44,408 nucleotides of DNA from Oscillospiraceae bacterium (GTDB lineage: Bacteria; Bacillota; Clostridia; Oscillospirales; Ruminococcaceae). Position 1 is the first letter of the stretch. Each line of letters opens with the position of its first letter. A program made the position numbers and the translations under genes. The notes beneath the pieces are model-generated. The model saw only the letters and a list, made by a program, of their open reading frames with translations. It did not search any database and was not told the origin of the DNA. Below are positions 1 through 44,408 of this stretch, in pieces. The stretch lies in NCBI GenBank assembly GCA_017547705.1, contig JAFYOZ010000104.1, positions 1 through 44,408 on the forward strand, written 5' to 3'.

Positions 1-19
1 ATATTAACTGTTTTCCTCC

Positions 20-520
20 TTAACCGTAGATTTCTTCAACGGTTTTGCCGCGGATTGCTGCAACCTGCTCCGCATCACGGAGAGAAAGCAGACCCTGCAT
101 GGTGGCAGAAACTACGTTGCAAGGATTGTTGGAGCGGAGGCATTTGGTACGAACATCGTGAATGCCTGCTGCTTCCATAACGGCACGAACTGCGCCGCCT
201 GCGATAACACCGGTACCTTTGGGAGCCGGTTTCATGAGAACTTCGCCAGCGCCGAATTTACCGATAACCTCGTGAGGAATGGTGGTTCCTTTGAGGGTAA
301 TGTGTTTAAGATTTTTCTTTGCGTCTTCAATACCTTTGCGGATTGCGTCCGGAACTTCGTTAGATTTGCCCATTCCGAAACCAATGGTTCCGTTCTGGTC
401 GCCAACTACTACGAGAGCGCTGAACTTCATAACACGTCCGCCTTTGACGGTTTTGGATACGCGGTTTATTGCTACGACCTTTTCAACAAGATCGAGTTTA
501 GAAGCATCGATTAAAGCCAT
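20..520 (-). CDS. rpsE: 30S ribosomal protein S5
   Basis: 166-aa ORF ([29 protein letters not shown]...) matches the S5 family along its length. It follows L18 in spc order. A GGAGG at 15-19 (minus) just downstream would serve the next gene, expected to be L30. Confidence 0.97.
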
Positions 521-534
521 CTGTATCCTCCTTC

Positions 535-894
535 TTAGAATTGAAGTCCACCCTCGCGGGCACCTTCTGCAAGTTCTTTAACACGTCCGTGATAAAGGTA
601 ACCACTTCTGTCAAATACAACACAAGTGATGCCTTTTTCGATAGCTCTCTGAGCTACGAGTTTGCCGATCTCTTTTGCTGCTTCTTTGTTGCCGCCGTAG
701 TTCTCGAAAGATTTCTCGGTGGTGGAAGCTGCTGCGAGGGTAACTCCGTTTACGTCATCAATAATCTGAGCGTAGATGTGTTTAGCGGAGCGGAAAACAT
801 TAAGACGCGGTCTTTCAGCGGTTCCGCTGATTTTGTTTCTTACGCGGTAGTGTCTTTTAACACGTGCAGCGTTTTTATCAGCTTTAGATACCAT
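535..894 (-). CDS. rplR: 50S ribosomal protein L18
   Basis: 119-aa ORF ([36 protein letters not shown]...) is typical of L18. It lies between L6 and S5. Confidence 0.97.
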
Positions 895-910
895 GTTTTT
901 TCACTCCTTC

Positions 911-1456
911 TTATTTTTTACCTTTACCGGCTTTACCTTCCTTACGGATGATGGTTTCGCCGACATATTTGATACCTTTGCCTTTATAGGGCTCCGGAGG
1001 ACGTTTTTCTCTGATCTCTGCTGCGATCTGACCAACAACCTGTTTGTCAGCGCCTTTAACAATAACTTTGTTAAGTGCAGGAACGTCGAAGGTTACACCA
1101 TCTCTTTCAGGGATGATGACCTGGTGGGAATAACCAAGGTTCATAACAAGGTTGGTTCCCTCTTTAACTGCTTTATAACCAACACCGTTGATTTCAAGCT
1201 CTTTGGTAAAACCAGTGGAAACACCGGTTACCATGTTAGATACAAGGGTTCTGGTAAGACCATGAAGGCTTCTCATTTCCTTAGTATCGTCAGGGCGGGA
1301 CACGATGATCTCGCCGTTTTCGACTGCGATGTTAATCTCAGGTCGAAAGCTCTTTTTAAGGGCGCCGTTCTGGCCCTTTACCTCAACAACGTTGCCGTCA
1401 ATAACAACTTCAACGCCAGCCGGTATTGCAATCGGTTTTCTGCCGATACGAGACAT
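911..1456 (-). CDS. rplF: 50S ribosomal protein L6
   Basis: 181-aa ORF (MSRIGRKPIAIPAGVEV...) has the L6 signature N-terminus and the expected spc position. Confidence 0.97.
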   Translation of the reverse strand: MSRIGRKPIAIPAGVEVVIDGNVVEVKGQNGALKKSFRPEINIAVENGEIIVSRPDDTKEMRSLHGLTRTLVSNMVTGVSTGFTKELEINGVGYKAVKEGTNLVMNLGYSHQVIIPERDGVTFDVPALNKVIVKGADKQVVGQIAAEIREKRPPEPYKGKGIKYVGETIIRKEGKAGKGKK

Positions 1457-1472
1457 TCAGTTTCCCTCCTTC

Positions 1473-1871
1473 TTACCAAATGAACGCAAGGACTTCGCCG
1501 CCAACGTTCTCTTTACGTGCCTGTTTATCGGTCATGATTCCTTTATTGGTGGAAAGAATTGCGATACCAAGGCCTTTAAGAACTTTGGGCATTTCCTCAA
1601 CGTTAGTGTAAATGCGCAGGCCGGGTTTAGAAACCCTGCGAAGGCCTGTGATTACCGGGGTTTTATTTGCGCCGTATTTAAGCGTGATGTGGATGATTCC
1701 CTGTTTTCCATCTTCAATTACCTGGTAACCTTTGATGTAACCTTCATCGAGAAGGATCTGGGTAATTGCTTTTTTCATGTTAGAAGCGGGAACATCGACG
1801 GTATCATGCTTAGCGGAATTCGCGTTTCTGATGCGGGTCAGCAAGTCAGCGACTGTATCGGTGATATGCAT
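1473..1871 (-). CDS. rpsH: 30S ribosomal protein S8
   Basis: 132-aa ORF ([17 protein letters not shown]...) carries the conserved S8 N-terminal motif. Confidence 0.97.
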
Positions 1872-1899
1872 TCCTCAAACCTCCTTTGTTCTCTATAAG

Positions 1900-2085
1900 T
1901 TACCAGCTTGCCTTCTTTACGCCAGGGATCTCACCTTTGTAAGCAAGTTCTCTGAAGCAGATACGGCAAATACCAAATTTGCGAAGATAGGCGTGGGGTC
2001 TGCCACAGATTTTGCAGCGAGTATAAGCTCTGGTGGAGAACTTAGGCTCTGCTTTCTGTTTGACCTTCATAGACGTTTTTGCCAT
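1900..2085 (-). CDS. rpsZ: 30S ribosomal protein S14 type Z (zinc-binding)
   Basis: 61-aa ORF with CxxC...CxxC (CKICGRP...CRICFRE). It lies between L5 and S8, as in Firmicutes. Confidence 0.96.
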
Positions 2086-2103
2086 GTTTTATATCCTCCT
2101 ATC

Positions 2104-2643
2104 TTACTTTTCAAACGGAGCGCCCATAAGAGTGAGCAGCTCGCGAGCTTCTTCATCGGTCTGTGCAGTGGTGATGAAGCAGATGTTCATACCACGAAGT
2201 TTTTCGATTTTATCATAGTCGATCTCCGGGAAGATCAGCTGTTCTTTAAGACCAAGGCTGTAGTTGCCGCGTCCGTCGAAAGCGTTAGGATTGATACCAC
2301 GGAAGTCTCTTACTCGCGGAAGTGCGATGTTGAAGAGTCTGTCCATGAATTCGTACATTTTAGCACCACGAAGGGTTACTTTTGCACCGATTACCATTCC
2401 TTCACGGAGTTTGAAGTTTGCTACGGATTTTTTAGCTTTGCAGGTGATTGCTTTCTGACCGGTGATAGCACCAAGGTCTTTAAGAATAGCATCCATTGCT
2501 TTGGAGTTATCTTTGCAATCGCCAGCGCCAACGTTCACAACGATCTTATCGAGTTTCGGGATCTGCATGACGCTTTTGTATTCAAACTTCTTCATAAGAG
2601 CAGGTGCTACATCGCTTTTGTAGTACTCACTAAGTCTAGTCAT
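2104..2643 (-). CDS. rplE: 50S ribosomal protein L5
   Basis: 179-aa ORF with L5 family sequence (…[14 protein letters not shown]…) and the expected spc order. Confidence 0.97.
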
Positions 2644-2659
2644 GTGTTTTCCTCCTTAC

Positions 2660-2977
2660 TCAAAAAGTTTCGCCGCATTTCTTGCAAAGACGTTTTTTGG
2701 TTCCGTCAGCAAGAACTTTGTGGGCAAGTCTAGTTGCTTTGCCGCATTTGGGGCAAACAAGCATCACTTTGCAGGCATAGATAGCAGTTTCAACCTGAAG
2801 AAGTCCACCCTGCTCACCCATTCTTCTGGGTTTTGCATGTTTGGTTGCAATGTTGCATCCTTCGACAATTACTTTGCCTTCGGAAGGGCTTACTTCAAGT
2901 ACCTTGCCTTCTTTGCCTTTATCTCTACCGGAGATGATGATGACTTTGTCGCCGGTTTTTACGTGTACTTTATTCAT
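2660..2977 (-). CDS. rplX: 50S ribosomal protein L24 (Cys-containing form)
   Basis: KOW motif (GDKVIIISGRDKGKEGKV). Start set at ATG 2975-2977, 9 nt after AGGAGG; the TTG at 2981-2983 used by the ORF track is too close to the RBS. The C-terminus has CPKCG...CKKCGE. Confidence 0.95.
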   Translation of the reverse strand: MNKVHVKTGDKVIIISGRDKGKEGKVLEVSPSEGKVIVEGCNIATKHAKPRRMGEQGGLLQVETAIYACKVMLVCPKCGKATRLAHKVLADGTKKRLCKKCGETF

Positions 2978-2994
2978 CGTCAATTTCCTCCTTC

Positions 2995-3363
2995 TTAGAG
3001 AACTTCGGGCGCAAGGCTCAGGATTTTAAGGTATTCTTTTTCACGGAGCTCACGAGCTACCGGTCCAAAGATACGGGTTCCACGCGGGTTTTTGTCTTCT
3101 TTGATGATGACTGCTGCGTTTTCGTCGAAACGAATGTAGCTGCCGTCATCACGACGGAGACCTTTGGCCGAGCGGACGATAACAGCTTTGACAACATCGC
3201 CTTTTTTAACCATGCCGCCCGGAGCTGCTTTTTTAACACTGGCTACGATTACGTCGCCGATGTTAGCATATTTTCTTCTGGTACCGCCGAGAACACGGAT
3301 GCACTGAAGTTCTTTTGCACCGGTGTTATCAGCAACCTTCAGATGAGATTGCATCTGTATCAC
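2995..3363 (-). CDS. rplN: 50S ribosomal protein L14
   Basis: 122-aa ORF ([19 protein letters not shown]...) has the canonical L14 N-terminus. Confidence 0.97.
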
Positions 3364-3395
3364 AGATTATTTCCTCCTTTCCGTCCGACTCGTAA

Positions 3396-3656
3396 TTATT
3401 TGGCCTTTTCGATAATCTCGGAAACTCTCCAACGTTTGTCTTTAGACAAAGGTCTGGTTTCCATGATTTCTACACGGTCGCCGATTCCGCATTCGTTATT
3501 TTCGTCATGCGCTTTGAATCTTACGGTTCTCTTAATAATCTTTTTATAAAGGGGGTGCTGAACACGGTCTTCTACTTTAACAACAACGGTTTTGTCCATT
3601 TTGTCGCTAACTACGATACCGACTCTGGTTTTTCTAAGATTTCTTTCTTCGTTCAT
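3396..3656 (-). CDS. rpsQ: 30S ribosomal protein S17
   Basis: 86-aa ORF (…[19 protein letters not shown]…) is the last gene of the S10 block. Confidence 0.96.
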
Positions 3657-3674
3657 GCTTTATCCTCCCTTCAA

Positions 3675-3875
3675 TTACTGCTCTGCCTTAAGCTCGAGTT
3701 CACGAAGAGCGGTTTTAACTCTTGCGATGTCTTTTCTGACTTCAACAAGTCTCATCGGATTTTCAAGCTGGTTAATGGCGTGCTGGAATCTCAGGTTGAA
3801 AAGCTCGGCTTTGAGCTCAGAAAGTTTCTTTTCAAGGTCTGCTTTATTCATTACACGAACCTGTGCTGCTTTCAT
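3675..3875 (-). CDS. rpmC: 50S ribosomal protein L29
   Basis: 66-aa helical ORF (…[16 protein letters not shown]…). It has a 4-nt ATGA overlap with rplP. Confidence 0.96.
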
Positions 3876-4300
3876 TGCTCGTCAACCCCCTTTTCTTCCC
3901 TTTTTACGAATTTACATTTGATAGGAAGCTTGTGGGAAGCAAGTCTCATTGCTTCTCTTGCAAGCTCTTCGGATACTCCGCCGATTTCGAACATTACGCG
4001 GCCGGGTTTAACTACAGCTGCCCAATATTCAGGAGCACCTTTACCGGAACCCATTCGAGTTTCTGCAGGTTTTGCAGTGATGGGTTTATCCGGGAATACT
4101 TTAATCCAAACCTGACCGCCACGTTTGATGTAACGGGTCATAGCGATACGAGCTGCCTCGATCTGGTTTGCTTTGAGCCAGCAGGGCTCAAGAGCCATAA
4201 GGCCGAAATCGCCGTTGGAAACGAAATTACCTCTATGTGCAGCGCCTTTCATGCGGCCTCTCTGAACACGACGGTATTTAACTCTCTTCGGAAGAAGCAT
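3872..4300 (-). CDS. rplP: 50S ribosomal protein L16
   Basis: 142-aa ORF ([19 protein letters not shown]...) has the L16 signature. Confidence 0.97.
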
Positions 4301-4992
4301 TATTTACGACCTCCTTCTTTGCGAGAGGGCTGTTTCTTTACGTCGTTAAGAACGTCACCGTTGTAGATCCAAACTTTTACACCGATACGACCGTAGGTGG
4401 TTGCTGCTTCTGCAAAACCGTAGTCGATGTCAGCACGAATGGTCTGAAGCGGAATGGTGCCCTCATGATAGCATTCGCTGCCGGCGATCTCTCTACCACC
4501 GAGACGACCGGAGCACTGTACTTTGATACCTTTAACGCCGAGTTTCATTGCACGTCCGATGGACTGTTTCATAGCGCGGCGGAAGGAAATTCTGCGTTCG
4601 AGCTGTGCTGCAATGTTTTCTGCAACAAGCTGTGCGTCTTTATCAGGCTGTTTAACTTCAACAATGTTGAGGAAAACCTGAACTTTTTCTTCTTTGCCTT
4701 TGTTGAGCATCTGCTCGCATTCAAGGCGAAGTTTTTCGATTTCAGAACCCTGACGGCCAATTACCATACCGGGTTTTGCACAATGAATGTGGATTCTCAC
4801 TTTGCTGTCGCCGGTGCGTTCGATTTCTACTTTCGGAACGCCTGCGCCGTAAAGTTTGTTTTTGAGGAATTTACGAAGGTTGTAATCCTCAACAAGAGTG
4901 TCGCCGAAGACAGAGTCCTTGGCAAACCAGCGGGAATCCCAATTTTTAATTACACCAACACGGAGACCGTGGGGATTAACTTTCTGTCCCAT
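4300..4992 (-). CDS. rpsC: 30S ribosomal protein S3
   Basis: 230-aa ORF ([24 protein letters not shown]...) has the KH and S3-C domain pattern. Confidence 0.97.
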
Positions 4993-5007
4993 TAATTTAC
5001 CTCCTAC

Positions 5008-5343
5008 TTAGTCTTTTTCTCTGAGAACCAGGGTGATATGAGAAGATCTCTTAAGGATACGGAATGCTTTACCGTGATCCATAGGCTGAATTCGTTTCAT
5101 CGTCGGGCCGGGAGTTACGAAGCATTCTGCAATGTACATGTTGTCTTTGCTCATGCCGTGGTTGTTCTCTCCGTTGGCGATAGCCGATTTCAGGAGCTTC
5201 TCGAGCGGCTCGCAGGCCGCTTTGGGGGTGTGTTTAAGCACTGCCATTGCGTAATCTACAGGTTTGTTTCTGATAAGATCGAGAACAATCTGTACTTTAC
5301 GAGGCGAGATGCGGGCATATCTCAATATAGCCCTTGCTTCCAT
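5008..5343 (-). CDS. rplV: 50S ribosomal protein L22
   Basis: 111-aa ORF (MEARAILRYARISPRKVQIVLDLIRNKPV...). Confidence 0.97.
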   Translation of the reverse strand: MEARAILRYARISPRKVQIVLDLIRNKPVDYAMAVLKHTPKAACEPLEKLLKSAIANGENNHGMSKDNMYIAECFVTPGPTMKRIQPMDHGKAFRILKRSSHITLVLREKD

Positions 5344-5363
5344 GTGAAATCCTCCTCTCGGCC

Positions 5364-5645
5364 TTATTTACCGTTGTTAGTTTTTTTAGAACCAGCGTGA
5401 CCTCTGAAAGTTCTGGTGGGAGCAAACTCACCGAGTTTGTGACCAACCATATCTTCGGTTACATATACCGGAACATGTTTACGTCCATCGTGAACCGCAA
5501 AGGTGTGTCCTACGAAATCCGGGAAGATCGTGGACGAACGGCTCCAAGTTTTAAGAACTCTTTTTTCGCCAGCTTTGTTCATCTCGCGTACTCTTGCAAG
5601 AAGAACGGGCTGAACAAACGGTCCTTTTTTAATACTTCTGCTCAT
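5364..5645 (-). CDS. rpsS: 30S ribosomal protein S19
   Basis: 93-aa ORF ([11 protein letters not shown]...[17 protein letters not shown]). Confidence 0.97.
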
Positions 5646-5666
5646 TTCGTTTATCCTCCTTCTCGA

Positions 5667-6500
5667 TTATTTCGCGTTGCGGCGTCTTACGATAAATTTA
5701 TCGGAAGCCTTGTGTTTAGCTCTGGTTTTGTAACCAAGAGCAGGTTTGCCCCAAGGGGTTACAGGGCCCGGACGACCGATAGGAGATTTACCTTCACCAC
5801 CACCGTGAGGATGGTCGCAGGGGTTCATTACAGAACCGCGAACGGTAGGTCTCCAACCCATGTGACGCATACGACCTGCTTTACCGTAGGAAACGTTAGC
5901 GTGTTCTACGTTAGAAACCTGGCCGATGGTTGCGTAGCATCCTGCGGGAACGTTACGAAGTTCGCCACTGGGAAGACGGATAAGAGCATATTTGCCTTCT
6001 TTAGCCATGAGCTGTGCCATGGTACCTGCAGAACGAACAAGCTGTGCGCCTTTTCCGGGATAAAGCTCTACGTTGTGGATGAAAGTACCAACGGGGATGT
6101 TTGCAAGAGGAAGAGCGTTGCCTGCGATGATGTCTGCTTCCGGACCGGAAGTAACTTTGTCGCCGGGTCTCATTCCATGAGGAGCAACAATGTATCTCTT
6201 TTCGCCATCTTCATACTGAACAAGAGCGATGTGAGCGGAACGGTTGGGGTCGTACTCAAGAGTGAGAACGTCTGCCATCATTCCGGTTTTGTTACGTTTA
6301 AAGTCGATAATACGATATTTGGTTCTGTTACCGCCGCCACGATGACGAACAGTAATGCGGCCGTAGGAGTTACGACCGGAATGCTTCTTCATCGGTTCGA
6401 GAAGGCTGCGTTCCGGAGCTACCTTGGAAAGTCCAGAGTAATCGATAGTGGACATATCGCGACGACCGGGAGTAGTGGGGTTATAGAACTTAATTGCCAT
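5667..6500 (-). CDS. rplB: 50S ribosomal protein L2
   Basis: 277-aa ORF ([14 protein letters not shown]...[19 protein letters not shown]). Confidence 0.98.
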
Positions 6501-6514
6501 TCAGTCCGTCCTCC

Positions 6515-6811
6515 TTACAGCATACTCTCGAAGAACTCAATGCCCTTAGAGTCAGCTTTAAGGGTTACGATTGCTTTCTTCCAGTCAGCGGTTTTGCCAT
6601 AGTGAAGGCCAACTCTTTTGTTGCGGCCTCTCATGTTGATGGTGTTAACTTTTGCAACTTTAACGCCGAAAAGTTCTTCAACAGCTTTGGCAATTTCCTG
6701 TTTGTTTACGTTTTTCATTACACGGAAAGTGTATTTCTTCTGGCTGATTGCAGTCATGGAAGCTTCGGTGATGACCGGAGCGATAACGATGTCATGTGCG
6801 GTCTTCATCAT
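6515..6811 (-). CDS. rplW: 50S ribosomal protein L23
   Basis: 98-aa ORF in the L23 position. It overlaps rplD by 4 nt. Confidence 0.95.
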   Translation of the reverse strand: MMKTAHDIVIAPVITEASMTAISQKKYTFRVMKNVNKQEIAKAVEELFGVKVAKVNTINMRGRNKRVGLHYGKTADWKKAIVTLKADSKGIEFFESML

Positions 6812-7434
6812 TTTGCATACACCTCCTCAAGTTTTGCAACAGCCTCTTTGGTGATAACAAGGTTATCATGGTTGAGGATGTCATATACGTTAATGGTGTT
6901 GGTAAGAGCGGTTCTTACGCCGGGGATGTTGTGTGCGGATTTGATAACGTTTTCGTTAACAGAGGGCATAACAACAAGGGTTTTACCATTCGCACCAATG
7001 TTTGCAAGGGTTTTTACCATTGCTTTGGTTTTGATTTCGTTGAGCTCAAGGTTCTCAAGAACGATCATCTCGCTTGCAGCAACTTTGCAGCTGAGTGCGG
7101 AGAGCATTGCAAGTCTGCGAACTTTCTTATTGAGAGTGAAACGATATTTTCTAGGTTTCGGGCCAAGAGCTACGCCACCGTGTGCCCACTGAGGAGCTCT
7201 GGTGGAACCCTGACGAGCGTGGCCAGTGCCTTTCTGTCTCCAGGGTTTTTTGCCGCCGCCGCGAACTTCGGTTCTGGTCTTAGTAGACTGAGTACCGTGA
7301 CGACGGTTAGCAAGATAGTTTACAACAGCTGCATGCATTGCAACAGTGTTCGGTTCAATACCGAAAACGGCTTCAGAGAGGGAAAGAGTACCGACTTCTT
7401 CGCCGTTCATGTTCAAAACTTTAACGTCTAACAT
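6808..7434 (-). CDS. rplD: 50S ribosomal protein L4
   Basis: 208-aa ORF (…RRHGTQSTKTRTEVRGGGKKPWRQKGTGHARQGS…) has the L4 signature. Confidence 0.97.
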   Translation of the reverse strand: MLDVKVLNMNGEEVGTLSLSEAVFGIEPNTVAMHAAVVNYLANRRHGTQSTKTRTEVRGGGKKPWRQKGTGHARQGSTRAPQWAHGGVALGPKPRKYRFTLNKKVRRLAMLSALSCKVAASEMIVLENLELNEIKTKAMVKTLANIGANGKTLVVMPSVNENVIKSAHNIPGVRTALTNTINVYDILNHDNLVITKEAVAKLEEVYAK

Positions 7435-7452
7435 GTATCTTTTCCTCCTTTA

Positions 7453-8148
7453 TCATTTACGTGCAGATGCTTTCTGCGGGTTCTTACTGATGGATACGGA
7501 AGTGTTTTTAACTTTCTGTTTCTTAACAGCAGCCATAACACTTACGATTGCGCCTTTAGGACCAGGAATTGCACCTTTGATAGCGATGAGATTGTTCTCA
7601 GCATCAATTTTAACAACTTCGAGGTTCTGAACAGTGGTGCGTTCGCAACCAAAATGTCCAGGGAGCTTGGTTCCTTTAACTACACGACCGGGGTCAGAGC
7701 AGTTACCCATGGAACCGATGTGGCGGCCTACAGGGCCGGTACCGTGGGTTGCTTTAAGGCTCTTGAAGCCGTAGCGTTTAATGGTACCTGCGTATCCGTG
7801 ACCTTTGCTCTTTGCGGTAACGTCAACTTTTTCGCCAACAACAAAAGCGTCTACTTTGATGAGGTCGCCAACGTTTACTGCGGAGCAGTCATCAAGTCTG
7901 AATTCGCGAAGATATTTCTTTGCAGCAACATCTGCTTTTGCGAAGTGACCTTTGAGGGGTTTGTTAAGATGTTTTTCAGTGATTTCGCCGTAGCCGATCT
8001 GTACAGATTCATATCCGTCGTTCTCAAGAGTTTTCTTCTGAGTAACAACGCAGGGGCCGGCTTCAACAACAGTTACAGGAATTACTTTTCCTGCCTGGTC
8101 AAAAAGCTGGGTCATACCAATCTTTTTGCCAATGATTGCCTTTTTCAT
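7453..8148 (-). CDS. rplC: 50S ribosomal protein L3
   Basis: 231-aa ORF (MKKAIIGKKIGMTQLF...), with AGGAGG 7 nt upstream. Confidence 0.97.
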   Translation of the reverse strand: MKKAIIGKKIGMTQLFDQAGKVIPVTVVEAGPCVVTQKKTLENDGYESVQIGYGEITEKHLNKPLKGHFAKADVAAKKYLREFRLDDCSAVNVGDLIKVDAFVVGEKVDVTAKSKGHGYAGTIKRYGFKSLKATHGTGPVGRHIGSMGNCSDPGRVVKGTKLPGHFGCERTTVQNLEVVKIDAENNLIAIKGAIPGPKGAIVSVMAAVKKQKVKNTSVSISKNPQKASARK

Positions 8149-8234
8149 TTTTCTGCCTCCTATTGGTTATTGGTCGGTTCCGCATCATTTTTGCGGATCG
8201 ACATGACCTGCATGGTCGAAGTAAATCAGGTTAA

Positions 8235-8546
8235 TTAGAACTTGATTTCGATTTCGACACCGGCAGGGAGCTCAAGACCGGTGAGAGCTTCAACAGTTTT
8301 GTTGGAAGGTCTCAGAATGTCGATGAGTCTTTTGTGGGTACGAAGTTCAAACTGCTCACGGCTGTCTTTGTATTTATGAACAGCGCGGAGAATGGTTACG
8401 ATCTCTCTTTCGGTGGGGAGCGGAATAGGACCGGAAACGCGAGCACCAGTGCGCTTTGCAGTTTCAACAATCTTTTCTGCTGCCTGATCGATAAGCTGAT
8501 GATCATAGCTCTTCAGTCTGATTCTGATTTTTTCTTTGACTGCCAC
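8235..8546 (-). CDS. rpsJ: 30S ribosomal protein S10
   Basis: S10 family sequence ([30 protein letters not shown]...). Start set at GTG 8544-8546, 8 nt after AAGGAGG. The upstream 21 codons of the listed ORF have no RBS and are not S10-like. Confidence 0.93.
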
Positions 8547-8942
8547 TAAAATCGCCTCCTTAATTGATTCCCAATGACACTGCATGGGGTGCGACCTTGT
8601 GAAACACATTCCACGCTCCCGTGTGTTTCATGTCTTCTCATTAAAAAACGGAAATCCCTCGCTTCTATTATTTATATATAATAGACGCAGGTATCTCCGG
8701 ACGCGCGCACCTATAGCTTTTTAAAGCTGCAGTACGCTTTAATAACAAGACCCGTCAAGCGCAGCTCATCACATACGCCGACACACATGGGTGTGCAGTA
8801 TTTCTTGTCGCCCGGTTTAAAATCGGACATACTCTGCGGAAATTACCTGTCACACAGACAGCAACCTCCCGCTTCATCGCATATCGTGCGGACGCCTCAC
8901 AAGTGATATGCTTGCATAGCATCCGCCTTGTTGCAGTCACGC
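8547..8942 (-). promoter_or_regulatory. Long structured 5' leader of the S10 operon (about 395 nt from proximal promoter P2)
   Basis: Distance from the P2 -10 box (8950-8955) to the rpsJ GTG. The stretch is GC-richer than other intergenic DNA. It contains a perfect 9-bp stem TGAAACACA/TGTGTTTCA (8600-8630) and the candidate attenuator listed separately. Confidence 0.5.
8643..8699 (-). terminator. Candidate leader attenuator (hairpin plus T6) about 100 nt upstream of rpsJ
   Basis: On the minus strand, CGGAGAT...ATTTCCG forms an outer stem of 7 bp including one G-U pair. An inner 8-bp stem is TCTATTAT/ATAATAGA. The structure is immediately followed by TTTTTT (8643-8648). Confidence 0.35.
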
Positions 8943-8949
8943 AATACAT

Positions 8950-8978
8950 ATTATATATTATGAAAGCCCTATTGTCAA
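8950..8978 (-). promoter_or_regulatory. Sigma-A type promoter P2 of the S10 operon
   Basis: Minus strand reads TTGACA (8973-8978), an exact 17-nt spacer, then TATAAT (8950-8955). An A-tract-rich UP-like sequence lies upstream (8979-9020). Confidence 0.65.
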
Positions 8979-9072
8979 GCTTTTTTTCGTGATTTTTCAA
9001 GATTTTTTTAAATTTTTTTCGTTAGTTTTGACTAACGTTTTGTATATCAACTAATCCGTGTGTTTCATACAT

Positions 9073-9101
9073 ATTATACAGCAAAATGACCAAAAAATCA
9101 A
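9073..9101 (-). promoter_or_regulatory. Sigma-A type promoter P1 (distal, tandem with P2)
   Basis: Minus strand reads TTGATT (9096-9101), a 17-nt spacer, then TATAAT (9073-9078). Confidence 0.5.
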
Positions 9102-9299
9102 GCATAAATTCTCCGTTTTGCCTGTTATTTTCAATAAACCCTCCCCGGTGTTCCAAAGAAATACATAAAAGCAAAAAAGAAACACCCGGCTCTGCGGACG
9201 AATTATTTTACCATGCTAAAACGCTGAAATTTCCGGTTTCCTTTTTATATATATAATAATGTATATATATTATATATAAAGCCTCCCCCCTATTGTAGC

Positions 9300-9514
9300 G
9301 GCGACCCTATGTGGTCGCCACAAAAAAGGAATCCCTGAGGGCTGACTCCCTTGTGCAAAGGGAGCTGTCACCGAAGGTGACTGAGGGATTGTAAAAACGA
9401 ATAATACCCTATTTCTTTAACTGGCAAAAAATCCACCACCTCCTCCGAGGAGGTTTCCACACAGCCGTAGGGAACGGTCTTGACCGTTTCGCTTTGCCTT
9501 CCCTTGGGAGAAGG
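9300..9514. repeat. Array of six short GC-rich stem-loops, REP-like units related to the DUF559 flanks
   Basis: The hairpins are: 9300-9319 GGCGACC/GGTCGCC; 9346-9364 CTCCCTT/AAGGGAG; 9367-9381 GTCACC/GGTGAC, followed by TGAGGGATT; 9438-9454 ACCTCCTC/GAGGAGGT; 9473-9488 AACGGT/ACCGTT; 9497-9514 CCTTCCC/GGAGAAGG (imperfect). AT-only tracts flank the array. Confidence 0.7.
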
Positions 9515-9526
9515 CTTTATATAATA

Positions 9527-9562
9527 GAAAAACCCCGACCGGATGGAGAGTTCCGGTCGGGG
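9527..9562 (-). terminator. Rho-independent terminator of the surface protein gene
   Basis: 11-bp GC-rich stem CCCCGACCGGA/TCCGGTCGGGG with an 8-nt loop, followed on the minus strand by TTTTT. Confidence 0.85.
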
Positions 9563-9605
9563 TGATTTAGGTTAAGTTGAGCTTTTTAACTGATTCAGTC
9601 AAAAA

Positions 9606-10970
9606 TTATTTTTTGAGGGAAACAGCAGCAGCGGTTGCAACAGAAACAACTGCGAGAGCAGCAACTACGCCGAGAACAGATTCAGCACCAGTGTTGGGGT
9701 TCTCTTCGCCTTCAGCAGCTACAGGAGCAGCGATGTCGAGAGTGTACTGACCAAGGGTGGTGTTTTTGCCTTCGATTACGAGAACGAATGCTTCGTTGTA
9801 ATCTTCGGTCATGAAGTCAACGGTGATGGTGTCGATAACTTTGCCGTCTTTGGTGAGGTAGAAGTCAACGATATCGTCTTCTTCAATTTTCTCAAGGAAG
9901 TGCTCACGGAGTTCGAAGTAGGTGAGACCGAGGTCTACAACGATTTCGAAGTCAGAAGCAACAGTCTGTTTGCCATAGAAACCGAATTCGATTTCAGAGG
10001 TAAGAGCGTTGTCGCCGTAGGTGAGGAAGTTTACACCTTTCTGGCCTTTTGCTACGTTTTTGATGGTAACAGCCATGTAGTTGTCAACATCAACAGTGAT
10101 GTTTTTGCCTTCGATTGCACGGAAAGCAGTGGTGGAGATTACTTCTGCATGATCGTAGTTAACTACGAGTTCAGGTTTTACGTAACCGTTGATAGCAGTG
10201 ATGTAGTCGGAGTAACCCTGGCCGTTTACGGAGAGGTATTCGCCGTCTGCATTGTAGAGAGCAGCAGATTTAACAGCTTCGTATTCCCAGATGGATACGT
10301 CGTTGATAACAGTGCCTTCCATAGCAACAGCTTTTCTGCAGTCATCGCAGGTTGCGGTTACTTTGATGGAACCTTCGGTGTAGGAAGCAGAGTAGTTATC
10401 TTCAACAGTGAATTTTACTACGTAAACATCGTTGTCAGCAACAACTTTGTAAACGGTGGTGTTGTAGGTTTTGTTCATCCAGTCTGCAGCTGCAACAGCC
10501 CATGCATAAGACTCGTTTTCGAGGTCAGCAGCGCCGGTGTAGGAAGCCCAGAGAGCAGAATCAGTAACAGTTTTGAGAACTTTGGTACCGTCATATTCTT
10601 TTACAGAATAGGTAACGAGTTTGTCGTTAACGTCGGTGACCATGTAGTCAACCATGGTTTCAGGGTTGTACTCGATGAGTTCAGCTTTAACGTTACCAGA
10701 GGTAACAACTTTAACGTCAGAGAGATCTACGTCGATGTATGCTGCATCGCATTTCATGCAACGGAGTGCAGTGTAGAATACGCCGCCGTGATAGTACTGG
10801 GTAAGGATGGTGTTGCCGTCTGCAGTGTAGTTCCAAGCGTCAACAAAGGTGATCATTTTGGTGCCCTGGGTTTTTACTTCTTCGAGAAGGATGAGAGTGC
10901 CTGCGAAAGCAGATACTGCCATGCTAAGAGCAAGAACAAGAGCAAGAACAAGAGCAAGAGCTTTTTTCAT
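9606..10970 (-). CDS. Orphan secreted surface protein with NPNTG sortase-type C-terminal sorting signal
   Basis: Start set at ATG 10968-10970, 8 nt after AGGAGG. Signal peptide is MKKALALVLALVLALSMAVSAFA. The C-terminus has NPNTG (9687-9701), a hydrophobic stretch and KK. Codon usage resembles the r-protein genes. It has a strong promoter and terminator. I recognised no family. Confidence 0.8.
   Translation of the reverse strand: MKKALALVLALVLALSMAVSAFAGTLILLEEVKTQGTKMITFVDAWNYTADGNTILTQYYHGGVFYTALRCMKCDAAYIDVDLSDVKVVTSGNVKAELIEYNPETMVDYMVTDVNDKLVTYSVKEYDGTKVLKTVTDSALWASYTGAADLENESYAWAVAAADWMNKTYNTTVYKVVADNDVYVVKFTVEDNYSASYTEGSIKVTATCDDCRKAVAMEGTVINDVSIWEYEAVKSAALYNADGEYLSVNGQGYSDYITAINGYVKPELVVNYDHAEVISTTAFRAIEGKNITVDVDNYMAVTIKNVAKGQKGVNFLTYGDNALTSEIEFGFYGKQTVASDFEIVVDLGLTYFELREHFLEKIEEDDIVDFYLTKDGKVIDTITVDFMTEDYNEAFVLVIEGKNTTLGQYTLDIAAPVAAEGEENPNTGAESVLGVVAALAVVSVATAAAVSLKK
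10926..10961. repeat. 12-nt tandem repeat (about 3 copies) inside the signal-peptide coding region
   Basis: AAGAGCAAGAAC occurs twice perfectly, and a third copy has one mismatch. It encodes the (LALV)n core of the signal peptide. Confidence 0.8.
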
Positions 10971-11144
10971 GTTTAGTTTCCTCCTAAAATATTTTTTTGA
11001 GCAATTATCAGAAAAGTTCGTCTCTCCAAATCGAACTGTTCTAATCGTTAACGGTGATAAATGCCCCGGGATCATCGACCCCGTTGGAGAGTTATTTTTC
11101 GGTTACAAACCTTTTAACCAATTTGTAACATTTATCACGTCCAT

Positions 11145-11173
11145 AATATACCACACCAAAAAAACTTTGTCAA
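11145..11173 (-). promoter_or_regulatory. Sigma-A promoter of the surface protein gene (extended -10)
   Basis: Minus strand reads TTGACA (11168-11173), a 17-nt spacer, then TGgTATATT (-10 at 11145-11150). This implies a 5' UTR of about 165 nt. Confidence 0.6.
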
Positions 11174-11237
11174 CAGTTTTTTTACAAAATTATTTAAATT
11201 TAATTACAAAAGTTACATTTTTGTAACTTTTCCTCTT

Positions 11238-11292
11238 AACCTCCCTTGTCAAAGGGAGGTGGATTCGCCGCAAGGCGAAGACGGAGGGATTC
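11238..11292. repeat. Left inverted composite unit
   Basis: AACCTCCCTTGTCAAAGGGAGG, then hairpin TTCGCC-GCAA-GGCGAA, then GGAGGGATTC. Confidence 0.75.
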
Positions 11293-11656
11293 TTTCCTCT
11301 TGAATCCTTCTTCTCACCTCTTTATCTATAAATCTGCAAATCCCCTCAAAATTCTCTTTTATTTGATTATTCGGAATCCGTAAAACTTCAATACCTCTTT
11401 TTTCTATAAATCCGGTTCTTATTGTGTCGTATTCTCTTCCCTCTGCACTGTAATGCTGTGAACCGTCTAATTCAATAACCAATTTTGCCTTCGAGCAATA
11501 AAAATCCGCGATATAATTATCTATTATTTTTTGACGCAAAAATCTTACGGGGTAATCTTTTAGAAACTGATACCAGAGAATTTTTTCTTCGGCCGTCATA
11601 TTTTTTCTTAATTCTCTCGCTCTTTCTGTAAGATTTGAATTATGTTTATAATTCAC
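11249..11656 (-). CDS. DUF559 domain protein (Vsr/restriction-endonuclease-like fold)
   Basis: 135-aa ORF with a GTG start at 11654-11656. The pattern is typical of DUF559: ...AEEKILWYQFLKDYPVRFLRQKIIDNYIADFYCSKAKLVIELDGSQH...EVLRIPNNQI. The C-terminal tail IPPSSPCGESTSL is encoded by the repeat. Confidence 0.8.
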   Translation of the reverse strand: MNYKHNSNLTERARELRKNMTAEEKILWYQFLKDYPVRFLRQKIIDNYIADFYCSKAKLVIELDGSQHYSAEGREYDTIRTGFIEKRGIEVLRIPNNQIKENFEGICRFIDKEVRRRIQEERIPPSSPCGESTSL

Positions 11657-11660
11657 AAAT

Positions 11661-11708
11661 GAATCCCTCCACCGCTTCGCGGTCCCCCTCCCTTTAACAA
11701 TGGAGGTT
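11661..11708. repeat. Right inverted composite unit
   Basis: Plus strand reads GAATCCCTCC, then hairpin ACCGC-TTC-GCGGT, then CCCCCTCCCTTTAACAATGGAGGTT. Its reverse complement matches the left unit: outer module 23/26 and inner 10-mer 10/10 by hand alignment. Confidence 0.75.
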
Positions 11709-11710
11709 TT

Positions 11711-11953
11711 TTATTCCACAACAATATAGTTCTGTGCGGCGTCTTCTTTTCTTACGGATTCAACAATGGAAACAACTTTAACTTTAAGAGGTCTCTGTCC
11801 AAGCTGGATTTCGATAATATCGTCCTCTTTAACCTCATACGAGGCTCTTGCGGCTTTTCCGTTAACAAAAACCCTGCCTGCGTCGCAAGCTTCGTTTGCA
11901 ATGGTGCGGCGTTTAATAAGTCTTGTAACCTTTAAATATTTATCAAGGCGCAT
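11711..11953 (-). CDS. rqcP: S4-domain RNA-binding protein RqcP/YabO (ribosome quality control)
   Basis: 80-aa ORF (MRLDKYLKVTRLIKRRTIANEACDAGRVFVNGK...) closely resembles B. subtilis YabO. Synteny with mazG and the MOP flippase matches. Confidence 0.88.
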   Translation of the reverse strand: MRLDKYLKVTRLIKRRTIANEACDAGRVFVNGKAARASYEVKEDDIIEIQLGQRPLKVKVVSIVESVRKEDAAQNYIVVE

Positions 11954-12043
11954 TTTTTCTCCTCCTTATATAATATAAAGGATAATATAATATATATAAC
12001 AAATCCCCTGCCAAACCGACAGGGGAAATTTATTCATCAAAAA

Positions 12044-12316
12044 TTATTTAACTGCTTCTTTAAGAGCTTTACCAGCTTTGAAGGAAGGAAGTTTGGAAGA
12101 TTCGATGGTGATTTCTTCTTTGGTTCTGGGGTTGATACCTTTTCTGGAAGCGCGTTCTTTAACTTCGAAAGTGCCGAAGCCAACAAGCTGTACTGCTTCG
12201 CCGTTTGCAAGAGCTTCAGTGATGGATTCGAGAACTGCTGCTACAGCTTTCTCGCTGTCTTTTTTAGAAGAACCGATTTTGGTTGCTACTGCTGCGATAA
12301 GATCAGATTTGGTCAT
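12044..12316 (-). CDS. hup: HU family DNA-binding protein
   Basis: 90-aa ORF ([10 protein letters not shown]...[28 protein letters not shown]...) has the HU signature. Confidence 0.95.
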
Positions 12317-12363
12317 TTTAAAAATACCTCCGTTTTTTTGAATACCGCGGTTTCTTTCCGCAT

Positions 12364-13158
12364 TTATTGATTTGTCTTTTGACCTTTACCCTGTGAAAAA
12401 ATCTCCTCTTCCATCTCTGAAAGAGCTTTCCCCTGTTCTTTGGCGATTTTTTCCATCTCGGTAAAATGCCTTATAAATTTTTCCGAGGATGCATCAAGAC
12501 ATTCCTCCGGCTCAAGACCTATTGCTCTTGCCGCCATAACTGCAGAAAAGAGCAATTCCCCCATTTTCTCTTTTATAAGATCCCGGTTTTCTTTTTCCGC
12601 TTTTCTAAGTTCAAAAACGTTTTCATCAAGCATATCAAAAGCTTTTTCGGAACAGATTTTTGTTCCCGCCGCTTTTTCTGCCCGATGCAAAAGCTTATCA
12701 CAGCGCATCAGCGCCGGAAGCTGTTTTGGAACAGCGATAAGCGTTTCGCTTCCGGATTTTTGGCCCTTGGTCTCTTTTTTGATTTCTTCCCATCTGTTTG
12801 CAACCGCATTGGAAGAAGAAAGTTCCTCTTCTCCAAAAATATGCGGATGGCGGATTATAAGCTTTTGGCATATTCCGTCACAAATGTCATCAAAATCAAA
12901 ATTGCCGTTTTCCTTTTCCATCTGAGTATGGAACACAACCTGTAAAAGCACATCGCCCAGTTCTTCCCGAAGCATCTCCGGGTCATTACAGTCGATTGCC
13001 TCCACCGCTTCATAAGTTTCCTCTATGAAGTTCTTGCGGATGGAAAGATGGGTTTGTTCCCTGTCCCAGGGACAGCCGTTTTCGCTTCTTAAAAGCGACA
13101 TGATTTCAAGAAGATCCCCGATGGAATACTTCTCTTTTTTGATAAAATCATTACCCAC
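12364..13158 (-). CDS. mazG: Nucleoside triphosphate pyrophosphohydrolase MazG
   Basis: 264-aa ORF with tandem MazG domains: [10 protein letters not shown]...[12 protein letters not shown], and a second [11 protein letters not shown] region. Confidence 0.88.
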
Positions 13159-13178
13159 GAAAAAGGCTACCCCCTATT

Positions 13179-14930
13179 TTATCGCAACAGATGGATTTTT
13201 TCAAGTACTTTAGCGATTTTTTCGCCCTTTGGAATCATTAAAAAATCTTTTTTTGTGATTCCTTTAGTAAGAAGTACGGAAATTCCGTAAATTACAACCG
13301 CCATTCCGATTCCGCCAACGGTTGCAAGCTTCTCGGAAAGGAAGATGTCGAATACAACAAAGAACACCTTTGCTCCGATTCCGCAAAGTACTCCGGAGAA
13401 AAGCGGAAGCAGGAATGTGGAATAAAGGTTGATCTTAATCTGTCCGTAATGGTTTATTGCAACTATATCCATAACCATGATAAGGGTATAGCATACAAGA
13501 GAACCGTACGGCGCCGCCTGGATATTAAAACTCGGCACCGCAACAAAAATATAGTTCATTATAAGCTTAACTGCCGCACCGATGAGCATGAAGATAAGCG
13601 GAAGTCTCTCTTTTCCGATACCCTGAAGAATACTGTGGCAGGAAGCGCATGTGCAAACAAATATTACCGTAATTCCCATTACTCTGAGAAGCGGAGCCGC
13701 AATGGCAACTTCGTTAAGTCTGAGTGGATACAAAAGAGTAAGAACTTCATTAGACATAACAGAAAGACCGATTCCTGCAGGAATTGCGATAAGGGTGGTC
13801 AGTCTGAGCACCGTATCAATGGAACTTTTGATTCTGTGGCGGTTATGCGAAGTCCATGCTGCCGCAACGTTCGGAAGTGCCGCAGTACCAAAAGTTATAG
13901 CAATAGCCGGAACAAGGTTAAAAAGTGTTACCGGCATTCCGGAATAAACGCCGTAAAGATAGTTTGGAATACCTTCAAGCTCAAGTCCCTCCGGGAAAAG
14001 ACCATTATACATCTCAAGGATAGTAAAATGATCAAGACGAATGGCATATTCCATTCTGTTCATAAGAGAAACAAGGTCGATAAGGTTAGTAATATTGGTA
14101 GAAAGAGTTGCAAGACAAACCGGAACCGCAATGGTAACAAGATTTTTAAGAAGTTTTTTTCTGGAAGTTGCCTCCGGAGCATCATAAAGTTCCGGCTGAC
14201 TGATTCCGTCACCCTTTATCCTGTAACTTATCATCATATAAAGCATTCCCACCATGGTGGAAATCATAACACCTGCAATAGCCGCCGCTGCAGCAATAGG
14301 CGCAATTACAGACTCCTCAGAAAGTCCTGCGGCAGAAATACCAAGATCGATTCCGAGGAATTTTCCTGTTTCCGCATATTCGGAAAGTCCAAGTTTCGTA
14401 ACAATAATTGTAAGCGCAAGACCGATTACAACCTTAACAACAGCCTCGATTACCTGAGAAACCGCCGTAGGATACATGTTGCGAAGTCCCTGATAATATC
14501 CTCTGTATGCACTGGTCATGCAAAGGAAGAAAACCGCAGGAGAAAGAACTATTACAGAAAGAAATGCTCCCGGGTTTCCACAGACGCTTCCCGCAAGGAA
14601 TTTGCTGCCAAAAAGCATAACAAGGCTTCCAAGAGTTCCCGTTATAAGAAAACAGGTCATGGAAATCTGGAATATTCTTCTTACATCTCTGTATCTTCCA
14701 AGGGTCATACATTCCGAAACCATTCTTGCAACAGCAACGGGAATTCCGGCAGTTGCAATGGTATAAAGCGGAGTAAAAATAGTATAAGCGGTGTTGTAAT
14801 ATCCAAAACCCTCGCCGCCGATTATGTTCATCAGCGGAATTTTATAAACCGCACCGATAATTTTAACAATTATCGCCGCAGCACTGAGGATCAGTGCGCC
14901 CTGAAGAAAATTTTGTTTTTTAGCGCCCAA
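13179..14930 (-). CDS. MOP-superfamily flippase-like membrane protein (MurJ/SpoVB/YabM type)
   Basis: 583-aa polytopic ORF (…ILSAAAIIVKIIGAVYKIPLMNIIGGEGFGYYNTAY…) sits at the YabM position upstream of mazG. The apparent start is TTG, 6 nt after GGGGGA. Confidence 0.8.
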   Translation of the reverse strand: MGAKKQNFLQGALILSAAAIIVKIIGAVYKIPLMNIIGGEGFGYYNTAYTIFTPLYTIATAGIPVAVARMVSECMTLGRYRDVRRIFQISMTCFLITGTLGSLVMLFGSKFLAGSVCGNPGAFLSVIVLSPAVFFLCMTSAYRGYYQGLRNMYPTAVSQVIEAVVKVVIGLALTIIVTKLGLSEYAETGKFLGIDLGISAAGLSEESVIAPIAAAAAIAGVMISTMVGMLYMMISYRIKGDGISQPELYDAPEATSRKKLLKNLVTIAVPVCLATLSTNITNLIDLVSLMNRMEYAIRLDHFTILEMYNGLFPEGLELEGIPNYLYGVYSGMPVTLFNLVPAIAITFGTAALPNVAAAWTSHNRHRIKSSIDTVLRLTTLIAIPAGIGLSVMSNEVLTLLYPLRLNEVAIAAPLLRVMGITVIFVCTCASCHSILQGIGKERLPLIFMLIGAAVKLIMNYIFVAVPSFNIQAAPYGSLVCYTLIMVMDIVAINHYGQIKINLYSTFLLPLFSGVLCGIGAKVFFVVFDIFLSEKLATVGGIGMAVVIYGISVLLTKGITKKDFLMIPKGEKIAKVLEKIHLLR

Positions 14931-14962
14931 GAACCGTCCCCCTTTTATATAAATTCAAAACT

Positions 14963-14991
14963 GTGACCGGAAAGATTCCCCTTCCGGTCAC
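14963..14991 (-). terminator. Terminator after mtaD
   Basis: 10-bp stem GTGACCGGAA/TTCCGGTCAC, followed on the minus strand by a moderately T-rich tract (AGTTTTGAATTT). Confidence 0.6.
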
Positions 14992-15017
14992 GTTAAAAAA
15001 ATCATTTTAAACAAAAA

Positions 15018-16304
15018 TCAAAGCTGAGCAAGAATCTTAGGAAGATAGTAGCTGATTTTGTCGTAAACTTTTGCAATATCAATGGTTTTGTATTTTCCGT
15101 CACGATAAAGAACGTCGCCGTCAACCATGGTGAGCACAACGTCAGAAGCCTGTGCGGAGAATACGATGTTGGTAAGTACATCATAGCAGGGAACGAGATG
15201 CGGTTTATTGAAATCAAGAACAACAAGGTCTGCTTTGTTGCCTTTTTTAATAACGCCGGTATCGTTTCTTCCCTGGGATTTTGCACCGTTAACGGTTGCC
15301 ATTTTCAAAAGCTCTTTTGCAGAAACATTTCCTGCGTCGCCGGTAATACCTCTGCAAATCATTGCAGCAAGGTGCATCTCTTCAAACATGTTGAGGTTGT
15401 TGTTGCTGGAAGCACCGTCAGTACCGAGACATACGTTGATTCCTGCATCGAGCATCTTTCTGATGGGAGCAAATCCGCTTCCGAGCTTCATGTTGCTGGA
15501 AAGACAATGAGTTACGGAAACATTGGGATATTTTGCAAGAATCTCAATATCGCTGTCCTCAACCCATACGCAATGAGCAAGGTTTACGTTATTTTCAAAA
15601 ATTCCGCAGGATTCAAAATACTGTGCAGTGGTCATGCCGCGGTTCTTTTTGCAATTTTCGTGCTCAACTTTGGTCTCATCCATATGGATATGAAGACGAA
15701 CACCGTTTTCCTTGCCGTATGCAGCAACCTCTTTTACAAGGGGTTCCGTGGAAGTATATTCAGCATGAAGACCGAATTCTTCAACAAAGCGTCCCTTGCT
15801 GTGTCCGAATTTTTTAACCATCTCATCAACAGGAGTAAAATAGCTCTGTTTTTTAAGAGGAGTTCCGTCAAAGCAGATGGGAGGATTATCAAAGTTGCAT
15901 TTGATTCCGGATTCGCGAACAACCTTTTCTGCAACAGCATCGAAGAAATACATATCGCTGAAAGAGGTGGTTCCGCATGCAATCATTTCTGCCATACCAA
16001 GAAGTCCTGCCCAATAGATGCTGTTTTCGTCCCATTTTGCTTCAAACGGGAAGATTCTTTCTTCAAGCCATCTATGAAGCGGAAGACCTTCGCCATATCC
16101 GCGAAGAAGGGTCATTGCAGCATGGCAATGGTTGTTAACAAAGCCGGGCATAAGAACTTTTCCCGCTCCGTCATAAACTTCACCATAGCCCCAATCCGGT
16201 TTTTCGGTAGAGATATAATCAATAATACCGTTTTTGGTGCCGATATATGCGTGCTCAACGGTATTAAAATTTTCGTCAATATAGGTTATGTCTTTAAAAA
16301 GCAT
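15018..16304 (-). CDS. mtaD: Amidohydrolase, 5-methylthioadenosine/S-adenosylhomocysteine deaminase-like
   Basis: 428-aa ORF with the metal motif NNHCHAAMTLLRGYGEGLPL and an overall MtaD/SsnA-like layout. Confidence 0.78.
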   Translation of the reverse strand: MLFKDITYIDENFNTVEHAYIGTKNGIIDYISTEKPDWGYGEVYDGAGKVLMPGFVNNHCHAAMTLLRGYGEGLPLHRWLEERIFPFEAKWDENSIYWAGLLGMAEMIACGTTSFSDMYFFDAVAEKVVRESGIKCNFDNPPICFDGTPLKKQSYFTPVDEMVKKFGHSKGRFVEEFGLHAEYTSTEPLVKEVAAYGKENGVRLHIHMDETKVEHENCKKNRGMTTAQYFESCGIFENNVNLAHCVWVEDSDIEILAKYPNVSVTHCLSSNMKLGSGFAPIRKMLDAGINVCLGTDGASSNNNLNMFEEMHLAAMICRGITGDAGNVSAKELLKMATVNGAKSQGRNDTGVIKKGNKADLVVLDFNKPHLVPCYDVLTNIVFSAQASDVVLTMVDGDVLYRDGKYKTIDIAKVYDKISYYLPKILAQL

Positions 16305-16306
16305 TT

Positions 16307-17140
16307 TCAGTTTTCCTCCTCCATAATGCGAACGGCGGTATGAATAAGCGCTTTAAAATCTTCTTTGATGGAAGCGCAGGTTTCATTAACGTCAGAACCG
16401 GAAATTTTTTTATTCTCAACTCCTGCTGCCATGTTGGAAACAACAGAAATTCCAACAACTTTCATGTTGCATGCAGCAGCCATAATAACTTCCGGAACGG
16501 TGCTCATGCCAACAACGTCTGCACCAAGAACACGGAGCATTCTGATTTCCGCCGGAGTTTCAAACTGCGGGCCGGGCATATATGCATAAACGCCCTGCTG
16601 AATTTTCTTTCCGGTTTCGGATTCATATGCTCCCTGAACTCTGTTGCGAAGATATTCGCAATAAGTATCGCTCATATCAAAGAATCTGCTTCCGCCAAGA
16701 ACAGAAGCATCCTCTCCGGTAAGAGGGCCGTCATTAAAGAATTTGATGTGGTCAGAAATAAGAACAAAATCTCCGTTTTTATAAGAGGTATTGATTCCGC
16801 CTGCGGCATTGGTGATGATTATTTTCTCAATTCCCATTGCCTTAAAAACGCCGATGGGATATGCACATTCTTTCATGCTGTTGCCTTCATACTGATGAAG
16901 TCTTCCGTTCATAACCGCAACCGGGATTTTATCAAGATATCCTACAATAAGAACACCTTCGTGGTCGGGGTTTGTGGTGGAATTCCAGCGGGGAATGTTT
17001 TTATAAGGAATTCTTGTTGCGTTTTCAATTTCGGATGCGATAGGATTAAGTCCGCTTCCAAGAATGATAGCAATTTTCGGGCGGATTCTGGTCTGTGCAA
17101 GAATATATTCCGCCGAACCTTTAAACTGATTGTATGTCAT
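16307..17140 (-). CDS. punA: Purine nucleoside phosphorylase (trimeric PNP family)
   Basis: 277-aa ORF with GSGL, GRLHQYEG, TNAAGG, GPQFETPAEIR and GADVVGMSTVPEV motifs. Confidence 0.82.
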   Translation of the reverse strand: MTYNQFKGSAEYILAQTRIRPKIAIILGSGLNPIASEIENATRIPYKNIPRWNSTTNPDHEGVLIVGYLDKIPVAVMNGRLHQYEGNSMKECAYPIGVFKAMGIEKIIITNAAGGINTSYKNGDFVLISDHIKFFNDGPLTGEDASVLGGSRFFDMSDTYCEYLRNRVQGAYESETGKKIQQGVYAYMPGPQFETPAEIRMLRVLGADVVGMSTVPEVIMAAACNMKVVGISVVSNMAAGVENKKISGSDVNETCASIKEDFKALIHTAVRIMEEEN

Positions 17141-17164
17141 TTATACTGCCTCCGCTTTTTGGAT

Positions 17165-17671
17165 TTAGTCAATGTTAATATCGAATTCAAGCTTTTTTGC
17201 GTTGCTTTCTTCTGCAACAACTTCTGCCGGTTCTTCAATGATTTCGCCGTTTTCTTCGATTACGAGAGCGACTTCAACTTCCGGTTCTTCTTCATATTCT
17301 TCATCGGAATATTCTTCGTCATATTCCTCTGCATATTCTTCTTCCCAGTCCTCTTCCTCATCTTCCGGAACATAGGTACCGTTTTTGATAGCGCCGATTT
17401 CTTCATAAATTTCAGCTATGCGGGCAAAATTAAAATCAAGCTCTGCAACAATAGCTTCCATCTCATTCTGAATATCTTCGTCGTTTTTAATTCCGCCATA
17501 AACAAGTTCGCCAAGTTTCTGGTAGTTTTTCTGAATGTTGCCTTTAAGGGTCATTCTTTCAGCTTTGCGTTTGGAAATCTCAAAAGTTTCTTCTGCTTTT
17601 TTGCCAACCTGTTCTGCAACATTTTTTATATCAGAGCCGATTCCTCTGATGAAATCGTCAAATTCGGACAT
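17165..17671 (-). CDS. Small acidic protein of unknown function with an EEY-rich tract
   Basis: Start set at ATG 17669-17671, 8 nt after AAGGAGA. The N-terminal half is helical. The acidic tract is EEDWEEEYAEEYDEEYSDEEYEEE. No family recognised. Confidence 0.7.
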   Translation of the reverse strand: MSEFDDFIRGIGSDIKNVAEQVGKKAEETFEISKRKAERMTLKGNIQKNYQKLGELVYGGIKNDEDIQNEMEAIVAELDFNFARIAEIYEEIGAIKNGTYVPEDEEEDWEEEYAEEYDEEYSDEEYEEEPEVEVALVIEENGEIIEEPAEVVAEESNAKKLEFDINID

Positions 17672-17709
17672 GATAACATTTCTCCTTTTCTGCAAAATAT
17701 TCCTTTTTA

Positions 17710-17738
17710 ATTATATACCTCTAATATATGAAAATCAA
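17710..17738 (-). promoter_or_regulatory. Sigma-A promoter upstream of the acidic protein-punA-mtaD unit
   Basis: Minus strand reads TTGATT (17733-17738), a 17-nt spacer, then TATAAT (17710-17715). Confidence 0.55.
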
Positions 17739-17744
17739 TAAAAA

Positions 17745-18680
17745 TCATCCCACAAATTCTCTAAGAAGCGAATCTTTCGGTAAAAAACCCATCTCCGCTT
17801 CATAAAACGCTTCAAGCTTATGAAAAATCCTCTCCGCTTCCATAAAAAACGGCGAATTTTCGTCTATAACAGAGAGCATTTTCCCGATAATCGGTTTAAT
17901 AAAAGCCGGTTCTGCCTCCATGGAAGTGTTAACTCTGATTTTTGCAGAATCTATATATGGCTCAATGTAAGTCTTCTCGCCGGAAAGAACGCTTTTCCAT
18001 TGAATAAGCGTTTTTTCTGCGCTCCAACCTCTGAAAAGTTCGTCCCTTGATGCCCTTCGGATAAGTCTAATCTCCTCCGGAGAAAAAATCTTCTCCCCAT
18101 CAAGATAATATGAACATTCCGGCTGAATATAGATTCGGATAATTCCGTCCTCAGAAAGATTTTCCGTAAGAAGCGGATTAAGAGCATGTATCCCCTCGAT
18201 AACGATAAGGCTTTTTTCCGATGCCTCAACCCTGTTCCATATATCGCCTCTGCGTTGCTTAGGAAAATCAAAAGTCGGAAAATCCGCATATCCTTCGGAT
18301 AAAAGCTTTCCAAAACATTCGTTTGCAAGAGCAACATCAAGTCCTTTTATGCTCTCCATATCATAAGTTCCGTCTTCATTAACGGGCATATATTTAAATC
18401 CAAGCAAAAAATCATCAAGACCTATGTGCCTTGCTTCTCTGCCTTTTTCCCGAAGCTTTTTGCAAAGTTTTTTTGCAAAAGTCGTTTTTCCGGATGCAGA
18501 CCTTCCGCATATAAGAACGATTCGCAGTTTTTCTCCTGCGGATATAATCTCATCTGCTGTTCTTATAACTTCCCTCTCGATGGAATCCTCGCTTCTTCGG
18601 ATAATTTCCTCCGGCGCTTTTTCAATTTCCGCATTGATTTTTGCAATATCAAAAGCAAATTCAAAGGGGATATCTTGCAT
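17745..18680 (-). CDS. P-loop kinase, uridine kinase/PRK family-like
   Basis: 311-aa ORF with Walker A (ICGRSASGKTTFAKKL) and a nucleoside-kinase-like core. The exact substrate is unknown. Confidence 0.65.
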   Translation of the reverse strand: MQDIPFEFAFDIAKINAEIEKAPEEIIRRSEDSIEREVIRTADEIISAGEKLRIVLICGRSASGKTTFAKKLCKKLREKGREARHIGLDDFLLGFKYMPVNEDGTYDMESIKGLDVALANECFGKLLSEGYADFPTFDFPKQRRGDIWNRVEASEKSLIVIEGIHALNPLLTENLSEDGIIRIYIQPECSYYLDGEKIFSPEEIRLIRRASRDELFRGWSAEKTLIQWKSVLSGEKTYIEPYIDSAKIRVNTSMEAEPAFIKPIIGKMLSVIDENSPFFMEAERIFHKLEAFYEAEMGFLPKDSLLREFVG

Positions 18681-20097
18681 AAAAATCTTTCACCTGTTCT
18701 TTTCTTTCATTCATAAGGTCAAATTTATCAACATATTCATACGTGAATTTAAAGTTAAATATGCGCTCGATTTTTGAACCGTGGGGGTCTTTCATCTTTG
18801 TAACGCCTCCGGCACCGGTTGCAAGAATCGTATGCGTTTCATCCATGATGAATACGTTATATATTCCCTCTTTTCCCGGTTTACAGAATCCGGTGTTTTC
18901 AAGTGCCTCAACAGTACCTTTCTGGCGATAGAGATAATACGGATAATATCCAGCATCATCAAAGCACCTGAAAGCGTGCTCGTTCATTTCATCAACGCTT
19001 TTAGAGAGCATGTTTTGAGCATCGCCAACAAGATTTGCGCTGCGCTTAACCGTAAGAGTATGCAAAGTTATGTTCTCCGGTTCAAGTTCGAGCACGGAGT
19101 CTATGGTTCTTCTGAATTTATCAAAATCATCTCCGGGAAGTCCGGAAATAAGGTCCATGTTTATATTATCGAATCCAAGGCTTCTTGCCATATTGAAAGC
19201 ATTGATAACATCCTTTGCGGTATGTTTTCTTCCAATCTGCTCAAGAACTCCGTCATCCATGCTCTGCGGATTGATACTGATGCGGTCAACCCCGTTTTTC
19301 TTCATAACCAAAAGCTTTTCCGGCGTAATGGTATCCGGTCTTCCTGCCTCAACAGTAAGTTCCATAACCTTTCCAAAATCAAAAGAGCTTCTCGCGGTGC
19401 TCAAAACTTTGTCCATCTGTTCCGCAGTGAGCACCGTTGGTGTTCCGCCGCCCATGTAAACTGTTTCAAGGCGCAGTCCAAGCTCATTCATAAGCTGCGC
19501 AGTATCACGCAGTTCCTCACAAAGAAGGTCAACATACTGTGGAATAAGCTTCGCCGCCTTTTCTATTGCATGTGAAGTGAACGAGCAATAAGAACATCTG
19601 CTCGGACAGAACGGAATGGAAATATACATGCTCACAGATTCTGGCTTAGAAAGTGCACGTATAGCTCTTTCGTGCTCAGCGGTGCTCAAAAGAAGATCCA
19701 GCTTCTCATCGCTGACAAGTCTTTCCTCTTTAAATTTTCTTCTTACCTCTTCGGAAGAAATCCCTCTGTCCATCATGGATAAAGCAAGCTTTACCGGTCT
19801 TATTCCGGTAAGAGTTCCCCATTTTGGAACAATTCCGGTGATTTTTGAAAGGATTTCATAAAGCAGATATTCCATTTTCTGCGCCTTGTTTTCCGTTTCT
19901 TTCGCATTGGAAGAAAGGTCAAAACCGTCCATTTTAACCCTTACGGAAATCTCATCGCCAAAAACTCCGGTATAAATAAAATCATCTTCCGGAATATCTG
20001 CTCCTTCAAATATTTTAAGCTCCCTGCCGCGTAAAAACATGCGGCAGAGAGCTTCTGCTTCATAACGATACGGGTGGGAATCAATTACAAGAATCAT
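18661..20097 (-). CDS. hemZ: Radical SAM coproporphyrinogen dehydrogenase-like protein HemZ
   Basis: 478-aa ORF collinear with B. subtilis HemZ. Shared motifs include KWGTLTGIRPVK, the radical SAM motif CPSRCSYCSF, GGGTPT, VEAGRPDTIT, DRISINPQS and YYLYRQK. Confidence 0.85.
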   Translation of the reverse strand: MILVIDSHPYRYEAEALCRMFLRGRELKIFEGADIPEDDFIYTGVFGDEISVRVKMDGFDLSSNAKETENKAQKMEYLLYEILSKITGIVPKWGTLTGIRPVKLALSMMDRGISSEEVRRKFKEERLVSDEKLDLLLSTAEHERAIRALSKPESVSMYISIPFCPSRCSYCSFTSHAIEKAAKLIPQYVDLLCEELRDTAQLMNELGLRLETVYMGGGTPTVLTAEQMDKVLSTARSSFDFGKVMELTVEAGRPDTITPEKLLVMKKNGVDRISINPQSMDDGVLEQIGRKHTAKDVINAFNMARSLGFDNINMDLISGLPGDDFDKFRRTIDSVLELEPENITLHTLTVKRSANLVGDAQNMLSKSVDEMNEHAFRCFDDAGYYPYYLYRQKGTVEALENTGFCKPGKEGIYNVFIMDETHTILATGAGGVTKMKDPHGSKIERIFNFKFTYEYVDKFDLMNERKEQVKDFYARYPL

Positions 20098-20720
20098 ATT
20101 CCAAGACCCATTGCTTTTCTAAGATAGGGGTTTGCGTATTTTTCGGTTTTAAGGGTGGTATGAGGTCCGTGTGCCGGATAAATCTCATAGTCTCCCTCAA
20201 TAGCTCCGATTTTTTTAAGGGATGCTTTCATATCCCTTGTGGAACCGCCATAAAGGTCGGTTCTTCCATATCCGCGGGAGAAAAGGGTGTCTCCGGTAAA
20301 GATTTTATCCTCAACAAAAATGCATGCACAGCCCTTGGTGTGTCCCGGAGTTGCCATAAATCTAAAAGTAAGGTCATCAAGTTTAACAATATCTCCGTCA
20401 GCAAAAAGCATATCCGGTTTGGTAACAACGCCGATTTCCTTGTTGATAAGGCTCGGATCAAGACAGATATCCTCATCCTCTGCAAGAATAACGGATTTCA
20501 TCTCCGGAAAAGTCTTTTTAAGTCCGTTAACAGCTCCGATATGGTCAAAATGTCCGTGAGTAAGGAGCATGAACTTCGGCTTTGCGCCAAGTTCACGGAT
20601 TTTTGCTGCAATAGCTTCAGCATCAAAACCCGGGTCAATAATAACCGCATGGTTCATATCAGAAGTTACGATATAGCAATTTGTTTTAAGGGGTCCTACT
20701 ACAAGTTCATGAATTTCCAT
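20094..20720 (-). CDS. MBL-fold metallo-hydrolase (glyoxalase II-like)
   Basis: 208-aa ORF with the LLTHGHFDHIGA motif. It overlaps hemZ by 4 nt. Confidence 0.85.
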   Translation of the reverse strand: MEIHELVVGPLKTNCYIVTSDMNHAVIIDPGFDAEAIAAKIRELGAKPKFMLLTHGHFDHIGAVNGLKKTFPEMKSVILAEDEDICLDPSLINKEIGVVTKPDMLFADGDIVKLDDLTFRFMATPGHTKGCACIFVEDKIFTGDTLFSRGYGRTDLYGGSTRDMKASLKKIGAIEGDYEIYPAHGPHTTLKTEKYANPYLRKAMGLGI

Positions 20721-20738
20721 TGTATAATCCTCCCGTTT

Positions 20739-21191
20739 TTATTTCCATTCTTCGGTATCAAGTATTAATGTAACCGGGCCGTCGTTTTGGATATGCACCT
20801 GCATATCTCCTCCAAAAACCCCTGTTCCAACCTTTTGAACACCGTTAAACTTAAGTTTTTTTATAAAATATTCATAAAGCTCGTTGGCCTGAACAGGTCT
20901 CTGAGCATTGATAAACGAAGGTCTTCTTCCGTGTTTACAGTCCGCACAAAGGGTAAAGTTAGAAACAACAATAACCTCTCCGCCAACTTCTTCAAGAGAA
21001 AGATTCATCTTTCCGTTTTCGTCCTCAAAAATACGAAGACCGGCAATTTTTGCGGCAAGAACGTCTGCATCCGCCATCGTATCTTCTTTTGTAACTCCAA
21101 GAAGAACCATAAATCCCTTTCCAATGGAAGAAACGGTCTTTCCCTCACATTCAACAGAAGCGGAAAGAACTCTTTGCAAAACAGCTTTCAT
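20739..21191 (-). CDS. dtd: D-aminoacyl-tRNA deacylase
   Basis: 150-aa ORF (MKAVLQRV...SNFTLCAD...GRRPSF...), located directly downstream of relA as in many Firmicutes. Confidence 0.93.
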
Positions 21192-21209
21192 ATATTCAGA
21201 TTCCTTTCA

Positions 21210-23372
21210 TCACATACGAACAACGCTATCAACTCCGCGGATGCGTTTAAGCGCTTCAATGGTGTTTTTAAGCTGCTCAACGCCCTGGGTCTCAATAGTA
21301 AGTCTGACCTCTGCCTGATGATCCGGAAGCTCTCTTGCAAGAAGAGTGTGCATCGGAACATGAAGGTTAGCAACAGTGACGGAAACGTCCGCAACAAATC
21401 CGCTTCTGTCCATACCGTGAACCAATACATTGGTTTTATATGTATCCTTGATATTGTCGCTCCAGCAGGCAGAAACCCATCTTCCATGCTGTTCCTTATC
21501 AAGAAGTCCGTTAACTGCGGTTTTACAGTTGCATGTATGAATCGTAACTCCGGAACCTCTTGTGATAAATCCGACTATATCATCACCCGGAAGGGGGTTA
21601 CAGCAATGTCCGAATTTAACAAGACATCCCTCAAGTCCTTCAACAATAACACCGCTGCTGGCCTTTGGCTTTTTAGCGGGTTTGATGATTTCCTGAATAG
21701 CCTCTTCCGGAGATTTATATTTTTTATTATACTCTTCGCGAACCCAGGGCATAATTCTGGACATGCTGATACCGCCGTATCCAAGAGCCGCATAAAGGTC
21801 TTCAACAGAGTTGCAATGCTGTCGTTTAGCGATTTCTTCGATGAACTCGTTGTGGTCGTGTTCTTCAAGAATAACTCCGTTTTTGCGGAATTCCTTTTCA
21901 AGAAGGATTCTGCCTTCGGCAATATTTTCGTCTCTGCGTTCTTTTTTAAACCAGCTTCTGATTTTTGCCCTTGCGCCGCTTGTTCTTGCAATATTAACCC
22001 AATCACGGCTTGGACCGTGTCCTGCGGCATTAGTGGTCATAATTTCCACTATCATACCGGTTTTAACAACCGTATCAAGCGGAACTATTCTTCCGTTGAT
22101 TTTTGCTCCGGTCATTCTGTTACCGACTGCAGTATGAATCGCATAAGCAAAGTCAACGATAGTAGAGCCAACAGGAAGGTTTATAACGTCGCCTTTTGGT
22201 GTAAATACAAAAACTTCATCAATGGCAATATCCGTCTTGATGGAGCTTACTATATCCTGAACATCGTCAATTTCCTGCTGCTGTTCAAGAAGCTGTCTAA
22301 CCCATGCAAGACGCTCTTCAAGTTTATATTTTCCCTGAATACCTGCTTTATATTTCCAGTGCGCAGCGATACCGTATTCCGCAGTATGATGCATATCCCA
22401 GGTTCTTATCTGAATCTCAAAAGGAATACCTTTTTCATCAATACAGGTCGTATGAAGCGACTGATACATGTTCTGCTTCGGGGTGGAAATATAATCCTTA
22501 AAGCGGTCGGGAATCGGTTTAAATAGGTCATGCATAAGACCGAGAACATAATAACAGTCATAAACCGTATCTACGATAACGCGAACTGCATATACGTCAT
22601 AAATCTCTTCAAAAGATTTTCCAAGGGTATAAATCTTTCGATAAATTCCATAAACGCTCTTTATTCTTCCTGTAAGGGTTGCTTTATATTTTTCGCTGTC
22701 AAGGCGGTCTTTTATCTTTGTCTGGAGATGATCAAGAAAAGCTTTCTGTTCTTCTTTCTGAAGCTCCATTCTCTCCTCAATATCCTTATATCCAACTGGA
22801 TCGAGGATTCTGATGCACCTGTCCTCAAGTTCCTCCATGATTGGACGGATACCGAGTCTATGTGCAAGAGGAGCATATATCTCCATAGTTTCATGTGCGG
22901 TTCTGCGCTGTTTTTCAATAGGTTTTGCGTCTATTGTGCGCATATTATGAAGACGGTCAGCAAGTTTAACGATGATAACACGGACGTCTTTTGCCATTGC
23001 TATCATCATTTTTCTAACGTTTTCTGCCTGTGCTTCCTCTTTGGAAACAAATTTGATTTTGCTGAGCTTTGTAACGCCGTCAACCATGGTTGCAACGTCC
23101 GGACCGAATTCTTTCTGTACCTCTTCAAGGGTAACGGAGGTATCCTCAACAACGTCATGCAAAAGCGCCGCACAGACAGTATCCGTATCCATACCAAGCT
23201 GAACAACAGTAAGCGCCGCCGCAATCGGGTGAATAATATAGGGTTCACCGGTTGCACGTTTCTGATCTCCGTGTGCGCTTCTTGCCATCGCATAAGCCCG
23301 CTCTATTTTTTCAAGGTCATATCCCTTGTTTATGTCTATCGCCTGTCTAAGTTCTTCAAAAAACTCCGGCAT
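21210..23372 (-). CDS. relA: Bifunctional (p)ppGpp synthetase/hydrolase (RelA/SpoT homologue)
   Basis: 720-aa ORF with an HD domain (HPIAAALTV...LHDVVEDT), a RelA/SpoT synthetase core, and TGS and ACT regions. Confidence 0.95.
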   Translation of the reverse strand: MPEFFEELRQAIDINKGYDLEKIERAYAMARSAHGDQKRATGEPYIIHPIAAALTVVQLGMDTDTVCAALLHDVVEDTSVTLEEVQKEFGPDVATMVDGVTKLSKIKFVSKEEAQAENVRKMMIAMAKDVRVIIVKLADRLHNMRTIDAKPIEKQRRTAHETMEIYAPLAHRLGIRPIMEELEDRCIRILDPVGYKDIEERMELQKEEQKAFLDHLQTKIKDRLDSEKYKATLTGRIKSVYGIYRKIYTLGKSFEEIYDVYAVRVIVDTVYDCYYVLGLMHDLFKPIPDRFKDYISTPKQNMYQSLHTTCIDEKGIPFEIQIRTWDMHHTAEYGIAAHWKYKAGIQGKYKLEERLAWVRQLLEQQQEIDDVQDIVSSIKTDIAIDEVFVFTPKGDVINLPVGSTIVDFAYAIHTAVGNRMTGAKINGRIVPLDTVVKTGMIVEIMTTNAAGHGPSRDWVNIARTSGARAKIRSWFKKERRDENIAEGRILLEKEFRKNGVILEEHDHNEFIEEIAKRQHCNSVEDLYAALGYGGISMSRIMPWVREEYNKKYKSPEEAIQEIIKPAKKPKASSGVIVEGLEGCLVKFGHCCNPLPGDDIVGFITRGSGVTIHTCNCKTAVNGLLDKEQHGRWVSACWSDNIKDTYKTNVLVHGMDRSGFVADVSVTVANLHVPMHTLLARELPDHQAEVRLTIETQGVEQLKNTIEALKRIRGVDSVVRM

Positions 23373-23404
23373 TATATTATCGCCTCTTTTTATGAGTTCA
23401 GTTT

Positions 23405-25456
23405 TCAGATATTTCCCCGTTTAAGCTTTTCAAGAAGTCTGGAATCCTCCATGTTTACCTTTCCGGACTGGGGATTAAGGACTATTTCTTCTGCTTTTCC
23501 GTCAAATTTTCTGGTAATAAGTCCCATCTCTTCCATAATATCAAGACAAAGTCTCATCTTGCAGGAATCCATGGAACAATCTTTGTTCTGTCCGGTGATT
23601 CTTCCGAAAAGAACATCTGGTTCACCTTTAAAACCGGTGGAATTTCTGATGAATCTATATACAACAGCAAAGTCATTGCGTTCCGGAATATCCTCTTCCG
23701 GAACAGGCTCGCCTCTTTTATATCCGTCATAAATAAGATTGCCGCTGAAAAGTCTTTCCTGGCTGAGGGAAGAAGGTCTGATATCTCTGATTTTTACAGA
23801 AACCCTTTCTTCGCCGCCATATTCGCTTACTTCACATGTTGCGGCAACGTCAACAATTTCTCCCTGGGTATAGGGGAATTCGTCCTCGGTCATGCCAAAA
23901 TATACAGCATAGAAAACCATTCCGGCCTTCTTAAAACGAAGACGAAGGTGTTTTCCGTTTCCGATAGGATAAATTCCGTCAACAAGAACTTTTCTGAATG
24001 CAAAAACCGGGACTTCGTTGGATGCACCGAAAGGTTCAAGAAGTCGGAGAGAAGAAATATTGTTAACGGTAAGCTCTGCCGGGTCCATAACCTTATCTAT
24101 TTTCTGGGTATAAACCGGCATCTGGAGGAAATTCTTTGCAGCGAACTCGTTAACAGCCTTGCGGAAATCATCGATTTTGTCCGAATCAAGGCTCATACCT
24201 GCAGCAAAAGGATGTCCGCCGTATCTGGTAAGATATGCGGAAGCATAGCTTACAGCGTCTATCATGGAAAATCCTTCAACGCTTCTTGCGGAGCCTCTTG
24301 CTTCTGCTCCGTCGCGGGAAATAAGAACACAGGGTTTTCCGGTTCTTTCAACAACCTTGGAGCATACGATTCCGATTACTCCGTGGTGCCAGCCTTCTCC
24401 GTCAATAACAACAACTCTGTCATTAAGTATATCCGCTCTTTCAAGGAAAAGTGCATCAATATCCGCTGCAATTTCCTGCTCAAGAGCCTGTCTCTGTCTG
24501 TTCTGCTCACAAAGGTCTGCGGCAAGCTGTGCACAAAGCTCCTCGTCCTCGGTGGTAAGAAGCTCCGTAACCTGATATGCAGAGCCAAGTCTTGCTGCGG
24601 AGTTGATTTTCGGTGCAATTCCGAATGCAACCATATCCGCAGTAAGTTTTTTACCTGCAAGACCGGTTTCTTCAAGAAGAGCACGAAGTCCGCAGTTCGG
24701 AGTTTCGCTGATAAGAGAAAGTCCCTGGCGAACAAGGATTCTGTTCTCTCCGGTAAGAGGAACAATATCCGCAACAGTTCCGATGCAGATAAGGTCTGCA
24801 TACTGCTCGATTATTCCCCAGCCGTTATCATTTTCAAGTGCGCAAACAAGTTTAAATGCAACACCGACTCCGGCAAGTTCTTTATAAATTCCCTCGCCGT
24901 CCTCATCTTCTCTATGAGGGTCAACAACCGCAACGGCGTCGGGAAGAATTTCTCTCGGTTTATGGTGGTCGGTAACAACAACGTCGATTCCAAGGAAGGA
25001 AGCATAATCAATTTCATTGATTGCAGAAACGCCGTTATCAACCGTAACGATAAGATCGGTTTCTTTGGATGCGATAAAATCAATGGCACCCTTATTAAGA
25101 CCGTATCCCTCTGTTTCTCTGTCGGGTATATAATACCATACATCACATCCGATGGAAGCAAGATAATCATAGAGAAGAACCGTTGCAGTCATGCCGTCAC
25201 AGTCATAGTCGCCATATACGCAGATTCTTTCTCCTTCATCAAGAGCTTCGTTGATCCTTTGTACCGCTTTGTCCATATCTTTATATGCCATAGGGTCGCT
25301 GAAAGGTATCTCTTTTGCTATAAATTCCTTTGCTTTTGCGGGAGTATCAATTCCTCTTGCAACAAGCACCTCGCTTACAAGCGACGGTACAGAAAGCTCC
25401 TCTTCAATATGTTTTGCTTTACCCGGATTACCGGTCATCAGTTTCCATTTTTTCAT
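23405..25456 (-). CDS. recJ: Single-stranded-DNA-specific exonuclease RecJ
   Basis: DHH motifs (GDYDCDGMT, VTDHHKP) and a DHHA1 domain. Start set at ATG 25454-25456, 7 nt after GGAGG. Confidence 0.92.
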   Translation of the reverse strand: MKKWKLMTGNPGKAKHIEEELSVPSLVSEVLVARGIDTPAKAKEFIAKEIPFSDPMAYKDMDKAVQRINEALDEGERICVYGDYDCDGMTATVLLYDYLASIGCDVWYYIPDRETEGYGLNKGAIDFIASKETDLIVTVDNGVSAINEIDYASFLGIDVVVTDHHKPREILPDAVAVVDPHREDEDGEGIYKELAGVGVAFKLVCALENDNGWGIIEQYADLICIGTVADIVPLTGENRILVRQGLSLISETPNCGLRALLEETGLAGKKLTADMVAFGIAPKINSAARLGSAYQVTELLTTEDEELCAQLAADLCEQNRQRQALEQEIAADIDALFLERADILNDRVVVIDGEGWHHGVIGIVCSKVVERTGKPCVLISRDGAEARGSARSVEGFSMIDAVSYASAYLTRYGGHPFAAGMSLDSDKIDDFRKAVNEFAAKNFLQMPVYTQKIDKVMDPAELTVNNISSLRLLEPFGASNEVPVFAFRKVLVDGIYPIGNGKHLRLRFKKAGMVFYAVYFGMTEDEFPYTQGEIVDVAATCEVSEYGGEERVSVKIRDIRPSSLSQERLFSGNLIYDGYKRGEPVPEEDIPERNDFAVVYRFIRNSTGFKGEPDVLFGRITGQNKDCSMDSCKMRLCLDIMEEMGLITRKFDGKAEEIVLNPQSGKVNMEDSRLLEKLKRGNI

Positions 25457-25505
25457 CCCATAACCTCCGCAAAAACACTCTTCCATTATAAAATATATTT
25501 AAATT

Positions 25506-25534
25506 ATTATAGCACTCTGCGTTTTCTTTTTCAA
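25506..25534 (-). promoter_or_regulatory. Sigma-A promoter of the recJ-relA-dtd-MBL-hemZ-kinase operon
   Basis: Minus strand reads TTGAAA (25529-25534), a 17-nt spacer, then TGcTATAAT (-10 at 25506-25511). Confidence 0.55.
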
Positions 25535-25583
25535 TGGAAACTTACTAAAAAACCCATCTCTCACCAAAATTCCGTATAAAAAG

Positions 25584-25613
25584 AGCGCACCTTGCTTTTC
25601 TGCAAAGTGCGCT
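25584..25613 (-). terminator. Terminator of the acidic membrane protein gene
   Basis: 7-bp stem AGCGCAC/GTGCGCT with a 16-nt loop, followed on the minus strand by CTTTTTAT. Confidence 0.6.
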
Positions 25614-25621
25614 TTGTCTTT

Positions 25622-26935
25622 TTAATTATTTTCTTCGTCGGAAGAAGTTTCTTCAGAACCTTCCTCCGGATTTTCTTCTGCAGGCTTTTCATCCTCCAAA
25701 ATCTCTTCTTCGGCATTTCCTGCGCCAATCTGCTGGTTCATCTGCTCCTGCTGAATGGCGTCATAGTCGATATACTGGGTCTCGTTAAGGGACTGTACGG
25801 AAGAGAATTCAAGATCCTCCGGAAGTTCATCCGCAGGAATATTTCTTACGGATTTGATTATATATTCGCCTCTGTCGATTTTTTCAAGATCGTAATAGAG
25901 ATATTTGCTGGGAACGGATTCGGAAGAACCGTCTTCACTTACGTTCCAAAGAGTGGTCGGTGCAACATATCCGACGATAAGAGTGTATGTATTGCCGTTT
26001 TTAATGATTTCCACAACTTTCGGAACATATGCGGCGGTCTGTCCCATAACAGGAACAGAATAGGTATTTGTTTCCTCGTCATAGATGTAATAGAAATCGT
26101 ATCCTTCGGAGAAAGTCTGGTGCTCAAGAACAACTCCGTCACCATAAAGTGCCTTTGCCGCAACGTCAAGGTCCGATGCAGGAACAAGAAGCATTCCGTA
26201 TTCGTCATAAGAATATCTGGTGCGGTTTTCAAGAAGAGTTGACCAGAGAGAAGTTTTGAGCAGCACAACTTTATCAAGCTGTGTCGGGTTCTCAAAAGTC
26301 GCCGGGTCGAGCATCAAAAGCGGATAAATCTTCCATTCAAAAGATTCTTTTCTTCTGGTATCATCAAGTATTCTTGCACCAAAGTTAACAAGAACAGAGC
26401 AAAGAGCAATGGTTCCGATAAGCGCAAGAGCGATGAGCACGGCTCCGATAGTTGCCATATATTTATGTTTTCTTTTTCTGTCGATTATCTTTTTCGCATT
26501 GGGAAAAAGCGTTTTTTCATGCTTCAAAGAATCGGATTCATCGCCTTTTTTCTCATCGGATGCAGGCTCGTTTTCCTCTTTTCCTTCATTATGAGCATCA
26601 TTTTCAGAAGTTTCTTCCTCATCATGCTCGTTCTCTTTTTCCTCGTGCTCAAAAGATTCTTCCTCTTCATCAGAAGCAGTTTCTTCCTCTTTAATTGCAA
26701 CGATTTCGCTTCCGGTATCAAGTGCAACAACCTCGGTTATAACAAATCCTTCGTCGGCTTCATCTGCAACAGCAAGGATATCCGGGCCTTTATCTGCTTT
26801 CTTTTTGCGTTTTTTCTCCTTATCGGAAAGAGCTATTTCCTCTTCCTCGCTAAAAAAACCTGCGAAGCTGTCCTCGAACTCCGTTTCCGGAAATTTTTCC
26901 TCCGGCTGTTTCCAACCGTTATTTTTATCAGACAT
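25622..26935 (-). CDS. Single-pass membrane protein with highly acidic N- and C-terminal regions, unknown function
   Basis: Start set at ATG 26933-26935 after AAAGGAAA. About 170 aa form a D/E-rich cytoplasmic region. One TM segment follows (ATIGAVLIALALIGTIALCSVLV). Then comes an ordered domain of about 230 aa and an acidic tail. No family recognised. Confidence 0.75.
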   Translation of the reverse strand: MSDKNNGWKQPEEKFPETEFEDSFAGFFSEEEEIALSDKEKKRKKKADKGPDILAVADEADEGFVITEVVALDTGSEIVAIKEEETASDEEEESFEHEEKENEHDEEETSENDAHNEGKEENEPASDEKKGDESDSLKHEKTLFPNAKKIIDRKRKHKYMATIGAVLIALALIGTIALCSVLVNFGARILDDTRRKESFEWKIYPLLMLDPATFENPTQLDKVVLLKTSLWSTLLENRTRYSYDEYGMLLVPASDLDVAAKALYGDGVVLEHQTFSEGYDFYYIYDEETNTYSVPVMGQTAAYVPKVVEIIKNGNTYTLIVGYVAPTTLWNVSEDGSSESVPSKYLYYDLEKIDRGEYIIKSVRNIPADELPEDLEFSSVQSLNETQYIDYDAIQQEQMNQQIGAGNAEEEILEDEKPAEENPEEGSEETSSDEENN

Positions 26936-27099
26936 AGTATTTCCTTTCATGTATAGAACATAGTGCATTTATCATATTTAAAAATATACCAATATAATAA
27001 TACCAAAAAACCTTCAATTAAACAAGTACATAAATCAATGTTTACATTATTTTAAAAAAATTCCATCTCCAAATTGATATAAACCCCGATTTAAAACAA

Positions 27100-27128
27100 T
27101 TGATAAAAGAATCCCTTTGTTATATAAT
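27100..27128 (+). promoter_or_regulatory. Sigma-A promoter of the DUF1624-SLOG-MBL-DUF3006 operon
   Basis: TTGATA (27100-27105), a 17-nt spacer, then TATAAT (27123-27128). It lies 25 nt upstream of the ATG. Confidence 0.6.
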
Positions 27129-27153
27129 GATATCATAAAAGGAGGTGCTTTTT

Positions 27154-27909
27154 ATGGCAAAAAGAAGCGGAAGAATCTTCTTCCTTGATGAAATGCGTGC
27201 TCTTGCGCTTATTGGAATGATAATTTATCATGCTGCATACGACCTCTATGCAATATTCGGTCTGGATTTTGATTTTTTCTCTCCCGGATGGGATACCCTC
27301 CAGCTTGCCGTATGCTGTACTTTTATCGTCATAGCCGGAATCTCTTCCCGCCTTACCAAAAATGCCCTTAAGCACGGTCTTGTGGTCTTTGGTGCAGGAA
27401 TGCTTATGACCATCGGAACATATTTTTTCATGCCCTCCCAGGTCATCTGGTTCGGTGTTCTCCATTTTCTCGGCGCATCCATGATAATTTATTATCTTAT
27501 CAGAAAATCCATCAATAAAGCCCCTGCCCTTATCGGTGCAATGTTTTCTCTTGCGGCTTTCCTCTGTCTTTACGGAATCTCTTCCGGAACGATTCTTTTC
27601 GGTAACGTAATGGTTCCCCAGAACCTCTATTTTTCAAAATTTCTTGCAGTAATCGGTCTTCCCGGACCGGGTTTCCGTTCTTCGGATTATTTTCCGCTTA
27701 TTCCCTGGTTTTTCCTTTATCTTACCGGCTGTTTTGCAGGAAAATGGTTTAAAGAAAGAAAAATTCCGGATTTTATGATGAAAAAACACAGCGATTTTCT
27801 TTGTGCAATCGGTTCAAACACCCTTGTAATATATATCGTCCATCAGCCCATAATCTATGGCCTTCTCTATGCATTTTTCTGGGTAATTGAGAAAGGAAGC
27901 ACCGTATGA
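27154..27909 (+). CDS. DUF1624 family membrane protein (heparan-alpha-glucosaminide N-acetyltransferase-like acyltransferase)
   Basis: Start is ATG 27154, 8 nt after AGGAGG. The N-terminal motif is RIFFLDEMRALALIGMIIYHAAYDL. The protein is polytopic and hydrophobic. Confidence 0.78.
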   Translation: MAKRSGRIFFLDEMRALALIGMIIYHAAYDLYAIFGLDFDFFSPGWDTLQLAVCCTFIVIAGISSRLTKNALKHGLVVFGAGMLMTIGTYFFMPSQVIWFGVLHFLGASMIIYYLIRKSINKAPALIGAMFSLAAFLCLYGISSGTILFGNVMVPQNLYFSKFLAVIGLPGPGFRSSDYFPLIPWFFLYLTGCFAGKWFKERKIPDFMMKKHSDFLCAIGSNTLVIYIVHQPIIYGLLYAFFWVIEKGSTV

Positions 27910-28409
27910 ACAGAGAAACAACCTGCTGTTTTACAGGTCCTCGTTCTCCGCGTCTTCCCATGAACGGAAACGAATATACCGCAGAAATCATGGAATTAAA
28001 AGAAAAACTTCGTGCAGCTGTTCTTTCTGCCTATGACGACGGTTTTCGCTTTTTTATGAGCGGTATGGCGGAAGGATTCGATATTTTTGCAGCAGAAGCG
28101 GTGCTCGATTTAAAAGAGGATTATGAAGATGCTGTGCTCGTTGCGGTTCTTCCCTATTCTAAAGCACCGAACAATCATTCCGCAAAAACAAAAAAGCGTA
28201 TGGAAGAAATCCTCTCCTGCTCGGATTTTATCTATTCCATCACAGAAAATCATTTTACCGGCTGTGAACTTATCCGCAACAAATATATGGTCGATAATTC
28301 AAGCCGAATAATCGGATATTATAACGGTCTTTCTTCCGGAACAGCCCATTGCTGGAACTATGCATTGGAACAAGGCCTTGAAACGGTAAACCTTTATGAA
28401 AGCATCTAA
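27906..28409 (+). CDS. SLOG family protein (DUF1273/YpsA-like)
   Basis: 167-aa ORF with ATGA overlap to the upstream gene. The pattern is TCCFTG..., FMSGMAEGFDIFAAEAVLDLK, RNKYMVDNSSRIIGYYNG..SGTAHC. Confidence 0.72.
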   Translation: MNRETTCCFTGPRSPRLPMNGNEYTAEIMELKEKLRAAVLSAYDDGFRFFMSGMAEGFDIFAAEAVLDLKEDYEDAVLVAVLPYSKAPNNHSAKTKKRMEEILSCSDFIYSITENHFTGCELIRNKYMVDNSSRIIGYYNGLSSGTAHCWNYALEQGLETVNLYESI

Positions 28410-29313
28410 AAACCTTATTGCCGCATTTCTTGCGCTTATAATCGTTTTTATAAGCGCGGCACTTTATGAAAACGGTATTATCACCGATGAACTTTATCTT
28501 AAACTGATTTCTTCCGTTAAATCGGAACTGGTTCTGGAAGCAAATGACGTCGAAGTCCATTTTATCGACGTTGGACAGGCAGAATCCATCCTTATAAAAA
28601 CCCCCGAAAAGGCTGTGCTCATCGATTCCGGAGAAATCGGCTGCGAAAACGCAGTAACAAACTATCTCCATTCAAACGGAATCTTCCATATCGACCTTTT
28701 TATCATAACCCATCCCCATTCTGACCATATCGGCTCCGCCGAAGAGATACTCAGCAGATTCCCGGTAACGGAAGTTGCAATGCCGGAAATTCCGGAGGAA
28801 TATCTTCCGACAACCTCCCTTTATGAGGATTTCCTTATTGCGGTAAAAAAGAAAAAATGTACCGTAAGCTTTATTGAAGCCGGCTCATCTTTTTCTCTTG
28901 GTGACGGAATAGCCTTTGATATACTTTCTCCCTCCGGAGATATGGGCGATAACCTCAACAACTATTCCGTTGTATCAAAACTTTCTTATGGCGAGGTTTC
29001 GTTCCTCTTCACCGGCGATATCGAAAAAGAAGTAGAAAAACTGCTTCTTTCATCAAAGGCCGATATCTCCTGCGATGTTTATAATGCCGGCCATCACGGA
29101 AGTTCCACCTCAAATACAGAATCATTTCTTGCTGCCGCAAATCCAAAATACGCCGCAATCTCCTGCGGAGCAAATAACGATTACGGACATCCGCACAGAG
29201 AAACAATTTCTCTTTTTAAAAAGCTTGAGATAAAATATTTCCGCACCGATTATGACGGAAACATAGTTTTCGGTACTGACGGAGAAAATATATCTGTTAT
29301 AACCTCAAAGTGA
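28396..29313 (+). CDS. Membrane-anchored ComEC/Rec2-type MBL-fold metallo-hydrolase
   Basis: 305-aa ORF with an N-terminal signal anchor (LIAAFLALIIVFISAAL). It has VHFIDVGQAESILIK and ITHPHSDHIGSA motifs and ends HHGS...YGHPH, as in the ComEC C-terminal domain. Confidence 0.82.
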   Translation: MKASKNLIAAFLALIIVFISAALYENGIITDELYLKLISSVKSELVLEANDVEVHFIDVGQAESILIKTPEKAVLIDSGEIGCENAVTNYLHSNGIFHIDLFIITHPHSDHIGSAEEILSRFPVTEVAMPEIPEEYLPTTSLYEDFLIAVKKKKCTVSFIEAGSSFSLGDGIAFDILSPSGDMGDNLNNYSVVSKLSYGEVSFLFTGDIEKEVEKLLLSSKADISCDVYNAGHHGSSTSNTESFLAAANPKYAAISCGANNDYGHPHRETISLFKKLEIKYFRTDYDGNIVFGTDGENISVITSK

Positions 29314-29314
29314 G

Positions 29315-29536
29315 ATGATTTTTATGGAAATATATAAGCTCGACAGAATCGAAGAAAACCTTGCTGTTATGGAAGACAAAAAAGGAAACATGTTCTCTTT
29401 TTCAAAAGAACTTCTTCCGGAAAATTCAAAAAGCGGCGACTGCTTTATAATCGAAGACGAAAAATTCGTTTTTCATAAAAAAGAAACAGAAACCAGAAGA
29501 AAAAAGATTTTTTCGCTCCTTTCGGAGCTAAAATAA
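29315..29536 (+). CDS. DUF3006 domain protein
   Basis: 73-aa ORF (…YKLDRIEENLAVMEDKKGNMFSFSKELLPENSKSGDCF…) immediately after the ComEC-like MBL gene, its usual partner. The start may instead be the ATG at 29324. Confidence 0.7.
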   Translation: MIFMEIYKLDRIEENLAVMEDKKGNMFSFSKELLPENSKSGDCFIIEDEKFVFHKKETETRRKKIFSLLSELK

Positions 29537-29660
29537 GATAAAATCAAAAAAACAACCCAACTATAAGCTCTTTTATCCCCTCTGTCTGCATCTTCATCAC
29601 AAATTTTACACTATGTGATGATAAAATGCTTTCAGCAATTATGAAAGGAAGTTTCATTAA

Positions 29661-30335
29661 ATGAGTAAGATCCTTATCGTTGATGATGAACTTCGTGTTC
29701 GCGACCTTATAAAAAAATATGCAAAATTCGAAGGCTATGAAGTAAGCGAAGCCGGAACAGGTATAAAAGCTCTCGAACTTTGTAAGACCCACGAATTTGA
29801 TATGGTCATCATGGATGTTATGATGCCGGAACTCGACGGTTTTTCTGCAACCAAAGAAATCAGAAAATTCTCAAACGTTCCGATAATCATTCTCTCCGCA
29901 AGGGGCGAAGAATACGATAAAGTCCATGGTTTCGAAGCCGGCGTTGATGACTATGTAGTTAAACCCTTCTCTCCAAAAGAACTTATGATGCGCGTTGGCG
30001 CAATATTAAAACGCGGCGGCGCTGTTCTTCCGGAGGCAAAAGAAGTTTATCAGCATAACGGTTTAATGGTGGATTTCACCGGAAGACTTGTTGTTGTTGA
30101 TGGAAAATCCGTGGATATGTCTCCAAGGGAATACGATCTTTTCTTCTTCCTTGTTAAAAACCGCGGAATCGCCCTTTCAAGAGAAAAACTCATAAACGAA
30201 GTATGGGGATACGATTTCCTCGGTGATGACCGAACCATCGATACTCATATAAAACAGCTTAGAAAAATCCTTGGACCATACAGCAGCTGTATCTCCACCC
30301 TGAGAGGAGTTGGCTATCGCTTTGATGAAGGATAA
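29661..30335 (+). CDS. OmpR-family response regulator
   Basis: 224-aa ORF with a receiver domain (ILIVDDE...MDVMMPELDG...KPF) and a winged-helix output domain (…TLRGVGYRF). Confidence 0.93.
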   Translation: MSKILIVDDELRVRDLIKKYAKFEGYEVSEAGTGIKALELCKTHEFDMVIMDVMMPELDGFSATKEIRKFSNVPIIILSARGEEYDKVHGFEAGVDDYVVKPFSPKELMMRVGAILKRGGAVLPEAKEVYQHNGLMVDFTGRLVVVDGKSVDMSPREYDLFFFLVKNRGIALSREKLINEVWGYDFLGDDRTIDTHIKQLRKILGPYSSCISTLRGVGYRFDEG

Positions 30336-31770
30336 AGTTTCCATCCGCTGGAAGCTCTGCGCATATTTCATCATCTTCTCTTCCCTGCTTCTTCTTGTAA
30401 TATTTCTGATGCAAACCGTTCTTTTGGATAGCATCTATGCCCTTTATACAAAAGAAAGCATGAAGGCCCATTCCGAGGTAATAGCAGAAAACATCGAAAA
30501 CCCGGAACTCGACAGCCTTCTTATTTCCATAAGCCAGGAAAACGAACTTTCCGTATATATCCTGAGCGATGACGGAACCATAAAAAGTGCAACAGAGCGT
30601 TCCACCGGCGTTCGAATCGATAAAGCTTCCAGAAGCATGCTCGAATACTGGATTCTTACAAGAGAAAACGGCGGAACATATATAACAAAAGTAAAATCCT
30701 CCGGAGTTTTTACCGATAGCGGAATCTCCCTTGAATATGACCCAAGCCATTTCGTAGGAAATGTTCCGAAGAAGAATCAATTCGACAGCATAATCCTTGC
30801 AACCGAGGTTGTTTCTCCAAAAGGAGAAAGCTCTCTCATCGTTCTTCTTTCAAGGCTCGATCCTTTGACCTCCATGAAAGACGTTCTCCAGATTATCCTT
30901 ATAATAGCAAGCTTCTTTGCCTTTTTTGTAGGAACGGTCCTCGCCTATATCGCATCAAAAGGCCTTGCAAGCCCCATAAAGAATCTTTCGGATTCCGCAT
31001 CAATGCTCGCAACTGGCGATTATACCGTTAATTTTGAAGGCGGCGGCTGTCTCGAGATAACCCGTTTAAGCGATACCCTTAACGATACCGCAAAGAAACT
31101 CGAAAAAACAGAAAAACTCCGAAGAGAACTTCTTGCAAACGTAAGCCATGACCTTCGAACCCCTCTTACCATGATTGAAGGCTACGGAGAAATGATGCGC
31201 GATATCCCCGGAGAAAACAATGCGGAAAATATCCAGATAATCATCGACGAAACAAAGCGCCTAACAAAGCTTGTTAACGACGCTCTGGATTTATCCAAGC
31301 TCCAAAGCGGAACATATAATTTCTGCCCGATGGTTTTCTGCATAACGGATGAAGCTTATGAAATAGTAAACCAATTCAAAAAGCTTTCCGGAGAAGACAG
31401 CCGTTTCTCTTTTATAAACTCCGGCGATGCCTATATAAACGCCGACGAAACCCTCGTTTCCGAAGCAATTTATAACCTTGTAAATAACGCAATGCGCCAT
31501 GGCGGCGAAGATTCCTCCGTCGTTGTATCCCAAACAATAAACAAAAATCGCGTCCGCATAACCGTTTCCGATGATGGCCCCGGTATTCCGGAAGACCAGC
31601 TTGAAGAAATTTGGGAACGCTATCAGAAAGGTTTTGGCGGCGGAACAGGTCTTGGTCTTGCAATAGTAAGCACTGCCGCAAAAATGTGCTCCGGAACCTG
31701 CGGAGTTGAAAGCAAGCTTGGAGAAGGTTCAAGCTTCTGGATTGAATTTGATATTGTTGAACCTGTATAG
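30325..31770 (+). CDS. Sensor histidine kinase (two TM segments, HAMP, HisKA, HATPase_c)
   Basis: H-box SHDLRTPLT, N-box NLVNNAMRHG, G1 DDGPGIP and G2 GGTGLGLAIV. Start set at ATG 30325, which overlaps the RR stop, suggesting coupling. The alternative is TTG at 30310. Confidence 0.9.
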   Translation: MKDKVSIRWKLCAYFIIFSSLLLLVIFLMQTVLLDSIYALYTKESMKAHSEVIAENIENPELDSLLISISQENELSVYILSDDGTIKSATERSTGVRIDKASRSMLEYWILTRENGGTYITKVKSSGVFTDSGISLEYDPSHFVGNVPKKNQFDSIILATEVVSPKGESSLIVLLSRLDPLTSMKDVLQIILIIASFFAFFVGTVLAYIASKGLASPIKNLSDSASMLATGDYTVNFEGGGCLEITRLSDTLNDTAKKLEKTEKLRRELLANVSHDLRTPLTMIEGYGEMMRDIPGENNAENIQIIIDETKRLTKLVNDALDLSKLQSGTYNFCPMVFCITDEAYEIVNQFKKLSGEDSRFSFINSGDAYINADETLVSEAIYNLVNNAMRHGGEDSSVVVSQTINKNRVRITVSDDGPGIPEDQLEEIWERYQKGFGGGTGLGLAIVSTAAKMCSGTCGVESKLGEGSSFWIEFDIVEPV

Positions 31771-31774
31771 AAAA

Positions 31775-31800
31775 AGCCCTCCGGATTTTCCGGAGGGCTT
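31775..31800. terminator. Bidirectional terminator between the histidine kinase gene and folC
   Basis: AAGCCCTCCGG-ATTT-TCCGGAGGGCTT, flanked by A5 on one side and T5 on the other. Confidence 0.85.
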
Positions 31801-31812
31801 TTTTATAAATTA

Positions 31813-33105
31813 TCAGTCTTTTGGATTGCCTTTATATCTCATGAGCATCGGTCTGAGTTCGGATGCAAGATAAAGTGAACCCGCAACAACAAGTGCCTCA
31901 TCTTCTTTAAGATTTTCGAGCACTTCTGCAAGAGCTTCCTTCGCATTTTCCTTTGCTGTTACGTTTTCACAGTATTTCTTTGCTGTTTCAGCAAGTTCAA
32001 AAGGAGAAATCATTCTCGGGTTCTCTACCGGAACGGTAATAACGTGCTCAAAATGCGGGGCCAGCTTTGCAATAACGCTTTCATAGTCTTTATCAGCCAT
32101 CATTCCGCAAAGAAGAGTTCTCTTCTTCGGAAGAAATTCCTCAACATTGGAAGCAAGCGCTTCTGCCGCCTGGGGGTTATGAGCACCATCAAGGATAACG
32201 ACCGGTCCTTTCGAGCACAGTTCAAACCTTGCCGGGAACTTTGTAGCAGCAATTCCCTCAACAAGGTGCTCATCCTTGATAACATAGTGCTTTTCGCGCA
32301 GTATGCTTACCGCAGAATATACAGTAAGAAGGTTATTAATCTGGTGTCTTCCGCCAAGAGAAAGAGAAAGCTCCGTCTTTCCAACAAGAACATCCATTCC
32401 GGAAGCATCACAGGATATAATCTTTGCTCTTCCTGCTGCTCCGGTAACAAATGTTGCATCAAGCTCTGCACATTTGTTGAGCATAACAGTCAGAACTTCC
32501 TGTTCCTGTCCCGGAGAGGTGAGCAAAGTGCATCCCGGACGAAGAATTCCGCATTTTTCTTCTGCGATTTTTCCGACCGTATCTCCAAGCTGCTCCATAT
32601 GGTCAAGCCCAACGGCGGTAATTATCTGCAAAACCGGTTCCGGAATTGTGTTTGTTGCATCAAATCTTCCGCCAAGTCCGGCTTCGAGCACCACAAAATC
32701 ACAGTTTTCTTCTGCAAACCAAAGAAAAGCACATGCCGTTGTAATCTCAAAAGCGTTGAGCACGATTCCCTTTGCAATAAGTGCATCCGCCTTTTCTTTA
32801 ACTGCTTCAACAATTTTTACAAGGCGCTTTTTGCCGATCATTTTTCCGTTTATCATCATGCGTTCTCTGAATTCGAGCACGTATGGAGAAATGTATCTTC
32901 CGGTTTTATAACCCGCCGTGCTCAAAACAGAAGCGAGCATCGCAACGGTTGAACCTTTTCCGTTTGTTCCTGCAATGTTGATGCTCTTAAGCTTTTCCTG
33001 GGGATTTCCAAGCTCTGCAAGAAGCATCTTCATCTCTTCAAGAGAAGGTTCTTTTTTAAACCGCGGAAAATTTGCAATATATTCAATACTTTCTTCAAAT
33101 TCCAT
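31813..33105 (-). CDS. folC: Folylpolyglutamate synthase/dihydrofolate synthase
   Basis: 430-aa ORF with a Mur-ligase P-loop (GTNGKGST). valS-folC synteny matches B. subtilis. Confidence 0.92.
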   Translation of the reverse strand: MEFEESIEYIANFPRFKKEPSLEEMKMLLAELGNPQEKLKSINIAGTNGKGSTVAMLASVLSTAGYKTGRYISPYVLEFRERMMINGKMIGKKRLVKIVEAVKEKADALIAKGIVLNAFEITTACAFLWFAEENCDFVVLEAGLGGRFDATNTIPEPVLQIITAVGLDHMEQLGDTVGKIAEEKCGILRPGCTLLTSPGQEQEVLTVMLNKCAELDATFVTGAAGRAKIISCDASGMDVLVGKTELSLSLGGRHQINNLLTVYSAVSILREKHYVIKDEHLVEGIAATKFPARFELCSKGPVVILDGAHNPQAAEALASNVEEFLPKKRTLLCGMMADKDYESVIAKLAPHFEHVITVPVENPRMISPFELAETAKKYCENVTAKENAKEALAEVLENLKEDEALVVAGSLYLASELRPMLMRYKGNPKD

Positions 33106-33140
33106 CGGTTTTTTCCGCCTTTCATTAAAAAAAGTTATAA

Positions 33141-33166
33141 GAGCCGCCGTTTCCGGCGGCTCTTTT
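33141..33166. terminator. GC-rich hairpin in the valS-folC spacer
   Basis: GAGCCGCCG-TTTC-CGGCGGCTC. The T6 run lies on the plus-strand side. On the minus (coding) strand the T-run starts 6 nt after the stem, so this is at best a weak terminator for valS. Confidence 0.45.
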
Positions 33167-33176
33167 TTCTTATATA

Positions 33177-33230
33177 GAATCCCCTCGCCAAATCTTACGA
33201 TATTTGGCCCTTTCCCCTTTAGACAAGGGG
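33177..33230. repeat. Solo copy of the composite hairpin unit (right-unit orientation)
   Basis: GAATCCCCTC, then hairpin GCCAAAT-CTTACG-ATTTGGC, then CCTTTCCCCTTT-AGACA-AGGGG. The architecture matches 11661-11708. Confidence 0.6.
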
Positions 33231-33237
33231 CGCAATT

Positions 33238-35856
33238 TTATTTCATTGCTGCAATGGATTCTTCAAGTTTTGCAAGTCTTTCTTTAAGTTTTGCAAGTCT
33301 GTCGCGCTCTGCTGCAACAACATTTTCCGGTGCTTTGTTAACAAAGCCGGGGTTGTTAAGTCTTGCTTCAAGACCGGATGCCTGTTTTTCGCACTGTTCT
33401 TTTTCTTTATTAAGACGCTCAAGCTCTTTTGCCATGTCGATAAGTTCAGCCATGGGGATATAGATTTTTGCAGCGTCGGTAATTACCTGAACAGCGCCTG
33501 CTTTATCAAATTCTGCGTTGATTTCAACTTCAGAAGCGGAAGCAAGTTTTACAAGGAATGCTGCGCCCTGCTCAAAAACTTCGGCAGAATCGGTTTCGAT
33601 GAAGAGTTTTGCTTTCTTGGAAGGCGGAACATTCATCTCTGCTCTGCGGTTACGGATTGCTTTGATAGCGTCCATAACTTTAGTAAAATCGTTAGCCTCT
33701 TCGGTGAAGCAATGTTCTTCGGTATATTCAGGCCATTTTGCAACCATGATGGAATCGCCTTCATGAGGAAGTGCCTGCCAGATTTCTTCGGTGATGAAAG
33801 GCATAAACGGATGGAGAAGTTTAAGAACACCGGTAAGAACATAAACAAGAACTCTTCTTGCGGAATCTGCGGATTCGCCCTGGAGTCTTGCTTTAGCAAG
33901 CTCGATATACCAGCTGCAATAGGTATCCCAGATAAAGTCAACGATTTTCTGTTCTGCAACACCGATATCATAGTTTTCGATGTTCTCGGTTGCTGCTTTA
34001 ACAAGGTCGTTATACTGGGAAAGAAGCCATTTATCCTCAAGAGCAAGCTCTTCGGGAAGTTCGGTTTCGTTGAAATCTTCCGGAAGGTTCATAAGAACGA
34101 ATCTTGCTGCGTTCCAGAGTTTGTTAGCAAAGTTACGGCAGGAAGTTACCTTTTCATCGGTAAAACGGGTGTCGTTACCTGCAGAAATACCGGTAACAAG
34201 TGCAAGACGAAGTGCGTCTGCACCAAAAGTATCGATAATTTCAAGGGGGTCGATACCGTTACCGAGAGATTTGGACATCTTTCTTCCAAGTCCGTCACGA
34301 ACAAGTCCGTGGATAACAACATCGGTGAAAGGTTTCTTGCCGGTATAAGCAAGAGCTGAGAAAATCATTCTGGAAACCCAGAAAGTGATGATATCATATC
34401 CGGTAACAAGAACGTTGGTCGGATAGAAATAGTTGTATTCGGGAGTCTCTTCCGGCCAACCCATGGTGCTGAAAGGCCAGAGAGCAGAACTGAACCAGGT
34501 ATCGAGGGTATCAGGATCCTGATGGATATGTTCGCTCTGGCAATGCTCACAGCATTTCGGTTCGCCGTCGATGCAGAGAGTTGCCTTTCCGCAGTCATCG
34601 CAATACCATACAGGGATTCTGTGTCCCCACCAAAGCTGACGGCTGATGCACCAGTCGCGGATGTTTTCCATCCAGTGGAAATAGTTTTTGTCAAATCTTT
34701 CCGGAACAAAGCGAACCTCGCCGTCTTTAACAGCTTCGATAGCGGGTTTTGCGAGTTCTTTCATAGCAACGAACCACTGGAGAGAAACTCTCGGTTCAAC
34801 AGTGGTGTGGCAGCGATAGCAGGTACCTACGTTGTGCTCGTGGTCTTCAACGCGAACAAGGAATCCGCCTTCATCAAGGTCTGCAACGATTGCTTTTCTT
34901 GCGTCATAGCGGTCCATGCCTGCATATTTGGGATAATCTTCGGTGATTTTTGCATCATCGGTCATAACGTTGATGATAGGAAGGTTATGACGAAGACCAA
35001 CTTCAAAGTCGTTGGGGTCGTGTGCAGGGGTGATTTTTACAACACCGGTACCGAATTCCATATCAACATATTCGTCTGCAACAACCGGGATCTCTCTTCC
35101 AACGAGAGGAAGGGTTACGGTTTTGCCGATATACTGGGTATATCTTTCGTCCTTGGGGTTAACTGCAACTGCAGTATCTCCAAGAAGAGTTTCCGGACGG
35201 GTGGTTGCAAGTTCAAGCCAGCCGCTTCCGTCAGTAAGGGGATAGCGAAGATGCCAGAAATGTCCTGCCTGGTCCTCATATTCAACTTCTGCATCAGAGA
35301 TGGAGGTTCCGCATTCAGGGCACCAGTTGATGATTCTTTCGCCGCGGTAGATAAGGCCTTTGTTATAAAGTTCAGCAAAAACTTTGCGAACAGCTTTGGA
35401 ACAGCCTTCATCAAGGGTAAATCTTTCGCGTTCCCAGTCGCAGGAACAGCCAAGAGTTTTAAGCTGTTTGATGATGGTTCCGCCATAGTTTTTCTTCCAT
35501 TCCCATGCTCTTTCAAGGAAACCGTCGCGGCCAACGTCGTCTTTGGTGATGCCTTCGGCTCTCATGTTTTCAACGATTTTAACCTCGGTTGCGATGGAAG
35601 CATGGTCAGTACCGGGCATCCAGAGAGCCTCATAGCCCTGCATTCTCTTCATACGGATGAGAATATCCTGAAGAGTATTATCAAGAGCATGGCCCATATG
35701 GAGCTTACCGGTGATGTTTGGCGGGGGGATAACAATAGTAAAAGGTTTTTTATCCGGGTTTACCTCTGCATGGAAATATCCGCCATCAAGCCAGAACTGA
35801 TAGGTGCGTTTTTCCACCTGCGCAGGATCATAAGTTTTGTCAAGTTCTTTGCGCAT
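33238..35856 (-). CDS. valS: Valine--tRNA ligase
   Basis: 872-aa ORF with a HIGH-type motif (GKLHMGHAL), KMSKS (RKMSKSLGN) and a C-terminal coiled coil. Confidence 0.97.
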
Positions 35857-36199
35857 TTTGTCTTTCCTCTTTCATAAAATTATTTCCGTTTTGCTTTGGG
35901 AAAAATAAAAAAACTCGTCCCAAAGAAGATTCTTTGAGACGAGCTGTAATATCAACATAACCCGCGGTACCACTCAAATTGCATCTGCCTTTCGGCAGAC
36001 ACCGCTCTTTGGGGCAACGGATATGCCCCAAGCACTTACGCAGCTTTCGCGGAAGGGTTCTACTCATTTTGTAAAAACTTTCTTCCCTTCGGCTCCGGAG
36101 CTACAGCGCAATGCTTCCGTTTCCGGCTTTCACCAACCGCCGGCTCTCTATAAAAACGGCTTATCAAAGCGCACTCTCCATCATTGCCTTTTAGATAAC
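35857..36199 (-). promoter_or_regulatory. T-box leader (tRNA-Val sensing) of valS
   Basis: Minus strand has an AGAGAG bulge, a distal loop GGUUGGUGAAA, and the T-box sequence AGUGGUACCGCGGG (35961-35975). A terminator CTCGTCtcaaag...ctttgGGACGAG plus T7 lies at 35907-35943. The candidate specifier is GUA at 36102-36104. Confidence 0.88.
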
Positions 36200-36205
36200 A
36201 TAAGG

Positions 36206-36234
36206 ATTATATCACCCCTATATTTTATTGTCAA
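36206..36234 (-). promoter_or_regulatory. Sigma-A promoter of valS
   Basis: Minus strand reads TTGACA (36229-36234), an exact 17-nt spacer, then TATAAT (36206-36211). Confidence 0.7.
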
Positions 36235-36260
36235 GAACAATTTTAACGCCTTTATCAATA

Positions 36261-36289
36261 TTGACTTTTCCCCTTTTCGGTACTATAAT
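36261..36289 (+). promoter_or_regulatory. Sigma-A promoter of the GNAT gene
   Basis: TTGACT (36261-36266), a 17-nt spacer, then TATAAT (36284-36289). It is divergent from the valS promoter. Confidence 0.65.
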
Positions 36290-36325
36290 CATGGTGTATA
36301 AAAATGTTTTTCCGGAGGTATTGAT

Positions 36326-36811
36326 ATGTCCCAGATGGATTACAAATACAGAGTAAATTTCGTAAAAGGCACTACCGAAAAATGGGATGAATATGTCAAG
36401 ATTTTTGATAACAGCCCTCTTTATGACCACTACTTTAAAGAAACCGATACCCTTCGCGAATGGGTATATGGCCCGCTCGAAAAAGGCAACGTAATCATCG
36501 CAGAAACCGATAAAGGCGAACCCGTCGGCCTTATGGTATATGATATGATGGGCATGTATGGCGAACTCCCCTATCTTGCTCTTCTTGGCGTAAAAGATGG
36601 CTTCCGCGGAAAAGGAATCGGCGATCAGCTTATCGATATCTATCTCGGAATCTGCAAACAGCTCAATTTTGATAAAGCATTCATCGCTGTTTCCGATTTT
36701 AACCCCAGAGCAAAAGCACTCTATCAGAAAAAAGGCTTTAAGCCTCTTCTTCTCGTTCCCGATCTTCTTAAAAAAGGTATCGGCGAATGGCTTCTTATGA
36801 AAGAACTTTAA
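36326..36811 (+). CDS. GNAT family N-acetyltransferase
   Basis: 161-aa ORF with acetyl-CoA motif A (LGVKDGFRGKGIGDQL) and a C-terminal ALYQKKGF motif. Confidence 0.88.
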   Translation: MSQMDYKYRVNFVKGTTEKWDEYVKIFDNSPLYDHYFKETDTLREWVYGPLEKGNVIIAETDKGEPVGLMVYDMMGMYGELPYLALLGVKDGFRGKGIGDQLIDIYLGICKQLNFDKAFIAVSDFNPRAKALYQKKGFKPLLLVPDLLKKGIGEWLLMKEL

Positions 36812-36829
36812 TAAAAACGCATTATAAAA

Positions 36830-36850
36830 GCGGCGCCGATAAAGCGCCGC
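36830..36850. terminator. Bidirectional terminator between the GNAT and permease genes
   Basis: GCGGCGC-CGATAAA-GCGCCGC, followed by T6 on the plus strand and by TTTTAT on the minus strand. Confidence 0.75.
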
Positions 36851-36857
36851 TTTTTTG

Positions 36858-37964
36858 TTATATAAAGAAAATTTTTGCCGCCGCAGTCATAATAACGAGG
36901 AAAACCGCATTTATAACCGTGAACATCAAAAGATATTTTTTGCTCTCTCCGGGATAAAGAATTTTAAATTCGCTGAAGGTGATAAGGCTCGCAAGCGAAG
37001 CAATAAGCGTTCCTGTTCCGCCGATATTTACGCCAAGAAGAAGCGACTGATAATCTCCGGTAAACTGCGAGAGCAAAATCGCAGTCGGTACGTTGCTGAT
37101 AAACTGGCAGGAGAGGGTCGAAACAATAAGCGCATCTTTTTCAAGAAGCATGGAGAAAAATTCGTTTACTGCGTCGATTCTTGCAAGGTTTCCGGAAAAG
37201 ATAAAGAAGAAAAAGAACGTTCCAAGAAGGCTGTAATCAACTTCGAGCACCGCATCCCTATCCATAAACCAAAGCACTGCCGGAATCAGAACAAGACCTA
37301 TCCAGAACGGAAGAATCCTTAAAACAATGAGAACAGAAATAAAGAACAGCGCAAAATATATAATATTTCTTTGGGTATGGAATTTTTCCGGGAACTCTTC
37401 GTCTATATGCAGTTTTTCCGGTTTTACCAAGAAGCATGCAACCGCAAGCATCGAAATTGCAAGCAAAAACGGCTTAAGCATGATGGAAACAAATTCCGCA
37501 GTGGGAATCTCAAAATAGGAATAAAGATAAAGGTTCTGCGGATTTCCAAATGGCGTAAGCATTCCCCCAAGGTTTGCGGAAATATTCTGGAGTATAAAAA
37601 GATACGCCATATATTTCTCTTTTTTACCGACAGAGAGTGCAAAATATCCCAAAGGGAGGAAGGTTATAAGCGCCATATCGTTCGCAATAATCATGGAACC
37701 GATAAAGGTTATAACAACAAGCATCAGGAATAATCCGCGGAGATTTCCTGCAATCATAACAAGCTTTCTTGCAAGAATGGTGAAGAATTTTACGTTACCA
37801 AGAGCGCATACAACCGCAAGGGTTATAAAAAGGCACGCAAGAGTTCTCCAGTCAAAATATCCAAGATATTCCGCATCCGGCGGAACAAAAAAACAGGTTA
37901 TAAGCGCCGCCGTTGCTGCAACGCAAAAAACCGTATTTCTTTTTATAAAATCAACGACTTTCAT
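36858..37964 (-). CDS. Anion permease of the ArsB/NhaD (citrate-transporter-like) superfamily
   Basis: 368-aa polytopic membrane ORF. Start is ATG 37962-37964, 7 nt after AGGAGG. The family call rests on general resemblance only. Confidence 0.65.
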   Translation of the reverse strand: MKVVDFIKRNTVFCVAATAALITCFFVPPDAEYLGYFDWRTLACLFITLAVVCALGNVKFFTILARKLVMIAGNLRGLFLMLVVITFIGSMIIANDMALITFLPLGYFALSVGKKEKYMAYLFILQNISANLGGMLTPFGNPQNLYLYSYFEIPTAEFVSIMLKPFLLAISMLAVACFLVKPEKLHIDEEFPEKFHTQRNIIYFALFFISVLIVLRILPFWIGLVLIPAVLWFMDRDAVLEVDYSLLGTFFFFFIFSGNLARIDAVNEFFSMLLEKDALIVSTLSCQFISNVPTAILLSQFTGDYQSLLLGVNIGGTGTLIASLASLITFSEFKILYPGESKKYLLMFTVINAVFLVIMTAAAKIFFI

Positions 37965-38063
37965 CAAAAGTCCTCCTGTTTTTTATAGAAACACTTTTGA
38001 AATAATACACCTTTTCTTGCCTCTTTGCAATATGAAACAGAAAAATTCCTTACTGTATAAAAA

Positions 38064-38087
38064 AGCACCTCCGATTATGGAGGTGCT
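38064..38087 (-). terminator. Terminator of the PrsA-like lipoprotein gene
   Basis: AGCACCTCC-ATAATC-GGAGGTGCT, followed on the minus strand by TTTTTAT. Confidence 0.85.
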
Positions 38088-38107
38088 TCTTGCTTTATCG
38101 TCCGATA

Positions 38108-39619
38108 TTATTCTTCGGTTGTTTCAGTTTCGGAAGAAGCTTCATTATTTTCTGCTTCTTCGGTTGCTGCGTTTACGATATCATCGATCATGCCGCCGCA
38201 AATTTCAAAAATATCGAGTTTTTCGACAGTATATGCTGCGCGAAGTTCTTCCATCCAGCTGTTAAAAGCTTCTTCAGCGATGGTGGGCTTGATGGTGGAA
38301 ACAAGGTTGCTGTCGCCAAGTCCGCAGAAATACATGATATGATAGCCATACTGGGTTTTAACGATTCCGGTATCGCCTTCCTGTCTGGTTTCATCAAAAC
38401 ACCAGTTTTCAAAAGGTTCAACCATCTGGCCTTTATAAACGTTCTCATAAATTCCGCCAACAGATGCGTTGCCGTCTGCGGAATGTTCCTGTGCAAGAAC
38501 AGAGAATGCTTCTTCGGTCATTTCGCCTGCAAGATATCCTTCAAGAATATCGTTTGCTTTTGCTTCAGCAGCAGCCCATTCAGCATCACCGGTGGTACCA
38601 TCTTCTGCTGCTTCGGGAGTGATAAGAATATGGCGGATATCGATATAGTTATAATCTGCGCTGATTCTTTCCTCGAACATAACAACAAGATAGCCTTTAG
38701 AGGTTTCATCATGATAAATCATGGTGTCGCCCTGAACTCTTGCTTCATCAAAAAGCCATTCGCTAACTTCATCAATGCCGGTGTCTGCATATCCTGCGGA
38801 AGGATAAAGGGTTGCGTCGCCGCTTTCAAAATAATATTTAAGGTCCTCTTCAACAAATTCATATGCAAGAGCATTAAATTCCTCTGCAGTATGAACAGCA
38901 GCAAGAGCATCTGCCTGTGCTTCTGCTTCCTCAGCAGTAAGGCCGCCTTCTTCTTCGCTATAAAGAGCGGTGTAATAACGGAAGTCAACGGTATCGAGGT
39001 CTCTTTTGTTCTCCTCGTAGTATGCTCTCATATCCTCATCGGAAACAGAAACGGAGTTGTAATACTGGTCCTGATATGCGTATGCAATATACTGGAACTC
39101 GGTCATTTTATAAACGGTATCAAAATCCATTCCGGGGCCATACATGAATTCGAGATATTCTTCAAGAGTATATCCGCTTCCTTCTGCAACCTCGATGATC
39201 TGTTCCTCAAGGGTATCAAGGTCTGCCTGATATTCTTCCGGAATAACAAAGTTTTCGTCTGCTTTTGCTGCCTCGTATGCGGCAGTGTTGGTGGTAAGGC
39301 TGTCAACACAGTAATCAATGATGTACTGATGCCAGCTGGTGGTATCGTCGATCATCTGATCTTCAAGAGGTTTGGTGATATCAACGATGCTGGTAAGATA
39401 ATCTCCATAATAGGAAACAAGGCTGCTGTACATCTGGTTAAAAAGTCCGACATACATAAAGTTGACATCGTTTACGGAAAATTCCATTTCGCCAACTTTA
39501 AGAGCAACTGCGGAATATTCACCGTTGTTTTCTTCAGCAGGGTTTTCAGCTTCTGCGCAACCGGCAAAAAGTGCAATACAAAGCACCATCGCCATAATCA
39601 TCGCAATAATCTTTTTCAT
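38108..39619 (-). CDS. PrsA-like lipoprotein with PpiC-type (parvulin) peptidyl-prolyl isomerase domain
   Basis: Lipobox (LFAGC) in MKKIIAMIMAMVLCIALFAGCAE. The parvulin region is IDIRHILITPE...GGIYENVYKGQMVEPFENWCFDE...GYHIMYF. Confidence 0.85.
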   Translation of the reverse strand: MKKIIAMIMAMVLCIALFAGCAEAENPAEENNGEYSAVALKVGEMEFSVNDVNFMYVGLFNQMYSSLVSYYGDYLTSIVDITKPLEDQMIDDTTSWHQYIIDYCVDSLTTNTAAYEAAKADENFVIPEEYQADLDTLEEQIIEVAEGSGYTLEEYLEFMYGPGMDFDTVYKMTEFQYIAYAYQDQYYNSVSVSDEDMRAYYEENKRDLDTVDFRYYTALYSEEEGGLTAEEAEAQADALAAVHTAEEFNALAYEFVEEDLKYYFESGDATLYPSAGYADTGIDEVSEWLFDEARVQGDTMIYHDETSKGYLVVMFEERISADYNYIDIRHILITPEAAEDGTTGDAEWAAAEAKANDILEGYLAGEMTEEAFSVLAQEHSADGNASVGGIYENVYKGQMVEPFENWCFDETRQEGDTGIVKTQYGYHIMYFCGLGDSNLVSTIKPTIAEEAFNSWMEELRAAYTVEKLDIFEICGGMIDDIVNAATEEAENNEASSETETTEE

Positions 39620-39640
39620 GGTCTGGTTTCCTTTCGAGTT

Positions 39641-39679
39641 TTAAAATACAGGACGGCTTCCCGATAAAGAAAGCCGTCC
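39641..39679 (-). terminator. Terminator between the two PrsA-like genes
   Basis: 9-bp stem GGACGGCTT/AAGCCGTCC, followed on the minus strand by TGTATTTT. Confidence 0.6.
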
Positions 39680-39695
39680 CCTATTAAAAATTGAT

Positions 39696-41072
39696 TTAGT
39701 TATAATGTTTTCCGCCGAATTTGATGCCCATAAGTTCGTTAGCAACTTTTTCTTCGGTGAGTGCGCCGATGTAATCGCTGTATCTTGCGTCTCTAACGCC
39801 TTCGGTACCTGCATAGGTATAGAAGGTTTCTGCTTCGCCGGAGAAGTACATTACATGGTAACCATAAGAGGTTTTGATGATTTCAACATCACCGGGTTTT
39901 CTTGCGGAATCGAAGCACCATGCTTCAAATTCTTCAACCATCTGGCCTTTATAAATGTTTTCATAAAGACCGCCGTTTGCATAAGAACCTTCATCTACGG
40001 AATGTTCCATTGCTACTTCAGCAAATGCTTCTTCAGTGCCGCCAAGTTCTTCAAATTCTGCTTTGTATTCTTCTGCTGCAGAAAGAGCTACCTGCCATGC
40101 AGTTTCGTTGGAGGTATCTTCGGGAGCAACAAGAATATGTCTTACGTTAACAGTGTTGTAATGGAGGTCGTTTTTCTCAACGAACTCAACAACATAGTAA
40201 CCGGTTTCGGATTCAAAAATCTCTTTATCGCCGGAAACTCTTGCTTCATCGAAGAGCCATTCGGAATAGAGGGAGTTGATGCTTCCGATTACGCTGTATT
40301 TTGCTTCGGTAAATTCAACTTCGGTTGCACCGTTAAGAACTGCATTTGCTTCTGCCTGTGCTTCGTCCATTGCTGCAGCTGCATCTTCGCCTTCTGCTGC
40401 AGAACCGTCTGCAAAGTAGTATTTGTAGTTTACGCTGTCGAATTCATCTTTGTGTTCTTCATAATATGCATCGATGTCTGCATCGGAAACTTCTTCACCG
40501 TCTCTGACGCCTTTTGCATAAACAAAAGCGGTGTAATAAAGTTCATACATATCTCTGAAAACTTTTTCGTTAACGCCGCGGCCGTAGCTGAGTTCTACAT
40601 AGGTGTTAACGTTATAGCCGCTTTCTTCTGCAGTATGTTTAAGAGCTTCCCATTCTGCATCGATATGTGCATAATATTCTTCGGGAAGTTCATAGCCGTT
40701 TGCAACAGCTTCGTTATAAAGAGAAGTCATGGTGATTGCGGAAGTTCTTGCATACTCTTTGATGTAATCGTCCCAGGTCATGCCTTCTGCATATTCCTGC
40801 TCATCGAGAGGATTCTGGGGATTGAAGAAGTATGCTGCAAGGCTGCCGTATGTCTGATAATAGGAGTTATATACCTCCATAACGCCGTTGGTATAAAGCC
40901 AGTTGTATTCAGCAACGGAATATTCGGTGCCGTCAACTTCAAGAGCTTTAATAGCGCGATAGGTAAAGCCCATTTCAAAAACGGTAAGAACAATGCAGAG
41001 AACTACGCAAAGTGCAACTACAACTTTTGCGATTGCATAATTTCTTTTTTTGTTGTTTGCTTTTTCGCTCAT
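39696..41072 (-). CDS. PrsA-like parvulin PPIase, N-terminally membrane-anchored paralogue
   Basis: N-terminal TM segment (IAKVVVALCVVLCIVLTVF) with no lipobox. The parvulin region is VNVRHILVAPE...GGLYENIYKGQMVEEFEAWCFD...GYHVMYF. It is collinear with the neighbouring paralogue. Confidence 0.85.
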   Translation of the reverse strand: MSEKANNKKRNYAIAKVVVALCVVLCIVLTVFEMGFTYRAIKALEVDGTEYSVAEYNWLYTNGVMEVYNSYYQTYGSLAAYFFNPQNPLDEQEYAEGMTWDDYIKEYARTSAITMTSLYNEAVANGYELPEEYYAHIDAEWEALKHTAEESGYNVNTYVELSYGRGVNEKVFRDMYELYYTAFVYAKGVRDGEEVSDADIDAYYEEHKDEFDSVNYKYYFADGSAAEGEDAAAAMDEAQAEANAVLNGATEVEFTEAKYSVIGSINSLYSEWLFDEARVSGDKEIFESETGYYVVEFVEKNDLHYNTVNVRHILVAPEDTSNETAWQVALSAAEEYKAEFEELGGTEEAFAEVAMEHSVDEGSYANGGLYENIYKGQMVEEFEAWCFDSARKPGDVEIIKTSYGYHVMYFSGEAETFYTYAGTEGVRDARYSDYIGALTEEKVANELMGIKFGGKHYN

Positions 41073-41142
41073 AAATAAACCATCCTTGTTTTTTTATATT
41101 AGCTTTTTTGCCGAATTCTTCGGCACAATATGACAAGTATAT

Positions 41143-41171
41143 ATTATATATCCTAACACATAATATTTCAA
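41143..41171 (-). promoter_or_regulatory. Sigma-A promoter of the PrsA-like gene pair
   Basis: Minus strand reads TTGAAA (41166-41171), a 17-nt spacer, then TATAAT (41143-41148). Confidence 0.55.
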
Positions 41172-41257
41172 TAGCTAAAATAAAAACAAATTGCTATTTC
41201 TGTCCATAAATCCAAAAACTTTTTCCCAATCTGATATCATGCTGAAAAAAAGACTTT

Positions 41258-42916
41258 TTATTTATCATTATAGCTCAAAGAATCCCCGATTCCGAAGAAG
41301 CTTCTTATCTCTTCGGTTATAATAAATTCGACAGAAGCCAAAGCTTCGAGAGAAAGAACGGAATCGTTTATTACGTTTTCATCTTCGGAAGAAGACATAA
41401 TATCCGTTCTTGGCTTCGGCTGCGGAGGAATTTCCGCATCGGGTTTTCTGTATTTTCGATAAAGTTCCTCAAGCCATTCTCTTATTTCTTCCGGAATATC
41501 CTCATCATTTTCGAGCCATTTTTCAAATCCTTCCGGGAATTTCATGTAATCATCAAAATCCCCTCTGTCGATTTTTCCGCCAAAATCTCCTCTGCCGATA
41601 TTTCCGCCGATATCTCCGGGATTTACAGGAGCAACATAAACGTTGCTTCCGCTGCCGGTATATTCCTGGATAACATCATCAACATAGAGATAATAAACCT
41701 TGTTTTCATCAAGGTTATCTCCGGCAAGAACAACGCTCTGATACTCTCTGTCGCTGGGAGCGATCATTCCATATCCCTGTTCATCAACGAATTTAATAAC
41801 GCTTCCTGCTTTTCTGACGGAACTAAAAGAAAGCTGAACAAAGGTCTGTTCAGAGGAATTAAGAACCGCGTCGTTTCTGCTTCCAAATGCCGCAACAGTT
41901 CCTCCGTCTATTACAATACCTTTATCCGCATCGATTCCTCCGTCTCCGGTCAATCCGTTTCCGGATACAAAAAGCGTTCCGCCGTTAATCATAAGCCAAC
42001 CGTTTGAATCTATTCCGTCACCTTCGGAACCCATGCCGCCTTTAACCGTAACATTTCCGCCGTTTATGGTGATAACAGAAACTCCGTCCTCGTTTGCATT
42101 GATTCCGTCGTCCATAGCGGTAATATTGATATTTCCTCCGTTAACGTTAAGATGCATCTCGCTGTTAAGGCCCTCTTTTGCTCCGTTTATGTTGAGCACG
42201 CCTGTTCCTTCTTTTCCGGAATCGATGCTCATGCTCATTTTGGAATAAAGAGCACCGTCATACTTATGAAGCTTCTCTCCGTCCGGATTATCTTTATAAA
42301 TCTTTGCAACATATGCGCCGTCTATATTGTTTTCGCTTCCGTCGGCAATAACGATTCTTGCGCCGGAATCAGAAGGGTCTCCTTCACCGGTTGGATCATC
42401 CGTTCTTGCATATTCATAAACATTATAGAAAATAACAGCCGGCGCAATCTCACAAGTGATATCCACCCCGTCAAAAATAAGGGTTACTCTTGCATTCGGG
42501 TCATTTTTTGCGTTTTCACCGAGATCGACCGCAACCTGTCCAAAAAGGCTGCCGCTTAAAATATACTCTCCCGGCTCTTTAATGGTGATAAGAGTATGTT
42601 TTTTTGCCTCTTCTTCAGTATGCTTATCCTCTTTTTCACCTTCGCCATAAGGATTTTTGCTCTCGTATTCATCAATATCGCGGTAATAGACGATGTCTCC
42701 GCCAACAGAAATTTTTTCTGCGCATTCATCAGAGAACTCCACTCCGTTTTCAGAAAGCAAAATCTTAAATGCATCAGGATATAATTCTTTCTGCTCCGGG
42801 TTTTCGGCTATTTCAGGAATTTCCGGTTTATCTCTGTCTGCAGGAACATCCGAACCACATGCTCCAAAGCTGAGCACGAGCACCAACACCATGAGCACCG
42901 CAAAAAACTTTCTCAT
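41258..42916 (-). CDS. Lipoprotein with Cthe_2159-type carbohydrate-binding beta-helix domain
   Basis: Start is ATG 42914-42916, 8 nt after AAGGAGG. The lipobox is SFGAC. The repetitive G-x-I/V-x-I-x-GG pattern (NINGAKEG..., VNGGNINITAMDDGINA, INGGNVTVKGG, INGGTLFVSG, IDGGTVAAFG) is typical of the PF14262-like family. Confidence 0.75.
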   Translation of the reverse strand: MRKFFAVLMVLVLVLSFGACGSDVPADRDKPEIPEIAENPEQKELYPDAFKILLSENGVEFSDECAEKISVGGDIVYYRDIDEYESKNPYGEGEKEDKHTEEEAKKHTLITIKEPGEYILSGSLFGQVAVDLGENAKNDPNARVTLIFDGVDITCEIAPAVIFYNVYEYARTDDPTGEGDPSDSGARIVIADGSENNIDGAYVAKIYKDNPDGEKLHKYDGALYSKMSMSIDSGKEGTGVLNINGAKEGLNSEMHLNVNGGNINITAMDDGINANEDGVSVITINGGNVTVKGGMGSEGDGIDSNGWLMINGGTLFVSGNGLTGDGGIDADKGIVIDGGTVAAFGSRNDAVLNSSEQTFVQLSFSSVRKAGSVIKFVDEQGYGMIAPSDREYQSVVLAGDNLDENKVYYLYVDDVIQEYTGSGSNVYVAPVNPGDIGGNIGRGDFGGKIDRGDFDDYMKFPEGFEKWLENDEDIPEEIREWLEELYRKYRKPDAEIPPQPKPRTDIMSSSEDENVINDSVLSLEALASVEFIITEEIRSFFGIGDSLSYNDK

Positions 42917-43038
42917 TTTACGTTCCTCCTTTTGGATAATTTTATACATTTACATTATACTATATAAATCATTATATCATTTTAATAAAATGTAAACAAA
43001 AATCGGTGTTTTGATAAATTTTTTGCTTTTTTGTGCAT

Positions 43039-43063
43039 AAAAAAAGCGCCGCAAAGCGGCGCT
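43039..43063 (-). terminator. Terminator immediately after atpD
   Basis: 8-bp stem AGCGCCGC/GCGGCGCT with a 3-nt loop, followed on the minus strand by T7. It begins 18 nt after the atpD stop. Confidence 0.85.
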
Positions 43064-43081
43064 TCTTCATTTTTTGATATC

Positions 43082-44408
<1,327 letters not shown>

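Follow-up and report, generated by a model that had tools for sequence, protein, structure and literature searches.

A predicted DUF559 endonuclease gene between inverted composite repeats of BoxC/PIT/TMECO-related architecture in an Oscillospiraceae bacterium

The window, that is the whole 44,408-nt stretch of Oscillospiraceae contig JAFYOZ010000104.1 (assembly GCA_017547705.1) that was analysed, carries a DUF559 gene of 135 codons (11249..11656, minus strand, GTG start) flanked by inverted composite units of ~50 nt, an arrangement already proposed in the first-pass annotation. The gene lies downstream of rqcP in a MurJ-MazG-HU-RqcP-DUF559 operon and is probably co-transcribed with rqcP. With a GC content of 32.7% (GC3 28%) the ORF stands apart from its neighbours (41-45% GC), in line with the A/T-rich character ascribed to it earlier. 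DUF559 is present in a single copy in the window according to tblastn.

The encoded protein is a predicted DUF559 endonuclease of the Vsr fold and PD-(D/E)XK type. Its residues 8-114 match Pfam DUF559 (PF04480; E 6.5e-30) with 103.7 bits against a cut-off of 20.6, covering positions 2-108 of the 109 in the profile. Residues D51, E62, D64 and H68 are invariant in an alignment of 27 homologues and align to the structures 3HRL and 3R3P. The relatives in the PDB are 3HRL (E 2e-15) and the catalytic domain of I-Bth0305I (3R3P); the catalytic domain is also related to phage homing-endonuclease families (PHROG), and the Pfam and NCBIfam relatives are YcjD-like. The families matched by the protein comprised DUF559 and restriction-endonuclease-like families only, with no Y1/HUH transposase (RAYT) among them, and no transposase of a known class was found between the terminal inverted repeats. 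The Vsr very-short-patch repair endonuclease has the same fold but belongs to a different subfamily, and a Vsr/Dcm repair pair was ruled out because the neighbours (RqcP, HU, MazG, MurJ) include no cytosine methyltransferase. A search for defence systems with PADLOC gave only weak domain-level matches.

Each unit has three parts: an outer Y/R hairpin, a mini-hairpin that varies and mostly has a C-GNA-G loop, and a terminal 8-mer. The upstream unit, 5' of the DUF559 start, spans 11661..11707 (+ in the 10-mer-first orientation of the covariance model; 44.2 bits, E 6e-9). On the plus strand it consists of the 10-mer GAATCCCTCC (11661-11670), the mini-hairpin ACCGC-TTC-GCGGT (11671-11683) and the outer hairpin CCTCCCTT-TAAC-AATGGAGG (11687-11706), whose stem has a single mismatch at 11701; in the near-identical strain L082 this stem is perfect (CCTCCCTT..AAGGGAGG). 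The downstream unit at the gene's 3' end spans 11239..11292 on the minus strand (49.9 bits, E 3e-10) and contains, read on the plus strand, the outer hairpin CCTCCCTT-GTCA-AAGGGAGG (11240-11259), the mini-hairpin TTCGCC-GCAA-GGCGAA (11264-11279) and a mirror 8-mer inside GGAGGGATTC (11283-11292). The outer inverted-repeat arms (11238-11263 / 11683-11708) are 26 nt long and 88% identical (23/26), and the inner arms (11283-11295 / 11658-11670) are 13 nt long and 92% identical with an exact 10-mer (GGAGGGATTC/GAATCCCTCC), in agreement with the hand alignment made earlier. The pattern CCTCCCTT-N3-8-AAGGGAGG occurs once in the window, with 0 occurrences expected from 100 shuffles.

Modelled as single-stranded DNA, both flanking units fold into two hairpins each and leave the 10-mer unpaired; the middle hairpin keeps its structure while differing in sequence, as had been claimed. 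The left unit has fold z-scores of -4.7/-4.8, and the right unit, with its one stem mismatch, has -2.8/-3.5; ViennaRNA considers Watson-Crick pairs only and leaves the 8-mer unpaired. A strict triplex-motif finder matched the window at 11240-11289 and 9346-9388. Neither flanking unit was called terminator-like in the window, which answers the suspicion that the flanks might be ordinary terminators; TTAAGAGGAAAAG comes next after the 3' hairpin on the gene strand, where many other loci have a T-run. Searches of the units against Rfam 15, at gathering and permissive thresholds, returned no known RNA family. The sole gathering-level match was the S10 leader (8805-8885), and nothing within 9200-11800 exceeded 20 bits, compared with gathering scores of 40-100.

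The units are built into the gene at both ends, in the way the first-pass annotation had described. The SD of the gene (GGAGG, complementary to part of GAATCCCTCC) is located 9 nt 5' of the GTG and is supplied by the start-proximal unit, and the TGA stop (11249-11251) lies within the outer-hairpin loop of the downstream unit. About 14 terminal codons had been attributed to this unit; the final 13 (codons 123-135, IPPSSPCGESTSL) are unit sequence. In relatives the gene stops at a TGA overlapping the 10-mer (aaTGAATCCC), where the window reads AGAATCCC, and the C-terminal tail of the window protein is therefore a by-product of stop loss. This origin of the tail, like the mirror (triplex-type) relation inside the unit described below, had been overlooked in the first annotation.

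A covariance model built from related units and run with filters off located both flanking units and two solo units in the window, four in all. One solo unit (9344..9391, minus strand; 60.4 bits, E 1e-12) is of the AG subtype (CAATCCCTCAG...AGCTCCCTT-loop-AAGGGAG) and lies between a surface-protein gene and the S10 operon leader. It has fold z-scores of -4.1/-4.4, is the second match of the strict triplex finder, and can be enclosed in a stem through a further GGAATCCCTGAGGG (9328-9341). The other solo unit (33177..33231, plus strand; 26.1 bits, E 1e-4) is likewise intergenic and of the CCCCTC subtype, with GAATCCCCTC, a hairpin GCCAAAT..ATTTGGC and CCCCTT-TAGAC-AAGGGG as its parts and a fold z of about -3; this subtype also flanks DUF559 genes in loci L052, L064, L091 and L094. 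Both solo units differ in subtype from the cassette of the window. Of three gene-less copies noted before, these two were recovered, while the third (9473-9514) gave no model match even at E 10 with filters off and consists of two unrelated hairpins without the terminal 10-mer.

The same cassette recurs in 80 homologous loci of Clostridia belonging to different species, and 275 units were counted in 574 kb of related loci, so the units are not unique to the DUF559 locus of the window. Of the 80 loci, a sequence-only HMM detected a 5' unit in 56, a 3' unit in 65 and the full pair in 52; other DUF559 genes are thus flanked by inverted units as well, with one detectable unit missing in 15-25% of the Clostridial loci. 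A distance of 1-7 nt separates the end of the 5' unit from the start codon in 42/56 loci, and in 48/65 the ORF extends into the 3' unit. Near the sampled loci the unit density is ~1 per 2-6 kb, with a background of other units of ~1 per 6 kb. The two units of one cassette may differ in subtype (L091 and the second cassette of L016), and protein and unit subtype are correlated, as expected from linkage alone.

Units without a gene are arranged as 19 head-to-head doublets compared with five tail-to-tail pairs, and in arrays of up to 15 units. The L091 doublet is missing from four relatives; both of its mini-hairpins are identical to those of a DUF559 cassette 320 nt away, and it keeps gene-end remnants. 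It is best read as an internally deleted copy of the neighbouring cassette. Another doublet (L011) retains the 5' unit of a cassette together with the ATG. Nested units are present in five loci and missing in two orthologous loci, and the number of units differs between relatives at the same locus. None of three filled/empty comparisons (L091 doublet, nested units, L054 insertion) showed a target-site duplication, though their junctions were not clean. Metagenome contigs repeatedly break inside the unit.

The cassette itself is syntenic across species differing by ~25% in protein sequence, and the gene itself is therefore not recently mobile; it is mostly inherited vertically at fixed loci. 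Of the four observations that the first-pass annotation named as refuting its reading, three are contradicted outright and invariance of the locus is contradicted only in the number of units; absence of the entire cassette downstream of rqcP cannot be claimed. Four loci (L084, L085, L088, L089) encode an identical RqcP protein followed by different sequence, but their contigs end 36-118 nt later, in L085 inside another unit-like sequence, and their rqcP DNA is just 92% identical to that of the window.

Across the related units, the terminal 8-mer mirrors the purine arm of the outer hairpin and covaries with it. Pairing in the outer stem amounts to 97.6%, and four of its pairs show compensatory changes; in the mini-hairpin both sides change at 7/7 pairs, and 85 distinct stems occur among 166 hairpins. 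On the purine strand the mini-hairpin loops are mainly C-GNA-G (86/166) and GNNA (23). Over six consecutive positions, compatibility in the parallel 'third-strand' columns is 93.5-100%, with lower scores for slid controls, and double changes occur at three of these positions (in 9, 2 and 19 sequences). A type-by-type table is almost purely diagonal (133/1, 33/3, 27/1, 7/4), the independent covariation events being few (about five subtypes). With this mirror the unit has the geometry of intrastrand purine-motif triplexes such as E. coli BoxC/TMECO, and the covariation suggests that the unit may fold in this way. Watson-Crick pairing of the 8-mer with a hairpin arm does not explain the covariation, because some subtypes allow no more than 5 bp and the AG subtype allows none. 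A reading at the RNA level with UUCG/GNRA tetraloops was also rejected: the loops have a triloop register and read GNA/GNNA, instead of GNRA, on the purine strand. TMECO DNA forms a purine-motif triplex in vitro, and RNA reportedly does not form such triplexes (PMC4666352).

The association extends beyond the Clostridia. Among 15 DUF559 loci sampled from Alpha-, Beta- and Gammaproteobacteria, Deinococcus and Cyanobacteria, strict triplex-type motifs were present at the gene ends in 11 (shuffles 0.00-0.01), and relaxed criteria added three further loci (14/15). In 50-kb controls, both motifs of the Deinococcus segment flank DUF559, at 5 and 18 nt, while three of six motifs in Sinorhizobium lie within 115 nt of the gene and six of ten in Pseudanabaena within 155 nt. 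Units of Sphingobium and Novosphingobium have the composite architecture and linkers in common with the Clostridial units and are matched by the Clostridial model with up to 28.4 bits (E 2e-5), and in Azospirillum TTA-loop and mini-hairpin forms occur side by side next to the gene. The 3' end of E. coli ycjD forms a Y-loop(TGA)-R hairpin, and a canonical TMECO is located 170 nt downstream. In a spread sample of E. coli, the median number of TMECO-like places was 17 in 37 ycjD+ genomes versus 3 in 22 ycjD- genomes, counted by blastn with a composite query since megablast with one TMECO copy was too strict for counting. Genomes of the O157 type that are ycjD- still hold about 12 TMECO copies. 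The correlation is confounded by phylogeny, because ycjD occurs in phylogroups A, B1 and C (PMC12817139).

The window unit is related in architecture to BoxC/PIT/TMECO while having a different family sequence. Both have the order Y-arm, loop, R-arm, loop, mirror R-arm, are G/C-rich, and are dispersed, intergenic and often found as inverted pairs, which in MG1655 number five among 23 TMECO copies (PMC4666352). The published consensus is CCCTCNCCC N3-6 GGGNGAGGG N3 GGGNGAGGG with a second loop of 3 nt (PMC4666352). The window units depart from it in having a 13-25-nt C-GNA-G mini-hairpin as second loop and arms of 7-8 nt (CCTCCCTT/AAGGGAGG) instead of 9 nt, and their host is a low-GC Clostridium-class bacterium. 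For BoxC/PIT/TMECO no function is known, and no associated gene or mobile element is reported (Holder et al., 2015; PMC4666352).

In its organisation the locus resembles the REP/REPIN elements with their RAYT genes, known as REPtrons, as the first-pass annotation had suggested. In both, a short structured repeat brackets a nuclease gene with inverted copies and recurs in intergenic DNA, singly or in head-to-head doublets; inheritance of the gene is usually vertical at a fixed locus, and repeat subtypes go with gene lineages. The DUF559 cassette nevertheless stands outside REP/RAYT, and the likeness is one of organisation only. The enzyme is a Vsr-fold PD-(D/E)XK hydrolase and not an HUH/Y1 transposase, so that no covalent DNA intermediate would be expected; hairpin, mini-hairpin and mirror together make up the repeat, in place of a simple palindrome carrying a 5' guide tetranucleotide; ORF and repeat overlap at either end of the gene (SD, stop codon); and genomes may hold several paralogous cassettes. 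Insertion sequences and MITEs (for example Correia, or IS200/IS605 with hairpin ends) likewise have terminal inverted repeats and internally deleted, gene-less derivatives. The DUF559 cassette differs from them in the lack of a known-class transposase, the absence of a visible target-site duplication and the synteny of the gene between species.

We posit, as the likeliest reading, that the locus is a resident cassette of a REPIN/RAYT-like partnership of nuclease and repeat, in which the gene is enclosed by its cognate repeat in a head-to-head pair, and we hold the balance for this reading to be even. In the proposed mechanism, the purine-rich strand of the unit, as single-stranded or extruded DNA, would fold into the Y/R hairpin and the compact C-GNA-G mini-hairpin, and the terminal purine 8-mer would fold back as a third strand in a purine-motif triplex (G.G-C, A.A-T, T.A-T). 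The nuclease may recognise the folded unit and nick beside the fold, after which host repair or recombination could copy, delete or convert units and so give rise to intergenic solo units, gene-less doublets and nested units. Recognition and cleavage of the repeat by the DUF559 protein are inferred, and the mode of spread is likewise conjectural. More tentatively, and with rather more doubt than trust, we propose that DUF559 proteins of the YcjD type could be the missing cognate enzymes of BoxC/PIT/TMECO-type triplex repeats across Bacteria, Vsr-fold nickases recognising triplex-plus-hairpin DNA and driving the birth, spread and turnover of repeats. This would make them a second, mechanistically different REP/RAYT-like system, of which the window cassette and E. 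coli ycjD/TMECO would represent one ancient partnership. It counts against the partnership that we know of no way in which a hydrolytic PD-(D/E)XK nuclease of 120 aa could transpose DNA alone. Further points against it are the failure to find target-site duplications or clean insertion junctions, the synteny of the cassette, the mixed subtypes within single cassettes and between the window's cassette and its solo units, a protein/unit-subtype correlation that linkage alone would produce, the small number of covariation events, the confounded E. coli correlation and the Clostridial loci with one unit missing.

The partnership has to be weighed against a homing-type selfish gene, which we consider unlikely. 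Here, the units would spread or persist by a host-driven process, and DUF559, as a free-standing homing endonuclease, would cut empty doublets between the 10-mers and copy its own gene in by repair, with the ~50-bp units as homology arms, being a parasite of the repeat and not its propagator. The fold shared with the Vsr-like (EDxHD) homing endonuclease I-Bth0305I (3R3P) and with the phage homing-endonuclease families (PHROG) makes such a lifestyle plausible, and the low GC of the ORF also speaks for it. DUF559, however, is a bare domain of ~120 aa without intron, intein or extra DNA-binding domain and sits in a repeat pair, not in a conserved host gene. In every case the gene is placed precisely between a pair of inward-facing 10-mers, and there are empty doublets whose spacers measure 12-45 nt; those examined, however, resemble deletion derivatives of cassettes, with the ATG or gene-end nucleotides kept, and not naive empty sites. 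Several genomes hold at least two cassettes at different loci (L012/L045, L009/L048, L031/L076 and two in L016), yet synteny across species ~25% apart in protein sequence speaks against homing. The cassette of L087 drops mid-gene from 99-100% to about 65-70% identity, as conversion between cassettes would produce, but may be an assembly chimera. Homing also leaves the tracking of ycjD by unit copy number in E. coli unexplained.

Quite unlikely, in our judgement, is a housekeeping nuclease for which the repeats are hazardous or useful non-B DNA, such as triplex or hairpin replication blocks, that the host DUF559 removes or nicks for fork restart or repair, and which titrate or regulate the gene in a copy-number-sensing autoregulation. 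Vertical, single-copy occurrence at fixed loci and within a housekeeping operon fits this explanation, as do the repair nickases among the Vsr relatives. The SD lies inside the third-strand segment, and folding or protein binding would therefore affect translation of DUF559. Genomic instability has moreover been linked to TMECO loci (PMC4666352). A low GC content and paralogous cassettes, however, are untypical for housekeeping genes, and neither the cassette-derived doublets and nested units nor the higher number of repeats in gene-bearing lineages would be explained. That the units act purely in cis, as regulatory or terminator modules of transcript or DNA (upstream SD sequestration, 3'-end hairpin) reused at many genes and without enzymatic relation to DUF559, is very improbable. 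The fixed distance of the SD within the 5' unit, the intergenic position of units and the A-run before and T-run after the 3' outer hairpin in many loci would suit such modules. Against them stand the lack of a terminator-like call for either flanking unit in the window, the specificity of the association for DUF559 genes across phyla despite different repeat sequences, the mirror covariation and GNA loops that indicate a purine DNA strand, and the existence of gene-less doublets and arrays. An abundant intergenic repeat, or ordinary terminators, might also have come to lie beside an unrelated small ORF by chance, for which the frequency of the units near the sampled loci could be cited, but the probability of this is negligible: it is already contradicted by the flanking counts, with inverted units at both ends and nucleotide-precise spacing in most of the 80 loci, the same pattern in nearly all loci from other phyla where about zero is expected, and the Deinococcus segment, in which every motif flanks the gene.

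To our knowledge, DUF559 is among the most widespread bacterial domains of unknown function, and we know of no function or origin proposed for BoxC/PIT/TMECO-type triplex repeats since the 1990s. New here is the link that the sequences point to between these repeats and DUF559/ycjD; full-text searches on DUF559, ycjD, TMECO and intrastrand triplexes gave no paper connecting the protein to the repeats, in line with the earlier impression that no such system had been described. The association across phyla provides a candidate substrate for the enzyme and a candidate enzyme for the repeat. The unit would also account for contig breaks in metagenome assemblies of gut Clostridia, and the odd C-terminal 'tails' of thousands of annotated DUF559 proteins would be explained as translated repeat sequence. 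If the partnership is true, it would join REP/RAYT as the second known example of a resident nuclease gene lying within its own dispersed repeat, and DUF559 would be the first nuclease family tied to intramolecular triplex DNA in vivo.

The DUF559 gene of the window (11249-11656, minus strand) comprises 135 codons and encodes a full-length DUF559 domain (E 6.5e-30), as the first-pass annotation had proposed, and in the homologue alignment the invariant acidic and His positions of the family are kept. Among proteins of known structure, the DUF559 protein is related to 3HRL from Neisseria and to the catalytic domain of the homing endonuclease I-Bth0305I. The A+T-rich character said to set the gene apart from its neighbours is reflected in a GC content of 32.7% versus 41-45%. 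The gene order on the minus strand is MurJ/SpoVB-like protein, MazG, HU, RqcP and DUF559 ORF, the last being preceded by rqcP (S4-domain protein RqcP; 11711-11953, minus strand). A promoter-like site lies upstream of rqcP at 12014-11987, and no terminator-like site was called between rqcP and the DUF559 ORF in the window. Just beyond the cassette (the ORF with its two flanking units) stands a near-consensus promoter of the next gene (TTGACA-17-TATATT with TG; 11173-11145, minus strand). A conserved A+T hairpin, AAAAGTTACA-n4-TGTAACTTTT, is located just outside the cassette at 11208-11231, within the region 11145-11231. Hairpin and promoter are retained in the related Clostridia loci L092, L093 and L094 and therefore mark the cassette boundary.

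The gene is enclosed by inverted copies of one composite unit, consisting of an outer hairpin, a mini-hairpin and a terminal 8- or 10-mer, and the identities of 23/26 and 10/10 first counted by hand stand. According to fold prediction, each flanking unit forms as single-stranded DNA the outer hairpin and a smaller G+C-rich hairpin, with the terminal 10-mer unpaired. On the gene strand, the upstream unit terminates in GGAGGGATTC 4 nt 5' of the GTG and is the source of the Shine-Dalgarno sequence, while in the downstream unit, which starts with GAATCCCTCC, the outer hairpin holds the TGA stop in its loop; both features had been recognized in the right and left copy, respectively. A TGA overlapping the 10-mer (aaTGAATCCC) ends the ORF in the closest relatives; at this position the window has AGAATCCC. 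Because this stop codon was lost, the tail IPPSSPCGESTSL is translated repeat sequence; the left copy does encode the end of the ORF as claimed, with 13 residues in place of the ~14 codons estimated. Similar tails occur in many homologues in another reading frame (e.g., ..ESLRQPSADTSL), and these C-terminal tails are by-products of the gene-unit overlap and no protein feature.

A scan with one genome per species yielded 80 loci with homologues 51-68% identical, all from Clostridia MAGs, and the cassette was seen in most of them. Using a sequence-only HMM, inverted units were found upstream in 56, downstream in 65 and on both sides in 52 of the 80 loci, confirming that other DUF559 genes are flanked in the same way. 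In 42 of the 56 loci the end of the upstream unit lies 1-7 nt ahead of the start codon, and in 48 of the 65 the ORF extends into the downstream unit. A covariance model derived from 62 distinct related units detected 275 units in 574 kb of related loci; in line with the dispersed repeat initially suspected, the units are thus not unique to the window locus. Units not flanking the gene numbered 94 in the 80 loci (sequence-only HMM), among them 19 head-to-head doublets, i.e., two inverted units without a gene between them, with 12-45-nt spacers, versus 5 tail-to-tail pairs. Arrays of up to 15 units exist in some loci: in L026 (3645-5263) and L014, ~15 units of alternating orientation span 1.7 kb round a DUF559 gene without canonical 5' unit. 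L054 (590-900) and L070 carry a ~300-nt insertion made up of a doublet and other sequence and bounded by repeated AAGCACTG, which is absent from four orthologous loci (L057, L065, L069 and L076) and may be a larger composite element.

Within the window, the covariance model found four units, namely the two flanking and two solo copies at 9344-9391 and 33177-33231. Three gene-less units had been claimed, and the third, at 9473-9514, was rejected since it gave no match to the model even at E 10. Intergenic hairpins near the solo unit, at 9296-9322 and 9430-9520 (GGCGACC-ctatgt-GGTCGCC; CCTCCTC-cga-GGAGG; GAACGGTC..GACCGTT; GCCTTC..GAAGGC), did not match the unit model and could be degenerate relics or unrelated. 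An S10-Clostridia ribosomal protein leader (Rfam RF03136, 56.4 bits) lies 5' of rpsJ at 8805-8885, minus strand.

The outer stem of the unit is 97.6% paired with compensatory changes present, and the small hairpin shows both-sided changes at all seven pairs, with 85 different stems among 166 small hairpins. The purine arm of the outer hairpin is mirrored in the terminal 8-mer (as its reverse, not as its reverse complement), and the two covary: AAGGGAGG is found with GGAGGGAT, AAGGGGGG with GGGGGGAT, AAGGAGGG with GGGAGGAT, AGGGGAGG with GGAGGGGT and AAGGGGAG with GAGGGGAT, and the table of 8-mer against purine-arm types is almost purely diagonal. Compatibility over six consecutive parallel mirror positions of the unit alignment is 93.5-100%, three of the six show double changes, and slid controls score below the true mirror register. 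This mirror relation is predicted by an intramolecular triplex, but not by a duplex-reading protein or by polymerase copying. The unit is ordered as pyrimidine (Y) arm, loop, purine (R) arm, connector and mirror R-arm, like a purine-motif triplex (G.G-C, A.A-T, T.A-T). Of 166 connector hairpins read on the purine strand, 86 have C-GNA-G triloops and 23 have GNNA loops. Loops of this kind are reported by Hirao and co-workers to characterize DNA mini-hairpins of exceptional stability. RNA is reported not to form purine-motif triplexes (PMC4666352). Based on mirror and triplex order, GNA loops and this RNA incompatibility, we infer that the unit is probably a DNA-level structure of the purine-rich strand.

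The three closest homologues on long contigs (75-78% identity) all lie after rqcP and before a matching promoter region, so at the rqcP locus the cassette is old and has been passed on vertically. The units round it vary in subtype and number between close relatives (L093, L091), so that the variation anticipated downstream of rqcP concerns the units, the gene position itself being constant. L093 has four additional units between rqcP and the DUF559 gene. In L091, a doublet with no gene inside separates the HU terminator from the RBS of rqcP; the window, L094, L093 and L085 lack it. The doublet shares both mini-hairpins with the cassette that L091 carries 320 nt further downstream, and its spacer retains the final nucleotides of the DUF559 gene; it is a copy of this local cassette, with an internal deletion, at a new site. 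In five loci, the outer hairpin of the 3' unit harbours a nested unit of a different subtype, which two orthologous loci lack. Metagenome contigs often stop within the unit, which is the behaviour to be expected from a repeat, and independent assemblies break inside or right after the unit adjoining rqcP or DUF559 (L083, L084, L085, L088, L089, L090 and L091); the repeat therefore fragments assemblies of these genomes. Across rqcP and as far as DUF559 codon ~65, L087 (1040-1557) and the window are 99-100% identical; beyond that, identity is ~65-70%, and after the divergent DUF559 part the contig continues with a different unit subtype and on into gyrB. Either two cassettes have undergone conversion or recombination, or the assembly is chimeric; a second cassette ahead of gyrB, in this genome or a close one, is implied.

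E. coli has repeats of the unit's topology, BoxC/PIT/TMECO (CCCTCNCCC N3-6 GGGNGAGGG N3 GGGNGAGGG), which are present in 23 copies in MG1655, always intergenic and with five inverted pairs, form a triplex in vitro, and have no known associated gene or mobile element (PMC4666352). The window locus is like TMECO in architecture, but its unit is no TMECO member by sequence. In E. coli K-12, the DUF559 gene ycjD (L095 5408-5761, minus strand, within NC_000913.3 1351000-1351900) ends in a Y-loop-R hairpin, CCCTCTCCC-TGAAAGA-GCGAGGGGG, whose loop contains the stop codon TGA. Next comes a partial duplication of the ycjD 3' end, and 170 nt downstream of ycjD there is a canonical TMECO; with 23 TMECO copies per 4.6 Mb, one would fall within 200 nt with a chance of ~0.002. 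In phylogroups A, B1 and C, ycjD lies in the sapF-fabI gap (PMC12817139); it is present in 3377 of 5426 complete E. coli genomes. In a spread sample of 59 complete genomes, the median number of TMECO-like places was 17 in 37 genomes with ycjD versus 3 in 22 without (1-4 in B2-like, ~12 in O157-like genomes), a comparison confounded by phylogeny; the medians agree with published counts of 23 and 29 versus 1 (PMC4666352).

Fifteen further DUF559 loci were retrieved by tblastn from plasmid and chromid records. Strict triplex-type motifs were present at the gene ends in 11 of them (shuffles 0.00-0.01), and relaxed criteria added three more. G/C-rich Y-loop-R-loop-mirror-R motifs bracket the DUF559 genes from distant phyla in these loci (L096-L110), from Sinorhizobium, Azospirillum, Neisseria, Deinococcus (three), Sphingomonas, Sphingobium, Novosphingobium, Photobacterium, Synechocystis, Picosynechococcus and Pseudanabaena. 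Within 50 kb, both Deinococcus motifs flank the DUF559 gene, inverted, at 5 and 18 nt, with an orientation relative to the gene opposite to that of Clostridia; three of six Sinorhizobium motifs lie within 115 nt of the gene and six of ten Pseudanabaena motifs within 155 nt. Sphingobium and Novosphingobium units have the Clostridial composite architecture including linkers (GGGGAGG-TGGCA..stem..TGAC-GGAGGGG), and the Novosphingobium unit is matched by the Clostridial covariance model (28.4 bits). In Azospirillum, a TTA-loop form adjoins the mini-hairpin form. N- and C-terminal extensions of annotated distant DUF559 proteins (e.g., Sphingomonas ..PSPSPSRLREGGL) are translated repeat sequence.

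The best reading, to which we lend about half of our confidence, is a REPIN/RAYT-like partnership, in which a resident gene for a Vsr-fold nuclease is enclosed by two head-to-head copies of its cognate structured repeat. Anatomy, gene-repeat association, covariation and polymorphism are direct observations; we posit that the protein may recognize and cleave the repeat and that the repeat may fold as a triplex. Solo, doublet and nested units would be non-autonomous derivatives of the nuclease-repeat cassette. Any spread of units would proceed via host repair or recombination, since a small hydrolytic nuclease cannot transpose alone, no target duplications were seen at filled/empty comparisons of the related Clostridia loci, and the gene is stable. 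Chance adjacency, to which we attach next to no credence, is excluded by the flanking counts. A homing-type gene parasitising pre-existing doublets is conceivable but unlikely, and we are more doubtful of a housekeeping role, in which the nuclease would process non-B DNA and itself be regulated by the repeats. That the units are purely cis-acting modules we hold to be improbable.

Returning to the nuclease-repeat partnership, our full-text literature search found no paper linking the DUF559/ycjD family to repeats, and according to the TMECO study no mobile element was associated with TMECO (PMC4666352). The window locus is organized like REP/RAYT, but it is no member of that system because the enzyme class differs; it combines the organisation of REP/RAYT with the architecture of TMECO.
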